Part shown: piece by piece, positions 1 through 64,000 of the stretch | Layout of the letters: each line of letters opens with the position of its first letter | Numbering within the stretch: the stretch's first letter is position 1 | Assembly: GCF_963921235.1 (NCBI RefSeq) | Contig: NC_086107.1 | Location: forward strand, 111,168,001 to 111,232,000 | Length of the DNA stretch: 64,000 bases | Direction: 5' to 3' | Source of the DNA: Mobula hypostoma | Taxonomy: Eukaryota | Translations under genes and position numbers: made by a program | The notes under the pieces: generated by a model | The model's database searches: none | The model's input: the letters and a program-made list of their open reading frames with translations, nothing else | Told to the model about the DNA's origin: nothing

Positions 1-129
1 GTCACTGTGTTTTTAGTATGTTCCAATATTACATCAGTGACCATTCAAGAAAGAGCTTTTTATTTCTTCAAATGTCCACTGAAACATCCCGAGTGTGGGA
101 ATGATAGCTGAGAATTACAAGGCTCTGAA

Positions 130-130
<1 letters not shown>

Positions 131-156
<26 letters not shown>
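131..156. repeat. (CT)13 microsatellite
   Basis: Read directly from the sequence. Confidence 0.95.
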
Positions 157-160
<4 letters not shown>

Positions 161-345
161 CTTCTTCCTTCTGAGGTGATTCTCCCCTTTGGTGTTGGCC
201 GCAAAGCTTGTGATTCTGATTCGGGGAAGGCTGTCCCCCTCCCCCCTTAGATCTTGATGAGGTCATGTCGCCAGGTATGACCCCATTGTGACACTGCTTG
301 ATGTTGCCATGGTATCGATTGTTGCCTTTGTTTTGTATGTATATA

Positions 346-567
346 TAGTGGGGGAGTCTAGGACCAGAGGGCACAACCTCAGAACAGAGAGATGTACATT
401 TAGAACAAAGATAGGAAGGAATTTCTTTAGCCAGAAGGTGGTGCATCTGTGGAATTCATTGCCACAGATGGTTGTAGTGGCCAATGAGGTTGATAGGTTC
501 TTGGTCAGTCAGGACATCAAAGGTTACAGGGAGTAGGCAGGAAAATGGGGTTGAGAGGGATAACAAA
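346..567 (+). mobile_element. CR1 LINE 3' fragment
   Basis: Translates as VGESRTRGHNLR...RNFFSQKVVHLWNSLPQ, homologous to the C-terminus of the CR1 ORF2 at 6871-9903. Confidence 0.85.
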
Positions 568-1065
568 TCCCACTTCAACTCTGCTTCCCATTCCCATTCA
601 GATATGTCCATACATGGCCTCCTCTACTGCCATGATGAGGCTAAACTCAGGTTGGAGGAGCAACACCTCATATACCGTCTAGGTAGTCTCCAGCCCCTTG
701 GTATGAACATAGAATTCTCCAACTTCTGGTAATTCCCTCCCCCTCCCTTCCTCTATCCCTATTTCACTCTACCCCCTCCTCCAGCTCCCTCATGGTTCCG
801 CCTCCTTCTTCTACCACCCATTGTTTTCAGGGTTATGACGTCAATGCTTCCCCTCCCCCACCCCTTTGTCTTTCTAATTACTGGTCTATCAACTGACGCT
901 ACAAGCATTCTTCAAATCCTTCCCTATCTTTCATTCTTCAGTCCTGACGAAGGGTTCCGGCCTGAAACATCGACTCATCGTTTCTGACTGATGCCGCCCG
1001 ACCTGCTGAGTTCATCCAGCATACTGAAGGTGTTGCTTTGATCTTTTACAGCATCTGCAGATTAT
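568..1065 (+). mobile_element. Penelope-like element 3' fragment (GIY-YIG C-terminus plus 3' region with a hammerhead motif)
   Basis: HFNSASHSHSDMSIHGLLYCHDEAKLRLEEQHLIYRLGSLQPLGMN resembles the PLE GIY-YIG end. Hammerhead-like core at 940-975. Confidence 0.8.
940..975 (+). ncRNA. Minimal type I hammerhead ribozyme motif (one CpG-type substitution in stem III)
   Basis: AGUC-CUGACGA-A-GGG(uuccgg)CCU-GAAA-CAUC-GACU. Stem I is AGUC/GACU and both core boxes are intact. Confidence 0.65.
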
Positions 1066-1867
1066 TTTATATATATAGTCTTGGTGTTCACCTGATCTAC
1101 CAGACGCAGTCTATTCCTCGTTGCCCCCTGTTAATCTCCATTAGGAGGCCAGCCAGCACATCTGTGTGAACATTTTGAATACCCCTCAATCTATCCTTAA
1201 TCTGACCTCTTCCCTTTTATTACTGAGATGAATGTATTAGCATCATTTATATATTTAATGCTGCATGAGAAATTTATTCGATCCATGTGTTACATCCCAT
1301 TTAAACTGGTGGATTACAGTTTACAAAAGGCCAGACCTCCTGAGGGTGAGGTACATGAGGCTCGAGGACCAGCATGGGATTCAGGCGGAGGTTGTGGTAT
1401 CCTGGAGAGAAACATCTCGTTGCTTGCACTGCAGTTGGAGGACAACAAGGAGGACAGGAGTTGGCCAAGTCACGGGCACTTCCATTACTTGCTGCGTTAC
1501 CTAAACGAGATCAGGACCCAGACCCAGAACATCAGTGGTTTGACTTAGATCTCAAGTCCCTCCCTGATGCAGAGGGTGGGGACCTTCTTGCCTCCGCTAT
1601 CTGCCAGGCCAAGAAAACTTATCAAAGAATGGCTTCCGCCTTAGGCAGGAAACTCTTTCCCATTCACCCCCCTCTCCCAGGAGCCTCCACATTTAGTAGT
1701 CAAACTTCCCCATCAATCGAGGAGGGGGCAATGTCCAAGTCAGATCCCCGGCCATCATGGCTTTCTTTCATGCACCTCAAAGGACCTAAAACTTTCTCAC
1801 TTTTCAAGCTTAGTAGAGGTGCTTTACTGTAAATAATTTTGTTGTAATATCAATTTCTTCCAGTAAA

Positions 1868-2190
1868 TAAATTTCCACCCCCTTCCTCTAATCCCCACTC
1901 TTACTTCTTCTCACCTGCCTATCACCTCCTCCTGGCGCCCCTCTTCTTTCCTTTCTCCAATGGTCCACTCTCCTCTCCTATCAGATTCCTTCCTCTCCAG
2001 TCCCTGACCTTTCCCACCCACCTGGCTTCACCCATCACCTTCCAGCCAGCCTCCTTCCCTTCACCCCACCTTTTTATTCTGGTACTTTCCCCCTTCCTTC
2101 TCGGTCCTGAAGAAGGGTCTTGGCCCAAAAAGTTGACTGTTTATTCATTTCCATAGATGCCGCCTGACCAGCTGAGTTCCTCCAGCATTT
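1868..2190 (+). mobile_element. Non-coding Penelope-derived repeat (pyrimidine-rich, degenerate hammerhead at ~2103-2138)
   Basis: Same cctga.gaagggtct.ggccc.aaa...gctgagttcctccagca block as 930-1020. Other copies at ~11470-11818, 16985-17060, 18850-19030, 41800-41970, 42553-42725 and 45900-46105. Confidence 0.7.
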
Positions 2191-2194
2191 TGTA

Positions 2195-2470
2195 GAATCA
2201 TAGAGAAGTACAGCACAGAAACAGGCCTTTGGCCCATCTAGTTCATGGTGAAACCATTTACACTGCTCAATCCTATTGACTTGCACTCCGTACCCCTACT
2301 ATCCAAACTCCTCTTAAATATTGAAATCGAGCTCGCAAGTACCACTTCTACTGGCAGCTCGTTCCACACTCTTACCACTCCTTGAGTGAAGAAGCTTCCC
2401 CTCATGTTCCCCTTAAGCTTCTCACCTTTCACCCTTAACCCTTGACCTCTGGTTGTAGTCCCACCCAACC
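2195..2470 (-). mobile_element. CR1 3' fragment
   Basis: TTTRGQGLRVKGEKLKGNMRGSFFTQGVVRVWNELP followed by a tctatga-type tail. Confidence 0.85.
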
Positions 2471-2569
2471 TGTGTGTGTTGCTTATTAAAGTATCACCTT
2501 ACTAAATAATTTCGATATAAAGAAGTTAAAGCAATTGGCCTTTTGGTGAAGGGGTGAACTGATAGATGT

Positions 2570-3116
2570 TCTATAAAACTCTGGTTAGGCGACACTTGAA
2601 GTACTGTGACCAGTTCTGGTCGCCTCACATCGAAGGATGTGGAAGCATTGGAAAGAGTACAGAAGAGATCTACCAGAATGCTGCCTGGTTTAGAGAGTAT
2701 GGATTATGATCAGAGATTAAGGGAGCTAGGGCTTTACTCTTTGGAGAGAAGGAGGATGAGAGGAGACATGATAGAGGTGTACAAGATAATAACAGGAATA
2801 GATAAGAGAGGATAGCCAGCGCCTCTTCCCCAGGGCACCACTGTTCAATACAAGAGGACATGGCTTTAAGGTAAGGGGTGAGAAGTTCAAGGGGGATATT
2901 AGAGGAAGGTTTTTTACTCAGAGAGTGGTTGGTGCATGGAATGCACTGCTTGAGTCAGTAGTGAAGGCAGATACACTGGTGAAGTTTAAGAGACTACTAG
3001 ACAGGTATATGGAGGAATTTAAGGTGGGGGCTTATATGGGAGGCAGGGTTTGAGGGTTGGCACAACATTGTGGGCCGAAGGGCCTGTACTGTGCTGTACT
3101 ATTCTATGTTCTATGT
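2570..3116 (+). mobile_element. CR1 3' fragment
   Basis: KDVEALERVQKRSTRMLPGL...LGLYSLERRRMRGDMIEVYK, with a (TTCTATG)n tail at 3101-3116. Confidence 0.9.
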
Positions 3117-3121
3117 TATAA

Positions 3122-3205
3122 ACTCTTCTTGGGCTTCCAGCTGGGTACAGGTATCAACTTCAACCGATGTTTCAATGAGAAACTCTGCCATCTTCATCAG
3201 GGAAG
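3122..3205 (-). mobile_element. Short Penelope-like terminal fragment with a hammerhead motif (second family)
   Basis: The minus strand reads CC-CUGAUGA-A-GAUGGCAG(agu)UUCUCAUU-GAAA-CAUC-GG. Confidence 0.55.
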
Positions 3206-3622
3206 CACTAGATCCTTTTTGATAGATATTTGTTAGTGTTGTTTTGTCATTGTTATGTTTGCTGAGGTAAAATAAAAAGCTGTTGTTTTACTTGCCATCC
3301 AGACCGATCGTTCTATGCACAAATACACCAAGGTACAAAAAGAGAACAAAACGCGAAGAAAGTGCAATGCACTATGGGTCGATAAGTAGAGTGCAAAGGT
3401 CATGACAAGGTTGAATGGGAGATCAAAATTCATCTACTGTACAGTAGTGTGGTGGTTTGTGTGACATTATTTATTTATTTATCTATCTATTTATTTATTT
3501 TATTTCTTACATCCAAGAGACTGAAAATATTTATGTTGCATCTTTGTCACAGTAAGGAAGGGAAATGTGGGAGGATATTTTCCAAGCACTAAGATTGTAT
3601 ACATAATTGTTTTGTATACATG

Positions 3623-4332
3623 TGTACGGTTTTTTTTTGTATGTTAAATTTAAAATGGCTTCTTTGTTATGTTAAATGCTGAGAAAGTCTCCAGCTGGAA
3701 ATTTGCTTGGGTTAATACAGACATCAGGGTGCTATTAGCCAGTGGGTGGTCATGTTATCGTTTTTTCGGGTGATAATGCTGTCTCATATGACTGGGGACG
3801 GGGTTTTTGGCGGAGAGTCAGAGGAGAGACGGGGAGGATGGCAGACGGGGTTTTTGGCGGGGAGTTGGAGGAGAGACGGGGAGGACGGCGGACGGGTTTT
3901 TGGGGGGGAGTCGGAGGAGAGATGGGGAAGACGGAGGAGAGACGGGGAAGACGGAGGAGAGACGGGGAGGACGGCGGACGTGCGGAAAAGCTCCGGTCAA
4001 TCACTTCGGGTGGTCCCGAGCCATGAGTCAACAGGATCCGGGTGGTCGTCAGGAATCGATTGAGCTCCAACGGTTGCGCGCGAAGAACTTGGACTTCGAT
4101 AAGTCTTGGCGCTTTTTTTCCCATTACTTCCTTTTCTGTATTGAATTTATATTAATGTCATAGAATTAGTAATATCTATAAAGTGTACTTGGTAAAACGT
4201 ACTGGGTGTGCTAGCTGATGATTGATGTTTGGGATTGATTTGGGTGGCAACAGACTCCGTGGGAAGTGTTGAGGCAGGTGCTGGGTGGGATTTCCCCCAG
4301 ACATATACGAGCCAATATAACTGAACGTTACA
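3623..4332 (+). mobile_element. Solo LTR (Gypsy-like)
   Basis: TG...CA termini and an exact 4-bp TSD CATG (3619-3622, 4333-4336). Shares its first ~65 bp with the LTR at 59756 and has an internal purine-rich tandem repeat. Strand is inferred. Confidence 0.85.
3795..3980 (+). repeat. Tandem repeat inside the LTR (~40-bp and 20-bp units built on GGAGAGACGGGGAGGACGG)
   Basis: Read directly; it explains the overlapping low-complexity ORFs at 3742-4163. Confidence 0.85.
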
Positions 4333-4362
4333 CATGTATGTACAGTCAGATAGGCAATCAGA

Positions 4363-5440
4363 TCAACGTGTATTGATAAATCTGATGGCCTGGTGGAAGA
4401 AGCTGTCCCGGAGCCCGTTGGTCCAGGCCTTAACGCTGTGGTACCGTTTGCCAGATGGAAGCAGCTGAAACAGTTTCGGGTCGGGGTGACTGGTGTCCCT
4501 GATGATCTTCCAGCCCTTCTTTACACACCTGCTGCTGTAAATGTCCTGAATGGAGGGAAGTTCACATCTACAGATGCGCTGGGCTGTCCGCACCACTCTC
4601 TGCAGCACCCTGCGATCGAGGGAAGCACAGTTCCCATACCACGTGATGACACAGCCAGTCAGGATGCTCTCGGTGGTGCCCCTGTAAAAAGTCCTGAGGA
4701 TCTGGGGACTCATGCCAAACTTCTTCAGCCATCTGAGGTGAAAGAGGCACTGTTGTGCTTTTTTCACCACACAGCCGGTATGTACAGTCCAGCTGAAATC
4801 CTCGGTAATGTGTATACCGAGGAACATGAAACTACTCACCCTCTCAACTACCGTCCCATCGATGTCAATAGTGGCTAGCCTTTCTCCGTTCCTCCGGTAA
4901 CCCACGATCAACTCCTTTGTTCTTTCAACATTGGGGCAGAGGTTCTTTTCTTTGACTTCTCCTCTGTAGACTGTATACTCACTGTTGAAAATAAGGCCTG
5001 GCAATGTCGCATCATCTGCAAATTTGATCAGCAGGTTGGAGCTGTGCGTGGCAACACAGTCGTGGGTGCATAGGGAGTAGAGGAGGGGGCTCAGGACACA
5101 GCCCTGGGGAGCTCCTGTGTGGAGGGTCAGAGGGGCAGAGGTGAGGGAGCCCATCCTTACCAACTGCTGGCGATCTGACAGGACATCCAGGAACCAGTTG
5201 CACAAGGCAGGGTGCAGGCTGTGGTCTCTGACCTTCTTGTCGAGCCTGGGTGGGGAGCTGTGGTGTTGAATGTTGAACTATAGTCCAACAACAGCATTTT
5301 AACATAAGCATCCCTCTTCTCCAGGTGAGTGAGGGCGGTGTGTGGTGCTGTGGCTATGGCATTGTCCGTTGATCGGCTGTGTCAGTAGCTGGATTGTCGG
5401 CGGTCCAGCGCGGGTGGCAGATATAGTTCTTGACCAGTCT
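4363..5440 (-). mobile_element. Rex1/Babar-type LINE, RT and C-terminal fragment
   Basis: TGAPQGCVLSPLLYSL, KFADD, KTKEL-like, FLGIHIT, KKAQQCLFHLR, LLPSGKRY. An internal deletion follows FADD. Confidence 0.88.
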
Positions 5441-6088
5441 CTCAAAGTACAATAAAAAAGGCAACAATTGATGCCTCGACAACATCAAGCAGGGTCATAA
5501 TGGCCTCATACCTGGTAGTGTGACCGAGTTGAATCCTGGCGTCTTCTGCATTCCAAGTCTGAACGTCCTCCCTGTGGAATGCGTGGGTTTCCTGCAGCTG
5601 CTCTGGTTTCCTCCCACAGTCCAAAGACCTACCTGTTAGTGGGTTGATTGCCCCGTGATTAGGCTGGGGTTAAACTGGGGGTTGCCGGTGGCTCGAAGGG
5701 CCGGTGGGGCCTATTCGGCACCGAGTCCCATTAAATAAATAAATACTGTTCGCATCACGATGAATGGGCCAGGTCCACGTGACTCGAAGCTCAGACTAGC
5801 TGGCCGATCAGGAAGCCATCAGGCTCCCACCCGCTGGGCGAAGAGCAGAAAGAGCAAGGGGATGCAAACCTTGGAAGTGGGTGCACTCAATGGGACTACT
5901 GAAAAAGAGTAACTGGTGGAAAAGACCATTGGCCAATTGCTGTCTGACTTCTTCGGGGAATTGCAAGTGGAATAGGTTCAATGATCTGAACATACAACAG
6001 TGACTGGTAAGAAAGCTAAAAACATTATTATACCTTCTGGAGATAGCTACTTGGTTAAAGTAGCTATCTCCAGATGACCCCTGTGAAC

Positions 6089-6777
6089 AGGTGACCCCTG
6101 TTTCCATCCAGGGGGTCAGTGTGGACATGGTGGAGGATTACAAATACCTGCGGATACGAATTGACAATAAACTGGACTGATCAAAGAACACTGAGACTGT
6201 CTACAAGAAGGGTCAGAGCCGTCTCTATTTCCTGAGGAGACTGAGGTCCTTTAACATCTGCTGGACGATGCTGAGGATGTTCTACGAGTCTGTGGTGGCC
6301 AGTGCTATCATGTTTGCTGTTGTGTGCTGGGGCAGCAGGCTGAGGGTGGCAGACACCAACAGAATCAACAAACTCATTCGTAAGGCCAGTGATGTTGTGG
6401 GGATGGAACTGGACTCTCTCACGGTGGTGTCTGAAAAGAGGATGCTGTCCAAGTTGCATGCCATCTTGGACAATGTCTCCCATCCACTATATAATGTACT
6501 GGGTGGGCACAGGGGTACATTCAGCCAGAGACTCATTCCACCGAGATGCAACACAGAGCGTCATAGGAAGTCATTCCTGCCTGTGGCCATCAAACTTTAC
6601 AACTCCTCCCTTGGAGGGTCAGACACCCTGAGCCAATAGGCTGGTCCTGGACTTATTTCATAATTTACTGGCATAATTTACATATTACTATTTAACTATT
6701 TATGGTTTTATTACTATTTATTATTTATGGTGCAACTGTAATGAAAACCAATTTCCCCCAGGATCAATAAAGTATGA
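6089..6777 (+). mobile_element. Rex1/Babar-type LINE 3' fragment, copy A (tail split by the CR1; remainder at 11138-11157)
   Basis: YKYL...KKGQSRLYFLRRLRSF...SFLPVAIKLYN, then AATAAA and an (ATGACT)n tail. Nearly identical to 25160-25856. Confidence 0.88.
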
Positions 6778-6870
6778 AACATAGAAACATAGAAAATAGG
6801 TGCAGGAGTAGGCCATTCGACCCTTCGAGCCTGCACCGCCATTTATTATGATCATGGCTGATCATCCAAC

Positions 6871-9800
6871 TCAGAACCCCACACCAGCCTTCCCTCCATA
6901 CCCTCTGATCCCCCTAGCCACAAGGGCCATATCTAACTCTCTCTTAAATATAGCCAATGAACTGGCCTCAACTGTTTCCTGTGGCAGAGAATTCCACAGA
7001 TTCACCACTCTCTGTGTGAAGAAGTTTTTCCTAATCTCAGGCCTAAAAGGCTTCGCCTTTATCCTCAAACTGTGACCCCTTGTTCTGGACTTCCCCAACA
7101 TTGGGAACAATCTTCCTGCATCTAGCCTGTCCAATCCCTTTAGGATTTTATATGTTTCAATCAGATCCCCCCTCAATCTTCTAAATTCCAACGAGTACAA
7201 GCCTAGTTCATCCAGTCTTTCTTCATATGAAAGTCCTGCCATCCCAGGAATCAATCTGGTGAACCTTCTTTGTACTCCCTCTATAGCAAGGATGTCTTTC
7301 CTCAGATTAGGGGACCAAAACTGCACACAATACTCCAGGTGTGGTCTCACCAAGGCCTTGTACAACTGCAGTAGTACCTTCCTGCTCCTGTACTTGAATC
7401 CTCTCGCTATAAATGCCAGCATACCATTCGCCTTTTTCACCGCCTGTTGTACCTGCATGCCCACTTTCAATGACTGGTGTATAATGACACCCAGGTCTCG
7501 TTGCACCTCCCCTTTTCCTAATCGGTCACCATTCAGATAATAATCTGTTTTCCTATTTTTGCCACCAAAGTGGATAACTTCACATTTATCCACATTAAAT
7601 TGCATCTGCCATGAGTTTGCCCACTCACCCAACCTATCCAAGTCACCCTGCATCCTCTTAGCATCCTCCTCACAACTAACACTGCCGCCCAGCTTCGTGT
7701 CATCCGCAAACTTGGAGATGCTGCATTTAATTCCCTCATCCAAGTCATTAATATATATTGTAAACAACTGGGGTCCCAGCACTGAGCCTTGCGGTACCCC
7801 ACTAGTCACTGCCTGCCATTCTGAAAAGGTCCCGTTTATTCCCACTCTTTGCTTCCTGTCTGCTAACCAATTCTCTATCCACATCAATACCTTACCCCCA
7901 ATACCGTGTGCTTTAAGTTTGCACACTAATCTCCTGTGTGGGACCTTGTCAAAAGCCTTTTGAAAATCCAAATATACCACATCCACTGGTTCTCCCCTAT
8001 CCACTCTACTAGTTACAGCCTCAAAAAATTCTATCAGATTCGTCAGACATGATTTTCCTTTCACAAATCCATGCTGACTTTGTCCAATGATTTCACCACT
8101 TTCCAAATGTGCTGTTATCACATCTTTGATAACTGACTCCAGCAGTTTCCCCACCACCGATGTTAGGCTAACAGGTCTATAATTCCCCGGTTTCTCTCTC
8201 CCTCCTTTTTTAAAAAGTGGGGTTACATCAGCCATCCTCCAATCCTCAGGAACTAGTCCAGAATCTAACGAGTTTTGAAAAATTATCACTAATGCATCCA
8301 CTATTTCTTGGGCTACTTCCTTAAGCACTCTGGGATGCAGACCATCTGGCCCTGGGGATTTATCTGCCTTTAATCCCTTCAATTTACCTAACACCACTTC
8401 CCTACTAACATGTATTTCACTCAGTTCCTCCATCTCACTGGACCCTCTGTCCCCTACTATTTCTGGAAGATTATTTATGTCCTCCTTAGTGAAGACAGAA
8501 CCAAAGTAATTATTCAATTGGTCTGTCATGTCCTTGCTCCCCATAATCAATTCACCTGTTTCTGTCTGCAGGGGACCTACATTTGTCTTTACCAGTCTTT
8601 TCCTTTTTACATATCTATAAAAGCTTTTACAGTCAGTTTTTATGTTCCCTGCCAGTTTTCTCTCATAATCTTTTTTCCCCTTCCTAATTAAGCCCTTTGT
8701 CCTCCTCTGCTGAACTCTGAATATCTCCCAGTCCTCAGGTGAGCCACTTTTTCTAGCTAATTTGTATGCTTCTTCTTTGGAATTGATACTATCCCTAATT
8801 TCTCTTGGTAGCCACGGGTGCACTACCTTCCTTGATTTATTCTTTTGCCAAACTGGGATGAACAATTGTTGTAGTTCATCCATGCAATCCTTAAATGCTT
8901 GCCATTGCATATCCACCGTCAACCCTTTAAGTGTCATTTGCCAGTCTATCTTAGCTAATTCCCCTCTCATACCTTCAAAGTTACCCCCCTTTAAGTTCAG
9001 AACCTTTGTTTCTGAATTAGCTATGTCACTCTCCATCTTAATGAAGAATTCCACCATATTATGGTCACTCTTACCCAAGGGGCCTCTCACGACAAGATTG
9101 CTAATTAACCCTTCCTCATTGCTCAAAACCCAGTCCAGAATAGCCTGCTCTCTAGTTGGTTCCTCGACATGTTGGTTCGAAAAACCATCCCGCATACATT
9201 CCAAGAAATCCTCTTCCTCAGCACCTTTACCAATTTGGTTCACCCAATCTACATGTAGATTGAAGTCACCCATTATAACCGCTGTTTCTTTATTGCACAC
9301 ATTTCTAATTTCCTGTTTAATACCATCCCCAACCTCACTACTACTGTTAGGTGGCCTGTACACAACTCCCACCAGCGTCTTCTGCCCCTTAGTGTTACGC
9401 AGCTCTACCCATATCGATTCCACATCTTCCCGGCTTATGTCCTTCCTTTCTATTGCGTTAATCTCTTTTTTAACCAGCAACGCCACCCCACCTCCCCTTC
9501 CTTCATGTCTATCCCTCCTGAATATTGAATATCCCTGAATGTTGAGCTCCCATCCTTGGTCACCCTGGAGCCATGTCTCTGTGATCCCAACTATATCATA
9601 ATCATTAATAACAATCTGCACTTTTAATTCATCCACCTTGTTACGAATGCTCCTTGCATTGACACACAAAGCCTTCAGGCGCTCTTTTACAACTCTCTTA
9701 GCCCTTATACAATTATGTTGAAAAGTGGCCCTTTTTGATGCTTGCCCTGGATTTGTCGGCCTGCCACTTTTACTTTTCTCCTTACTACTTTTTGCTTCTA

Positions 9801-9912
9801 CCCTCACTTTACACCCCTCTGTCTCTCTGCACTGGTTCCCATCCCCCTGTTGTGAACTAACCTCCTCACGCCTAGCCTCTTTAATTTGATTCCCACCCCC
9901 CAACCATTCTAG
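6871..9912 (-). CDS. CR1 ORF2: AP endonuclease + reverse transcriptase, uninterrupted, no AUG at the start
   Basis: APE motifs NARS, ITETW, GGGVAL, YRPP, GDFN, SDH. RT motifs PGPDG, YRPVSL, DFQKAFD, GVPQGS, FADD. More than 1000 codons without a stop. Confidence 0.95.
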   Translation of the reverse strand, partial: LEWLGGGNQIKEARREEVSSQQGDGNQCRETEGCKVRVEAKSSKEKSKSGRPTNPGQASKRATFQHNCIRAKRVVKERLKALCVNARSIRNKVDELKVQIVINDYDIVGITETWLQGDQGWELNIQGYSIFRRDRHEGRGGGVALLVKKEINAIERKDISREDVESIWVELRNTKGQKTLVGVVYRPPNSSSEVGDGIKQEIRNVCNKETAVIMGDFNLHVDWVNQIGKGAEEEDFLECMRDGFSNQHVEEPTREQAILDWVLSNEEGLISNLVVRGPLGKSDHNMVEFFIKMESDIANSETKVLNLKGGNFEGMRGELAKIDWQMTLKGLTVDMQWQAFKDCMDELQQLFIPVWQKNKSRKVVHPWLPREIRDSINSKEEAYKLARKSGSPEDWEIFRVQQRRTKGLIRKGKKDYERKLAGNIKTDCKSFYRYVKRKRLVKTNVGPLQTETGELIMGSKDMTDQLNNYFGSVFTKEDINNLPEIVGDRGSSEMEELSEIHVSREVVLGKLKGLKADKSPGPDGLHPRVLKEVAQEIVDALVIIFQNSLDSGLVPEDWRMADVTPLFKKGGREKPGNYRPVSLTSVVGKLLESVIKDVITAHLESGEIIGQSQHGFVKGKSCLTNLIEFFEAVTSRVDRGEPVDVVYLDFQKAFDKVPHRRLVCKLKAHGIGGKVLMWIENWLADRKQRVGINGTFSEWQAVTSGVPQGSVLGPQLFTIYINDLDEGIKCSISKFADDTKLGGSVSCEEDAKRMQGDLDRLGEWANSWQMQFNVDKCEVIHFGGKNRKTDYYLNGDRLGKGEVQRDLGVIIHQSLKVGMQVQQAVKKANGMLAFIARGFKYRSRKVLLQLYKALVRPHLEYCVQFWSPNLRKDILAIEGVQRRFTRLIPGMAGLSYEERLDELGLYSLEFRRLRGDLIETYKILKGLDRLDAGRLFPMLGKSRTRGHSLRIKAKPFRPEIRKNFFTQRVVNLWNSLPQETVEASSLAIFKRELDMALVARGIRGYGGKAGVGF

Positions 9913-10845
9913 TTTAAAGTCACCTCAGTAGCCCTCGTTAATCTCCCTGCCAGGATATTGGTCCCCCTAGGATTCAAGTGTAACCCGTCCTTTTTGTACA
10001 GGTCACGCCTGCGCCAAAAGAGGTCCCAATGATTCAAAAACTTGAATCCCTGCCTCCTGCTCCAATCCCTCAGCCACGCATTTATCCTCCACCTCATCGC
10101 ATTCCTACTCTCACTGTCGCGTGGCACAGGCAGTAATCCCGAGATTACTACCTTTGCGGTCCTTTTTCTCAACTCCCTTCCTAGCTCCCTATATTCTCCT
10201 TTCAGGACCTCTTCCCTTTTCCTACCTATGTCATTGGTACCTATATGTACCACAGCCTCTGGCTCCTCACCCTCCCACTTCAGGATATCTTGGACACAAT
10301 CAGAGATATCCTGGACCCTGGCACCAGGGAGGCAAACTACCATCCGGGTCTCTGGACTATGTCCACAGAATCGCCTATCTGACCCCCTTACTATCGAGTC
10401 CCCTATCACAACTGCCCTCCTCTTCCTTGCCCTACCCTTCTGAGCTACAGGGCCAGACTCTGTGCCGGAGGCACGGCCACTGTCACTTCCCCCGGGTAAG
10501 CTGTCCCCCCCCAACAGTACTCAAACAGGAGTACCTATTGTTAAGGGGCACAGCCACCGGGGTACTCTCTATTACCTGACTCTTCCCCTTCCCCCTCCTA
10601 ACCGTGACCCACTTGTCTGCCTCCCGTGGCCCCGGCGTAACCACCTGCCTGCAACTCCTCTCTATCAACTCCTCACTCTCCCTGACCAGACGAAGGTCAT
10701 CGAGCTGCAGCTCCAGTTCCGTAATGCGGTCCCTTAGGAGCTGCATCTCGATGCACCTGGCGCAGGTATGGACGTCCGGGAGGCTTGGAGACTCCAGGGC
10801 CTCCCATATCCGACACCGAGAACAACAAATTGCCCTCAGACTCAT
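9909..10845 (-). pseudogene. CR1 ORF1 (CxxC-CxxC zinc finger, leucine zipper, SGNH esterase) with one +1 frameshift
   Basis: MSLRAICCSRC...TCARC, LLRDRITELELQLDDLRL, VIGDS, PGA, GTND, DGLHLN. The two ORF-track pieces join if the G8 run at 10505-10512 is G7, giving 311 aa. Confidence 0.9.
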
Positions 10846-11994
10846 ACTGCCTTTCTCCTCAAATAACAACAGAAAATGAACGTCAAACCTTCCTGGCCTC
10901 ACCCGTTTCCACCTAAGCCCGTTGAGCCGAAGCCCTTAAGCCTTCACTCTGCTCCCGGCTCACTCCGCTGCCCGCTGTATGAGGCTCTGTTCCTTTTAAA
11001 TCTGTCGCGCTGCACTGCCCGACGTCACACACCTGCGCAGTCCCGCCTTTCTGAACGCCAATGGAGAAAAGAAAACAAAAATTTCAAAAATGTCTTCCTC
11101 CGCACTCCCGCCCCAACTCTCAGACTTCCTTCTTCGAATGACTATGACTATGACTATAAAGGATTCCAATTGCCTATCATATGGCACATCAACTTCCCTT
11201 TTTTTGATTTGAGGTTGCTAGGTTTTACAGTGAAATGGGAGGGAGACCTGCTGTGGGCAGAACATGATTGATGGATGGTTTATGACTCAGTGCAATTTCC
11301 CTGATCTGTCAGATGACCACAGGCCCCAGTTATTTCAGATCTGCCTGGGGACGCGATGGGAATTTATCAACGTGCTCGCTGGCCAAGAGCAAGTGAGCCT
11401 GTGCAGGAGAGGTGGATCAGAGGGTCAGTACAGAATGAGCCACTTAACATCCCATTCCACGAGCCCAGAAAGGAAATTGCCTGTCGCCTCCCTCTGGTGT
11501 CCTCCTCTCTTCCCTGTCTCCCGTGGTCCACTCTCTTCTCCTGTCAGAATCCTTTATCTTCAGCCCTTTAGGTTTACCACCTAACACCTTCCAGCTTCTC
11601 GCATCATTCTGTACTCCCCCTCCCCATTTGGTCTCACTAATCACCATCTAGCTTGTATGTACTCCTTCCTCTGCTCCCCCCGCCATCTTCTTATTCTGCA
11701 ATCTACCCCCTTTCTTTCCAGTCCTGATGTAGGCTTTCAGCCAAAACATCAACTCTTAATTCTTCTCCATAGACACTGCCTGAACTGTTGAGTTCCTCCA
11801 GCATTTTGTATGTGTTGCCCCCCGAAAGAAAACCCACAGATGTTATCGGAGTCTATTCTTGTATAATTTCTTATGTGGTCCCCAAAAATCTGTCCCATAT
11901 TTTGCTCATCCTTGTTTGGAGATTGCTCAGAATATCATCAGTTTTATTCACCAGTTTTATTTTGACCTCAGGATACCACGGTCCCCATTTATCA

Positions 11995-12522
11995 TCCCTA
12001 CTCATGAGTGTGTGTTCATGATCTTCTGCTGCTGTAGCCCATCCACTTCAAGGTTCAACATGTTGTGCATTCAGAGATGCTCTTCTGCCCACCACCGTTG
12101 TAACACGTGGTTATTTGAGTTACTGTCACCTTCCTGTCAGCTTGAACTAGGCTGGCCATTACCCTCTGACCTCTGAAGGACTGGCACTTTTCACTCACAG
12201 AACTGGCACTCACTGGATTTTTTTTTCTGTTTTTCACACCATTGTCTGTAAACTCTAGAGACTGCTATACATGAAAATGCCAGGAGATCAGCAGTTTATG
12301 AGATACTCAAACCACCCCATCTGGCACCAACAATCATTCCACGGTCAATATCACTCAGATCACATTTCCTCCCAATTCTGATGTTTGGTCTGAACAACAA
12401 CTGAACCTTTTGACCATGTCTGCATGCTTTTATGCATTGAGTTGCTGCTAGGTGATTGGCTGATTAGATATTTGCATTAACAAGCAGGTGTACAGGTGTA
12501 CCTAATAAAGTGGCTGAGAGTG
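11995..12522 (-). mobile_element. Tc1-derived non-autonomous element
   Basis: Ends in gtacctaataaagtggc, with remnant transposase LVQADRKVTVTQITT. A homologous copy in the opposite orientation lies at ~17590-18080. Confidence 0.65.
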
Positions 12523-12589
12523 CATATCCCGTCAGATCTCACTGTAAGAATAACATTCTCTTGCTCAGATTTGAACCAGGGGCTAAAAC

Positions 12590-13005
12590 CTCATAGAACG
12601 TGGAAGATTACAGCACAGGAACAGGCCATTCAGCCCATAATGTTGTGCTGAACCAGCTAAAAAGCAAATCAAAAACACCCAAACACTATTCCCTCCTACC
12701 TACACCATGTCCTTATCCCTCCACCTTCCTTACACCCATGTGCCTATCCAAATATCTCTTAAAAGCCTCTAATGTATTTGCCTATACCACCATACCAGGA
12801 AGCATATTCCAGGCATCCATGACTCTCTGAGTAAAAACTTACCCCTCGCATTCCCCTTGAACCTACCCCCCTCACCTTCAATGCATGCCCTCGAGTACTA
12901 GATATTTCTACTCTCTGCCCACTCTACCTATGCCTCTCATAATCTTGTAAACCTCTACTAGATCTCCCTCAGCCTCCATCCTCCAGAGAAAATAACCCAG
13001 GTTTA
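12590..13005 (-). mobile_element. CR1 3' fragment
   Basis: Homologous to 2720-3116 (tttttactcagagagt...tggaatatgc) with a ttctatg tail. Confidence 0.75.
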
Positions 13006-14599
13006 GATTTTAAGGCCCACCACTTTGCCTTTGCTGTGTCCTGTCCTTCAGATGAAACTGTAAATGAAGACCCAGCCTTCTCTCCTTCTCTCTTCGATGG
13101 ATACGAAGGATAGCAAAGAAATCATCCAGGCAAAATCTCATCCCACTGCAACATACTGTGCAGATGAAGGGTCTCGGCCTGAAATGTTGTTCATTCCTTT
13201 GCATGAATGCTACCTGATCTGCTGGGTCATTCTTGCGACCTTTATCGCATTCCTTGGTGCTTGCAAAAGGTGCTGGGGGAGCGGATTATCTTGTGAAGTG
13301 TGTTGTGAGAGAGGAAAATCCAGGGAAAACAGAGCAAAATCACTCCCAGTTGGAATGGTGTGTAACCTTTGGTAATCAGCGTTAGGAGGGTGACATTGCC
13401 CTTGATCGTGCAATAATGCTGGAGGTGGGACAACGCAGAATAAGTTTGGCACGGACTAGATGGGCAGAAGGGTGTTTTTCTGTGCTGTAGTACTCTATAA
13501 CTCGATAACCGGGCCTGCAACCGATTTTTTTTCTCTAAATAAACGATTTAATTGACGAGGGTATTCGCGGCAAGCCAGCATTTCCTGCACATCCCTAATC
13601 AGCCGCACGGTGGCAGTGGGGAGCCACCCTCATGAACCACTGCAGAAGTGAAGATAGAGCGTTTTGGGAGGAGATACCCGGCTAATGGCGAGAGATTTCA
13701 AAATAAGGAGCTTCCATGGAGGGGCGTTCTGTGTTCCCATAACCTTCCTGCCCTTGTCCTTTAAGGTGTGGGACACGGATTAAGAATGGTTACTTATTTA
13801 TTTAGAGATACAGCGCGGACGCCGCCCAGCAACCCCCGATTTAACCCCAACCTAATCACGGGACAATTGACAATGACCGATTAACCTACTAACCGGTACA
13901 AATCTTTGGACTGTGGGAGGGAACCCTCACATTCCACAGGGAGAACGTACAATTTCCATACAGGTGATGCCGGAGATGAACTCCGACGCCCCAAGCTGTA
14001 AGTGACCTCAGTACCTTTTGTGGATGGAACATACTGTGTGACAATGGGGGAAAGGATTGAGTGGCCAGGAGGATAAATCGGGCGCCAGCGCTCAAGGCAG
14101 CTTTGCACTGGATGCCACTGAGAGCCCAGGAATTGCAGTGGTGTTCCCAGTGAGAATTTTTCTTTCCGATCTTGAAGTATTTTATAAAGTAGATTTACCC
14201 AGGGCTGGTCATGACTCATTTTTAAACTTCACTACCAAATGACAAGAGGCGGATGGGGTGGAAACGTTTCCTTTTGCAGCGCCTCACCTTCAATTTGCAA
14301 TCTTCTGGCAGTCAGTTTAACACTTGATGGTAAACTTTGTATTCAAAGTTCTTCGCTACTGGCTGGTATCCACCAAGGGGCACTTGGAGAGTGTGTAAGG
14401 GTCCAGAATTGGTAGGGCCGTTGGCTCCAAAATCCTAGTATCACACCCTAGCCCCTCCACGCCTGTAAGTCACCCTGACAACGTCACCGATGTTATACCC
14501 TCACCATGCCCAGTGCCTTGAAAAAGTAGTCGGCACCCGACACTTTGTTCACGTAAATGAATATTACAGCCAGGTACTTGGATCAATATAACTGAGAAT

Positions 14600-16011
14600 T
14601 TTTATTCGTGAATTGCATACTCCTTTTCCCCCCACATTAGAGCCCCCCCAAAAACAGGGTAAATTGTAAAGCATGAAAAACTAAAGCTTCAAAAAAATAT
14701 CTGCAGTTCAAAAGTATTCATCCCCCTTTGCTCAGCATTTTGTTAAACCAGCTATTAGGGCCAGCAGTCTTTTTGGATAAATCTCTATTAGTTTTGCACA
14801 ACGCCTATTCCTCCTCCTCCTCACAAAATTGCTGGAGTTGTGCTATCTTAGTTGGGAAGCGGCAGTGGACAGCAATTTAGAGGTCTTGGTAGAGATGTTC
14901 AATCGGGTTAAAGGCAGGAATCTGACTGGGTCACTCAAGGACATTAATTTTCTTCATTTAAAGCCACTCCATGGTTGCTCTGGGCTGTGGTCCTCCTGAG
15001 AGATTAACTGGGAAGGAGGTTTAAGTTTTCTGGTGGAGGCCAGCAGGTCTTTAATCCAGGATCTCTCTGTATTTAGCAGCATTCATCTTCCCATCAATCC
15101 TGACCGGATTTCCAAAAGGCATCCCCATAGCATGCTGCTACCTCCACCCTTACAGTAGGGATGGTGTCACCTGGTTAATGTGCAGTATTAGATTCATGTC
15201 ACACTTACCACTTAGTGTTGAGGCCAGAAAGTTCCATTTTAGTTTCATCCGACCACAAGACTCTTCCATGTCTTCACAGTATCTTCCAAGTGACACCATG
15301 CCAAATCTTTACAGGCAAGGGCTTCTTCCTTGCCACTCTTCCGCAAATACCCTTTTTGTGCAAGGCCTTGGAGATTGTGAAGCCATGAACCTTATCTTCA
15401 GTTGCAGCTGCTGAGTGACTGTTGGCATCACAATAGCCGCTTTTTAAAGTGCCATTCTCCTCCAGCAACTAAGTTTAGAAGGGTGGATTGACTTAAGCAG
15501 TGTGGCTGTGGTTTCATATTTTCATGATGGACTGCACTGAGCTCAGAGATATGGTCAGTGCCTTTGAGATGGTCTTATACCCTTCCCCAGATTTGTGCTT
15601 CTCGATTACCATTTCCCTGACTTGTCTTGAATGTTCTTTTGCCTTCATTTTGGTTTTGTTCTGTTCAAAATCTACCATACTGTTGGACTTTACAGAGGAA
15701 GAGGGTATTTATTCTTATGAATTCATTGAAAATAGGTGATCCTCCAAATTTCTACATCAACAAATTGGGTAAGTTGGTATTGCACCCAAGGAAAGTTAGC
15801 ATAATTAAAAGGGGGATGAATACTTCTTCAGCCTCACAATTTTAGGTTTTAGTTGTTGTCAGATAAAAAGAGACATTCCAAAAGCTATCATTATGCACGT
15901 TGTTTTTAGAATAGCTCAAAAAATCCCACTTCAAAACATCTTAAGCTTAGAAAATGAATTGGTAAGGTGTGAAAGTAGCTGTGGTGGCTGAATACTTTCC
16001 CATGGCTCTGT
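14600..16011 (-). mobile_element. Degenerate Tc1/mariner transposon (left edge approximate)
   Basis: aaagtattca/gaatactt terminal motifs at 14711, 15818 and 15990. Remnants TISKALHKKGICGRVARKKPL and WSDETKMEL. Confidence 0.75.
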
Positions 16012-16424
16012 ACTTAAATTGTGTTCCATCTGTCCTTGGACGGCACACCCTTCCTTGACCAGATTCACTGGCAATTCTTGCAATCTAGTCCGTTATGTGA
16101 TCTCCCTTATGAGAAGAGACCAACAGCATATTGGGGGATCTAGTGTGTGGAACATCTCCATGCCGTCTGTAGAGGTGACCCCATAGCCTGTCACTTCTAT
16201 GCTCCATCTCATTGTCACATGGTTCTAATGCAAACTGGAGGCTGGATACATTGTAGCCTTGTTGGACTTGGTATGAAAATCCACATTTCAGGAGAACTTG
16301 CTATTTCGGTTTGTTTCAGAACTGGCCCAATGTTGTAAGGTCATCCATTTGTAATTTTTAACCCAATTTTCTCCCCCTCTGTCCTCACAGAAGACTGCCT
16401 GGCCTGCCAGAGAGTATCAGCACA

Positions 16425-16935
16425 AGACCATCAGACATAGGAGCAGAATTAGGCCATTCAGCCCATCGAGTCTGCTCCATTCCATAATGGCTGATCCAAC
16501 ACAACCGCCTACACCCACCTTCTCACCATATTCTTTGATGCCCTGACCAATCAGGAAACAATCAATTTCCACCTTAAATATTCCCATGGACTTGGCTTCC
16601 ACCACAGTCTGTGGCAAAGCATTCTACAGATTTGCTACTCTCTGGCTAAAAAAAAATTCCTCCTTACCCCTGTTCTAAAAGGTCAACCCTCAATTTTGAG
16701 GCTGTGTCCTCTAATTCTGGATACCCCCACCAAAGAAAACATCCTCTTCACATTCACCCATCTAGTCCTTTCAACACTCAGTAGATTTCAATGAGATCCC
16801 CTCGCATTTTTCTAAATTCCAGTGAGTACAGGCCCAAAGCTGCCAAACGCTCCTCATATGTTAACCCCTTTATTCCCGGAATCATCTGGATTCTCTCCAA
16901 TGACAATACATCTCTTCTGAGATATGGGGCTCACC
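16425..16935 (-). mobile_element. CR1 3' fragment
   Basis: PQTVVEAKSMGIFKVEID...GIKEYGEK and a typical 3'UTR. Similar fragments at ~19595-19725, 21370-21695, 24270-24775, 37750-38075, 40435-40750, 41095-41640, 42270-42860, 42895-43715, 50820-50950, 55620-56160, 58515-58780 and 61555-62130. Confidence 0.8.
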
Positions 16936-17589
16936 TCAGAAAGCATCTTTCTTTGAGTTTCGGATCTCAGCAGGGGACGGATTGGAGTCCTGATAAAGGT
17001 CTTGGCCTGAAACGTCAACCAATAGATGCTGCCTGACCTGCTTAGTTACTCCAGCATTGTGTGTGTGTGTGTGTGTGTGCGCGCGCATGTTACAATGAAC
17101 TCTGTTTTAACTTTAACCTCTCTGTTGGAGTTCTCTCTCTTTCGCTAACTGCCCTCACCCTATTGCCCAGCTACTCTGTAGTCTGAGCAAACCCAGCCAC
17201 ATTCTATCAAGAATACTCCCTTTATCCTATCGACAAATCCCCAGCTTTTCTCTGTGACTTGTACCTGGTTTCTTTCCCAGTTCCGAAGAGCCTTTAACCT
17301 CAAAGCTCAACTGTTTCCCTTTCTGCAGGTGCTGCTTGACTTACTGAATGTTTCCAGCATTTTTATGATTTTCAGATTTGCATCATCTGCTGGTCTCTCA
17401 CTGTACTTTCCACCCCTGCCCAGATTCATTTTCTGACCTCTGTATTCTTCTATTTCTTGCCATGGCTGTGCATCAGCTTTGTGCTGAAACATTCCTCCCC
17501 CCTACTTTAACTTTCGTCCAGGAGGCCATTCAACATCCCTAACCCAACTTCTCCATTCAGAGCATTGCCAACCCAAATCCTTAACATAT

Positions 17590-18080
17590 ACATCAGTGGT
17601 TACTTTATTAGGTACCTGGTCATTATTGCAAATATCTAATCAGCCAATCATGTGGCAGCAACACAATGCACAAGAGCATGCAGACATGGTCAAGAGGTTC
17701 ATTTGTTGTTCATCTGAATGGGGAAGGAATGTGATCTACATGACTTTGAATGTGGAACGATTTTTGGTGGTTTGGAGTATCTCAGAAACTGCTGCTCTTC
17801 TGGGATTTTCACACACAAGTCTCTAGAGTTTACAGGGATGGTGGGAAAACCCCCCCAAAAAAAATCCAGCAACCAGCAGTTCTGCGGGTGAAAACTCCTT
17901 GTTAATGACAGCGGTCAGAGAGGAATGGCCAGACTGGTTCAAGCCGACAGTAACTCAAATAACCACAGTGGTTTGCAGAAGAGCACCTCCGAACGCACAA
18001 CGTGTTGAACCTTGAAGTGGATGGGCTACAGCAGCAGAAGATCATGCCAGGTTCCACTCCTGTGCCTGATAAAGAGCCCA
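17590..18080 (+). mobile_element. Tc1-derived non-autonomous element
   Basis: Starts cagtggttactttattaggtac; reverse-complement homology to 11995-12522. Confidence 0.65.
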
Positions 18081-19464
18081 CTGATTGCACTTCGCTTGGT
18101 TTCACGCCCTCCGCCAATTCTCTTACAGTCTTCACCCACCTCCCACTCCACCCAGTTTGGACAATCTACTCACCCATCCATTTTGCCGCCACATCTCAAG
18201 TCAGAGATATTCTCTTAAGGTTTGCAGGTCAGTGTAACACCGAACTGACTACTCATTTCCAGAGCTTTGGGTACAAATAACTTTGGGAGAAGGAGCATCT
18301 TTGGTAGAGCTTGAGAGAGCCAAGTGTAAGGACTGACTGAAAACTCACTGGAAGGAACATTCACAATACAACAGACGGTACTTTGGTCAGCCACTCCACA
18401 GGCAATTAATGAAGTACTAATTAGGAAGAGTTGTATTTTGTTACTTTCAAAATAGTTTATACAGCACTGGTATTACAAAATAAAGTCAAAATGGCACCCC
18501 CACGCCCCCACAACAGTGCAAAGATCACAGCAACTCTTTAGTAAATCTACACTGAACATTGACTGGAAGTGTGTTTGTTTGTGTGTGTGTGTGTGGGGGG
18601 GGGAGTGAAAGTCTGAAAAGATTAATCCAACTCTAACGAACTTTCACTGAGGAATACATCAGAACGAAACAACTTCTACAATGGAAGGTGGGAATGGGAT
18701 CGGCTGGTTGTGTGTTTGCTCTTGTATTTTCCACCTGGTGGTTTCTTTTTTTAAAATATATAATTAATTAAACTAGATGCTGGGAGTATAATAGTTAGCC
18801 TGAGAGAGATTTAAGATCTTTTTAAAAAATTGATCAAAAAGGGATTTTTAAAACACAAGAGATGCTGGAACCTTCCGGAACACACAACGCGCCGGGGGAA
18901 CCCAATAGGTCGGACAACATCCACGAATAGGAATAAAAGAGCTGGCGTTTTGGGCTGAGACCCTTCATTAGACTGAAACGTCAGCTATTTATTCCCCTCC
19001 ATAGATGCTACCTGACTTGCCGAGTTTCTAGAGGGAATCCTGAAGGGCTATTTTATTTTCCCACAGTAATAAAGAGGAATAATGTATAGACAAGATGGCT
19101 CTGAAACCTATCAAGACTTTTCTGAGAAGCAGATTAGGATCCACCCTCATCTTAAGGAGGCTGTTTGAAGCACTATGTGACTAAACTCCAAGCTGAATGA
19201 ACAGGCTTCATGCTGTACTGCAACTTAATACCATTTTGCTTGATTGGATCTTGTGTTTGGTGGGTCTCACACCCAGCCCCAACCATCCTTCTGAAGAGAG
19301 CTGCCTGCCCGCCCACTTCACCCCTCCCTTCCCAAAGGAGGGAGTGGAACAGAAGCCATAAGACTATAATGGTAAGAAGCGCTAAGGCAAAACGAAGACA
19401 GAGCAGGCTTTAGGAATAACTCTACTTTGAGTACACCGACATGGGAAGAAAAAAAAACAAGTCG

Positions 19465-19470
19465 TTTATT
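19465..19470 (-). terminator. Candidate polyadenylation signal of the EMP gene
   Basis: AATAAA on the minus strand about 700 nt after the stop codon, followed by a U-rich tract (cgacttgtttttttttc). A more distal site near 18450 cannot be excluded. Confidence 0.45.
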
Positions 19471-20160
19471 GGCCAGAGATATCTTCTGGATCTGGGCAAC
19501 TTAGCTTCTGACCAGAATTCAATCAAACGACCACAGGAGTTTTCAAAAGGAGTGCACATTCTTCTCTGGTAGATGGCAGTGTCTGAGGTATTAGACGCAA
19601 GAGCAGAATTAGGCCATTCGGCCCATTAAGCCTGCTCTGTTGTTCCAGCGTGGCTGATTTATTATCCCTCTCAACCCCATTCTCCTAGTAACTTTTGATG
19701 CCCTGACTAATGATGAACCTATCAGGATTTCTATCAATTCAAATTTCCTCACTCCCCAAGACCATAAGACCCAGATTTTTGTAAGCGGAGGGGGCGGAGG
19801 CAGGGGGAAAAACGAGAGTGCCTATTATGTAATTATTTAAAATATGTATTGCCCCGAGTTTGTGTGAGAAACAGGGAGGCAAGATCCTCTCATTTGAGGA
19901 TGGCCTCTGTGCTACTCACAGGGCAGGCCCTTGGGTAGGCTGCACACCTTTCAGCTAACAGATAACAGGCATGGGTTCGTGTGGTGGGGGGGGGGGTTGG
20001 GGACAGAGGTGCACGAGAGAGTACGAGTAAAGGACAAAGAATTTACAAAAATAGCATTGTCTTTTCAAAATGGAAATCCAGTTTAAGATTTAAAAAAAAT
20101 TTAACTAGGCCCCAAGATCCATTTTCCCTGAGCCTTGTACATCGGCCGTAAGGGGGAGGC

Positions 20161-20318
20161 CTACTCTCTCTTGCGAAGTATCGTGTACATTATCCCACTG
20201 GCCAGTGTCAAGGGGAAACAGAGCCAAGCCAGGACATAGGAGGAGCCGTACCAGCCAGTCTTGTCGTCACGGTGGAAGTAAATGGTGTAGATGCTTGCCG
20301 CGATCACCACACACAAAC
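20161..20318 (-). CDS. emp1: PMP22/EMP-family gene, last coding exon ([52 protein letters not shown])
   Basis: Acceptor tgtgtcctcctccAG|G; 158 nt ending in TAG at 20163-20161. YGxSYxLAW and a C-terminal LRKRE. The spliced CDS is 474 nt = 157 aa, and exon sizes 78/97/141/158 match my recollection of vertebrate EMP1. This exon is absent from the ORF track. Confidence 0.95.
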
Positions 20319-20677
20319 CTGGAGGAGGACACAAAAGCACCTTTCATTTCACCGCTAGACAAAGTGGTCTCCACACTGAAGCTTTAAATATTAACAAAAT
20401 CATCAAAAATACTCTGCAAGAGTCTCAGAGGAGAGCCATCCTTTCTTGCAGACTGCCACATGGGTGCTCAGGACATGTTCTGGTCTCTAGAGGCGCAGTT
20501 GAACATCACTTCCTGTACACAAGCTATTTCTTTTTTACATCATTTCCTGTGTGAATTAACTTGAAGCACGTGGTGAAAAGATACCCATCCACCAAAACAG
20601 CAATATCCGTGAGTCTTATATTTAGTTAATATTGGCAAACATTTTGAGGGAAGTATTATGTTTATCGCCCATTGCTA

Positions 20678-20855
20678 TTGTAGCCAGCATCCGCACCGGA
20701 GTGGGTTCGAATCCGGCCCGCTCCTCGCATGCTTTCCACCCGTGCTGGGCTGAACGTCAAGCTAGCAACTCGACCTCGTAAAAAACAGACAAAAACGCTA
20801 AAATGGCTAGGTTGCCACCCGATGCATCACAGGCGCGGAGAGGAACAACAACAAA
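20678..20855 (+). mobile_element. tRNA-derived SINE
   Basis: B box GGTTCGAATCC, homology to 53852-54035, and a (CAA)n tail. Confidence 0.6.
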
Positions 20856-21697
20856 ATATTGCTAGTAAGATATTGTACCACAAATTTACTCTTGTTCACA
20901 GGGCATAGTTATAGAGTGATGTGTACATGTATTATATTGGTTAATACTGATTGCGAGAATAATCAACCGTTTTAAGACACGTGGTGATTCTGTATTGAAT
21001 TTAGTACTATTTAACTTGCTGCAGATTCAAATTCAAGATCTCAGTAAAAGCCCTGAAAGTTGCCTCAGGTGATTTCTTTTTTGAGACGGTGTTTAACTCA
21101 CTGCAGAGCTTTGCTTATCCGCACTGCGAGGGCAGCAGAGGACGCTAACAGGGGACAAGCAGATGCTGATCCAAGACCACAATGTGGATAAATAAACGCA
21201 GATACTCAAAATAGGAAACTCAGTTGATTTTTAGATTTAATCGGCTTATAGTTAGGGGAGGTTGAATATGTTAAGAATTTATTCCCGAGATCCGTGGAGC
21301 CTTTGGTTCATGGTAAGGGTCTATGGTGTAAAAAAAGTAGAGAATCCCTGCCCTAGAGCGTGGGAGAATGAGGAGAGGTTTGATAAAGGTATACAGAATT
21401 ATTTGGGTAAATGCAAGCAGGCTTTTCCCACTGAGGCTGGGTGAGACTAGAACTAGAGATCGTGGGTTAAGGGTGAACGTCTTCACTCAGACAGTGATGA
21501 GGGAGTGGAGCAAGATGCGAGTGGAGGAGGTGGATACAGGTTTGACTTCAACATTTAAGAGAAATTTAGATGGGTACATGGATGGGAGGGATATGTCCAG
21601 GGTGCAGGTCGATGGGAATAGGCAGAATAGTTGTTCAGCACAGACTAGATGGGCCGAAGGGCCTCGTTCTATGCTGTAGAGCTCTATGACTCTACCT

Positions 21698-21777
21698 CAG
21701 GGGTTCCCAACCTGAGATCCACAGACCCCTTGCTTATTGGTATTGATCCATAGCATGATAAAGGTTGGGAACCCCTG
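21698..21777. mobile_element. 80-bp hAT-type MITE
   Basis: TIR CAGGGGTTCCCAACCT / AGGTTGGGAACCCCTG; both flanks are NTCTANNN. Confidence 0.8.
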
Positions 21778-22024
21778 TTCTATGAGAAGAGGTTAGTGAT
21801 TGATCAGACCACAAGATGGATTCAAAACACTTGATTTCCTGATTTTATACATCCTTTTAATAAATGAATAAGACTGTCAGACTTTGCATGAGGGCACCTA
21901 GCTATTTCCTTCCTGTTTCTTGCATGTCCCAGGACTTCTAGAACGCAATGATTTAACTACAGCTGCTATTTTTTCTTCTTGAATCCCTCTGACCATCAAC
22001 CGCGGGTGACTACAAAGAACAAAA

Positions 22025-22780
22025 TGTTGTCCTCCGAGCTTGGCAATTTACTTGTAAACATTTCATCACCACGCGAGGAGACATCCTCAGTGCGCTGTCC
22101 AGATGCTTGGCGTTTATATGCACTTTTCAATCAGCAAATTTAAACGTCATTTCGGATACTCAATTGTGATGTGAGGAAGAAATCTCATCGCCGAGTGGCT
22201 GTGCAGTCAATTTCATGCATTATGGTTGGGAACTTTGCTGGCAACAGCTCATAAATAGCATTGAGGTCTACATGTTTGTTTACTAAATTGTCCGTGGAAA
22301 ACCACGCTTCTAGGAATTCTCTTGCTTGCCGCGTGTTCACTTGCGCCATGACTTTCACTGACGTCCAGCCGAATTTGTGCCCCTCTTGATCTTCACTGGT
22401 TAACTGGGCATCAGTAAAAGTCATGGAGCAAACGAAAACCCGGCACACAAGGGAATTCCTAGAAGTGTGGTTCCCACCAACAGTTCTTAAACGAACACAC
22501 AGTCCTCGATCCTATTTATGAGCCGATGAGGACAAAATTCCCGACCACAAAGTTCACCGCACGGGCAATCAGCGACCAGACTTCCTCGCCACATCACAAC
22601 CGAGTTTCTGAAATGGCGGCCAATCAGCTGATTGAAAAGTGTATGAAGGCCAAGCATTCGGAGGACACGCCACAATCAACAGTGCACTGACAACGTCTCC
22701 TCGCGTGGTGACGAAACGTTTGCAAGTGAATTGCCAAGGTCGGAGAACAGCTCAACCCAACCGTCGACCACTCGAGCCTT
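22025..22780. mobile_element. Penelope-like inverted pair (third family) with a hammerhead motif in each arm
   Basis: Left arm (minus) encodes REFLEAWFSTDNLVNKHVDLNAIYE. The right arm is its reverse complement about a centre at ~22370-22403. Confidence 0.82.
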
Positions 22781-22825
22781 ACATCTTCTGGATTATTTCT
22801 AAGAGCAAAATGTATGCAGACTTAC

Positions 22826-22966
22826 AGGCGAGCAGCTGGAAGACACCGGTGAAGATGAATCGATTTCCTTGATTCAGTGTAAAGAGCTGGCAGATGAAAA
22901 CGAAGAGCCCGCAGCAGCTGAAGATCACAGCCAGCACCATGCACGCCTGGATCGCCTGCAAGGATT
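22826..22966 (-). CDS. emp1: PMP22/EMP-family gene, coding exon 3 ([49 protein letters not shown]2-TM3)
   Basis: Acceptor cttgtacctctAG|A and donor T|GTAAGT; 141 nt, phase 1 to 1. LQAxQA and QLFTLxxGxRF are family signatures. Confidence 0.95.
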
Positions 22967-24165
22967 CTAGAGGTACAAGTTGAAAGGTCACCAGGTGAAG
23001 AGAGAAACCAAGACTACCTAGTTAGGGGATGTTTTCCATTTCTTCCTCTTTTCTACAAACTTCAATACATTAATTCATTAGATTCTGATACATTTGTAAT
23101 CGAAAGGTTCTTCGAAAGTCAACAATGAGACATAATTTATTGCTAACGATTAAGTAATCGGGTTTAAGATGGCACTGGTGAATCTCAGCAACTTCTGGCT
23201 GGTGGCTAACGAGAGGGGGAAAAACAGGTGAATACTTTGTTAGTCACTCCTTTTCTGGCAAATGACCATTGTAGACAGTAGGCTGTGACTTCCCTCTGGA
23301 CTTGGAGGCAATTCGATGTGACAGAACAGAGGAAAGGCGAGAGTGAGGAAGAACCAGGGTTTGATCAGCTTAAGTGCCTTGCTGAATCAGAAAGAACAGG
23401 TACGGGCCAAATCCTGGTGGCAGTGTCCAGGCACCAGAGGATACTCAGGTGACTGAACGACGATTTAAGCGCTGGGCCAGATTGAAAAGGTCAGGGTGTC
23501 AGGGCCCAAGGTGATGGGTGGGCTGATTCAGCTCAATGCTCTGCGACATTTGCTCTGGCTCTGCACTAAACTATGTGTCTTGGACTCTCTTTGAGGACTG
23601 CAGTTCAGAAGGCTATTTGCCTGCAGTTACTGTTTGCATGATTTGTTTTTTTTTTCCTCCTCCCTACACATTGGGCGTTTGACCGTCTTTTATAAAATGG
23701 GATCTAGTGAGTTTCACGGCTGCCTGTAAGGAGATGAATCTCAAAGTTGTATATATATACTTTGATCGTAAGTGTACTTTGAAGTGTTACAAGAGCAGAA
23801 AATGATCAAAAAAAGAGCAGAGAGGTTAAAGCAAAAGCAGTCATTATCTCAGACGAGAGATATGAAATTCCAGTGATAACAATTAACCGAGAAACTTCCC
23901 AGATTCAAGTGGCTTGATACCTGCTACTGAAAACCAAGAGGTTTCTAGAAAAATTCAGAAGCATCTGTACTGATATTTCTAGAAAATATTCACTGAACAT
24001 GTTTATAGAAACACAAGCATAATAAGTTAAACTATAAGAAAAACAGAAAGAAATTAACAATTTGACACCACAATCCAACAAACAGTAGAAAAAAAACACA
24101 GAAAACTGATACAAACTTTTATTTTCATTCCCTCCATTTTTCCCAGCGTTTTCCATTCTCTAAAC

Positions 24166-24245
24166 CAGAGTTCCCAAACTAGCGTGCAAGGACCCCTTGC
24201 TTAATGGTATTGGTTCACGGCAACTAAAAAGGTTGGGAACCCCTG
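24166..24245. mobile_element. 80-bp hAT-type MITE
   Basis: TIRs as at 21698 and an exact 8-bp TSD CTCTAAAC (24158-24165, 24246-24253). Confidence 0.88.
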
Positions 24246-24777
24246 CTCTAAACAATCTTTTCCTAGAATGTGGAACAGTACTGTGCAATATAGACCCTTA
24301 GCCCATGATGTTGCTTTGAACGTTTAACCTACTCCAAGATTAATCTAACCCTTCCTTCCCTCAGACACATGGATGAAAGCTAAAATGGTTACCTCAGAGT
24401 CCTGTAGATGTCCCTAATGTACCTGCCTCTACCACCACCCCTGGCAGCACATTCCACGTACCCCCACCCCCCTCGTACTTTCCTCCAAATACCCTAAAGT
24501 TGTGCCCCCTTGTATTAGTCATTTCCACCCTGGGAAAAGTCTTTGGCAGTCCACTCTAAGCCACGTATCACCTCGTACACGTCTGTCAAGTCACCTCTCA
24601 TCCTCCTCCTCTCCAAAGAGAAAAGCTCTAGCTCCCACAACTACCCTCATAAGCCATTTTCTCCAATCCAGGCAGCGTCCTGGTAAATCTCCTCTGCACC
24701 CTCCCTAAAGCTTCCCATCCTTCCCTTAATGAGACGACTAGAACTAAACACCACACTCCAAGTGTGGTAAACCAATC

Positions 24778-26400
24778 ACAAACAAGAGAAGATCTGCAGA
24801 TGCTGGAAATCTGAGCAACACACACACACACAATGCTGGAGGAACTCAGCAGGACAGGCAGCATCTAGGAGAAGAGTACAGTTAGCATTTCAGGCCAAAT
24901 CCCTTCGGCAGGACTGGAGAAAGAAAGCTGGGGGGACGGGAGAGAGAAACACAAGGTGACAGGTGAAACCCGAAGGGAAAAGAGATGAAGTGAAGGGAAG
25001 TAAATTGTTGAAAGAAACAGAAGGCAATGGAAGAAAGAAAAGGGGGGAGGAGCACCAGGAGGAATGGGCTGGCAAGGAGATAAAGTGAGAGCGGGAAAAG
25101 AGGATGGGAAATGGTGAAGGAAAGGGGCTGGTGGTAGACCTGAGGAGAGCTAAGGTACCGGTGACCCCTGTTTCAATCCAGGGGGTCAGTGTGGACATGG
25201 TGGAGGATTACAAATACCTGGGGATATGAATTGACAATAAACTGGACTGATCAAAGAACACTGAGACTGTCTACAAGAAGGGTCAGAGCCGTCTCTATTT
25301 CCTGAGGAGACTGAGGTCCTTTAACATCTGCTGGACGATGCCGAGGATGTTCTACGAGTCTGTGGTGGCCAGTGCTATCATGTTTGCTGATGTGTGCTGG
25401 GGCAGCAGGCTGAGGGTAGCAGACACCAACAGAATCAACAAACTCATTCGTAAGGCCAGTGATGTTGTGGGGATGGAACTGGACTCTCTCATGGTGGTGT
25501 CTGAAAAGAGGATGCTGTCTAAGTTGCATGCCATCTTGGTCAATGTCTCCCATCCACTACATAATGTACTGGGTGGGCACAGGAGTACATTCAGCCAGAG
25601 ACTCATTCCACTGAGATGCAGCACGGAGCGTCATAGGAAGTCATTCCTGCCTGTGGCCATCAAACTTTACAACTCCTCCCTTGGAGGGTCAGACACCCTG
25701 AGCCAATAGGCTGGTCCTGGACTTATTTCATAATTTCCTGGCATAATTTACATATTATTATTTAACTATTTATGGTTCTATTACTATTTATTATTTATGG
25801 AGCAACTGTAACAAAAACCAATTTTCCCGGGATTAATAAAGTATGACTATGACTATTACCAGAAGTTCAAAAAAAATCAGTGTTCATAACATCAGGTTGG
25901 AGGTTACTGAAATGGAATATACGGTGTTGTTCCTGCAAACCAAGTGTGGCCTCATCACAACAGTGGAGGCGGCCATGGATCGCCATACGGGAATGGGAAG
26001 TGGAATTAAAATGGGTGGCCACTGGGAGATCCTGCTTTCTCGGGCAGACGGAGTGCAGGTGCTCAGTGAAGTGGTCTCCCAATCTACGTCGGGTCTCGCC
26101 AATACACAAGAGGCCACACTGGGAGCACCAGGCACAGGACATGACCCCAACAGCCTCACAGGTGAAGCCTCGCCTCACCTGGAAGAACTGCTTGGGGCCC
26201 TGGATGGTGGTGAGGGAGGTGGTGTAGGGGCAGGTGTAGCACATACTCTGCTTGCAAGGATAAGTACCAGGAGGGAGATCATTGGGGAGGGATGAATGGA
26301 CAAGGGAGTTGCGAAGGGAGCGATCCTTGCAGAGAGCAGGAAGTTTGGGGGGGGGGGGAGAAAGGGAAGGAAAGATGTTTTTGGTGGTGCAATTCCAAGT
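24778..26400 (-). mobile_element. Penelope-like GIY-YIG fragment interrupted by Rex copy B
   Basis: FTCEAVGVMSCAWCSQCGLLCIGETRRRLGDHFTEHL...VATHFNS. The 3' part at 24778-25120 matches the 1868-2190 family. Confidence 0.82.
25122..25856 (+). mobile_element. Rex1/Babar-type LINE 3' fragment, copy B
   Basis: LVVDLRRAKVPVTPVSIQG...; intact tail AATAAAGT(ATGACT)2. Colinear with copy A at a constant 19070-bp offset. Confidence 0.88.
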
Positions 26401-27067
26401 GTGGTCTAACCAGGGTTTATGGAGCTGCAGTAGACTGAGAGGTCAGAAGTCCATCTTCTGACATAGGTTCCTTTTCTCTTCCAGCGTGGCACGGCAACGT
26501 AGAGGTTCGCGTAACACTTCACAGTGCCCGCTGTAAGACTGGGGTTCAATCCCCACCGCTGCCTGTAAGAAACTTGTACGTCTCCCCGTGACCGCGTACG
26601 TTTCCTCCATGTCCTCCCACATTGCAAAGATGTATGAGCTAGGGTCAGTAAGCTGTGGGAATGCTACGTTAGGGTTGGAAGTGTGCTGACACTCGCTGGC
26701 TGCCCCCAGCACATCCTCAACACAGGCAACACATTTCTCTGTATGTTTCAACGCACAGGTGACGAATTAAACTCACCTTTAAGTCCTTTTATATTTAAAA
26801 AAAAGACTGATAAACGGCCAAAAGATGACAAATTAGGTACATGGATAGTGGAAATATGAAGGGCTAAGATCCCACTGCAGGCAGTTTAAATGGTTTCGGC
26901 ATGGACTAGATGGGCCAAAGGGCCTGTTTCTGTGCTTTACTTCTCTATGACTCTCAGGTTGTATCTGAGAGACTGCCTCATTGAATAAACCCGATTAAAG
27001 CCGAGACAGGGTATCCAGGGAGCAATAGACAACACAGAATTTGGATGCCAGTGGCAGGTAGTCTTAC

Positions 27068-27164
27068 CATCCAAACCTTTATAGTCTATAACAAAACAGG
27101 TGCCGTTGCTGTAGAAACATCCCTTCCAAATGTCCGTGCCATGATCATCTGTGGTCCACCAAAC
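27068..27164 (-). CDS. emp1: PMP22/EMP-family gene, coding exon 2 (VWWTTDDHGTDIWKGCFYSNGTCFVIDYKGLD; extracellular loop 1)
   Basis: Acceptor ttcttctgctcacAG|G and donor G|GTAAGA; 97 nt, phase 0 to 1. Carries the W...DIW..C...C PMP22/claudin-superfamily loop motif and an NGT sequon. Confidence 0.93.
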
Positions 27165-27371
27165 CTGTGAGCAGAAGAAACAGTCACCATACAGGATGGA
27201 AAAGAATTGGGGTGGGGGTGAGAAATACAGGCCAATGAACAAATTGCTAACCAGGATGCGAATAGACGCAATTTTAATCAGATCCCGAGCTGAGACACAA
27301 TCGCTGGCCCGGATGGCCGTTGTTTATCAATGTATCCTGTTGATATCCTGGTACTTCCTTAAGCGTTCGAG

Positions 27372-27885
27372 GATTGCTGTCACCAAAGACACTCACAATG
27401 TACCGTGGAGAGCATTCTAACTGGCTGCATCACCTTCTGGGATGGAGGGGCCACTGCACAGGGTCAGAAAAGGCTGCACAGAAAGTTGTAAGCTCGGCCA
27501 GCTCCACCATGGACACTGGCCTCCCCAGCATGCAGGGCATCTTTAAAAGGAGATGCGTCAAAAGGTGGCGTCCATCGTTAAGGAACCCCCATCAGCCAGG
27601 ACGTGCCCTCTTCTCATTGCTACCATCAGGGAGGAGGTACAGGAGCCTGAAGGCACACACTCAGCAATTCAAGAACAACTTCTTCCCCTCTGCCATCTGA
27701 TTTCTGAATGCACAATGAACCCGTGAATACAACCTCAGTATTTTTTCTCTCTTTTTGCACTTTTTTAAAAATATACACTTATTGTAATTTATAGTGTAAT
27801 TTACAGATTTATTATAATGTACTGCTGCCACGAAACAAGTTTCAAGACATACTGTATGCCAGCGATACTAACCCTGACAATTCTG
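27372..27885 (+). mobile_element. Rex-type LINE 3' fragment
   Basis: HQPGRALFSLLPSGRRYRSLKAHTQQFKNNFFPSAI. Related fragments at ~29160-29640, 46700-47320, 47875-48400, 48560-49180, 52075-52250, 57248-57710, 57970-58500, 58855-59552 and 63462-63700. Confidence 0.8.
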
Positions 27886-28257
27886 ATCTGGTGTTTGTCC
27901 TTCTCCCCAACACAATTCTGCTCACCACCTCACCCCAGAGACATTTCTCCCAGTTATATCCCAGCTGGATTAGACTGCCTCCTGTCTGATCAATTCAGTC
28001 AAGCCAAGATCAGTTCCCTTCTCAGCCCCAGAAACCCATTCCATCCATCAATCTTTTCTTCCCCAAAATCACTGGATAACTTAGCCTTGCGAACCCTCTG
28101 AAAAATACCGCAGATGCCGGAAATTTGTGCAAAAGCAGAAAGTGCAAGGAATACTCAGGAAACTGGGCAGCAACTGTGGAGAGTGGTGCAGGGTCAATGC
28201 TTTGAGTCAGCAATCTTTCTTCAGAACTGGGAAAGTTAAAAACTAAGTTAGGTCTAA

Positions 28258-29900
28258 GTTCCTTCAGGTTGTTATAGCCAGGGATGGTAATGGGGACAAG
28301 CTCCCACTACCTATTAAACGCTCCCAATGGTGTTTGCCTCCAACTGTGTCTGACAACAAGTCCAGCTCCTGGCCTTCACGTGTGGCTTAGCTACTAAGTC
28401 TGGTGGAACCCAGACATCCCACCTCTCCCGGAAATTCCGGGAGTCTCCCGCATATTAATAGTGGCTCCCTGATGCCCGCAAATTATATACAATATCACGG
28501 AAATCAATTTTTTTGAGAGCGAGCGAGAGAAAAGCAAGAGAGAGAGAGCGAGAGCGACCACGAGAGAGAGCGTGCAAGCGAAAGAGCGAGAAAGCAAAAG
28601 AGATAGCGCAAGAGCGACCATGAGAGCGAGAGCAAGCGAGAGCGACCACGAGAGAGAGAGCGCGCGAGAGCGCGCCATGGCAGAGTGTTCCAAAAAAAGA
28701 AAATATAAAACGTGCGTCACCCCAGACTACACTAAAGTGTACCCCTGCCTAATAGGGGTCAAAATAATGACAGTGTTGCTCGCTGCACTGTTTGCAACAG
28801 TGACTTTTCTATTGCCCATGGTGGGTTAAGACTGTAAAAGACATGTTGAGGTGAGTTTAACAGGTGTCATTCATTCATTAGCATAGCTAACGTTATTTAA
28901 ACTAGCTGGTCAGGAACTACTCTATTGCAGACATCCCACCCCTCCCAGAAATTGATGGTGCTACCTCCCTGAAATGAATTTTTGCAGGGTGGGATGTCTG
29001 AGAACCATTTCTACTGACAGGAGTAGGGGGAAAAGGCGGGTTACTCGTGCCTTGAAACTAGTCGCTTCAGGCAGATGGGGCTTGTCTGCTGTGGCTGGCA
29101 GCTCATCTAGGAGAAGAAAAACTCTTATCTCAAACTTCTGCTGCCTTGTCACTTTTTATTGTCATTTCAACCATTACTGCTGGTACAGAAAATGAGACAA
29201 CATTTTCCAGGACCATGGTGATACATGAAACAATACAAAAACTACACTGAACTACGTAAGAAAAAAAAACACAAAAACTACACTGGACTACAGACCTACC
29301 CAGGACTGCATAAAGTGCACAAAACAGTGCAGGCATTACAATAAATAATAAACAAGACAATAGGCACAGTAGAGGGCAGTAGGTTGGTGTCAAGCCAGGC
29401 TCTGGGTATTGAGGAGTCTGATGGCTTGGGGGAAGAAACTGTTACATAGTCTGGTCGTGAGAGCCCGAATGCTTCGGTGCCTTTTGCCAGATGGCAGGAG
29501 GATGGAGAGTTTATAGGAGGGGTGCGTGGGGTCCTTCATAATGCTGTTTGCTTTACGGATGCAGCGTGTGGTGTAGGTGTCTGTGATGGCGGGAAGAGGG
29601 CCCCGATGATCTTCTCAGCTGACCTCACTATCCGCTGCTATGCCTGCTCACAGGGAGTAAACTCTGAGGGGAAATTCCAGAGCTGGAGCCCCCAAGGCAG
29701 TCCTACATTGAGTTCAGCGCTGACTGGCAACTCCTGCAATGCTGCTGGTGGCAAATTGCATCTGCCTCTGCCCTTCCTTTGGGTTTATCAGCTGCGTGGA
29801 GAGGGGGAGCCTGCTGTATGGGCAACAGCTCACACTCCGTATCATACTGGCCTGGCTTGTGAATCATGTGGACAGCTAAGACGCAGCATCCATGGTCAAC
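28258..29900 (+). mobile_element. Non-coding interspersed repeat (RTE-5'UTR-like), carrying nested insertions
   Basis: Homologous to 54456-55510 (+) and 44985-46378 (-). The ctaggagaag.aaaactct.atctcaaac motif resembles RTE 5' ends; the family assignment is from memory. Confidence 0.55.
28411..29000. mobile_element. Non-autonomous DNA transposon (hAT-like), copy 1
   Basis: TIR CAGACATCCCACC / GGTGGGATGTCTG, flanks GGAACC / AGAACC, internal GA-rich minisatellite. Confidence 0.85.
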
Positions 29901-30057
29901 TCTGATCAACGGAGGCCTCAAAAGGTCTAAACTGCAGAGAGGGATTAATAGGACAAAGGGAATATCAGTGAAAGGGCAAGACAATGGTTGCCATGGAGAT
30001 AATCTGCAGAGGCTCTCTGGTCATAATGGGTTAATAGGGACAGTTAGAAGGTACAGT

Positions 30058-30780
30058 CCCATATGCCTAAGGATAAGCTGTTTCATTTTTATTCGGATAT
30101 ATCTCCCTTTTGTGATAGATGTAATAATGGAGAAGGTTCATTGATCCATATGTTTTGGACTTGTCCGAGTCTTGAAAGATCTTGGAAGGAAGTATTTCAA
30201 ACTTTTTCGGAGCTTTTTAAAGTAAATTTTAACCCTAATCCTTTGACTGTCTTATTTGGTATTGTTGGAGGAAATGGTATTATTTTGGAGACACATAATC
30301 TGCATATTTTGGCCTTTATTTCCCTTATAGCCGGGAGGGCATTGTTATTTAAGTGGAAGGATGCCACTCCGCCGACTCATAATCATTGGTTACATGATGT
30401 TATGTCTTGCTTAAATTTACAGACGATTCGCTGTTCAAATTCTGAACCTTTTAACATTGTGGGGACCTTTTTGGAATTATTTTCAAAATCTTTGATTTGC
30501 TATTAAGCACAGATGTTGGCTAATAATATGTTTTACTACATGTTAAGGATTTCTTCCTTTTTTTTAAACCTAACAGCTGTTTTTTTTCTGGTAGTAGGTT
30601 TAGATTTTTTGTATCATAAAATTATCTCTTTTCAATATTATGTTTAGATTTAATTTTATATGGATATGGAGTAATTACACTTTATCTGTGATTTCAATAT
30701 ATTGTAATCGATACATATTATATATTGTACTGTACTCTATTTTATGTAAGAAATTAATAAAAATATGGAAAAAGAAAGAA
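30058..30780 (+). mobile_element. L1 3' fragment
   Basis: CDRC...LIHMFWTCP zinc knuckle, AATAAA, (AAAG)n tail. Degenerate TSD AGAAGGTACAGT / AGAAGGTGCTGT. Confidence 0.88.
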
Positions 30781-30892
30781 AGAAGGTGCTGTGTTACTAA
30801 CAGCAGGAAGGTGAGACTGGCTCTGCAGGGCAGACTGTGTTAATGGGAGAAGAATCCCAAGCCAAAGATCACTAGAAGACAGGCAGAAATGT

Positions 30893-31525
30893 TTGGGTTG
30901 AGTTGTTCTCCGATCTTGGCAATTTACTCGCAGTTTCATCACCATGTGAGAAAACGTCATCAGTATGCTGTTGATTGCAGTGTTTCCTCTGAATACTTGG
31001 CCCTTATATACTTTTCAATCAGCAGATGGACATAATTTCAGAAACCCAGCTGTGGTGGGGTCAGGAAATCTCGTTACTGATTGCTGTGTGGCGAACTTTG
31101 TGCACTGTGGTTTGGAATTTTGTTGGCATCGGCTCATGAATAGGATCAAGGTCAATTTGCTGGTTTACAGAATTGTTTGTGGAAAACCATGCTTCTAGAA
31201 ATTCTCTTGCGTGCCGTATGTTAGCTTGCGCCGTGACCCTGTTTATGAGCCAATGCAGGTAAAATTCCAGATCATAACACACAAAATTCACCATCAGTGA
31301 TGAGATTTCCTCTCCACATCACAATTGAGTTTCCAAAATGATGTCTAATCAGCTGATTGAAAAGTGTATAAAGGCCACGCAGTCAGAGGACTGGCCACAA
31401 TTAACAGCGCATTGACGATGTCTCCTCGTATGGTGACGAAACGTTTGAGTAAATTGCCAAGATCGGAGAACAACTCAACCCGACCATCAGCCACCCAAGC
31501 TACGCACTTTCAGAATTATTCCCAA
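30893..31525. mobile_element. Penelope-like inverted pair, same family as 22025-22780
   Basis: REFLEAWFSTNNSVNQQIDLDPIHE on the minus strand; 30895-30990 is the reverse complement of 31395-31482. Confidence 0.82.
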
Positions 31526-31919
31526 GAGGCAGAAACGCTCAGTTGTGAAACAAGGCAAGTTACCTGAAGTCTGGAAAGCTGCAATATGCTTAGAATTAAA
31601 AAGGGTGTCGTTCCTCACTGCAGGAGGTCACTTACAAATGGGTCAGAATGGCAGCAGGGTGGAGAATTGGGAAGCTCTTCCTCACTCATCTGGACTCTCT
31701 ACAGCTGTGGGGATTCTAGCAAATTCTCTACATTTTGTCTCCGAACTGGCCTCTCCTACTGCAAGTTCTGTGAATTTAGATCATTTACTGTTTCTCCATT
31801 ACCACAGGCTGATACGTCCCAACAAGACATTATCACTCTCCTTGGGATCAGTGCATCCTCCGCCAATTAACCACATTAGCTCATATGTCCAGAAGACAAA
31901 CCCTACAACATACTCTGAC

Positions 31920-32654
31920 TCAACCTCTGTTAGGGAGATGATTCGCACGGAAATTGCAGGCTCTGTTAAAGACCTGATTCATACGGAAATCTCAACTAAT
32001 CTCCAGAAAATTGCCGATTCAATGGATAAGATGCAAACATTTATTGCGGAACATCAGTCGGCTATATCTGATCTTCAAAAATTCGCGCAACAAAGTGAGC
32101 TTAAGATGGGGAAAATCGAAGAAACAATTAATGTAATGAAGAAGAAACTTGACTTTTTGACATTTAAAAAATCTGACTTGGAATCTAGAATGCGACGGCA
32201 GAATTTACGAATGATCGGGGTGAGGGAAGCTGTTGAAGCTAACAACCCCATGAAATATTTCTCTCAACTTTTAAAAGATGCATTCCCTACTGTATTTCCT
32301 GACCAACCACCGCTACTGGATCGTGTTCACAGAATCCCATCATACTCGTCTAGGTCAGATAGACCTAGGCATGTTATTTTACGTTTTCATTATTTTCAAG
32401 ACAAGGAGAGACTGTTTCGATTCGCTCGATCTAAAGGTTTCATTGATTTTTCGGATCTTAAGTTCCGATTCGTGGAAGATTTCAGTAAACCAATCTGGGA
32501 CCAACGGGTTCGTTACAGATCCGTGATGTCGGAATTCTATAAGATGGATTTAAGACCAGCGCTGCTGTACCCTGCACGTCTAAGGATTCGTATGTTAGAT
32601 GGAGCCCTTCGTTTTTTTGATTCTCCATCGGATGCCCAGAGTTATCTGGATTAA
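31920..32654 (+). pseudogene. L1 ORF1p (coiled coil, RRM, CTD), N-terminally truncated
   Basis: DLESRMRRQNLRMIGVRE, DRVHR, PRHVILRF, EDFS, LLYPARLRI. Confidence 0.9.
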
Positions 32655-33398
32655 CTTTCATCTTCAACATCTTAATTGCCTTTTTTTAATTATCTCCGTT
32701 GATCGGAGGCTGTGAATTGGTTGGTTTTAACTTTTTCGTGCCCTATCTGGGCAGAAAAGTTTATTTTTGATTTCTTAATATGGCTGCTAAACTTTCTTTT
32801 TAACTGCGTCATTTCTTTCTTTTCCCAGGGGATTCTGGGTGGTTACTTCCCTTTTGTCATCTTACGTATTTCCTGTGTGGCCTTAAATTTTGTAGTTTTT
32901 TTTAAATTTTATTCTGTTTTGCTTTTTATAACCACTTTATGTTAATAATCCTATTTTTTCTTGTTGCTGTGTCTATTCATGGGTTTGAGGTTTATTGTGG
33001 TTTTTTTTTAATATATATTTTCCGGCTTTTGTTCTGTTCTGTGTGTATTTTAATTGAGCTAACTTTTTTTTTTACTTACTTTTTTACTGTTTTACAACTA
33101 GCTGATCCTTTTCATATTTATACCTTTTTTTTAGGGAGCGTATACCGGAAGTCATGGGGGTAGTTTTAGCGCTTGCTTCTTTCTGGCGGGTCTGCTTTAG
33201 ATTTTGCCTTGGGGTCTTGGGGCGGTGGGTGGTGGGAGGGGCTTCACGTTTTAGTTTGTTTCTCTTTGGGCTATATACATTATTGAAGTACTGGTTGCGT
33301 CCTTTTCCCCGGTATCTTTTGTATGTTCTGTTTCCTCTCCGGGTTTGTGGGTCGCGCCTATCGTCAATCCTCCTTGTTGTGGGTTGACTTTAGGATTT

Positions 33399-36300
33399 AT
33401 GGAGTCTATTATTAATTTTGTCTCCTGGAATACTAATGGTCTTAATCATCCTATTAAAAGGAAAAAAGTTTTTAAAGTGTTCCGGAGACTTAAAGCACAA
33501 ATTTTATTTTTACAAGAGACCCATATACGGAGGGGGGACAGACTACGTTTTTTCAAATTCTGGAAGGGACAACAATTTCATTCAAACTCCAATGCTAAGA
33601 TTCGAGGCGTCTCTATTTTTATAGATTCCTCAGTTACTTTTACACAACAGGATATTATCTCTGATCCGAATGGTAGATTTTTATTGGTTAGTGGTTTACT
33701 ATTTAATAAAAAAGTAGTTTTGGTTAATGTTTATGCTCCTAATATGGATTGTCCGGAATTTTATAAATCATTGTTTGATCAGTTTCCGAATTTGAACGAG
33801 TTTTCATTGATTTGGGGCGGAGATCTTAATATCTGTTTGTCTCCAGCTTTGGACCATTCGGCTCCTTTACGGACTTTACCTAATAAATCTGCAAACTTGA
33901 TTAATTTTTTCCTTTCTGATTCTGGGTCGACGGACATTTGGCGTTTTCTGCATCCTCAGGAAAAAGATTTTTCCTTCTTTTCACATGTTCATCATTCCTA
34001 TTCAAGAATTGATTATTTTTTCATTGATTCTCGTCTCATTCCTTCAGTGATTAAATGTGATTATGATTCTATAACCATTTCGGATCATGCTCCACTTAAG
34101 CTTTCTATTAAAATTATGGCCAATATACCAAACAATAGACAATGGCGTTTTAATTCGCTGTTGCTTCAGGACTCGGACTTTGTTAATTTTATGAATGAAC
34201 AGATTGAGCTTTTTTTTTTACAATTAACCATACAGAAGATATTTCGGTTAACACTCTTTGGGACACTTTTAAAGCCTATATTCGGGGTCAGATTATTTCG
34301 TATTCCGTTGCTTTGAGGAAGAAACAGAAGCAGGAGGAGATGGCAATTGTGGACAAGATTAAAGAAATTGATAAGAAATATGTTATGGCTCCTTCTGAGG
34401 AGTTATACAAACAAAGAACTGAACTTCAAATGGAACACAGTTTACTACTCTCGTCCTCGATTGTAAACCAATTAAAGAAAACAAGAAGTGACTTTTATGT
34501 TCACAGTGATAAAATTGGCAAGCTGCTGGCTAATCAATTGAAATCTAATTATGTTAAATCTCAATCAGATTTATAACCAAAATGATCGATTGATATTGGA
34601 TCATGTGGGGATTAATCAAACCTTTTGTGATTTTTATTCTTCTTTATATCAATCAGAGTCTCCTCGAGATTCTAAATATATGAATGATTTTTTAGATAAG
34701 TTAGACTTCCCTCAGATTTCACAGGATATGTCTTCTTTATTAGATACTTCCATTACAATGGATGAGATTAAGAATGTTATTTTTTCTATGAATCTGGGGA
34801 AAGCTCCTGGCCCTGATGGGTTTACCGTTGAATTTTATAAATGTTTTGCTTCTTTATTGATTCCTTGGCTCTGTAAGGTTTTTGAGGCTTCTTTGAAACT
34901 TGGTAAACTTCCTGAATCTTTTAATAGAGCATCAATTTCTCTAATACTAAAGAAGGATAAAGACCCTGCTCAATGTGCATCTTATAGACCAATATCTTTA
35001 CTAAATGTTGATTCTAAAGTTTTTTCTAAGTTATTAGCAAATAGACTAGAAAAAGTACTTCCTTCTATTATTTCGGAAGACCAAACGGGTTTTATTAAAG
35101 GTCGTTACTCTTTTTATAATATTCGTACATTGTTAAATATCGTTTATACTCCCTCACAAAATGTTCCTGAGTGTGTTATTTCTTTAGATACCGAGAAAGC
35201 TTTTGATAGAGTAGAATGGCCTTATTTATTTAAGGTGCTTGAAATGTTTAATTTTAGCTTGAAATTTATATCCTGGATTAAACTGTTATATCACTCCCCT
35301 GTAGCCTCGGTTCGTACTAACTCTTTAAACTCACCTTTTTTTCCTCTCTTTCGTGGTACTCGACAAGGCTGTCCTCTTAGTCCCCTATTATTTGATATTG
35401 CATTAGAACCTCTTGCAATTGCTATTCGAGAATCTTCAAATATTACTGGGATAACTCGGGGATTAAAGTCCCATAAATTATCACTCTATGCTGATGATTT
35501 ACTTTTATATATTTCTAATCCTGAGAGATCCATTCCTGCTGTTTTAGAGTTATTAGCACAATTTGGTCTTTTCTCAGGTTATAAATTAAATCTTAGTAAG
35601 AGTGAACTTTTTCCGATTAATAAACATCTTCCCTTATATTATAAATTTCCATTTAAATTGATTAATAATTACTTTTCATATCTTGGGATTAAAATTACTT
35701 GTAAACACAAAGATTTATTTAAGACTAACTTTTTACCATTAATAGACCATATTACTCAACTTTCATCTAAATGGTTTCCCTTATATTTAACTTTGATTGG
35801 TCGTATTAATGCAGTTAAGATGTTTTTTTTGCCAAAATTTTTATATGTGTTTCAGGCATTACCAATTTTCGTTCCTAAATCTTTTTTTGATAAAGTTGAC
35901 TCTAAAATTTCTTCATTTATTTGGCAGAATAAGAATCCGAGACTGGGTAAAATACATTTACAGAAAGCTAAGAGAGATGGAGGTTTAGCATTACCTAACT
36001 TTAGATTTTATTATTGGGCTATTAATATTCGACATATGAAATTTTGGTTACTTGACCAGGACATACTATCTATTCCTAAATGGGTAGCATTGGAATTACA
36101 ATCTGTTCAGGGTTATACACTTGGTTCTATTTTAGGTTCCTCTCTTCCTTTTGATTCGAAACGTCTTAAGCAGGTCTCTAACCCGATAGTTAAATATGCT
36201 TTGCGCATTTGGTTTCAATTCAGAAAATTTTTTGATCTTAATTAATTCGGGTTAGCGATTCCTATTTTAGGTAACATATTTTTTCCTCCCTCTTTTACGG

Positions 36301-37172
36301 ATCGCGCTTTTCAAACTTGGAAGACTAAGGGTATTTTACGGTTTTTGGATTTATTTTTAGATGGTTCCCTTATGTCTTTTGAACAATTATCTAATAAATA
36401 TAACTTATCAAGAATACATTTTTTTAGATATTTACAAGTTAGAAATTTCCTAAGTACTATACTTTCTTCCTTTCCAATGCTTCCTCCTATATATATTTTA
36501 GATTCGATAATTAACCTTAATCCATGTCAGAAAGGTGCATCGGCTATGATTTATAATATTATTATGAAACTTAGGAAAGCTCCATTTGATAAGATTAGGG
36601 TAGATTGGGAACAGGAATTGGGGCTTACCATTTCTGTGGATGATTGGGGGCAGATTTTACAATTAGTTAATACTTCCTCTATTTGTGCTAAACATTCCCT
36701 AATTCAATTTAAAGTGGTTCATAGAGCACATATGTCCAAAGATAAGTTAGCGCGTTTTTACTCGCATATTAATCCTTTCTGTGATAGATGTTCGGGGCAG
36801 ATAGCCTCTTTAACTCATATGTTTTGGTCTTGCCCTACTTTGGAAACTTTTTGGAGAGATATTTTCAATATTATTTCTAAGGTATTAAATATAGATATCT
36901 CTCCTCACCCTATTACTGCTATCTTTGGACTACCTAAAATTTCTAGTAATCTTTCCCCTTCAGCCCGTAGAATGATTGCATTTCTTACTTTAATGGTGAA
37001 AAGATGTATTTTACAACATTGGAAAGAGCTTAATGCTCCAACTACCTTTTTTTGGTTTTCTCAGACGATTTTATGTTTGAATTTGGAGAAAATTAGAAGT
37101 AACCTTTATGATTCTTCATTTAAATTTGAACAGATTTGGGGACCTTTTATTCGATATTTTCATTTAATGTAA
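33399..37172 (+). pseudogene. L1 ORF2p (APE-RT-CCHC) with two frameshifts and one stop
   Basis: SWNTNGL, LQETH, NVYAPN, SRIDY, SDH, APGPDG, YRPISL, RQGCPLSP, YADD, CDRC...HMFWSC. Lesions: T10 run at 34210-34219, a small deletion at ~34565, TAA at 36243. Confidence 0.93.
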
Positions 37173-38244
37173 TATTTACCCTTCTTGTTTTTTTTTTCAC
37201 TGTTTTTAATGGAGGTCGGGATTGAGGACGTGATTTTAAGTTTAACTCTGTTTGGTTTCAAGTTAGCCCATTGCTTTGCCTTGCTTTTAGTTAGCTGCAC
37301 GGTGGGTTTTTTTTTGGGGGTTTTTTTTTCTTTTTTTTCCATTGATATATATAAAATTTAGTATACTATTATGTTATCTTGGTTTCTTATGCTTAAATTA
37401 CATTGTAGTATTTTCTTTTTGGTATTGTTAACTTTTGGAATTTTATTATACTTCAACATTGTATTAATGTTTATATGGCTTACCTTTTTTGTATACTTAC
37501 TCAATAAAAAGATTTAAAAAGAAAGAACAACATACTCTGACCTCTCCCTACCGCAGGTATTCCCTTTGACCTATCCATTCCTTCCCCTTTTCTGCAACTT
37601 GACACTAACTTTCTACTCGCTTTCCCAATTCTGATGAAGTCTCTCTTTCCCAATTCTGTCCAAATGATTTTTGGCCTAAAATGTTAACACTGTGTCTCTT
37701 TCCATGGATGCTGTCTGACCTACAGTTTCCTTCCAACATTCACTGTTGATAAGACTGTAAGATACAAGAAGCACATTTGGACCATTCCGCGTATTGAGAC
37801 TGCCCTACCACTCGATCATGAATGATTTGTATTCCCTCACCATCACATTCTTCTGCCTTCTTCTCACAACTTTTGGCACTCTTACTAATTGCTGATTAAG
37901 AACCTATCATCCTTCGCTTTAAATACATATACCCAATGACTTTGCGTCCACAGCATCCATGGCAATGAATTTCACAGATTCACCACTCTCTGGCAAGAGA
38001 AATTCCTCATCTCCTTTCCAAATGGACATCTGACTATTTTGAGGCTGTGCCTCCTGTCCTAGACTCTTCACTATTGATTATAGTTTTATTTGTCACATAT
38101 GCATCAAAACATACAGTGAAATGTTATGTGTCAAATCAGTGCTGGGCAGCCCACAAGTATTGCCATGCTTCCAGCACAAACATAGCCTGCCCAAAACTCA
38201 CTTACACTAACCTGCATGGTTCTGTGCAAAATTCTTTGGGCAAA

Positions 38245-39818
38245 CAGTGCCTATAAAAAGTATTCACCCCCCTTGAAAGTTTTCATGTTTTATTGTTTTA
38301 CAACATTGAGTCACAGTAGATTTAATTTGTTTTTTTGACACTGAATAATAGAAAAAGACTCGTTTGTGTCTACGAAGCGATCTGAATTATTTACAAATAT
38401 AAAACACAAAATAACTGATTGCTTAAGTATTCATCTCTTCAAGTCAGCATTTAGTAGATGCACACTTGGCTGCAATTACAGCCTTAAGTCTGTGTGGATA
38501 GGTCTCCGTCAGCTTTGCACATTTGGATACTGCAATTTCCCCCATTCGTTACAAAACTGCTTAAGCTCTGTTAGATTGTATGGGGATCATGAGTGAACAG
38601 CCCTTTTCAAGTCTCAGTTGGACTGAGGCCTGGACTCTGACGTGGCCATTCCAGGACATTAACTTTGTTGTTTTTAAACCATTCCTGTGTAGCTTTGGCT
38701 TTATACTTGGGGTCATTGTCTTGCTGGAAAACAAATCTTCTCCCAAGTCGCAGTTCTCTTGCAGACTGCATCAGGTTTTCCTCCAGGATTTCCCTGTATT
38801 TTGCTGCATTCATTTTACTCTCCACCTGCACAAGCCTTCCAGGGCCTGCTGCAGTGAATCATCCCCACAACAGCTACCACCATGCTTCATGGTAGGGATG
38901 GTGTGTTTTTGTGTGGTGTTTGGCTTGTGCCAAACATAGTGTTTAGTCTGATGGCCAAAAAGCTCAACTTTGATTTCATCAGACCATAGAACCTTCTTCC
39001 AGCTGACTTCAGAGTCTCCCACATGCTCTGTGGCAAACTCTAGCTGAGATTTCATGAGTTTTTTTCCACAGTGGCTTTCTCTTTGCCACTCTTCCAAAAA
39101 GCTGCGACTGGTGAAACACCCGGGCAACAATTGTATGCGCAGCCTCTCCCATCTCAACCACTGAAGCTTGTAACTCCTCCAGAGTTGTCATAGGTCTCTT
39201 GGTTGTCTCACTCACTAGTCCCCTTCTTGCACAATCACTCAGTTTTTGTAGGCTGCCTGTTCTAGGCAGATTTACAGCTGTGCCATATTCTTTCCATTTC
39301 TTGATGATTAACTTAACTGTACTCCAAGGGATATTTATTGACTTGGAAATTTCTTGTATTCATCTCCTGACTTGTGCTTTTCAATAACCTTTCCACGGAG
39401 TTGCTTGGAGTGTTCTCTTGTCTTCATGGTGTAGTTTTTGCCAGGATACTGACTCACCAGCAGCTGGACCTTCCAGATACAGGTATATTTTTACCACAAT
39501 CAATTGAAACACCTTGACTGCATACAGGCCTCCAAAAACAGATCTCCATTTAACTAATTATGTGACTTCTAAAACCAGCTGGCTGCACTAGTGATGATTT
39601 GGTGTGCCATATATTTTATGCAATCAATTATTTCGTGTTTTATATTTGTAATTAATTTAGATCACTTTGTAGAGATCTGTTTTCACTTTGACGCAAGTTT
39701 TTTTTTGATCAGTGTCAAAAAAAAAAGCCAAATTAAATCCACTGTGATTCAATGTTGTAAAACAATAAAATATGAAAACTGACTGGGTGGGGCAGGTGAA
39801 TACTTTTTATAGACTCTT
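38245..39818 (-). mobile_element. Tc1 transposon (~1.57 kb) with decayed transposase
   Basis: TIR CAGTGCCTATAAAAAGTATTCACC / GGTGAATACTTTTTATAG. Motifs WKKVLWSDE, PTMKHGG, FQQDNDPK, LEWPRQSP. Confidence 0.92.
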
Positions 39819-40930
39819 TTGATGTAGCTAGGGTGCCTAAGACATCTGCACAGTACTTTATTTGCCAATGTGGAGCGGAGACTGAGTTTGTAAATCTGGC
39901 AGGAGGAAAAAGATATTGGGAACAGTGAGGGTGGATTGCTGGGGTAAGTGTGGGACAGGCGGCAGAGAAGGAGTGTCAGGGGCGAGTGTAGACTCCAGGC
40001 AAGGTCATTTGATTCCAATAATTGGTTTATTGATCATTGCAGAAAGCTGTGCTGCCTCTTTTGGAAACATCCTCTGACACCTTGACCGGAGCATCTAATA
40101 AATGGCTACGATGCTTTCTAAGGCCCACCCACTCCAACCTAACCCCATCCCCCTTGAAGAGGGAGTGTCACCCAGGAGCAGGTGCGAAGGCAAGTTTGTG
40201 ACATACGTCACAAACCAATTACTTCTGATCATTAACGAAGACTGACCAGCAGCTCAGAGCACGATGGATCACCTCCACGATCTCGGAAGAAATTGGGGTT
40301 GTGAATTGTGGGATCTGAGCCTTCGTGGCTGGACCTTGCTCGACGAGTTTGAAAATTTCCAGAGGATAGGAAATATGGCAAATTTATAAGGATCACGCTG
40401 CAAGTCTGCACTGGATACACACAAAAAAAAATGTTGGGCCTCTACTCACTGGAGTTTAGAAGAATGGGGGAGCTGGGATCTCATTGAAATCCATTGAATA
40501 TTGAAAGGTCTAGATACAGTGGACGTGGAAAGGATCTTTCTTATAGTGGGTGCGTCTTGGGCCGGAGGAAACAGCCTCAGAATAGAAGGACGTCCCTTTA
40601 GAACAGAGATGAGGAGGAACTTCCTTAGCCTGAGGGTGCTGAATCTGTGGAATCTGTTGGCACACATAGCTGTGGAGGCCAAGTGATGGGGTATATTTAA
40701 AGCAGAGGTTGATAGGTTCTTGATCAGAAAGGGGGTCAAAGGTTATAGCTATGGGACATTCCCACCAGACCAGGCTCAAAAAAAATCTGGTTCATTTTCA
40801 CAGATGGAAGACTGGTACTGGAGATGGATGTGACTGATCCCCACCTGTGCCAAAACACTCCATTACATGAGGTGCCAGAACCAATCGGAAGTGGGCAAAA
40901 CCAACAGTGTGAGCCCCATCCCATACTTAC

Positions 40931-41008
40931 ATTGTTAGCTGTAGCGATAATGAGAAAGATGATGGTCATCAGGTGCAAGAGGCAGATTGACACTAGTAAC
41001 AGCAACAT
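40931..41008 (-). CDS. emp1: PMP22/EMP-family gene, first coding exon (MLLLLVSICLLHLMTIIFLIIATANN; TM1)
   Basis: ATG at 41008, 78 coding nt, donor AAT|GTAAGT at 40931/40930. The upstream acceptor tctccacAG|G puts the exon start at 41056. The hydrophobic N-terminus with His matches PMP22/EMP proteins. The paralog call (emp1) is less certain than the family call. Confidence 0.93.
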
Positions 41009-44000
41009 ATTGAATCCAAGAAGTTATCTTTAGTTGACTGCTGCACAATTTTGACCCTGTGGAGAGTACAAATACATTAGACATAAGACGTCAGTCATAA
41101 GACATAGGAGCAGAATTAGGCTGTTCAATCCATCTAGTCTTCTCTGTCATTCCATCATGGCCAATTTATTGTCCTTCTCAACCTCATTCTCCTGACTTCT
41201 CTCTGTAACCTTTGATGTCCTTACTAATCAAGAACCCATCAAACTCTGCTTTAAATACACCTAATGACTTGGCCTCCGCAGCAGCCTGTGGCAATGAATT
41301 TCACAGATTCACTACCCTCTGGTTTACAAAAAAAAAATCTATCCTGATCTCTGTTCTAAAGGGATGGCCTTGCATTCTGAGGCTATGTCCTCTGGCCTTA
41401 AACTCTCCCACAATACGAAAAATTTTCTTCATGTCCTCTCTATCTAGGCCTTTCAATATTCACTAGATTTCAATGAGATCTTCCGTCATTCTTCAAATCT
41501 CCAGCAAGTACAGGCCCAGAGCCATCAAATGCTCCTCGTATATTAACTCTTTCATTCCCAGGATAACTTGTGAACCTCCTCTGGACCCTCTCCAATGTCA
41601 GCACTTCCTCTCTCTGTTAAGGGGCCCAAAACTGTTCACAATATGTTGTTTGGTTGCTCATTCAACTTTATATATTGCTGGAATCAGCTAAACTCCAGGT
41701 AGGTCATGAATTTTCCAACATTTAATGAACAATAATTGGATACATTGATGGTAACAGCCAAGATTCCTGGAATTCTTGATCTAACTAGAGACATGGGAGG
41801 CTACAGATGACAGAATCTGGGTGAACTCAGTGGGTCTGGCGGCATCTGTGGAAGGACGTGGACAGTTAATGTTTTGGATTGAGACCAGATAAATGGTGTC
41901 GACCCAAAAAGTTGGCTCCCCATTTTCCTCCATGATTGCTGCCCGACCTGCTGAGTGTTTTGTGTGTTGCTCAGTGATCTACCCAACCCATCTTGGGCGG
42001 TGCAAGTTCGGCGCTCAGCCCTCGCCTTACTTTCCCGTCCAAGCCTGTTGGGTGTTGTTGATCCCTCCAATGTCTCTGCCACCAACATCAGACAAGCAGC
42101 TCACTAGGAGTACTGGCAAAGAGATTCAAGACCACATCTAGAGATACTAAATTAGATTCTGTGTCACAAACTCAGGAAATCAAGCAAAATATACTCTCCC
42201 CAGGTTAGGAATGCACAACTTATAGACATCCTTACACATGAACCAAGTCCTAAATAGAAGGATAGTCTGAGTGAGTGAGGGCTTTTCTCTTTGTAGTGAA
42301 GGAGGATGAAAGGTGACTTGAGAAAGATGAACAAGATGCCTAGATCCAATGGGCAACTAGAGACCTTCTCCCCCCAGGGTGGAAATGACCAATATGAAAG
42401 CGTATAATTTTAAGATGATTGGAGGAAATTGTAGGGGAAGCTGCCAGAGACAAGTTTGTTTTTTTTTAATTAAAAAACAGAGTGATAAGTGCATGGAATG
42501 TTCTGCCGGGTGCAGTGGCAGATACATTAGGGGTCTTTAAGAAACTCCTACAAACAAGAGAAAATCTGCAGATGATGGAAATACGAGCAACACACAGAAA
42601 ATGCCGGAGGAACTCAACAGGCCAGGCAGCATCTATGGAAAAGAGTACAGTCAACATTCTGGCCCGAAACATCTGTCTTTTCCACATATGCTGCTTTGCC
42701 TGATGAGTTCCTCCAGCATTTTGTGTAAGAAACTCCTAGGTGGCCACGTGGCTGATGGAAACATGGGAGGGCTATGTAGGAGGAAGGGTTAGATTGATCT
42801 TAGAGTAGGTTAAGGGTTGGCACAATATTGTGGTGTTTGTACTGTACTGTAATATTCTACTATTAAATTTAAATGTCTGACATACACTGATGTAAGTGGT
42901 GTCACAGGTAGATACGTTCGTAAGGAAAGTTTTTGCCACATTGGCCTTCATAAATCAAAGTATTGAGTATAGGAGATAGGATGTTATGTTGAAGTTGTAT
43001 AAGACATTAGGGAGGTCTAATTTGGAGTATTGTGCGCCATTCTGGTCACTGTCCTACTGGAAAGACGTAAACAAGGTTGAAAGAATACAGAGAAAATTTA
43101 CAAGAATGTTGCCAGGTCTGGAGGACTTGAGTTATAAGATTGCGTAGAACATAGAAAACCTACAGCACAATACAGGCCCTTTGGCCCACAATGCTGTGCT
43201 GAACACGTACTTACTTTTGAAATTACCTAGAGTTACCCATAACCCTCTGTTTTTCTAAGCTCCATGTACCTATCCAAGAGCCTCTTAAAAGACCCTATTG
43301 TAAGTTAGGATTTTATTTCTTGGAATGTAGAAGATAGAGGGGAGATTTGATAGAGGTATAAAAAAATCGAGGGGTACAGATAGGGTAAATGCAAGCAGGT
43401 TTTTCCACTGAGGCTGGGTGGGAGTAGAACCAGAGGCCACAGGTTAAGGGTGAAAGGTGAAAAGTTTAAGGGGAACATGAGGGAAAACTTCTTCACTCAG
43501 AGGGTCGTGAGAGTGTGGAACGAAATGTCCGCACAAGTGGTGGATGTGAGCACAATTTCAACATGTAAGAGAAGCTTGGATAGGAATATGGATGGGAGGG
43601 GTAAGGAGGGCTATGGTCCTGGTGCAGGATGATGGGAGTAGGCAGTTTAAATGGTTTGACACAGCCTAGATGGGCTGAAGGGTCTGTTTATGTGCAGTAC
43701 TTTTCTATGTCTTTGACATACACTTGTTCCCAGGAATGGCAGAAGTAGTTTCCTCTCTCTCCCCCTCCATTTTCAGAAATAGTTCTTTCCTGTCATCCTT
43801 TTGACTTTTCAACGCTATCCATTCGAGCACAGTGGAAGTGAGATTACTGGATCAAGTGAGCTGTGTAATTTCTAACTCGGGGACAAAATAATCAGCTGTG
43901 AAAATGGACCCCATTCATTACTCAGCTCTCACTTAGTGGCTCCAAAATAGCTGTTTACTTGCGACACTAGCCACACCTGGTAAACTGCTTCTACAGGTGG

Positions 44001-45055
44001 GCTAAACCAGGCGGGGGTAGCTGGAGGCCTCGTATCCCAGTGAGAGTAGGGCATGCCAGCAAGCAAAGTCACCTCTAGTGAATCTACAGTGAGATCCCAC
44101 AGCCAGGAAGGCCCCTGTTTGTGACACTGGTTCGTACCATTGGACCCGAACTTCTGAAGTCAAGAGAGTGGAACCGCCCTCAGTGCAAGGGGCTTTTCCA
44201 CTTTAGAAACTCTCCGACACAAGTTTCCTGTCATCGACGGACAACCACCATTACTCAGTACAACCTGTACAAAGGACAACTCCTTCCTGTTAGATACAGG
44301 AGGCCCCTTGGCCCATCAGGTCCATATCAGCCCCAATCAGAGGAAATCCCATCAGTCCCATTTCATCCCTCAAGTCAAGTTCAATTGTCCTCCAACCGTA
44401 CACGAACATCGCCAAACAAAACAGCATTCCTCCTGGGCGAGGTGCAAAACACATAACCATTACCACACTGCACAAATAGCACTTATGGTTACAATTTCAG
44501 AAAAAATATAGTCACAAAGGGAAAAAGAACGTAGCCCAAGTTCCTGAAGGCATGGCTGTAGAACTGATGGCAAGTTGGCCTGGTCCAGCTTGTTCTTCAG
44601 TGAGTGGACAGCACTGACAACAACTCCATCTGCAATCTATCTTCTTATATTTGACCACCAACTAATTCCCTTTGACGTTTTCCCCCACCGCGCATTGCCA
44701 CCAAGTGACAGCTTACAGCAGCCAGTTAACCATCTAATACAGCACCAGGAGGGTGGAAGGTAACCTGACAGTGACACGGAGCACGTAGCGACTCTACTCA
44801 GAGCAGAGATTGGGACTGAACCCAGATGGTGGAGTTGCAAGGTAACAGCATTCACACCGCAACACACGTTCAGAAGGGATAAAGTTGCTCAGTCTCCCTT
44901 AGGTACCCGTCTGGTCATTACTGCTGCAGAGGCTGCTGCATGAAGTGAGGAAACTCAGAGGCCTAACTGTTGACTGGCCCTCTGTTGGTCATGGTTCGAC
45001 CATGGATATTGCGTCCTAGCAAGCCAGGGCAGTACGATACGGAGGGCAGCCTTCC

Positions 45056-45695
45056 CAGACATCCCACCTCTCCCGGAAGTTCCGGGAGTCTCCCGCATAT
45101 GAATAGTGGCTCCCTGATGCCCGCAAATTATATGCAGTATCACGGAAATCAATTTTTTTGAGAGCCCGCGAGAGAAAGCAAGAGAGTGCGTGAGAGCGAC
45201 GAGAGAGAGAGAGCGAGAGCAAGCAAACGAGAGAGCGAGCAAGAAAGCAAGCAAGAGCACGTGAGTGAGAGAGAGCACGAGCGAGAGCGCAAGAGAGCAA
45301 GCGAGAGAGCGTGTAAGTGACCATGAGAGAGAGAGACAGCGTGAGCGAGAGCGCGCCATGGCAGAGTGTTCCAAAAAAAAATAAAATGTACGTCACCCCA
45401 GACTACACTAAAATGTACCCCTGCCTAATAGGGGTCAAAATAATGACAGTGTTGCTCGCTGCACTGTTTGCAACAGTGACTTTTCTATTGCCCATGGTGG
45501 GTTAAGACTGTAAAAGACATGTTGAGGTGAGTTTAACAGGTGTCATTCGTTCATTAGCAGAGCTAATGTTATTTAAACTAGCTGGCTAGCTGCTCAGGAG
45601 CTACTCGATTGCAGACATCCCACCTCTCCCAGAAGTCTCCCGCCAATTGATGGTTCTACCTCCCTGAAATGAGTTTTTGCAGGGTGGGATGTCTG
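45056..45695. mobile_element. Non-autonomous DNA transposon (hAT-like), copy 2
   Basis: Same TIRs and body as 28411-29000; flanks CCTTCC / GCTTCC. Confidence 0.85.
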
Positions 45696-46384
45696 GCTTC
45701 CCCTCTCCACACAGCTGATGAATCCAAAGGAACGACGGAGATCGATACAGTTTAGCACCTGCAGGAGCTGCTCGTGAGCCATGAACTCAATGTAGGACTG
45801 CCTTAGGCATTCCAGACCTCAATCTTCTCCCCTTGGGGTTTACTCCCAAATCCTTCCCCATGAGTGGGTATAGCCACAAGGCAGTGGAGGTTTGAGATAA
45901 CACACGCAAAACACTGGAACTCAGCAGGCCAAGCAGCATCTATGGAAATAAAGGACAGTTGCCGTTTCAGGCTGGGTCCTGCCGAAGGTTCTCGGCCCAA
46001 AACGTCAACTGTACCTTCTTCCCCATAGATGCTGCCTGCCCTGCTGAGATCCTCCAGCATGTTGTGTGTGTTGCTCGGATTTCCAGCATCTACAGTTTTT
46101 CTTGTTTGTGTTGAAGTTTGAGATCAGTTTTCCCTCTAATAGATGAGCTACAGACCACAGCAGTCCAGCTCTATCTGCCCGAAGCGACAGGTTTCAAGGT
46201 GCCAGTAAAGTGCCAGTCAGTAGAAACGGTACCACCGGGCTTGGTAGCTAAGCTACACTTGAAGGCTAGGAGCTGGACTTGGTTTTCAGAGACAGTGATG
46301 TTTGTCTTGTGAGCATTTAATTGATAGCGGGAGCTCATCCCCACCACCTCCTCCGGCTGTGACAACCTTCGGGAACCAGCCTTA

Positions 46385-46680
46385 CTGTTACATAATGCTT
46401 TACAGTGCTAGCCACTCAGGTACAGTTCCCACCACTGTCATTTGTATGTTCCCCCAGTGACCACCTGGGTTTCCTCTGGGTGCTCTGGTTTCCTCCCACA
46501 TTCCAAAGGCATACAGGTAGTAAGCTGTGGGCATGCCACGTTGCCACTGGAAGTCCGGTGACCCTCGCGGACTGCTCCCAACCCATTCTCGGACTGTGTT
46601 GGTAGTTGACACAAACAATGCCTTTCACTATGTTTCAAAGTTTTCATGTACAGGTGACAAAAAACTAATCTTCACCTTTG
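46385..46680 (+). mobile_element. SINE (V-SINE-like central domain)
   Basis: tgggtttcctctgggtgctctggtttcctcccaca.tccaaag block. Related copies at ~5575-5680, 13840-14010, 26483-26780, 50150-50340 and 50565-50790. Confidence 0.6.
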
Positions 46681-49329
46681 AGGAACCTTCATTTGATCTT
46701 CAGAATCAGATTTAATATGGCGCAATGTTGCGAAATCTGTTGTTTTGCGGCAGCAGTACAGTGCAATATTAATAATAAAAATTGAATTACAGCAAGTATA
46801 TACATATTAAAAAGTTAAATTAAATCAGTAGTGCAAAAAAGTAGTGAGGTAGTGTTCATGGGTTCAATGTCCATTCAGAAATCGGACGGCAGAGGGGAAG
46901 AAGCTGTTCCTGAGTCATTGAGTGTGTGCCTTCAGGCTTCTGTACCTCATTCCTGATGGTAGCAATGAGAAGGCATATCCTGGGTGATGGGGGTCCTTAA
47001 TAATGGATTCCTTTTTTTGTGGCATCACTCCTTGAAGATGTCCAGGAATCTACAGAGGGTTCTGCCCGTGACAGAGCTGATTGAGTTTCCAACTGCCTGC
47101 AGCTTCTTTCGATCCTGCGCAAAACCACCCCCTTCACCCCCAACCCCCCATACCAGACGGGTATGGTCTGGGGGTATGGTTAGAATGCTTGCCAATGATA
47201 CATCTGTAGAAATTTGAGAGTCTCTCTGGTGACTTACCAAATCTCCTCAAACTCTAGATTAAATACGGCCGTCGCGGTGCCTTTGAAACTGCATCAATGG
47301 GTTGGACCCAGTATATCAAAGTACATGCGACAAATAAAGTTAATCTTTAATCATTAACATCCATGAGGCACTGCCTTAAGAAGATGGCATCCGTCATCAG
47401 CAGCCTGCACCATCTGGGCCAAAGCATCTTCTCACTGCTCACATTCAGGCAGGAGATCCAAAAGCCTTAAGTCGCTCACCCTTAGATACCTAAAAAATCT
47501 GATTTTCATTTCATATGCATATACATAACGTAACTCAGTTTTTTTCCCTCTACATTTATTTATCATGTATTTCTATTGCTGTAAAGTTAACAAATTTCAC
47601 AACATATGCTGGGGATATTAAATCTCATTCTGTCTAGTCAAATCAAGCTGGATCATTTTTTAAGATCTAGTTTTATTGCCCAGTGATAAAAGATGAACCA
47701 ATAATCTCAGCAGTCAAAACAATCCTCTTAGACATGGCCTCTTTATAGATTGCAATATTAACCGTCAAGACAAATAGAGCTTTATGGCTGTTTGCAGATG
47801 TACAGTGAGATTGACATGCAAATAAAAAGCTTGCTCACAGAAGCATCACATGCACATTGAGTCAGGCTTTATTACGAGTTTGAGGAGATTTGGTGTGTCA
47901 CCAAACACACTTGCAAATTTCTACAGATGTACTGGGGGGGGGGCATTCTGACTGGCTGCATCACTGTCTGGTGTGGGATGGGGTGGATGCTCTTGCACTG
48001 GACCGTAAGAAGCTGCAGAGTTGTAAAGTCAGTCAGCTCCATCGTGGGGACTAGCCTCCAGAGTATTCAGGACATCTTTAAGGAACAATGCCTCAAAACG
48101 TAGCATCCATTATTAAGGCCCCCATCGCCGAGGCCATGCCTTGTTCTCATTACTATCATCAGGTAGGAGATACAGAAGCCTGAAGGCATTCACTCAGCGA
48201 TTCAGGGACAGCTTCTTCCCCTCTGCCACCTGATTTCTGAATGGACATTGAACCCATGAACATAACCTCATTTCTGTATTTCTTTTTTTGTATACACACA
48301 CATAGTAATCACATTTTTCTCTATTATTATATATTACGTTGTACTACCGCCACAAAGGCAACACGTTTCATGACTATGCTGGCGATATTAAACCTGATTC
48401 TGAAAAGAACACTAGTTATACAAGACAGCCGGGGGGAGGGGGGGGGGGGAATCTGAAAGACATTAGTGCAAAGAAACAAAGCGCAACCAGATACAAGTCC
48501 ATGGTAGAGCAAGCGGCAGCCTGTAGTGTGGTAGGGTCATGTAGGTCAGTTCAACGACCTGATGATTGTAGGAAAGTCACCACTCTCAAAGCTGGCGGGG
48601 TGGGACTTCAGGCTTCTGTACCTCCTGCCGATAGGAACAATGAGAAGATTTCATAAAGCAGTGAGAAGGTGGCGATATATGTGCACTTTGACCTTTGACC
48701 TGGATGGTGGGCGGCCTGGAAGACGGATGCCTCCTTCTTGAGGCAGTCAAGGTACATCAAGACTTCAATGTAGTCCTGACTGACTGCAATCGCTGGTGGG
48801 AGGGCTGTGTCGAAGTACAAAGTGCATATACATCACCATATACTACGCTGAGATTGATTTTCTTGTGGGCATTCATTGTAAATGTAAGAAGTACAATAGA
48901 ATCAGTAGAAGACTCTACCCAACAGGAAGGACATACAACCAATATACAAAAGACAACACTGTGCAAATACAAAGAGAAATAAATGCGATAAATATCAAGA
49001 ACTTCTAATGAAGCGTCCTTGAAAGCGAGTCCATTGGTTGTGGGAACATTTCAGTGATGGGGCGAGTGAAGTTATCCCCTCTGGTTCAAGAGCCTGATGG
49101 TTGAGGGGGAATAACTGTTCCTGAACCTGGCGGTGTGAGTCCTGAGCCTCCTGTACCACCTGCCTGACGGCAGCAGCGACTTCAATGATGAGTCTATAGA
49201 TGTAGGAACAGTTCAGTAAAGAGACGAGTGAGGTTACGCTCTTTGGTTAAAGAGTGTGGTAAATGGGGTAATAACTTCCTGCATCTTCTACCCCGCCCAG
49301 AAGCAGATACTGGTAACGACAAAGAGACC

Positions 49330-50080
49330 ATTTGCACTTAATGGGCGAGTGGGTAACTTGCTAGCCTCTGCCCTCTCATTAAATTCCCAGCTTTATTTGT
49401 GAGGGAGACAGACCACGAGCAGCAAGGCAACTTCTGGCCGGGATTGTGCGGCTGGGAAAGTTCCGAGCCCATGCTGCTCACTGCTGTGCTGGGAGTTAAC
49501 TGTTCCAAAAGGAACAGCTGGATCCTAGGTCCGGAAAGGGGTGTGCGGCCCTGTGTATAAGACTGGGCAGGTCCCACAGAGAAAGCTCCATCAGTCAGGC
49601 CAGCTCACTGGGATAAAGGTTCGGGCCGGCTGCTGTGACAAGGACACCTTGTTCCCCCTCCTCCCCCACCAGCCCGTGAACAGCCAGCCTCCAACATACA
49701 GCTGCTGCCTCTTCCGTCAACCTACGGGCACGTGTCGGCATGCACACATAATCAAACCTGAAAATCACGTCCCAGTCCCTTTCATGTGACTCACGCCTCG
49801 TTGCACACAGTGACGAGGTAAACAGATTCCTGGCACAGATAAAGGCAGCCAGATGCAAATCTACTCATTCACATTATGAGGAGTACAATCCCCTGCATCA
49901 ACACCATGCAATGACGGTCGGGCGAACTGAGCAGACTTGTCAGAATTTATTGATTCATATAACACAACGAGAGTGAACCAAGAGCTCAAATCCCCACACA
50001 AATGATGAAAACTGGTCACTTGCAAGTTGCGTCACAACTACGATGAGAAATAAATTGCTTGATCTTTCTCAAAGTTAAGA
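49330..50080. promoter_or_regulatory. Candidate intron-1 enhancer
   Basis: Non-repeat island between TEs with clustered motifs: CACGTG ~49729, TCATGTGA 49782, TGACTCA 49787, GTAAACA 49818, AGATAA 49837, ATGCAAAT 49853. Confidence 0.4.
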
Positions 50081-51724
50081 TTGGTTTTTAAATTTACTCA
50101 GCGCCACCCTACCCAGCAACCCCCCCCCCCGCCCCCGCCTCCGACAACCCTGAACCTAACCACAGGACAATTTACAATGACCAACGGGACATTTTTGGAC
50201 TGTGGGAGGAAACGGAAGCATCAGGAGAAAACCCACACATTCCACGGGGAGGATGGACAGAGAATCCTTACAGGGGACACCAGGATTAAACTCCTAACTC
50301 CAGCACCACAAGGTAAAACCGCACCGCGCTAACCACTGTGGCACCCAAGGAGGACACCCGCCTAGTGATGCATCTTTAAGGCTGCATTTCCCTATTCCAA
50401 CACAATTTACATTCATGTAAAACAGATGACAACCATTTGCATTTCAAAGTTGGCTGCAAGGCAAATGCTGAGCAAGACATCAGGAGAAGACTAAAGTCTC
50501 AAAAGCATCATGGAAACATTTATGCCTGCACGTGGCACAAAATAATTCTTCATTAATATTAAATGGTGGTATAGCAGTTAGCATAACGCTTTACAATGCC
50601 AACTTAATTCTGCCTCTGTCTGTAAGGAATTTGTACGGTATAGGTTAGGGTTAGTAAGTTGTGGGCACGCTACATTGGTGCTGGAAGCGTGGTAACACCT
50701 GCAGGCTGCCCCCAGCACATCCTCTGATCTGACGCAAACGAATCATTTTTCGATGTTCCGATATACATGTGACAAATAAAGCTTTATCTTTACTCTTACA
50801 TTTATACATTTTTGCATTGTAGGGGAATTAAGGGTTACGGGGAAAAGGCAGGTAGGTGGAGATGAGTCCATGGCCAGATCAGCCATGATCTTATTGATTG
50901 GCAGAGCAGGCTCGACGGGCCGAATGGCCGACTCCTGCTCCCATTTCTTACCTAACAGCCAAACAGGGCTTGGCGGTAAAAACTAAATCATGCAGATGTT
51001 GGAAATCTGAAATAAATGCTGGAAGCACTTGAACAGTCAAAGAGTAAAATGGCGACGCTTCTCTCTTCGCAGAACTTAACCAATTGACCAGCAACTGGTT
51101 AACATCCTGTGGGCGGAGACACGAGCACTAGGATGTGGCAGCAGCGTAGCCAATGGCTGCAGTCAATATAAGAAGCTAGGTTTGGGCCAGATGGGAACTT
51201 CCCTTCTATGGTACCCATCAGAGGGGGAGCCACTGGGTGGGTGCTACGGGGCTGTCTTCCTCTGGCAAATGTGCCTTTGCAAAGGCATTTTTGGTTCAAG
51301 AGGCATCACCACAGGGACGTCCACACTTCCTCCAAGTGCCACAGTTAAAATGTGGGTAATTCACCCTCCAAGGGTAATCAGTTTAATTGTTTTTAATTTG
51401 ATTTTTTTTAAATTTAGAGCCACAGCCCAAAGAGCTGCCCCACCCAGCAACCCACATACTTAACCCTTATATTGGTGGGACCACAAAGTGTCCCCTTGGT
51501 TCTCAGTTTTACCGAGCCAGAAGGGTGGCTGGTTGGTGCCCACGTACAAGACTCCCTACACTCATTGTTGCTCCATAAGCTTCAAACGTGGCAAGAACTT
51601 GCTAAATCTGGTAATGTGATCACTCAAATCAAGTATGCTTTTCTCCTAAGGGGTTGTCTATCGGTGGGTCCTTAGCTGGTTGTAGAGGCCAATACAGGAT
51701 TCGCATATCCGAGATGTCTGGGTA

Positions 51725-52060
51725 CTTAACTAAGCCCCATCACCCCTACTGGGGTATAGACCACTGAGGGTAGCTCACTGGAGTCCTCTGACCTGGGCCA
51801 GTCCTTCACATTGTCTCCTGGTGTAGGCCACCTTCTTGGTGTGTCCTTCCCCTCCCAGGGATGAAGTTCTTAGAGCTTCCGTTGCTGTTTCTGTAGCACT
51901 GAGATTTTTACAGGATGGGGTTGCTGGCCCTGTGTCCAACCCTCCTCCCTTCACAGCCGGGCTTGGGGACCATCCACAATGGAGCTGAGACGTTAGGGTA
52001 GATTCCCTTATTGGAGAACATCTGTCTGTGTCTTTGTTTAACATGGGGAGGCTGATACAC
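51725..52060 (-). mobile_element. Short RTE-derived non-autonomous element
   Basis: Minus strand has ggtccccaagcccggc...gagggttggacacagggccagcaaccccatcctgtaaaa (RTE 5'-like) joined to an RTE-like 3' end. Confidence 0.5.
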
Positions 52061-52733
52061 AGGCAGTACCACTCACCACCTCCTTGATGGCATCAATGAG
52101 AAGAGTGCGTGTCCTGGGTTATGGAGGGTCCTTAATGATAGATGCTGCCTTTTACAGACAGCACCTTTTGAAGGTGTCCTGGATGCTGGGGTGGGAGTGG
52201 GGGTGGCTAGTGCCCATGATCGAGCTGGCTGAGTTTGCAACCTTCTGCAGCCTGGAATCAGAGACCAGAGGCACGGAATGCAAGTTGGCTGGGGCCCCTT
52301 CACTGCCGCACCCTTTCTCTGCCTTCACTGCCACTGCATCATCATCTTCCGCCAGCTCCACTGCTGCGGTCTTGGTTGGATTGCACCAACATGGGTGACC
52401 CTTCCAGGAGCCAAGCACCAGATGACCGAACTCCAGACAGTACCAACCTCAGGATGTCAGGAACCCCCATTCTACAGCGTCCAGTACCCCGTTCAAGCCA
52501 CAAGCGTGAGCCCAGCTAGGGCAATGGATGAGAAGATCATGAGCCTTAGGGATATCCCAAATATGTGCACCAATTCCACAATGACAATGGTAGATCACCG
52601 GTACACTGGCTAAGAGTCACCTTGAGTTAAGAACAACAAGCCAAGGAGTAGATTAGAGAGTCATATAGAGTCAGGGAGCACCACAATGTGCTGAACTATT
52701 ATTTTGTCTAGTCCCTCTGAAGAGGATTGATAT

Positions 52734-53466
52734 CACTGAGCAACAAAGATTTTGCTTCCTGAATACTGCTGATCATGAAAATCAGCATGAAATTTCCCAA
52801 TCGCACAGTTTTTTTTTGGAATCGCCTATATTTGTTAATTTAGTTCATAATTCAAGTCAGGATAACTGATGCCAAGAATAAGGAAGGCATTTTTGTTGGT
52901 CCACAAATCAAACAGGTCATCAATGACAGGCAATTCCAAGAACTTCTGGTGGGACCAGAGGAAATCACATGGAAGGCATTCAAGGATGGTGTTGAAATTT
53001 TTCTTGGCAATTACACAGCATCAATCCATGTGCAGCTGGTTGACAACATGCTTCAAGCATACAAAACCAGGAAGTGCAACAGATTCATTTTCTGCATTTC
53101 CATCTAGACTTCTTCCCAGCAAACCCTGGCGCTGTCAGTGACGAGCATGGTGAAAGGTTTCACCAGGAACATTGCAGTCATGGAAAACTGCTGGCTGATT
53201 ATTGTTGGACACTGAAGTGAGAAGCCTCAGACACTGAGTACAAATGAAAATCATCAGCAAAACATTCTTAGCTCAGTTGCACCATTGCAATCCATCAGTA
53301 CCGTTATGCAATTAAACATATTGTAGTCAATAAAAGTTAATGTCTTGTATTTCCAAATTCCTGTGATACAAGTAGTCTGAAATTATATTTGTGTTCAAGT
53401 GGTCTACCATAAACAAGAAGAAAATTCTGAAGAAGCAACACTTTCAATAAAATTTGTTGTCCACCC
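52734..53466 (+). mobile_element. Chapaev3-like DNA transposon, internally deleted
   Basis: Termini CACTGAGCAACAAA / TTTGTTGTCCA. Remnant peptide HFLHFHLDFFPANPGAVSDEHGERFHQ at ~53083-53167. Confidence 0.75.
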
Positions 53467-53851
53467 ATCTTGTAAAGACACTGCCCAGAAGGCGGCAATG
53501 GCAAACCACTTCTTTTGAAAAAATTTGCCAAGATCAATCATGGTCAGAGATCATGATCACTCACATCATATGACATGGCACATAATGATGCTAAGTCCCA
53601 TTGACCCACAACTGGTATAAAGTGTTCCATACCATTTCCATCCATAGACTAATCCTGGGTTATTTAACCGTCAACCGCAAGAAAGAGTTTGCACAAGTTA
53701 TAGAGATTTAATTAATTCTGTCTCTCAGATGAGCTTTGTAGATTTTTTTTTTCCCTAACCATCACTGTTAGAAGATGGTGATGTATAGTGTGGGCAGACT
53801 AATGTGGTCCTCTGAAGTTGTTCATTTAGAGTCAATCAAAAGAACCCGGCA

Positions 53852-54035
53852 GCCGGGTGATGATGTAGTAGCATCTGCACCAGACTTTGATGCCAGTGGT
53901 CCTGGGTTCAAATCCGGTTGGCTCCTTGCACGCTTTCCATCTGTGCTGGATTGAGCGGTGAGATAGCAACTTGGTCTCATAAAAAACAGACAAAAATGTT
54001 CAAGAAACAGCATGGCCTCGAAAGGAACAACAAAA
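53852..54035 (+). mobile_element. tRNA-derived SINE
   Basis: A-box-like TGATGTAGTAG, B box GGTTCAAATCC, (CAA)n tail. Confidence 0.65.
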
Positions 54036-54589
54036 GTACCCAGTAGCACCAATTCCTCAGTCAATAACTATGAGGAAGTCATACAGTTTTATAGTCCTGT
54101 AGTAATATTAACAATGTTTAAATTTGTTCTGTATTTTATTTAAATATATAACTTGTTACTCAGGTAAACAAACAGTGGATCAAAACTGTTGATTGTTTAA
54201 CAGTTGGATCTTTTGGATCAAAATGATTCAAATTGGATCAAAATGTGCTGGTTCTGATGGTGTCCTAATAAACTGGAATCCACTACTTCAAAAGGCCACA
54301 GCTTCTGTGACTCAGTTGGTTTGAACACAATCTCCAGTGCTGTATGGTGTTTCTACATTTTCCTTTTAATCATCAGAATTTTCTCCCACATACCAAAAAA
54401 TATGCTAGTTTACAGGTCAATTGGCCACAGTTACTTGCCTCCTGTATGCTGGTGGGTTCCTTAAGGTTGTTATAACTAAGGGTGGTAATTGGGATAAGAT
54501 CCCACTACTAGTTAAATGCTCCCAATGGTGTACACCTCAAATACAGTAGCTTCTGACAACCACATCCAGCTCCTTACTTTCACTACTCA

Positions 54590-55104
54590 AGGCTGATTTA
54601 TACTTGTGCGTCAACTCGATGCCGTAACCTACGCAAGTGTCCTATGCGCATTGTGAGCATTTATACGTGTGCGTTGGTGTGTCTGCGTCACTCTGCAATT
54701 CGGGCACGTCACGTATGCGTACATACCTGCCCGCGCAAGGCTTCATGGTCATGGTAGTCTTTCTTGGGGTAAACAAGTTTAAAGCGAGCGTCTTTTTTCG
54801 TAAAAGCGAAGTGTGCCCTCCATAATTTCGGAGGTCTGGAAAGCTTTATGGAGAGCATTGCAGCCAGAGTTCCTCCCCTGCCCTTCAGTCGCCCAATGGG
54901 AAGCTATTGCAGCGTAGGAGGAAATGCGATGCTACCAAGCTGACCAATCACAGTTGTTGCGGTGTGCATTGCCGCAATGCATAGTTACATTCTGGGAGAG
55001 GTTCACGCCAGGCTACGGCGTAGGGATCCATGTAGGCACTGCGTAGGGTTCGTGGTGACGCCGTACCTACGGCATTGAGTTGACGCAGAAGTATAAATCA
55101 GCCT
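54590..55104. mobile_element. PIF/Harbinger-like MITE
   Basis: ~37-bp TIR AGGCTGATTTATACTTGTGCGTCAACTCGATGCCGTA / TACGGCATTGAGTTGACGCAGAAGTATAAATCAGCCT; 3-bp flanks TCA / TAA. Confidence 0.82.
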
Positions 55105-58098
55105 TAAGCTCGGCAGAACCGTTTCTACTAACAGAAGAGGGGCAAATGCGGGTTACTGGCACCTTAAAACCAGTCGCTGTGGGCAGCTCGGGCTCATCAG
55201 CCGTGATTGGCAGCTCATCTAGAAGGAAATCTCAGATCTTAAACCTCTGCTGCCTTGTGGTTGAACTCAATCACGGGGGAGGCTTTGGGAGTAAGTCCCA
55301 AGGGAAAAATCTAGAGCTGCAGTCCCTAAGGCAGTCTCACGTTGATTTCAATGTTGACTGACAACTCGTGTGACGCTGCTGGTGCCAAACTGTAACAGTC
55401 TCTGCCGTTCCTTTGAGTTCATCAGATGCGTGGAGAGGGGGAGCTTCCTACATGGGCGACAGCTTGCTTTCCACGTTGTACTGCCCTGGCTTGCAACATC
55501 CATGGCCCCAGATGCAGGTAGGTTGTAGAACTGATGAGATGCTAGGAGAGTGGGTTACAGAGAAAACTACTAGGGAATGGAATTGCATTCTGAGGGAACA
55601 TTGACTCATTGGGCTATACAAGTATTGTGAATAGGGCCCCTTATCTAAGAAAGGATGTGCTGGTATTAGGACAGGTCCAGAGGAGGTTCACGACAATGAA
55701 TGTAGGAATGAAAAAGTTAACTTATGAGCATTTTATTGCTCTGTGCTTGTACTCACTGGAGTTTAGAAGAATGAAAGGGATCTCATTGTAACCTATCAAA
55801 TAAATGAAAAGCCTGGATGGAGTGGATGTGGAGAGGGTGTTTCCAATACTGGGGGAGTCTGAGACAAAAGGATACAGGCTCAGAATACAAGGAGTTTAAA
55901 CTGTCTGGAGTTTAGAACAGAGACGTGAAGGAATTTCTTTAGCCAGAGGGTGGTGAATCTGTGGAATTCATTGCCATGAACGACTGTGGCAGCCAAGTCA
56001 TTGAGTTGATAGGTTGATCAGAAGTTGATAGGTTCTTGATTAGTAAGGGTGTCAAAGGTTATGGGGAGAAGGCAGGAGAATGGGGTTGAGAGGACAATAA
56101 ATCAGCCATGATAGAATCGCAGAGAAGACATGATGGGCCAAAGGGCTGAATTCTATGTCTTGTATTTACCACTCGTTTTGTAAGGAAATATGCATCCACC
56201 ACCCGCGGTTAAACGTTTAACATAGTACCCAACTTAAAGTACAATCATACAATTGTCCAAAAGGAGACTTAGGTCAGATAATCAGTGTCGCGGCTTTGCC
56301 AGTATGTGAAACATCCCAGAATTGATTGTAGTTTGGTGCCAAGCATAAACCACAGGACATCATAACAAACAACACAATAGCATCCAACAATTTACAAGGC
56401 AACAGTGCAAACAGCCATGGGCAATCAATAATTAGCGGAACGGCCACATGCGCAAACATCAATAATCAAACTTAAATAAACTGAACAAATGAACAGAGTC
56501 AATGATTATCAACAGAACAAGAAGAGCAGGAAAGACTATTTAACGGACAGCAAGATGGACAGCATTTAAAAATTAACAGATGTCTGAATGATTAATAAAG
56601 GAAGCCAAGTACAAGACTGAAGATGACAAAAATGGAAGGCAAGAATTAATACAAACCTGCAGAAAGCAAGCTTGTGGAAATGATAAGGCAAAACAGAAGA
56701 TAAATGTTTGCATCAGTTGTCACTGTGGAAGATACAATTAACATCCCAGAAATAGCTCCGAATCGGAAACTGTAGGCAGGGAGGAAGCCAAAAAAATTTA
56801 CAGTCGCTGGGGCAGTGGGACAGAGCAAACCATTGGAGCTGCAGGCTCACAGATCCCTGGATTCTCATGGACCTCACCCTGGGTTCATAAAAGTAGTGGT
56901 TGGTGAGATGGTTGATACAATGGTGCATGTTTCCCAAATTCTCCAGATCTGGAGACTGTTTCAGATGATTGAAAACAACATGGCAGGAATGTCTTTGAAA
57001 AGATTCAAGATTCAAATACTTTTATTATCAAGGGATGCATAAATTATAGACAACCTTGAGATTTGTTTGCTTACAGGCGACCACAAAGAAAGAAAACCCG
57101 AAAGATTGCAATTAGAAAAAATAAAGACCAACACTCGAAGCGCAAAGAGAAAAAAAAACACGAATCATGCAAACAGAAGCAAGCGAAAGGATTCCGAAAC
57201 AAATGAGTCCTTCGAGAAAAAGGGAGGGAGACAGAAAGTAGAGAAAAAGCCCTCCCAACCATTGAGCACATCTACATGAAACGCTGTCATAGGAAAGCAG
57301 CATCCATCAGAGATCTTCACCATCCAGGCTATGTGCTCTTCTCACTGCTCCCATCAAGTAGAAGGTACAGAAGCCTCAGGCCTCACATCACCAGGTTCAA
57401 GAACGGTTACTACCCCTCAACCATCAGGCTCTTGACAAAAGGGGATAAGTACACTCACTAGCCCATCCATTGAGATGTTCCTACAACCAATGACTCTGTA
57501 CCTTGTTATTTTATGTTCTCATTATTTATTGCTATTTATTTATATTTGCATTTGCACAGCTTGTCGTCTTCTGCACTCTGGTTGATCTTTCATTGATCCT
57601 GTTATAGATATTAATCTATAGATTTGCTGAGTATGCCCACAGGGAAATGAATCTCAGGGTTGTATATGGTGATACATATGTACTTTGATAATAAAATTTA
57701 CTTTGAACTTAATCAAGAACTTATCAACCTCCACTTTAAATGTACCCATTGACTTGACACCATAGCCAACTGTGGCAATGAATTCCACAGAACCAGTATT
57801 CTTGCTTCAACCAGCTGTATAGCTCTACAGATGTGTGTATGTATACACACACACTCGCATATTAGGCACACAACTTCCACGCACAGGAACGGTAGAGTAG
57901 GTAAATGGGAGCGAGCTGAGAACAGCAAAGTAAATGCAGAAGCCAGGCAGACACGGAGCTATGGGCAGTGTAAAGGCTGACGGCAGTGGAAAGAGTGAAA
58001 AGTTTCAGGTTCCTGGGAGTCGGCATCACTGAAGATAGATCGTGGACCCAATACAGCGACACAATTATAAACAGGGCACGCCAGCGTCTATACTTCAT

Positions 58099-58332
58099 AG
58101 TCATAGTCATACTTTATTGATCCCGAGGGAAATTGGGTTTCGTTACAGTTGCACCAAGAATAGAGTATAAATATAGCAATATAAAACCACAAATAATTAA
58201 ATAATAATATGTAAATTATGCCAGGAAATAAGTCCAGGACCAGCCTATCAGCTCAGGGTGTCTGACCCTCCAAGGGAGGAGTTGTAAAGTTTGATGGCCA
58301 CAGGCAGGAATGACTTCCTATGACGCTCAGTG
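58099..58332 (-). mobile_element. Rex1/Babar-type 3' end, copy C, nested in an older Rex fragment
   Basis: Reverse complement of 6553-6777 with an (ATGACT)n tail; TSD TTCAT at 58094-58098 and 58333-58337. Confidence 0.85.
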
Positions 58333-59755
58333 TTCATTAGGAGTTTGTGGAGATTTTGGTATGAAATCAAAGACTAGCAGATTTCTACAGCTGGACCATG
58401 GAGAGCATTCTAACTGGTTGCCTCACTGTCTTGTATGGAGGGGCCACTGCACAGGATCGGAAAAAACCGTGGAGTGTTGCAAACTCAGCGAGCTCCATCA
58501 CTGTACAACCGTACGACACAGGAGCAGAATTAGGCCATTCGACCCGAGTCTGCATTGCCATGACATCATGACTGATTTATTATCCCTCTCAACCTTATTC
58601 TCCTGTCTTCTCCCCAAAACCTTTGAAGCCCTTACTAATCAAGAACTTACCAACCTCAATACTTTAACTATACTCAATGACTTTACCTCCACAGCCAACA
58701 GCAGCAATAAATTCCAAAGACTCACCACCCTCTAGCTAAAAGAAATTCCTCATCTCTGTTTTAAAGGGACGTCCTTCTAATGAATCCATGGACATTATTT
58801 TTGCTCTACTTTATTCATACCTATTATAATTTACTGTGAGTTTTTAATATAGTCTTCTACAGATGTGCAGTGGAGAGTGTATCGACTGGCTGCATCACAG
58901 CCTGGTAGATAAACACCAAATCCTTTGAATGGAAAATCCTACAAAAGGTAGTGGACTTGGCCCAGTACATTATGGGTAAAGCCCTCCCAACCATTGAGCA
59001 CATCTACATGAAACACTGCCATAAGAAAGCAGCATCCATCAGACATCCCCACCACCCAGACCATGGTCTCTTCTCGCTGCTGCCTTCAGGTAGAAGGTAC
59101 AAGAGCCTCAGGACCCCCACCACCAGGTTCAAGAACTGTTACTACCCCTCAACCATCAGACTCTTGAACATTTGCCCCATCCATTGAGATGTTTCCACAA
59201 CCAATCATCTCCCTTTAAGAACTCTTTATCTCATTAGCTCATGTTCTCATTATTTATTGCTATTTATTTATATTGGCATTTGCAGTTTGTTGTCATCTGC
59301 ACTCTGGTTGATCTTCCACTGATCCTGTTATAGTTACTATTCTATAAATTTGCTGAGTATGCCCACAGGAAAATGAATCTCAGGGTTGTGTATGGTGACT
59401 TATATGTACTTTGAAAACAAAATTTACTTTCAGCTTTCATTTATCCTGTTATAGTTATTATTCTATAGATTTGCTGAGTATGTCCACAGAAAAATGCATC
59501 TCAGGGTTGTATATAGTGACATATGTCCTTTAATAAATTTACTTTGAACTTTATGTATTACGCTGTACTGCTGCCACAAAACAGCACATCTTACCACGTG
59601 TCAGTAACAATAGACTTGATTCTGATTCCATATCCTGCACCAGGCAAATTAAATTTTAATGTCGACCATACATGAAACAGCATACCTTGGGGGCCAAGGT
59701 GCAAAACACAGTACCAACAGTCACACACAGCACAAGGCACATATAAGATAGCAAG

Positions 59756-60416
59756 TGTACGGGGTCTTTCTTTTTTTTGTATGTTAAATTTTAAATGGCT
59801 TCTTTGTTATGTTAAACGCTGAGAAAGCTTTGCGCTAGCAGCTTGTTGTGGGTTGGGGGTGATAAGAGGATGTTACGAACCACTTGGGATAGTTGTTATG
59901 ACTTTGGTGTATCTGGAAGATTTGTATGCACGGGGTTTTGAGGGAGAAGGTGGGAGAGAGAGACAGAGAATGGACCAGGTGCTGTAAGTCCGCTAATGGG
60001 TTGGACCCCGAGCGGGGCGTTCGGCGGGGAGAGGAGACGGAGACGGACTCGTGTGGAGTGTCTGGTCGACCACCGTTGTTGGTCCCAGGCGGCCGGTCGA
60101 GGTGGTCCGAGGGGTCACAGGGTGAAGAAGAAGGGTCCTAAGCTCCAACTTTTTTGTGCACGAGGAGACTGAACTTTGATAAGTGTGGCGCCTTTTATTT
60201 TCCTTTTATATTTATTCTCTATTAATTATATAGTTCCAGTAATATCTATAAACTGTAAATCATTTAATTGTATCTGGTGTATTGTCTGTTATTTGGGCAG
60301 GGTGGGGTACATCACACAGCATCCACACAAACTAATTACCCAGTTTGGCGGGGCTGAGGGCTGTTTCCCTAGACGACAGCGAGCCGAGCGACCTTGAGGG
60401 TGGCCGGGGGGCTACA
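59756..60416 (+). mobile_element. Solo LTR (Gypsy-like)
   Basis: TG...CA termini and an exact TSD CAAG (59752-59755, 60417-60420). The 5' part is homologous to the LTR at 3623. Confidence 0.85.
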
Positions 60417-61206
60417 CAAGAAAACATAGTCACACAAAAAGATATATATAGCCCAAATCCCTGAGTGTCATGTCCTATAAATTAATGGTGTATAGGTGTT
60501 ATCAGTAAGAACAGTTCTTAGCAGACGAAAGGAGACACACACACACACGCGCGCACACACACAGAAAATCCAGCATGCCACCAATCCAACAGTGGATAGC
60601 ACCACCAGCAGTACGGCCAGCCTCCAACACAGTATAAACACCGAGCTACACCATTTCCAGCATCTCCTCTCCTGGACTGCAGCAGCAGGCATGCCCACCA
60701 CTTGAGGCCCAGTCCTTGTTACGACCGAGATCACACGGCTCCCCCCCCCCCCCCGTCACCTTTCGTGCCAACAAACAAGGGAAACAGACTTGCGGCGATT
60801 TACATTATCAATGTCCAACAGGGCCTTGCGATCGTAAGAGAAAGGTCCAAGACAATCACTGGCTGGTAGACTGCATGCCGCCTTCGTGCACTGCCTCTGA
60901 TACCTTCCTGTAGCAGGCAGTAACTCAGTGCGCGCCAAGTCCAACTGCTGCAGTTCCTCTGCCAACAAACAGCTTGCTGATGAGGTAGACCTGCAGTATT
61001 TAAAGTTCTAGATGTCCAGCAGTGTCTTGCAATTGCAAAAAAATGTTTTTAAAAAGTCAGAAATACCCTTGGTTGGCCCCCAAAGGGCCACAACGTCTGA
61101 ACACACTGGCATCGTACCAGATGAGGTAGCTATGTAACCAGAAAATAAGGCACAAGTTTCAGGAACCGAAAACTCTAAATTCAAGTGACATCGGCGGGAG
61201 GAATGC

Positions 61207-61938
61207 GGGGCGGAGACTCTCCCCCTTGGCTTTCTCTCAATTCCAGCAGATGCCGAAGTATCTGTGATGCATCAGGGAAAGCGAAAACTCTGATTACGAG
61301 TTCAAGGCGGATACCGACCGCGTGTAGGGGCGAAATGGGAAAAAAAAGGGGTGAATATTGGCCACACCAGACCAGCGTCGCTACCCCCCCCCCCAGATGT
61401 CGGCGGACCCCGGGAACCAGTTCAGATTCTCCGCAGTGTCGAGGCCATCACGGCGTGCCCGCCGACCGCATTCCCCCACCCCGCCGTGCAACCTCTACAC
61501 GGTGTAAAAGAGGCGACAGAACTACAAACTCCAAGCTCATCGCGAAGAACATACAACATGGGAGCGATCTAGGCCACTCGGCCCGTCGAATCTCTTCCGC
61601 CATTCCATTATGGCTGATTTATTATCCCTCTCCACCCCATTCTCTTGCCTTCTCCCCGTAACCTTTCACAAGAACTTATCAGCCTCCGCTTTAAATGTAC
61701 CCAAACCTGCGCACACTGCAGAGAACCTAAAACTGTCTAAAACTGTTCCGGGACCCGTCGATGTCTTTTGGGGCGGGGGGGAGGGGGGCTTTGGCCAATA
61801 TTCACCTTCCCCATTTCGCCCGTACGCCCGGTCGATGTGCGTCCTGAACCGCAGGCAGAGGTTTTGCACTCCTGATGCATCACAAATACCTTGGCATCGG
61901 CCGGAGTTGACAGAAAGCCAGGGAAGAGTCTCCGCCCC
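61207..61938. repeat. Diverged inverted repeat, arms 61207-61444 and 61706-61938
   Basis: Colinear reverse-complement match with shared blocks GGGGCGGAGACTC, TGTGATGCATCAGG, GGGCGAAATGGG and GGTGAATATTGGCCA. Confidence 0.85.
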
Positions 61939-63064
61939 ACAGCCGTCCGTGCAACGAATTCCACCGTTTCACTACCCTCTGGCTAAAGAACTTCCTCACT
62001 TCTGTACTAAAGGGACATCCTTGTATTCTTAGACTGTGCCCTCTGGTCCTCCACTCACTCGCTATGGGAAACATTCTCTCCACGTTCACTATCTAGGCCT
62101 TTCGATAGTCTATAGGTTTCAATGAGATCTCCCTCCCCCCCAAAAAAATAGCAAAGGCAAGTTCATTCCCCGCCCCGCCCCGCGGGACCGCATCCTATGT
62201 GCCGGACATCAGCGAGTTATAAGAACGGAGCGCTCAGAGCCACTGACAAGACTTGCAAGCGAACTAGCTCCCTGCAGCGACCCCGAAGACGGTGGGAGCG
62301 ACCTGCAACTTGAAACAACAAAACTATACGCACACCCCTCTCTCTCACACACACACAGTTCCAAATTCCTACCACCGCGGGCGCTAAGGGGCTCTTTAAA
62401 ATACATACAAACTTGATTCAAAACATCTGGTTTACAGACAAGCGAGAAAGAAACACCCGCGTCCAACTCTGCCGAAAGGAAAGGCGAGGTGTACCGCGCA
62501 CGTCTACAAATAAATAATGCTTCCTTTGATAATAACAAGGATGCAGAAACATGTCCCGTCTATTTCATTTATACTCTAAAATTATGTGTTTTTTTTAAAA
62601 AACGGAGCAATCAGGTTACATACCGTCTCCGTTATTACTAAACTCCAGGTCCTTTCTAAGACACCCACGTTCCAGCGCACCGTGGAGGCGATTTGAAGAT
62701 AAAACTACAGAGTAACAGGGTCTTGTCCACTTCAGTTAAAATGTACAACTCATTTTGGGGACAAGATGCAAAATCGTAACGCTACTCCGCTTTAAAAAAA
62801 CGTTGTTTTCTTCCACTCTGGCCGGGTGCCGATGTCAGCTTCTGTCCCCGAATGCCAGCTGTCGGATTTGCCCGAAAATGAAGTCCGTCACCACAACCCG
62901 GAGTATCAGCTCAGCCCCTCACAAGGCGGAGGTTTGAAAAATTAAACAGCTCTTCTCGAAGATTAAAAAAAAGTTTTAGAGGGCTCGCTTCCCCCCCCCC
63001 CCAGAAAATAATAGTTTGGGAGCGGGTGGAAGACAGATATCGGAGCGGGGACACCGATTCTTAC

Positions 63065-63190
63065 CTGGAATCCCTGGAAGTGAAGCCAGTTGCCGAGTTC
63101 GAGCCCAAGCGAGACGCAATGATCACAAGTCGTTCTCACTCAAGCCAACGCCCTCCTCGCTCACCAGCGACTGCAGGACTTCCCAAAGCC
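63065..63190 (-). other. emp1: Probable non-coding first exon of the EMP gene (5' end approximate)
   Basis: Strong donor CAG|GTAAGA at 63065/63064, no upstream ATG in the segment, and a position inside a CpG-rich non-repeat region. A TTTAAG TATA-like element lies at about 63220-63225 on the minus strand. EMP/PMP22 genes have a non-coding exon 1. Confidence 0.6.
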
Positions 63191-64000
63191 TCACCCACTC
63201 CCCGCCAGACTTTTCCGTCCTTAAAGGGACTCATTGCAAATTCCTCCCGTAACTTGCTTTTAATTTTACTGGTAGGGACTCCGGACTTTTGGGTGGAAAA
63301 TAATGATTTCAGTCCGCTGTGTGTTTCGGGGGCTCTTTCACTAGAATTATATATGCTCTTATTGTAGTTTTTAGTTATTATTATGTATGTAGTCATAAAA
63401 ACCTTTAAATTGCAATAATAAATACAAATAAAGAATACAAAAAGAGAGCAAAAAATACTGAGGTCATGGGTTTATTGTCCATTCAGAAATCTGATGGCAG
63501 AAGGGAAGAAGATGTTCCTGCAATGTCGAGTGTGTGTCTTCAGGCTCCGGTACCTCCTCCCTGATGGTAGCAATGACCCGGCTGCTGAGGGTCCGACGTG
63601 ATGGATGCTGCCTGCTTGTGGCGTCGCCTTTTTGAAGGCGTCCTGGCCGCTGGGGAGGCTGGTGCCCACGACGGAGCTGGCTGAGTTTACAGATTTCTGA
63701 GAGAGGAGGGAATGAGAAAACACGGGGACCCCAAATCATCCAGCACAACTTCGGTTAGAGGGGAAATTCTGCGTCTCTTTTTAAGGAAGTGGTATTGGAA
63801 CACTTAGGTGGCGGGGTGGAGAGATGTCTCTACCAGAGGAGGCGTAGGGTGCTCCTTTCCTCTGCTAGCCTGGAAGTCACTCTCGGGCAAGGCATGGCGC
63901 CCCCCTCCCCATCAGGGTCACGCGAAGTCACGGGAGCAGGAGGTGGGTGGTCCGATGAGCAGGTGGTGCATATCACAAGTCCTGGTTATGCAACCACTGA

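What the first reader, a model, noticed from the sequence alone, without database searches (positions are those of the whole stretch)
9830..9930. CR1 ORF1/ORF2 junction looks like a programmed -1 ribosomal frameshift site (U UUA AAC)
Seen: on the minus strand ORF1 ends ...ACU UUA AAC UAG, so UUUAAAC (9918-9912) sits in exact X XXY YYZ phase right before the stop (9911-9909). The -1 frame opens only 16 nt before the end of that stop (after a UGA) and reads UUU AAA CUA GAA UGG UUG GGG... straight into ORF2. The ORF-track 'start' is a UUG. The first in-frame AUG is at 9273 (residue 211 of the listed ORF), after the NARS, ETW and YRPP endonuclease motifs. Downstream is a G-rich segment with a duplicated motif (UUGGGGGGUGGGAAUCA / CAGGGGGAUGGGAACCA) and a weak UGGUU/AAUCA stem. 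Established: UUUAAAC is the coronavirus ORF1a/1b slippery site, and L1 ORF2 is translated by reinitiation instead. Inference: this CR1 makes a ~1324-aa zinc finger-esterase-APE-RT fusion, gag-pol style. I do not know whether this has been shown for this lineage.
Basis: partly seen in the sequence, partly recalled or inferred. Interest (0 to 1): 0.78.

Follow-up and report, generated by a model that had tools for sequence, protein, structure and literature searches.

The report
Conserved frameshift site in CR1 retrotransposons
A jumping gene of the CR1 type in a ray genome joins its two genes through a classic "slippery" sequence that is kept letter for letter in many diverged CR1 lineages, which suggests that these elements make their copying enzyme by a retrovirus-like ribosomal frameshift.

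Summary
On the minus strand, ORF1 (zinc finger, coiled coil, GDSL esterase) ends ACT TTA AAC TAG. The heptamer is at 9918-9912 and the stop at 9911-9909. ORF2 (APE endonuclease plus reverse transcriptase, 1010 codons) lies in the -1 frame, which opens only after TGA 9927-9925. Its first in-frame ATG is codon 211.

The G run has 6 letters in 67 of 69 parsable copies of this family (5 in one, 7 in one).

Nine CR1 families of the same genome all read NNT TTA AAC TAR. Five different amino acids occupy the NNT codon, other conserved Leu and Asn columns vary freely in codon, and ORF2 is always in the -1 frame.

Of 289 ORF1 relatives from rays, sharks, coelacanth, frogs, turtles and squamates, 144 end in -LN. 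The residue before LN fits an NNU codon in 141 of 144. Thirteen end in -GN, with Q before it in 9. That pattern fits G GGA AAC.

No stable downstream RNA structure is predicted. Instead, a G-rich tract begins 8-11 nt after the heptamer in 9 of 9 families.

My verdict is a conserved programmed -1 frameshift that yields an ORF1-ORF2 fusion. It is supported by sequence comparison only and is untested at the bench. I found no report of it for CR1 in the library I could search.

The parts
6776..11139 (-). CR1-type LINE copy, about 4.36 kb, belonging to a young abundant family
   Evidence: The 5' limit is where the longest other copies start to align. The 3' limit is the 8-nt microsatellite. 40 of 40 scored genomic matches to the junction are 98-100% identical, out of 1677 candidates.
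6776..6799 (-). 3' terminal 8-nt repeat: GAAACATA x3.1 on the + strand, TATGTTTC on the element strand
   Evidence: Tandem Repeats Finder. That an 8-nt microsatellite tail is a CR1 hallmark is recalled, not tested here.
6871..9924 (-). ORF2 reading frame (APE endonuclease plus reverse transcriptase). It is open from just after TGA 9927-9925 to the stop at 6871-6873, with no ATG before codon 211.
9912..9918 (-). Slippery heptamer T TTA AAC, in the X XXY YYZ phase of ORF1
   Evidence: It is invariant in 9 of 9 CR1 families of this genome. It is intact in 70 of 73 copies of this family.
9909..9911 (-). ORF1 stop codon TAG, directly after the heptamer
   Evidence: Across the nine families the stop is TAG in 4 and TAA in 5, never TGA.
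9892..9901 (-). G-rich tract GGGGGGTGGG starting 10 nt after the heptamer; candidate linear frameshift stimulator
   Evidence: A run of 4 or more G starts 8-11 nt after the heptamer in 9 of 9 families. The flanking Gly codons of the -1 frame are GGG in 16 of 18. No function has been shown.
9905..9907 (-). ATG in the third frame (neither ORF1 nor ORF2). It opens an 8-codon ORF and is not conserved.
   Evidence: The other families have ATT, ATA, GTA or TTT at this place.
9925..9927 (-). TGA that closes the -1 frame upstream. It limits the possible shift window to 16 nt.
9909..10514 (-). Esterase (SGNH/GDSL) part of ORF1
   Evidence: Pfam PF13472, 1.1e-15. The nearest solved relative is 4c1b, 'ORF1-encoded protein', 1.9e-29.
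10483..10845 (-). N-terminal part of ORF1 (Cys-rich zinc finger plus coiled coil), out of frame with the esterase part in this copy
   Evidence: One extra G near 10512 compared with L014. Intact ORF1 is 310 aa in L014.
9827..9843 (-). Second copy of the G-rich motif (CAGGGGGATGGGAACCA, peptide QGDGNQ). It matches the junction-proximal motif of families E and F.
   Evidence: Similarity to family 2 ends near 9850. I read this as a relic of an ORF1-module swap; that is inference.

Best explanation
The ORF1/ORF2 junction of this CR1 LINE is a programmed -1 ribosomal frameshift site. Most ribosomes translating ORF1 stop at UAG and release ORF1p. A minority slip back one base on U UUA AAC, with tRNA-Leu moving from UUA to UUU and tRNA-Asn from AAC to AAA. 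They then read CUA GAA UGG UUG GGG... and continue into ORF2. The product is an ORF1-ORF2 fusion (zinc finger, coiled coil, esterase, APE, RT) of about 1324 aa in intact family members. This is the gag-pol strategy: the slip rate would set a low ORF2-to-ORF1 ratio, and the shared coiled coil could bring the fusion into ORF1p assemblies on the same RNA.

What is shown: the heptamer, its phase, the frame relation, the lack of an AUG, and conservation at synonymous sites.
What is inferred: that ribosomes actually shift there, the efficiency, the fusion protein, and any role of the G-rich tract 8-11 nt downstream as a stimulator.

The site is not private to this family. It looks ancestral to esterase-bearing vertebrate CR1 elements.
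For: 1. Anatomy. ACT TTA AAC TAG has the heptamer in the correct phase. ORF2 is in the -1 frame, the overlap window is 16 nt, and the first ATG is codon 211, after three endonuclease motifs.

2. Within the family. 70 of 73 fetched copies keep TTTAAAC; the exceptions are L046, L049 and L084. The G tract is 6 letters long in 67 of 69 parsed copies. These copies were the best-scoring matches, so the sample leans towards the query.

3. Between families. The nine CR1 families of the genome are 1, 2, A, B, C, D, E, E2 and F. Their ORF1 amino-acid identity to the window runs from about 81% down to roughly half (indirect for the most distant families), and the ORF2 of family 2 is only 31% identical. 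All nine read NNT TTA AAC TAR. The NNT codon is ACT, AGT, GCT, GGT, GGT, TGT, GGT, GGT, GCT. In the same alignment, three other invariant Leu columns each use 3 codons, and the Asn columns mix AAT and AAC.

4. In all nine families the APE domain is in the -1 frame, and that frame opens 3-51 nt (1-17 codons; 5 codons or fewer in 8 of 9) before TTT. Families 1, 2, C and F have no ATG between the junction and the APE domain.

5. Across vertebrates, at protein level only. Of 289 distinct ORF1 relatives, 174 end in N: 144 in LN, 13 in GN and 4 in KN. The residue before LN fits an NNU codon in 141 of 144. That count includes 32 cases of Y, C, H, D, F or N, which have only NNU/NNC codons. Q precedes GN in 9 of 13 but precedes LN in 0 of 144 (Fisher p = 6e-12; the sequences are related, so this p is too small). 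LN, GN and KN are what U UUA AAC, G GGA AAC and A AAA AAC encode.

6. Of 87 homologues with the DGLHL motif, 79 end 15-26 residues after it, and 74 of those end in LN. Named sources include Leucoraja, Hypanus, Pristis, Stegostoma, Latimeria, Xenopus, Hyla and Zootoca, turtles such as Lepidochelys, Chrysemys and Gopherus, and Anolis and Podarcis.

7. ORF2-frame proteins from other sources start just upstream of F-K-L, which is UUU AAA CUN read in the -1 frame. This is seen in 8 of 120: P0124, P0146, P0147, P0156, P0174, P0201, P0214 and P0233.

8. A distant esterase-ORF1 element (L099/L100, 28% identity) lacks LN. Its ORF2 is in frame 0 with an ATG two codons after the stop. So the heptamer goes together with the -1 arrangement.
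Against: - No stable RNA structure is predicted in the 60 or 100 nt after the heptamer in any of the nine families. The z-scores run from -1.3 to +1.8, and a G-quadruplex appears in only some. Classical -1 sites usually have a stem-loop or pseudoknot 5-9 nt downstream.
- Families B, D and E, and some copies of A, do have an in-frame ATG between the junction and the APE domain. Independent initiation is therefore possible there.
- Three LN termini are preceded by E, which cannot be an NNU codon.
- Outside this genome the evidence is amino-acid sequence only. No nucleotide sequence from another species could be fetched.
- An ORF1-ORF2 fusion has not been reported for any LINE in the papers I saw. 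L1 and SART1 use other routes.
- There is no expression or translation evidence. The 'RNA' runs laid are guesses.
- G runs near the junction are prone to indels (L040, L091, L092, L109).
Confidence: 0.84

Rival explanations
1. ORF2 is made as a separate protein. This would happen by termination at UAG followed by reinitiation, or by AUG-independent internal initiation a few codons downstream, as proposed for human L1 and shown for SART1 (UAAUG). On this view the heptamer is incidental to the mechanism.
For: [quoted passage not shown] The stop codon sits directly at the junction in all nine families. The -1 frame is open from the junction to the APE domain, which also fits a restart at the junction. 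No stimulatory structure is predicted.
Against: This does not explain why TTA, AAC and the preceding third-position T are invariant across nine families while neighbouring synonymous sites vary. It also does not explain why ORF1 termini fall into LN, GN and KN classes whose preceding residues fit NNU, NNG and NNA. No stop-start overlap with AUG exists. The nearby ATG (9907) is in the wrong frame and is absent in the other eight families.
Confidence: 0.1
2. The conserved letters serve something other than translation. They might form a C-terminal Leu-Asn motif needed by ORF1p, or a nucleic-acid signal such as a TATA-like TTTAAA internal promoter or a binding site on the RNA.
For: The terminal N is invariant and L is nearly invariant in the ORF1 alignment. 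The ORF1 end lies exactly 21 residues after DGLHL in 65 homologues, which could reflect a structural need.
Against: A peptide motif would not fix the rare TTA codon, AAC, and the third base of the preceding variable codon. It would not link Q to GN and Y/C/H/D to LN. A TATA-like signal does not fit the GN and KN classes. It also leaves ORF2 without any explained route of translation.
Confidence: 0.04
3. Chance or artefact: a slippery-looking heptamer that happens to sit at the junction of a decaying repeat, or a frame relation created by homopolymer errors in the assembly.
For: G runs around the junction do vary in single copies: L040 has +1, L091 has -1, L092 has +10, and L109 has +1 upstream of the heptamer. 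The window copy has a +1 G inside ORF1.
Against: The same arrangement is found in 124 of the 141 loci then held that carry TTTAAACTAR, in nine families, and in contigs of four public runs with no variant at 10% or more between 9847 and 9924.
Confidence: 0.02

Closest known systems
gag-pol -1 frameshifting of retroviruses and animal LTR retrotransposons
   Same: A structural or accessory upstream ORF and an RT-bearing ORF in the -1 frame, a short overlap, a tandem-slippage heptamer, and a fusion product made at low rate. The Atkins 2016 review (passages seen) states that 28 of 51 animal LTR elements have pol in the -1 frame, many with classical heptamers.
   Different: This is a non-LTR element. 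The upstream protein is an esterase with a zinc finger, not Gag. There is no protease to split the fusion, and no stem-loop or pseudoknot is predicted.
Coronavirus and arterivirus ORF1a/1b site U UUA AAC
   Same: The heptamer is identical. The rare E-L-N termini would give G UUA AAC, which I recall as the equine arteritis virus variant (recalled, not from a call).
   Different: Those viruses rely on a pseudoknot a few bases downstream. Here the 0-frame stop follows at once, and only a G-rich tract is conserved.
Dictyostelium TRE5-A / TRE3-A non-LTR retrotransposons
   Same: [quoted passage not shown]
   Different: They belong to a different clade and host. I saw no statement there of a conserved canonical heptamer or of conservation across families.
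SART1 (UAAUG) and human L1 ORF2 translation
   Same: The problem is the same: a bicistronic LINE RNA whose ORF2 must be made in small amounts.
   Different: Those elements use termination-reinitiation or AUG-independent initiation and give a separate ORF2p. Here there is no stop-start overlap, and the conserved letters are a slip site.
Linear, protein-dependent 3' stimulators (arterivirus nsp2TF C-rich motif; cardiovirus 2A site)
   Same: An unstructured motif about 10 nt or more after the shift site. The Atkins 2016 review mentions 'linear' stimulators 12-15 nt downstream associated with trans-acting factors. The arterivirus details are recalled.
   Different: The motif here is G-rich, its partner is unknown, and no function is shown.

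Membership tests
Canonical programmed -1 ribosomal frameshift signal | Heptamer X XXY YYZ in the phase of the upstream ORF | tested here: met
   ACT TTA AAC at 9920-9912; found in 9 of 9 families
Canonical programmed -1 ribosomal frameshift signal | Downstream ORF in the -1 frame, overlapping the end of the upstream ORF, with no start codon of its own | tested here: met
   An AUG before the APE domain is absent in families 1, 2, C and F, but present in B, D and E.
Canonical programmed -1 ribosomal frameshift signal | Conservation of the heptamer beyond what the encoded protein requires | tested here: met
   Codon table; residue-class pattern
Canonical programmed -1 ribosomal frameshift signal | Stable stem-loop or pseudoknot 5-9 nt downstream | tested here: not met
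   MFE z-scores run from -1.3 to +1.8 in nine families, and no shared helix is seen. Pseudoknots cannot be predicted with the tool used. A G-rich tract lies at 8-11 nt instead.
Canonical programmed -1 ribosomal frameshift signal | Measured frameshift product | not testable with these tools
   Needs a reporter assay, proteomics or ribosome profiling
CR1 clade of LINEs | ORF2 with an APE endonuclease and a reverse transcriptase | tested here: met
   Pfam PF03372, PF14529 and PF00078
CR1 clade of LINEs | Esterase-type ORF1 with an N-terminal zinc finger and coiled coil | tested here: met
   PF13472; the Cys-rich N-terminus is visible in the sequence. The 2026 CR1-group paper states that vertebrate canonical CR1s carry esterase ORF1s and that chondrichthyan L2s lack ORF1 (passages seen).
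CR1 clade of LINEs | 3' end with a short microsatellite instead of poly(A) | tested here: met
   (TATGTTTC)x3 at 6776-6799. That this defines CR1 is recalled.
CR1 clade of LINEs | Placement of the RT domain inside the CR1 clade in a phylogeny | not tested
   No reference set of named RT sequences was at hand.
Termination-reinitiation (SART1 / calicivirus type) | Overlapping or adjacent stop and AUG start in the ORF2 frame | tested here: not met
   The only nearby ATG (9907) is in the third frame and is not conserved.

The most novel reading that the evidence does not exclude
Programmed -1 frameshifting is the ancestral and general way in which esterase-ORF1 LINEs of the CR1 group make ORF2, as an ORF1-ORF2 fusion. 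Different lineages would use interchangeable heptamers: U UUA AAC, G GGA AAC, A AAA AAC and perhaps U UUU UUY. The conserved G-rich tract 8-11 nt downstream would be a new kind of linear stimulator. It would be read either by the ribosome or by a G-tract-binding protein, possibly the element's own zinc-finger ORF1p, so that ORF1p abundance feeds back on ORF2 synthesis.
Probability: 0.3. Interest if true: 0.9.

Novelty: new variant of a known kind. Interest (0 to 1): 0.8.

Why it matters
How LINEs translate their second ORF is a long-standing open question. It has been answered, in part, only for L1 and SART1. CR1 elements are the dominant retrotransposons of many vertebrates.

A conserved slip site would mean three things. 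First, CR1 uses the retroviral gag-pol solution. Second, its active enzyme is an ORF1-ORF2 fusion, which bears on cis-preference and particle assembly. Third, annotation pipelines that look for an ATG-initiated ORF2 mis-define the protein.

It also gives a directly testable case of a eukaryotic -1 site without an obvious RNA structure. And it offers a simple marker for scoring CR1 copies as potentially coding: an ORF1 ending in -LN, -GN or -KN followed by a stop.

Tried and rejected
- **Downstream structure.** I ran RNAfold with and without G-quadruplex energies on 60 and 100 nt after the heptamer in nine families. Nothing was more stable than mononucleotide shuffles. A two-tier G4 was predicted only in families 1, 2, C and E. 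I did not run RNAalifold, because the sequences diverge too fast beyond about 40 nt.

- **Nucleotide junctions from other species.**
  - The scan with A2 gave 5 loci, none a vertebrate CR1.
  - The viral-contig scans with A3 and A2 found nothing.
With P0114 it found nothing. With A2 it gave one 531-nt fragment without a junction.
  - The heptamers behind the -GN and -KN termini therefore remain unseen.

- **A KN-class family in this genome.** It was not found with P0320 at E <= 1e-30. The GN-class query P0112 hit only LN families at 36-47% identity.

- **Expression.** The runs that hold the stretch and are labelled RNA are guesses and are kept as contigs. They show presence, and no frequent variant at the junction, but not transcription.

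- **Earlier notes of this scan.** None were found by place or by words.

- **Papers.** Searches found no paper that links CR1 to frameshifting or to TTTAAAC. Kapitonov and Jurka 2003 is not held. Haas 1997 and Kajikawa 1997 (recalled titles) are subscription papers outside the library, and they may describe the ORF overlap.

- **Other TTTAAACTAG sites in the window.** Those at 28896 and 45572 are two copies of an unrelated repeat with no ORFs.
Full report
**What is in the window**

The minus strand between about 6776 and 11139 holds one copy of a LINE. ORF2 (6871-9903 as listed, 1010 codons) carries Exo_endo_phos and RVT_1 domains. The ORF ending at 9909 carries a GDSL/SGNH esterase domain. 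An upstream ORF encodes a Cys-rich N-terminus followed by a coiled coil. The closest solved relative of the esterase is PDB 4c1b, 'ORF1-encoded protein'.

The 3' end carries an 8-nt repeat, TATGTTTC x3. A 2026 survey of the CR1 group states that vertebrate canonical CR1s carry esterase ORF1s and that chondrichthyan L2s lack ORF1 (passages seen). With that, calling the element CR1 is reasonable, but I made no RT phylogeny.

The best ORF1 hit in the protein collection is named as from Mobula hypostoma. It lies on a contig of the same length as contig C1 of the window's genome. The host is therefore probably a devil ray.

**The observation**

ORF1 ends ACT TTA AAC TAG. TTTAAAC (9918-9912) is in X XXY YYZ phase. 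The -1 frame is closed by TGA at 9927-9925 and then reads GGT GAC TTT AAA CTA GAA TGG TTG GGG GGT GGG... into ORF2. The first ATG-coded Met of ORF2 is residue 211 (9273), behind the NARS, ETW and YRPP motifs. The ATG at 9907 is in the third frame and opens an 8-codon ORF.

There is one correction. In this copy the zinc-finger part and the esterase part of ORF1 are in different frames. The cause is one extra G in a G run near 10512, compared with the intact copy L014, whose ORF1 is 310 aa. The ~1324-aa fusion is thus a property of the family, not of this copy.

The family is young and abundant. 40 of 40 scored matches to the junction are 98-100% identical, out of 1677 first-look candidates. The esterase profile has 29,326 candidates in the genome.

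I fetched 73 copies of this family. They include the window's own copy and at least one copy fetched twice, and they were chosen by best score. TTTAAAC is intact in 70. The exceptions are L046, L049 and L084. The row for L002 is an artefact of a second element in that locus; its junction is intact.

The tract at 9896-9901 is six letters long in 67 of 69 parsed copies, seven in L040 and five in L091. L091 is the single copy in which ATG 9907 falls into the ORF2 frame. G5 is therefore not the family state.

Contigs of four public runs laid on 9650-10150 show many variant letters on both sides. None reaches 10% between 9847 and 9924, and there is no indel in the G run. Those runs are labelled RNA only by guess, so they say nothing about expression.

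**Conservation between families in the same genome**

This is the main evidence. Using the esterase profile and ORF1 proteins of other species as queries, I found eight further families and fetched short stretches across their junctions.

| Family | Last ORF1 codons |
|---|---|
| 1 (window) | ACT TTA AAC TAG |
| 2 | AGT TTA AAC TAG |
| A | GCT TTA AAC TAA |
| B | GGT TTA AAC TAA |
| C | GGT TTA AAC TAG |
| D | TGT TTA AAC TAA |
| E | GGT TTA AAC TAA |
| E2 | GGT TTA AAC TAA |
| F | GCT TTA AAC TAG |

In the same alignment of the last 25 ORF1 codons, three other invariant Leu columns use TTA/TTG/CTC, TTG/CTG/CTT and CTG/CTA/CTT. The conserved Asn columns mix AAT and AAC, and the Gly columns mix GGG, GGT, GGA and GGC. 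By contrast, the final Leu is TTA in 9 of 9 families and the final Asn is AAC in 9 of 9. The codon before them ends in T in 9 of 9, although it encodes T, S, A, G or C. The stop codon varies (TAG 4, TAA 5). This is the pattern expected of a slip site, not of a peptide motif.

In all nine families the APE domain lies in the -1 frame, and that frame opens only 3-51 nt before TTT. Families 1, 2, C and F have no ATG between the junction and the APE domain. Families B, D and E, and some copies of A, have one, at varying positions.

In family 2, eight of 22 copies carry TGA ten codons into the -1 frame. The majority have CGA, so this is CpG decay after insertion.

**Conservation across vertebrates**

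This evidence is at protein level only. A word-indexed search with the esterase ORF gave 120 listed relatives, of which 77 end in -LN. Of the 87 that keep the DGLHL motif, 79 end 15-26 residues after it, and 74 of those end in LN. The rest are fragments, gene-model fusions or single mutated copies.

A second search seeded with a turtle protein showed ...(K/R)RALN in most sea, pond and land turtles, in Anolis and Podarcis, and in a dendrobatid frog. A profile search of 1.84 billion cluster representatives found 17,944 relatives at E <= 0.001.

Over all 289 distinct proteins held from these three searches, 174 end in N: 144 in LN, 13 in GN and 4 in KN. The residue before LN can be encoded by NNU in 141 of 144. 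That includes 32 Y, C, H, D, F or N, which have only NNU/NNC codons; the three exceptions are E. The residue before GN is Q in 9 of 13, and it is NNG-compatible in 13 of 13 but NNU-compatible in only 4 of 13. Q never precedes LN (0 of 144; Fisher p = 6e-12, inflated by relatedness).

LN, GN and KN are exactly what U UUA AAC, G GGA AAC and A AAA AAC encode in the 0 frame. That those three are well-known slip sites is recalled knowledge. In the 119 of 150 representative rows that I inspected by eye, further termini have K-N followed by 8-17 more residues, or end in F-F-R/H/G. These hint at A AAA AAC placed a little upstream of the stop and at U UUU UUY. That is a lead, not a finding.

On the ORF2 side, 8 of 120 ORF2 relatives begin a few residues before F-K-L, the -1 reading of UUU AAA CUN. 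Two of them are predicted esterase-APE fusions, P0124 from a stingray gene model and P0156.

As a contrast, a distant esterase-ORF1 element from a metagenome (L099/L100, 28% identity) has no LN. Its ORF2 is in frame 0, with an ATG two codons after the stop.

**What lies downstream**

No family has a fold after the heptamer that is more stable than shuffled sequence (z from -1.3 to +1.8). G-quadruplexes are predicted in some families only.

What is conserved is a purine-rich stretch with a G tract: G5-7, then one or two other letters, then G3-4, then A. It starts 8-11 nt after the heptamer in 9 of 9 families. In the ORF2 frame it encodes G-x-G-(N). However, the two Gly codons are GGG in 16 of 18 cases, against 9 of 17 at the two conserved Gly columns of ORF1. 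This points to a constraint on the RNA as well as on the peptide.

A turtle copy whose stop is mutated reads ...ALN-W-KFGGDGW (P0251), so a Gly-rich and hence G-rich stretch follows the junction there too. The Atkins 2016 review notes 'linear' stimulators 12-15 nt downstream that work with trans-acting factors (passage seen). Whether the G tract is such an element is open.

**Mechanism and rivals**

The best-supported reading is tandem -1 slippage on U UUA AAC just before the ORF1 stop, giving an ORF1-ORF2 fusion at low frequency. I put this at 0.84.

- Termination-reinitiation or AUG-independent initiation, as in SART1 or L1, is the main rival at 0.10. It cannot explain the codon-level conservation or the LN/GN/KN classes.
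- A peptide or promoter role for the conserved letters (0.04) fails on the same facts.
- Chance or assembly error (0.02) is excluded by the family comparison.

The points against the best reading are these: the missing RNA structure, the in-frame ATGs of some families, the three E-L-N termini, the lack of nucleotide data outside this genome, and the complete lack of experimental evidence.

**Comparison with what is known**

The mechanism is that of gag-pol frameshifting in retroviruses and LTR retrotransposons, and the heptamer is that of coronaviruses.

For non-LTR elements, the large 2016 recoding review names only HeT-A, TART and L1 (passages seen). A 2018 review says Dictyostelium TRE5-A and TRE3-A require a -1 frameshift. 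A Paramecium study suggests +1 shifting or reinitiation. Searching four further papers returned no occurrence of the word 'frameshift': the 2013 review on LINE protein biogenesis, the 2014 ORF1 modularity paper, the 2013 esterase structure paper and the 2026 CR1-group survey.

Seven full-text searches found nothing that links CR1 to frameshifting or to TTTAAAC. The early CR1 papers and Kapitonov and Jurka 2003 are not in the library, and they may mention the overlap. I therefore rate the finding as a new variant of a known kind, not as categorically new.

**Seen in passing**

- Family 2 shares ORF1 with the window's family at 81% amino-acid identity, but its ORF2 is only 31% identical. Nucleotide similarity ends about 65 nt after the junction. 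The window's second G-rich motif (QGDGNQ, about 9827-9843) matches the junction-proximal motif of families E and F. The window's family therefore looks like an ORF1 module, with its own slip site, joined onto another ORF2 module. This fits the reticulate ORF1 evolution described by Metcalfe and Casane (passages seen).
- Single copies exist in which indels in G runs put ORF2 in frame 0 (L092, +10 nt) or fuse it directly to ORF1 (L109, open frame 707 aa).

Noticed in passing
window ~10505-10512 (minus strand): This copy has one extra G in a G run, compared with the intact copy L014. That puts the zinc-finger/coiled-coil part and the esterase part of ORF1 in different frames. It may be a real mutation or a homopolymer error of the assembly.
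   Followed up: partly
window ~9827-9850; loci L052, L055, L061-L080: Evidence of a module swap. Family 2 has an ORF1 81% identical in amino acids to the window's family, but an ORF2 only 31% identical. Nucleotide similarity ends about 65 nt after the junction. The window's second G-rich motif (QGDGNQ) looks like the junction-proximal motif of families E and F, retained from the ORF2 donor.
   Followed up: partly
L092 (146-200), L109, L091; proteins P0124, P0156: Individual copies in which indels in G runs change the frame relation. L092 (+10 nt) puts ORF2 in frame 0 behind the stop. L109 (+1 G before the heptamer) fuses ORF1 and ORF2 in one 707-codon open frame. L091 (-1 G) puts the ATG in the ORF2 frame. 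Two database proteins from other sources are esterase-APE fusions reading ...GGFKL... and ...LQLFKL....
   Followed up: partly
proteins (e.g. P0112, P0114, P0294, P0306, P0320, P0325): ORF1 relatives outside the LN class end in -QGN/-AGN/-SGN/-PGN (13), in -SKN/-AKN (4), in K-N followed by 8-17 residues, or in -FFR/-FFH. These fit G GGA AAC, A AAA AAC and perhaps U UUU UUY, but no DNA could be fetched to check.
   Followed up: partly
L099 / L100 (1900-2400): A distant esterase-ORF1 LINE from metagenome contigs has its ORF2 in the same frame as ORF1. The ORF1 stop TGA is followed two codons later by an in-frame ATG. This is a different junction design.
   Followed up: partly
window 28896-28905 and 45572-45581 (+): Two further exact TTTAAACTAG matches lie in two copies of an unrelated repeat (about 60 nt of near-identical flank, no open frames). 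They are not CR1 junctions.
   Followed up: partly
window 6268-6639 (+): A 123-codon ORF on the opposite strand, just beyond the 3' end of the CR1 copy. Its sequence (MLRMFYESVVASAIMFAVVCWGS...) looks like the C-terminal part of another retroelement's polymerase (judged by eye).
   Followed up: no
L061-L080 (family 2), column after GGGAAC: Eight of 22 family-2 copies have TGA where the majority has CGA. This is CpG decay that closes the ORF2 frame ten codons after the junction in those copies.
   Followed up: yes
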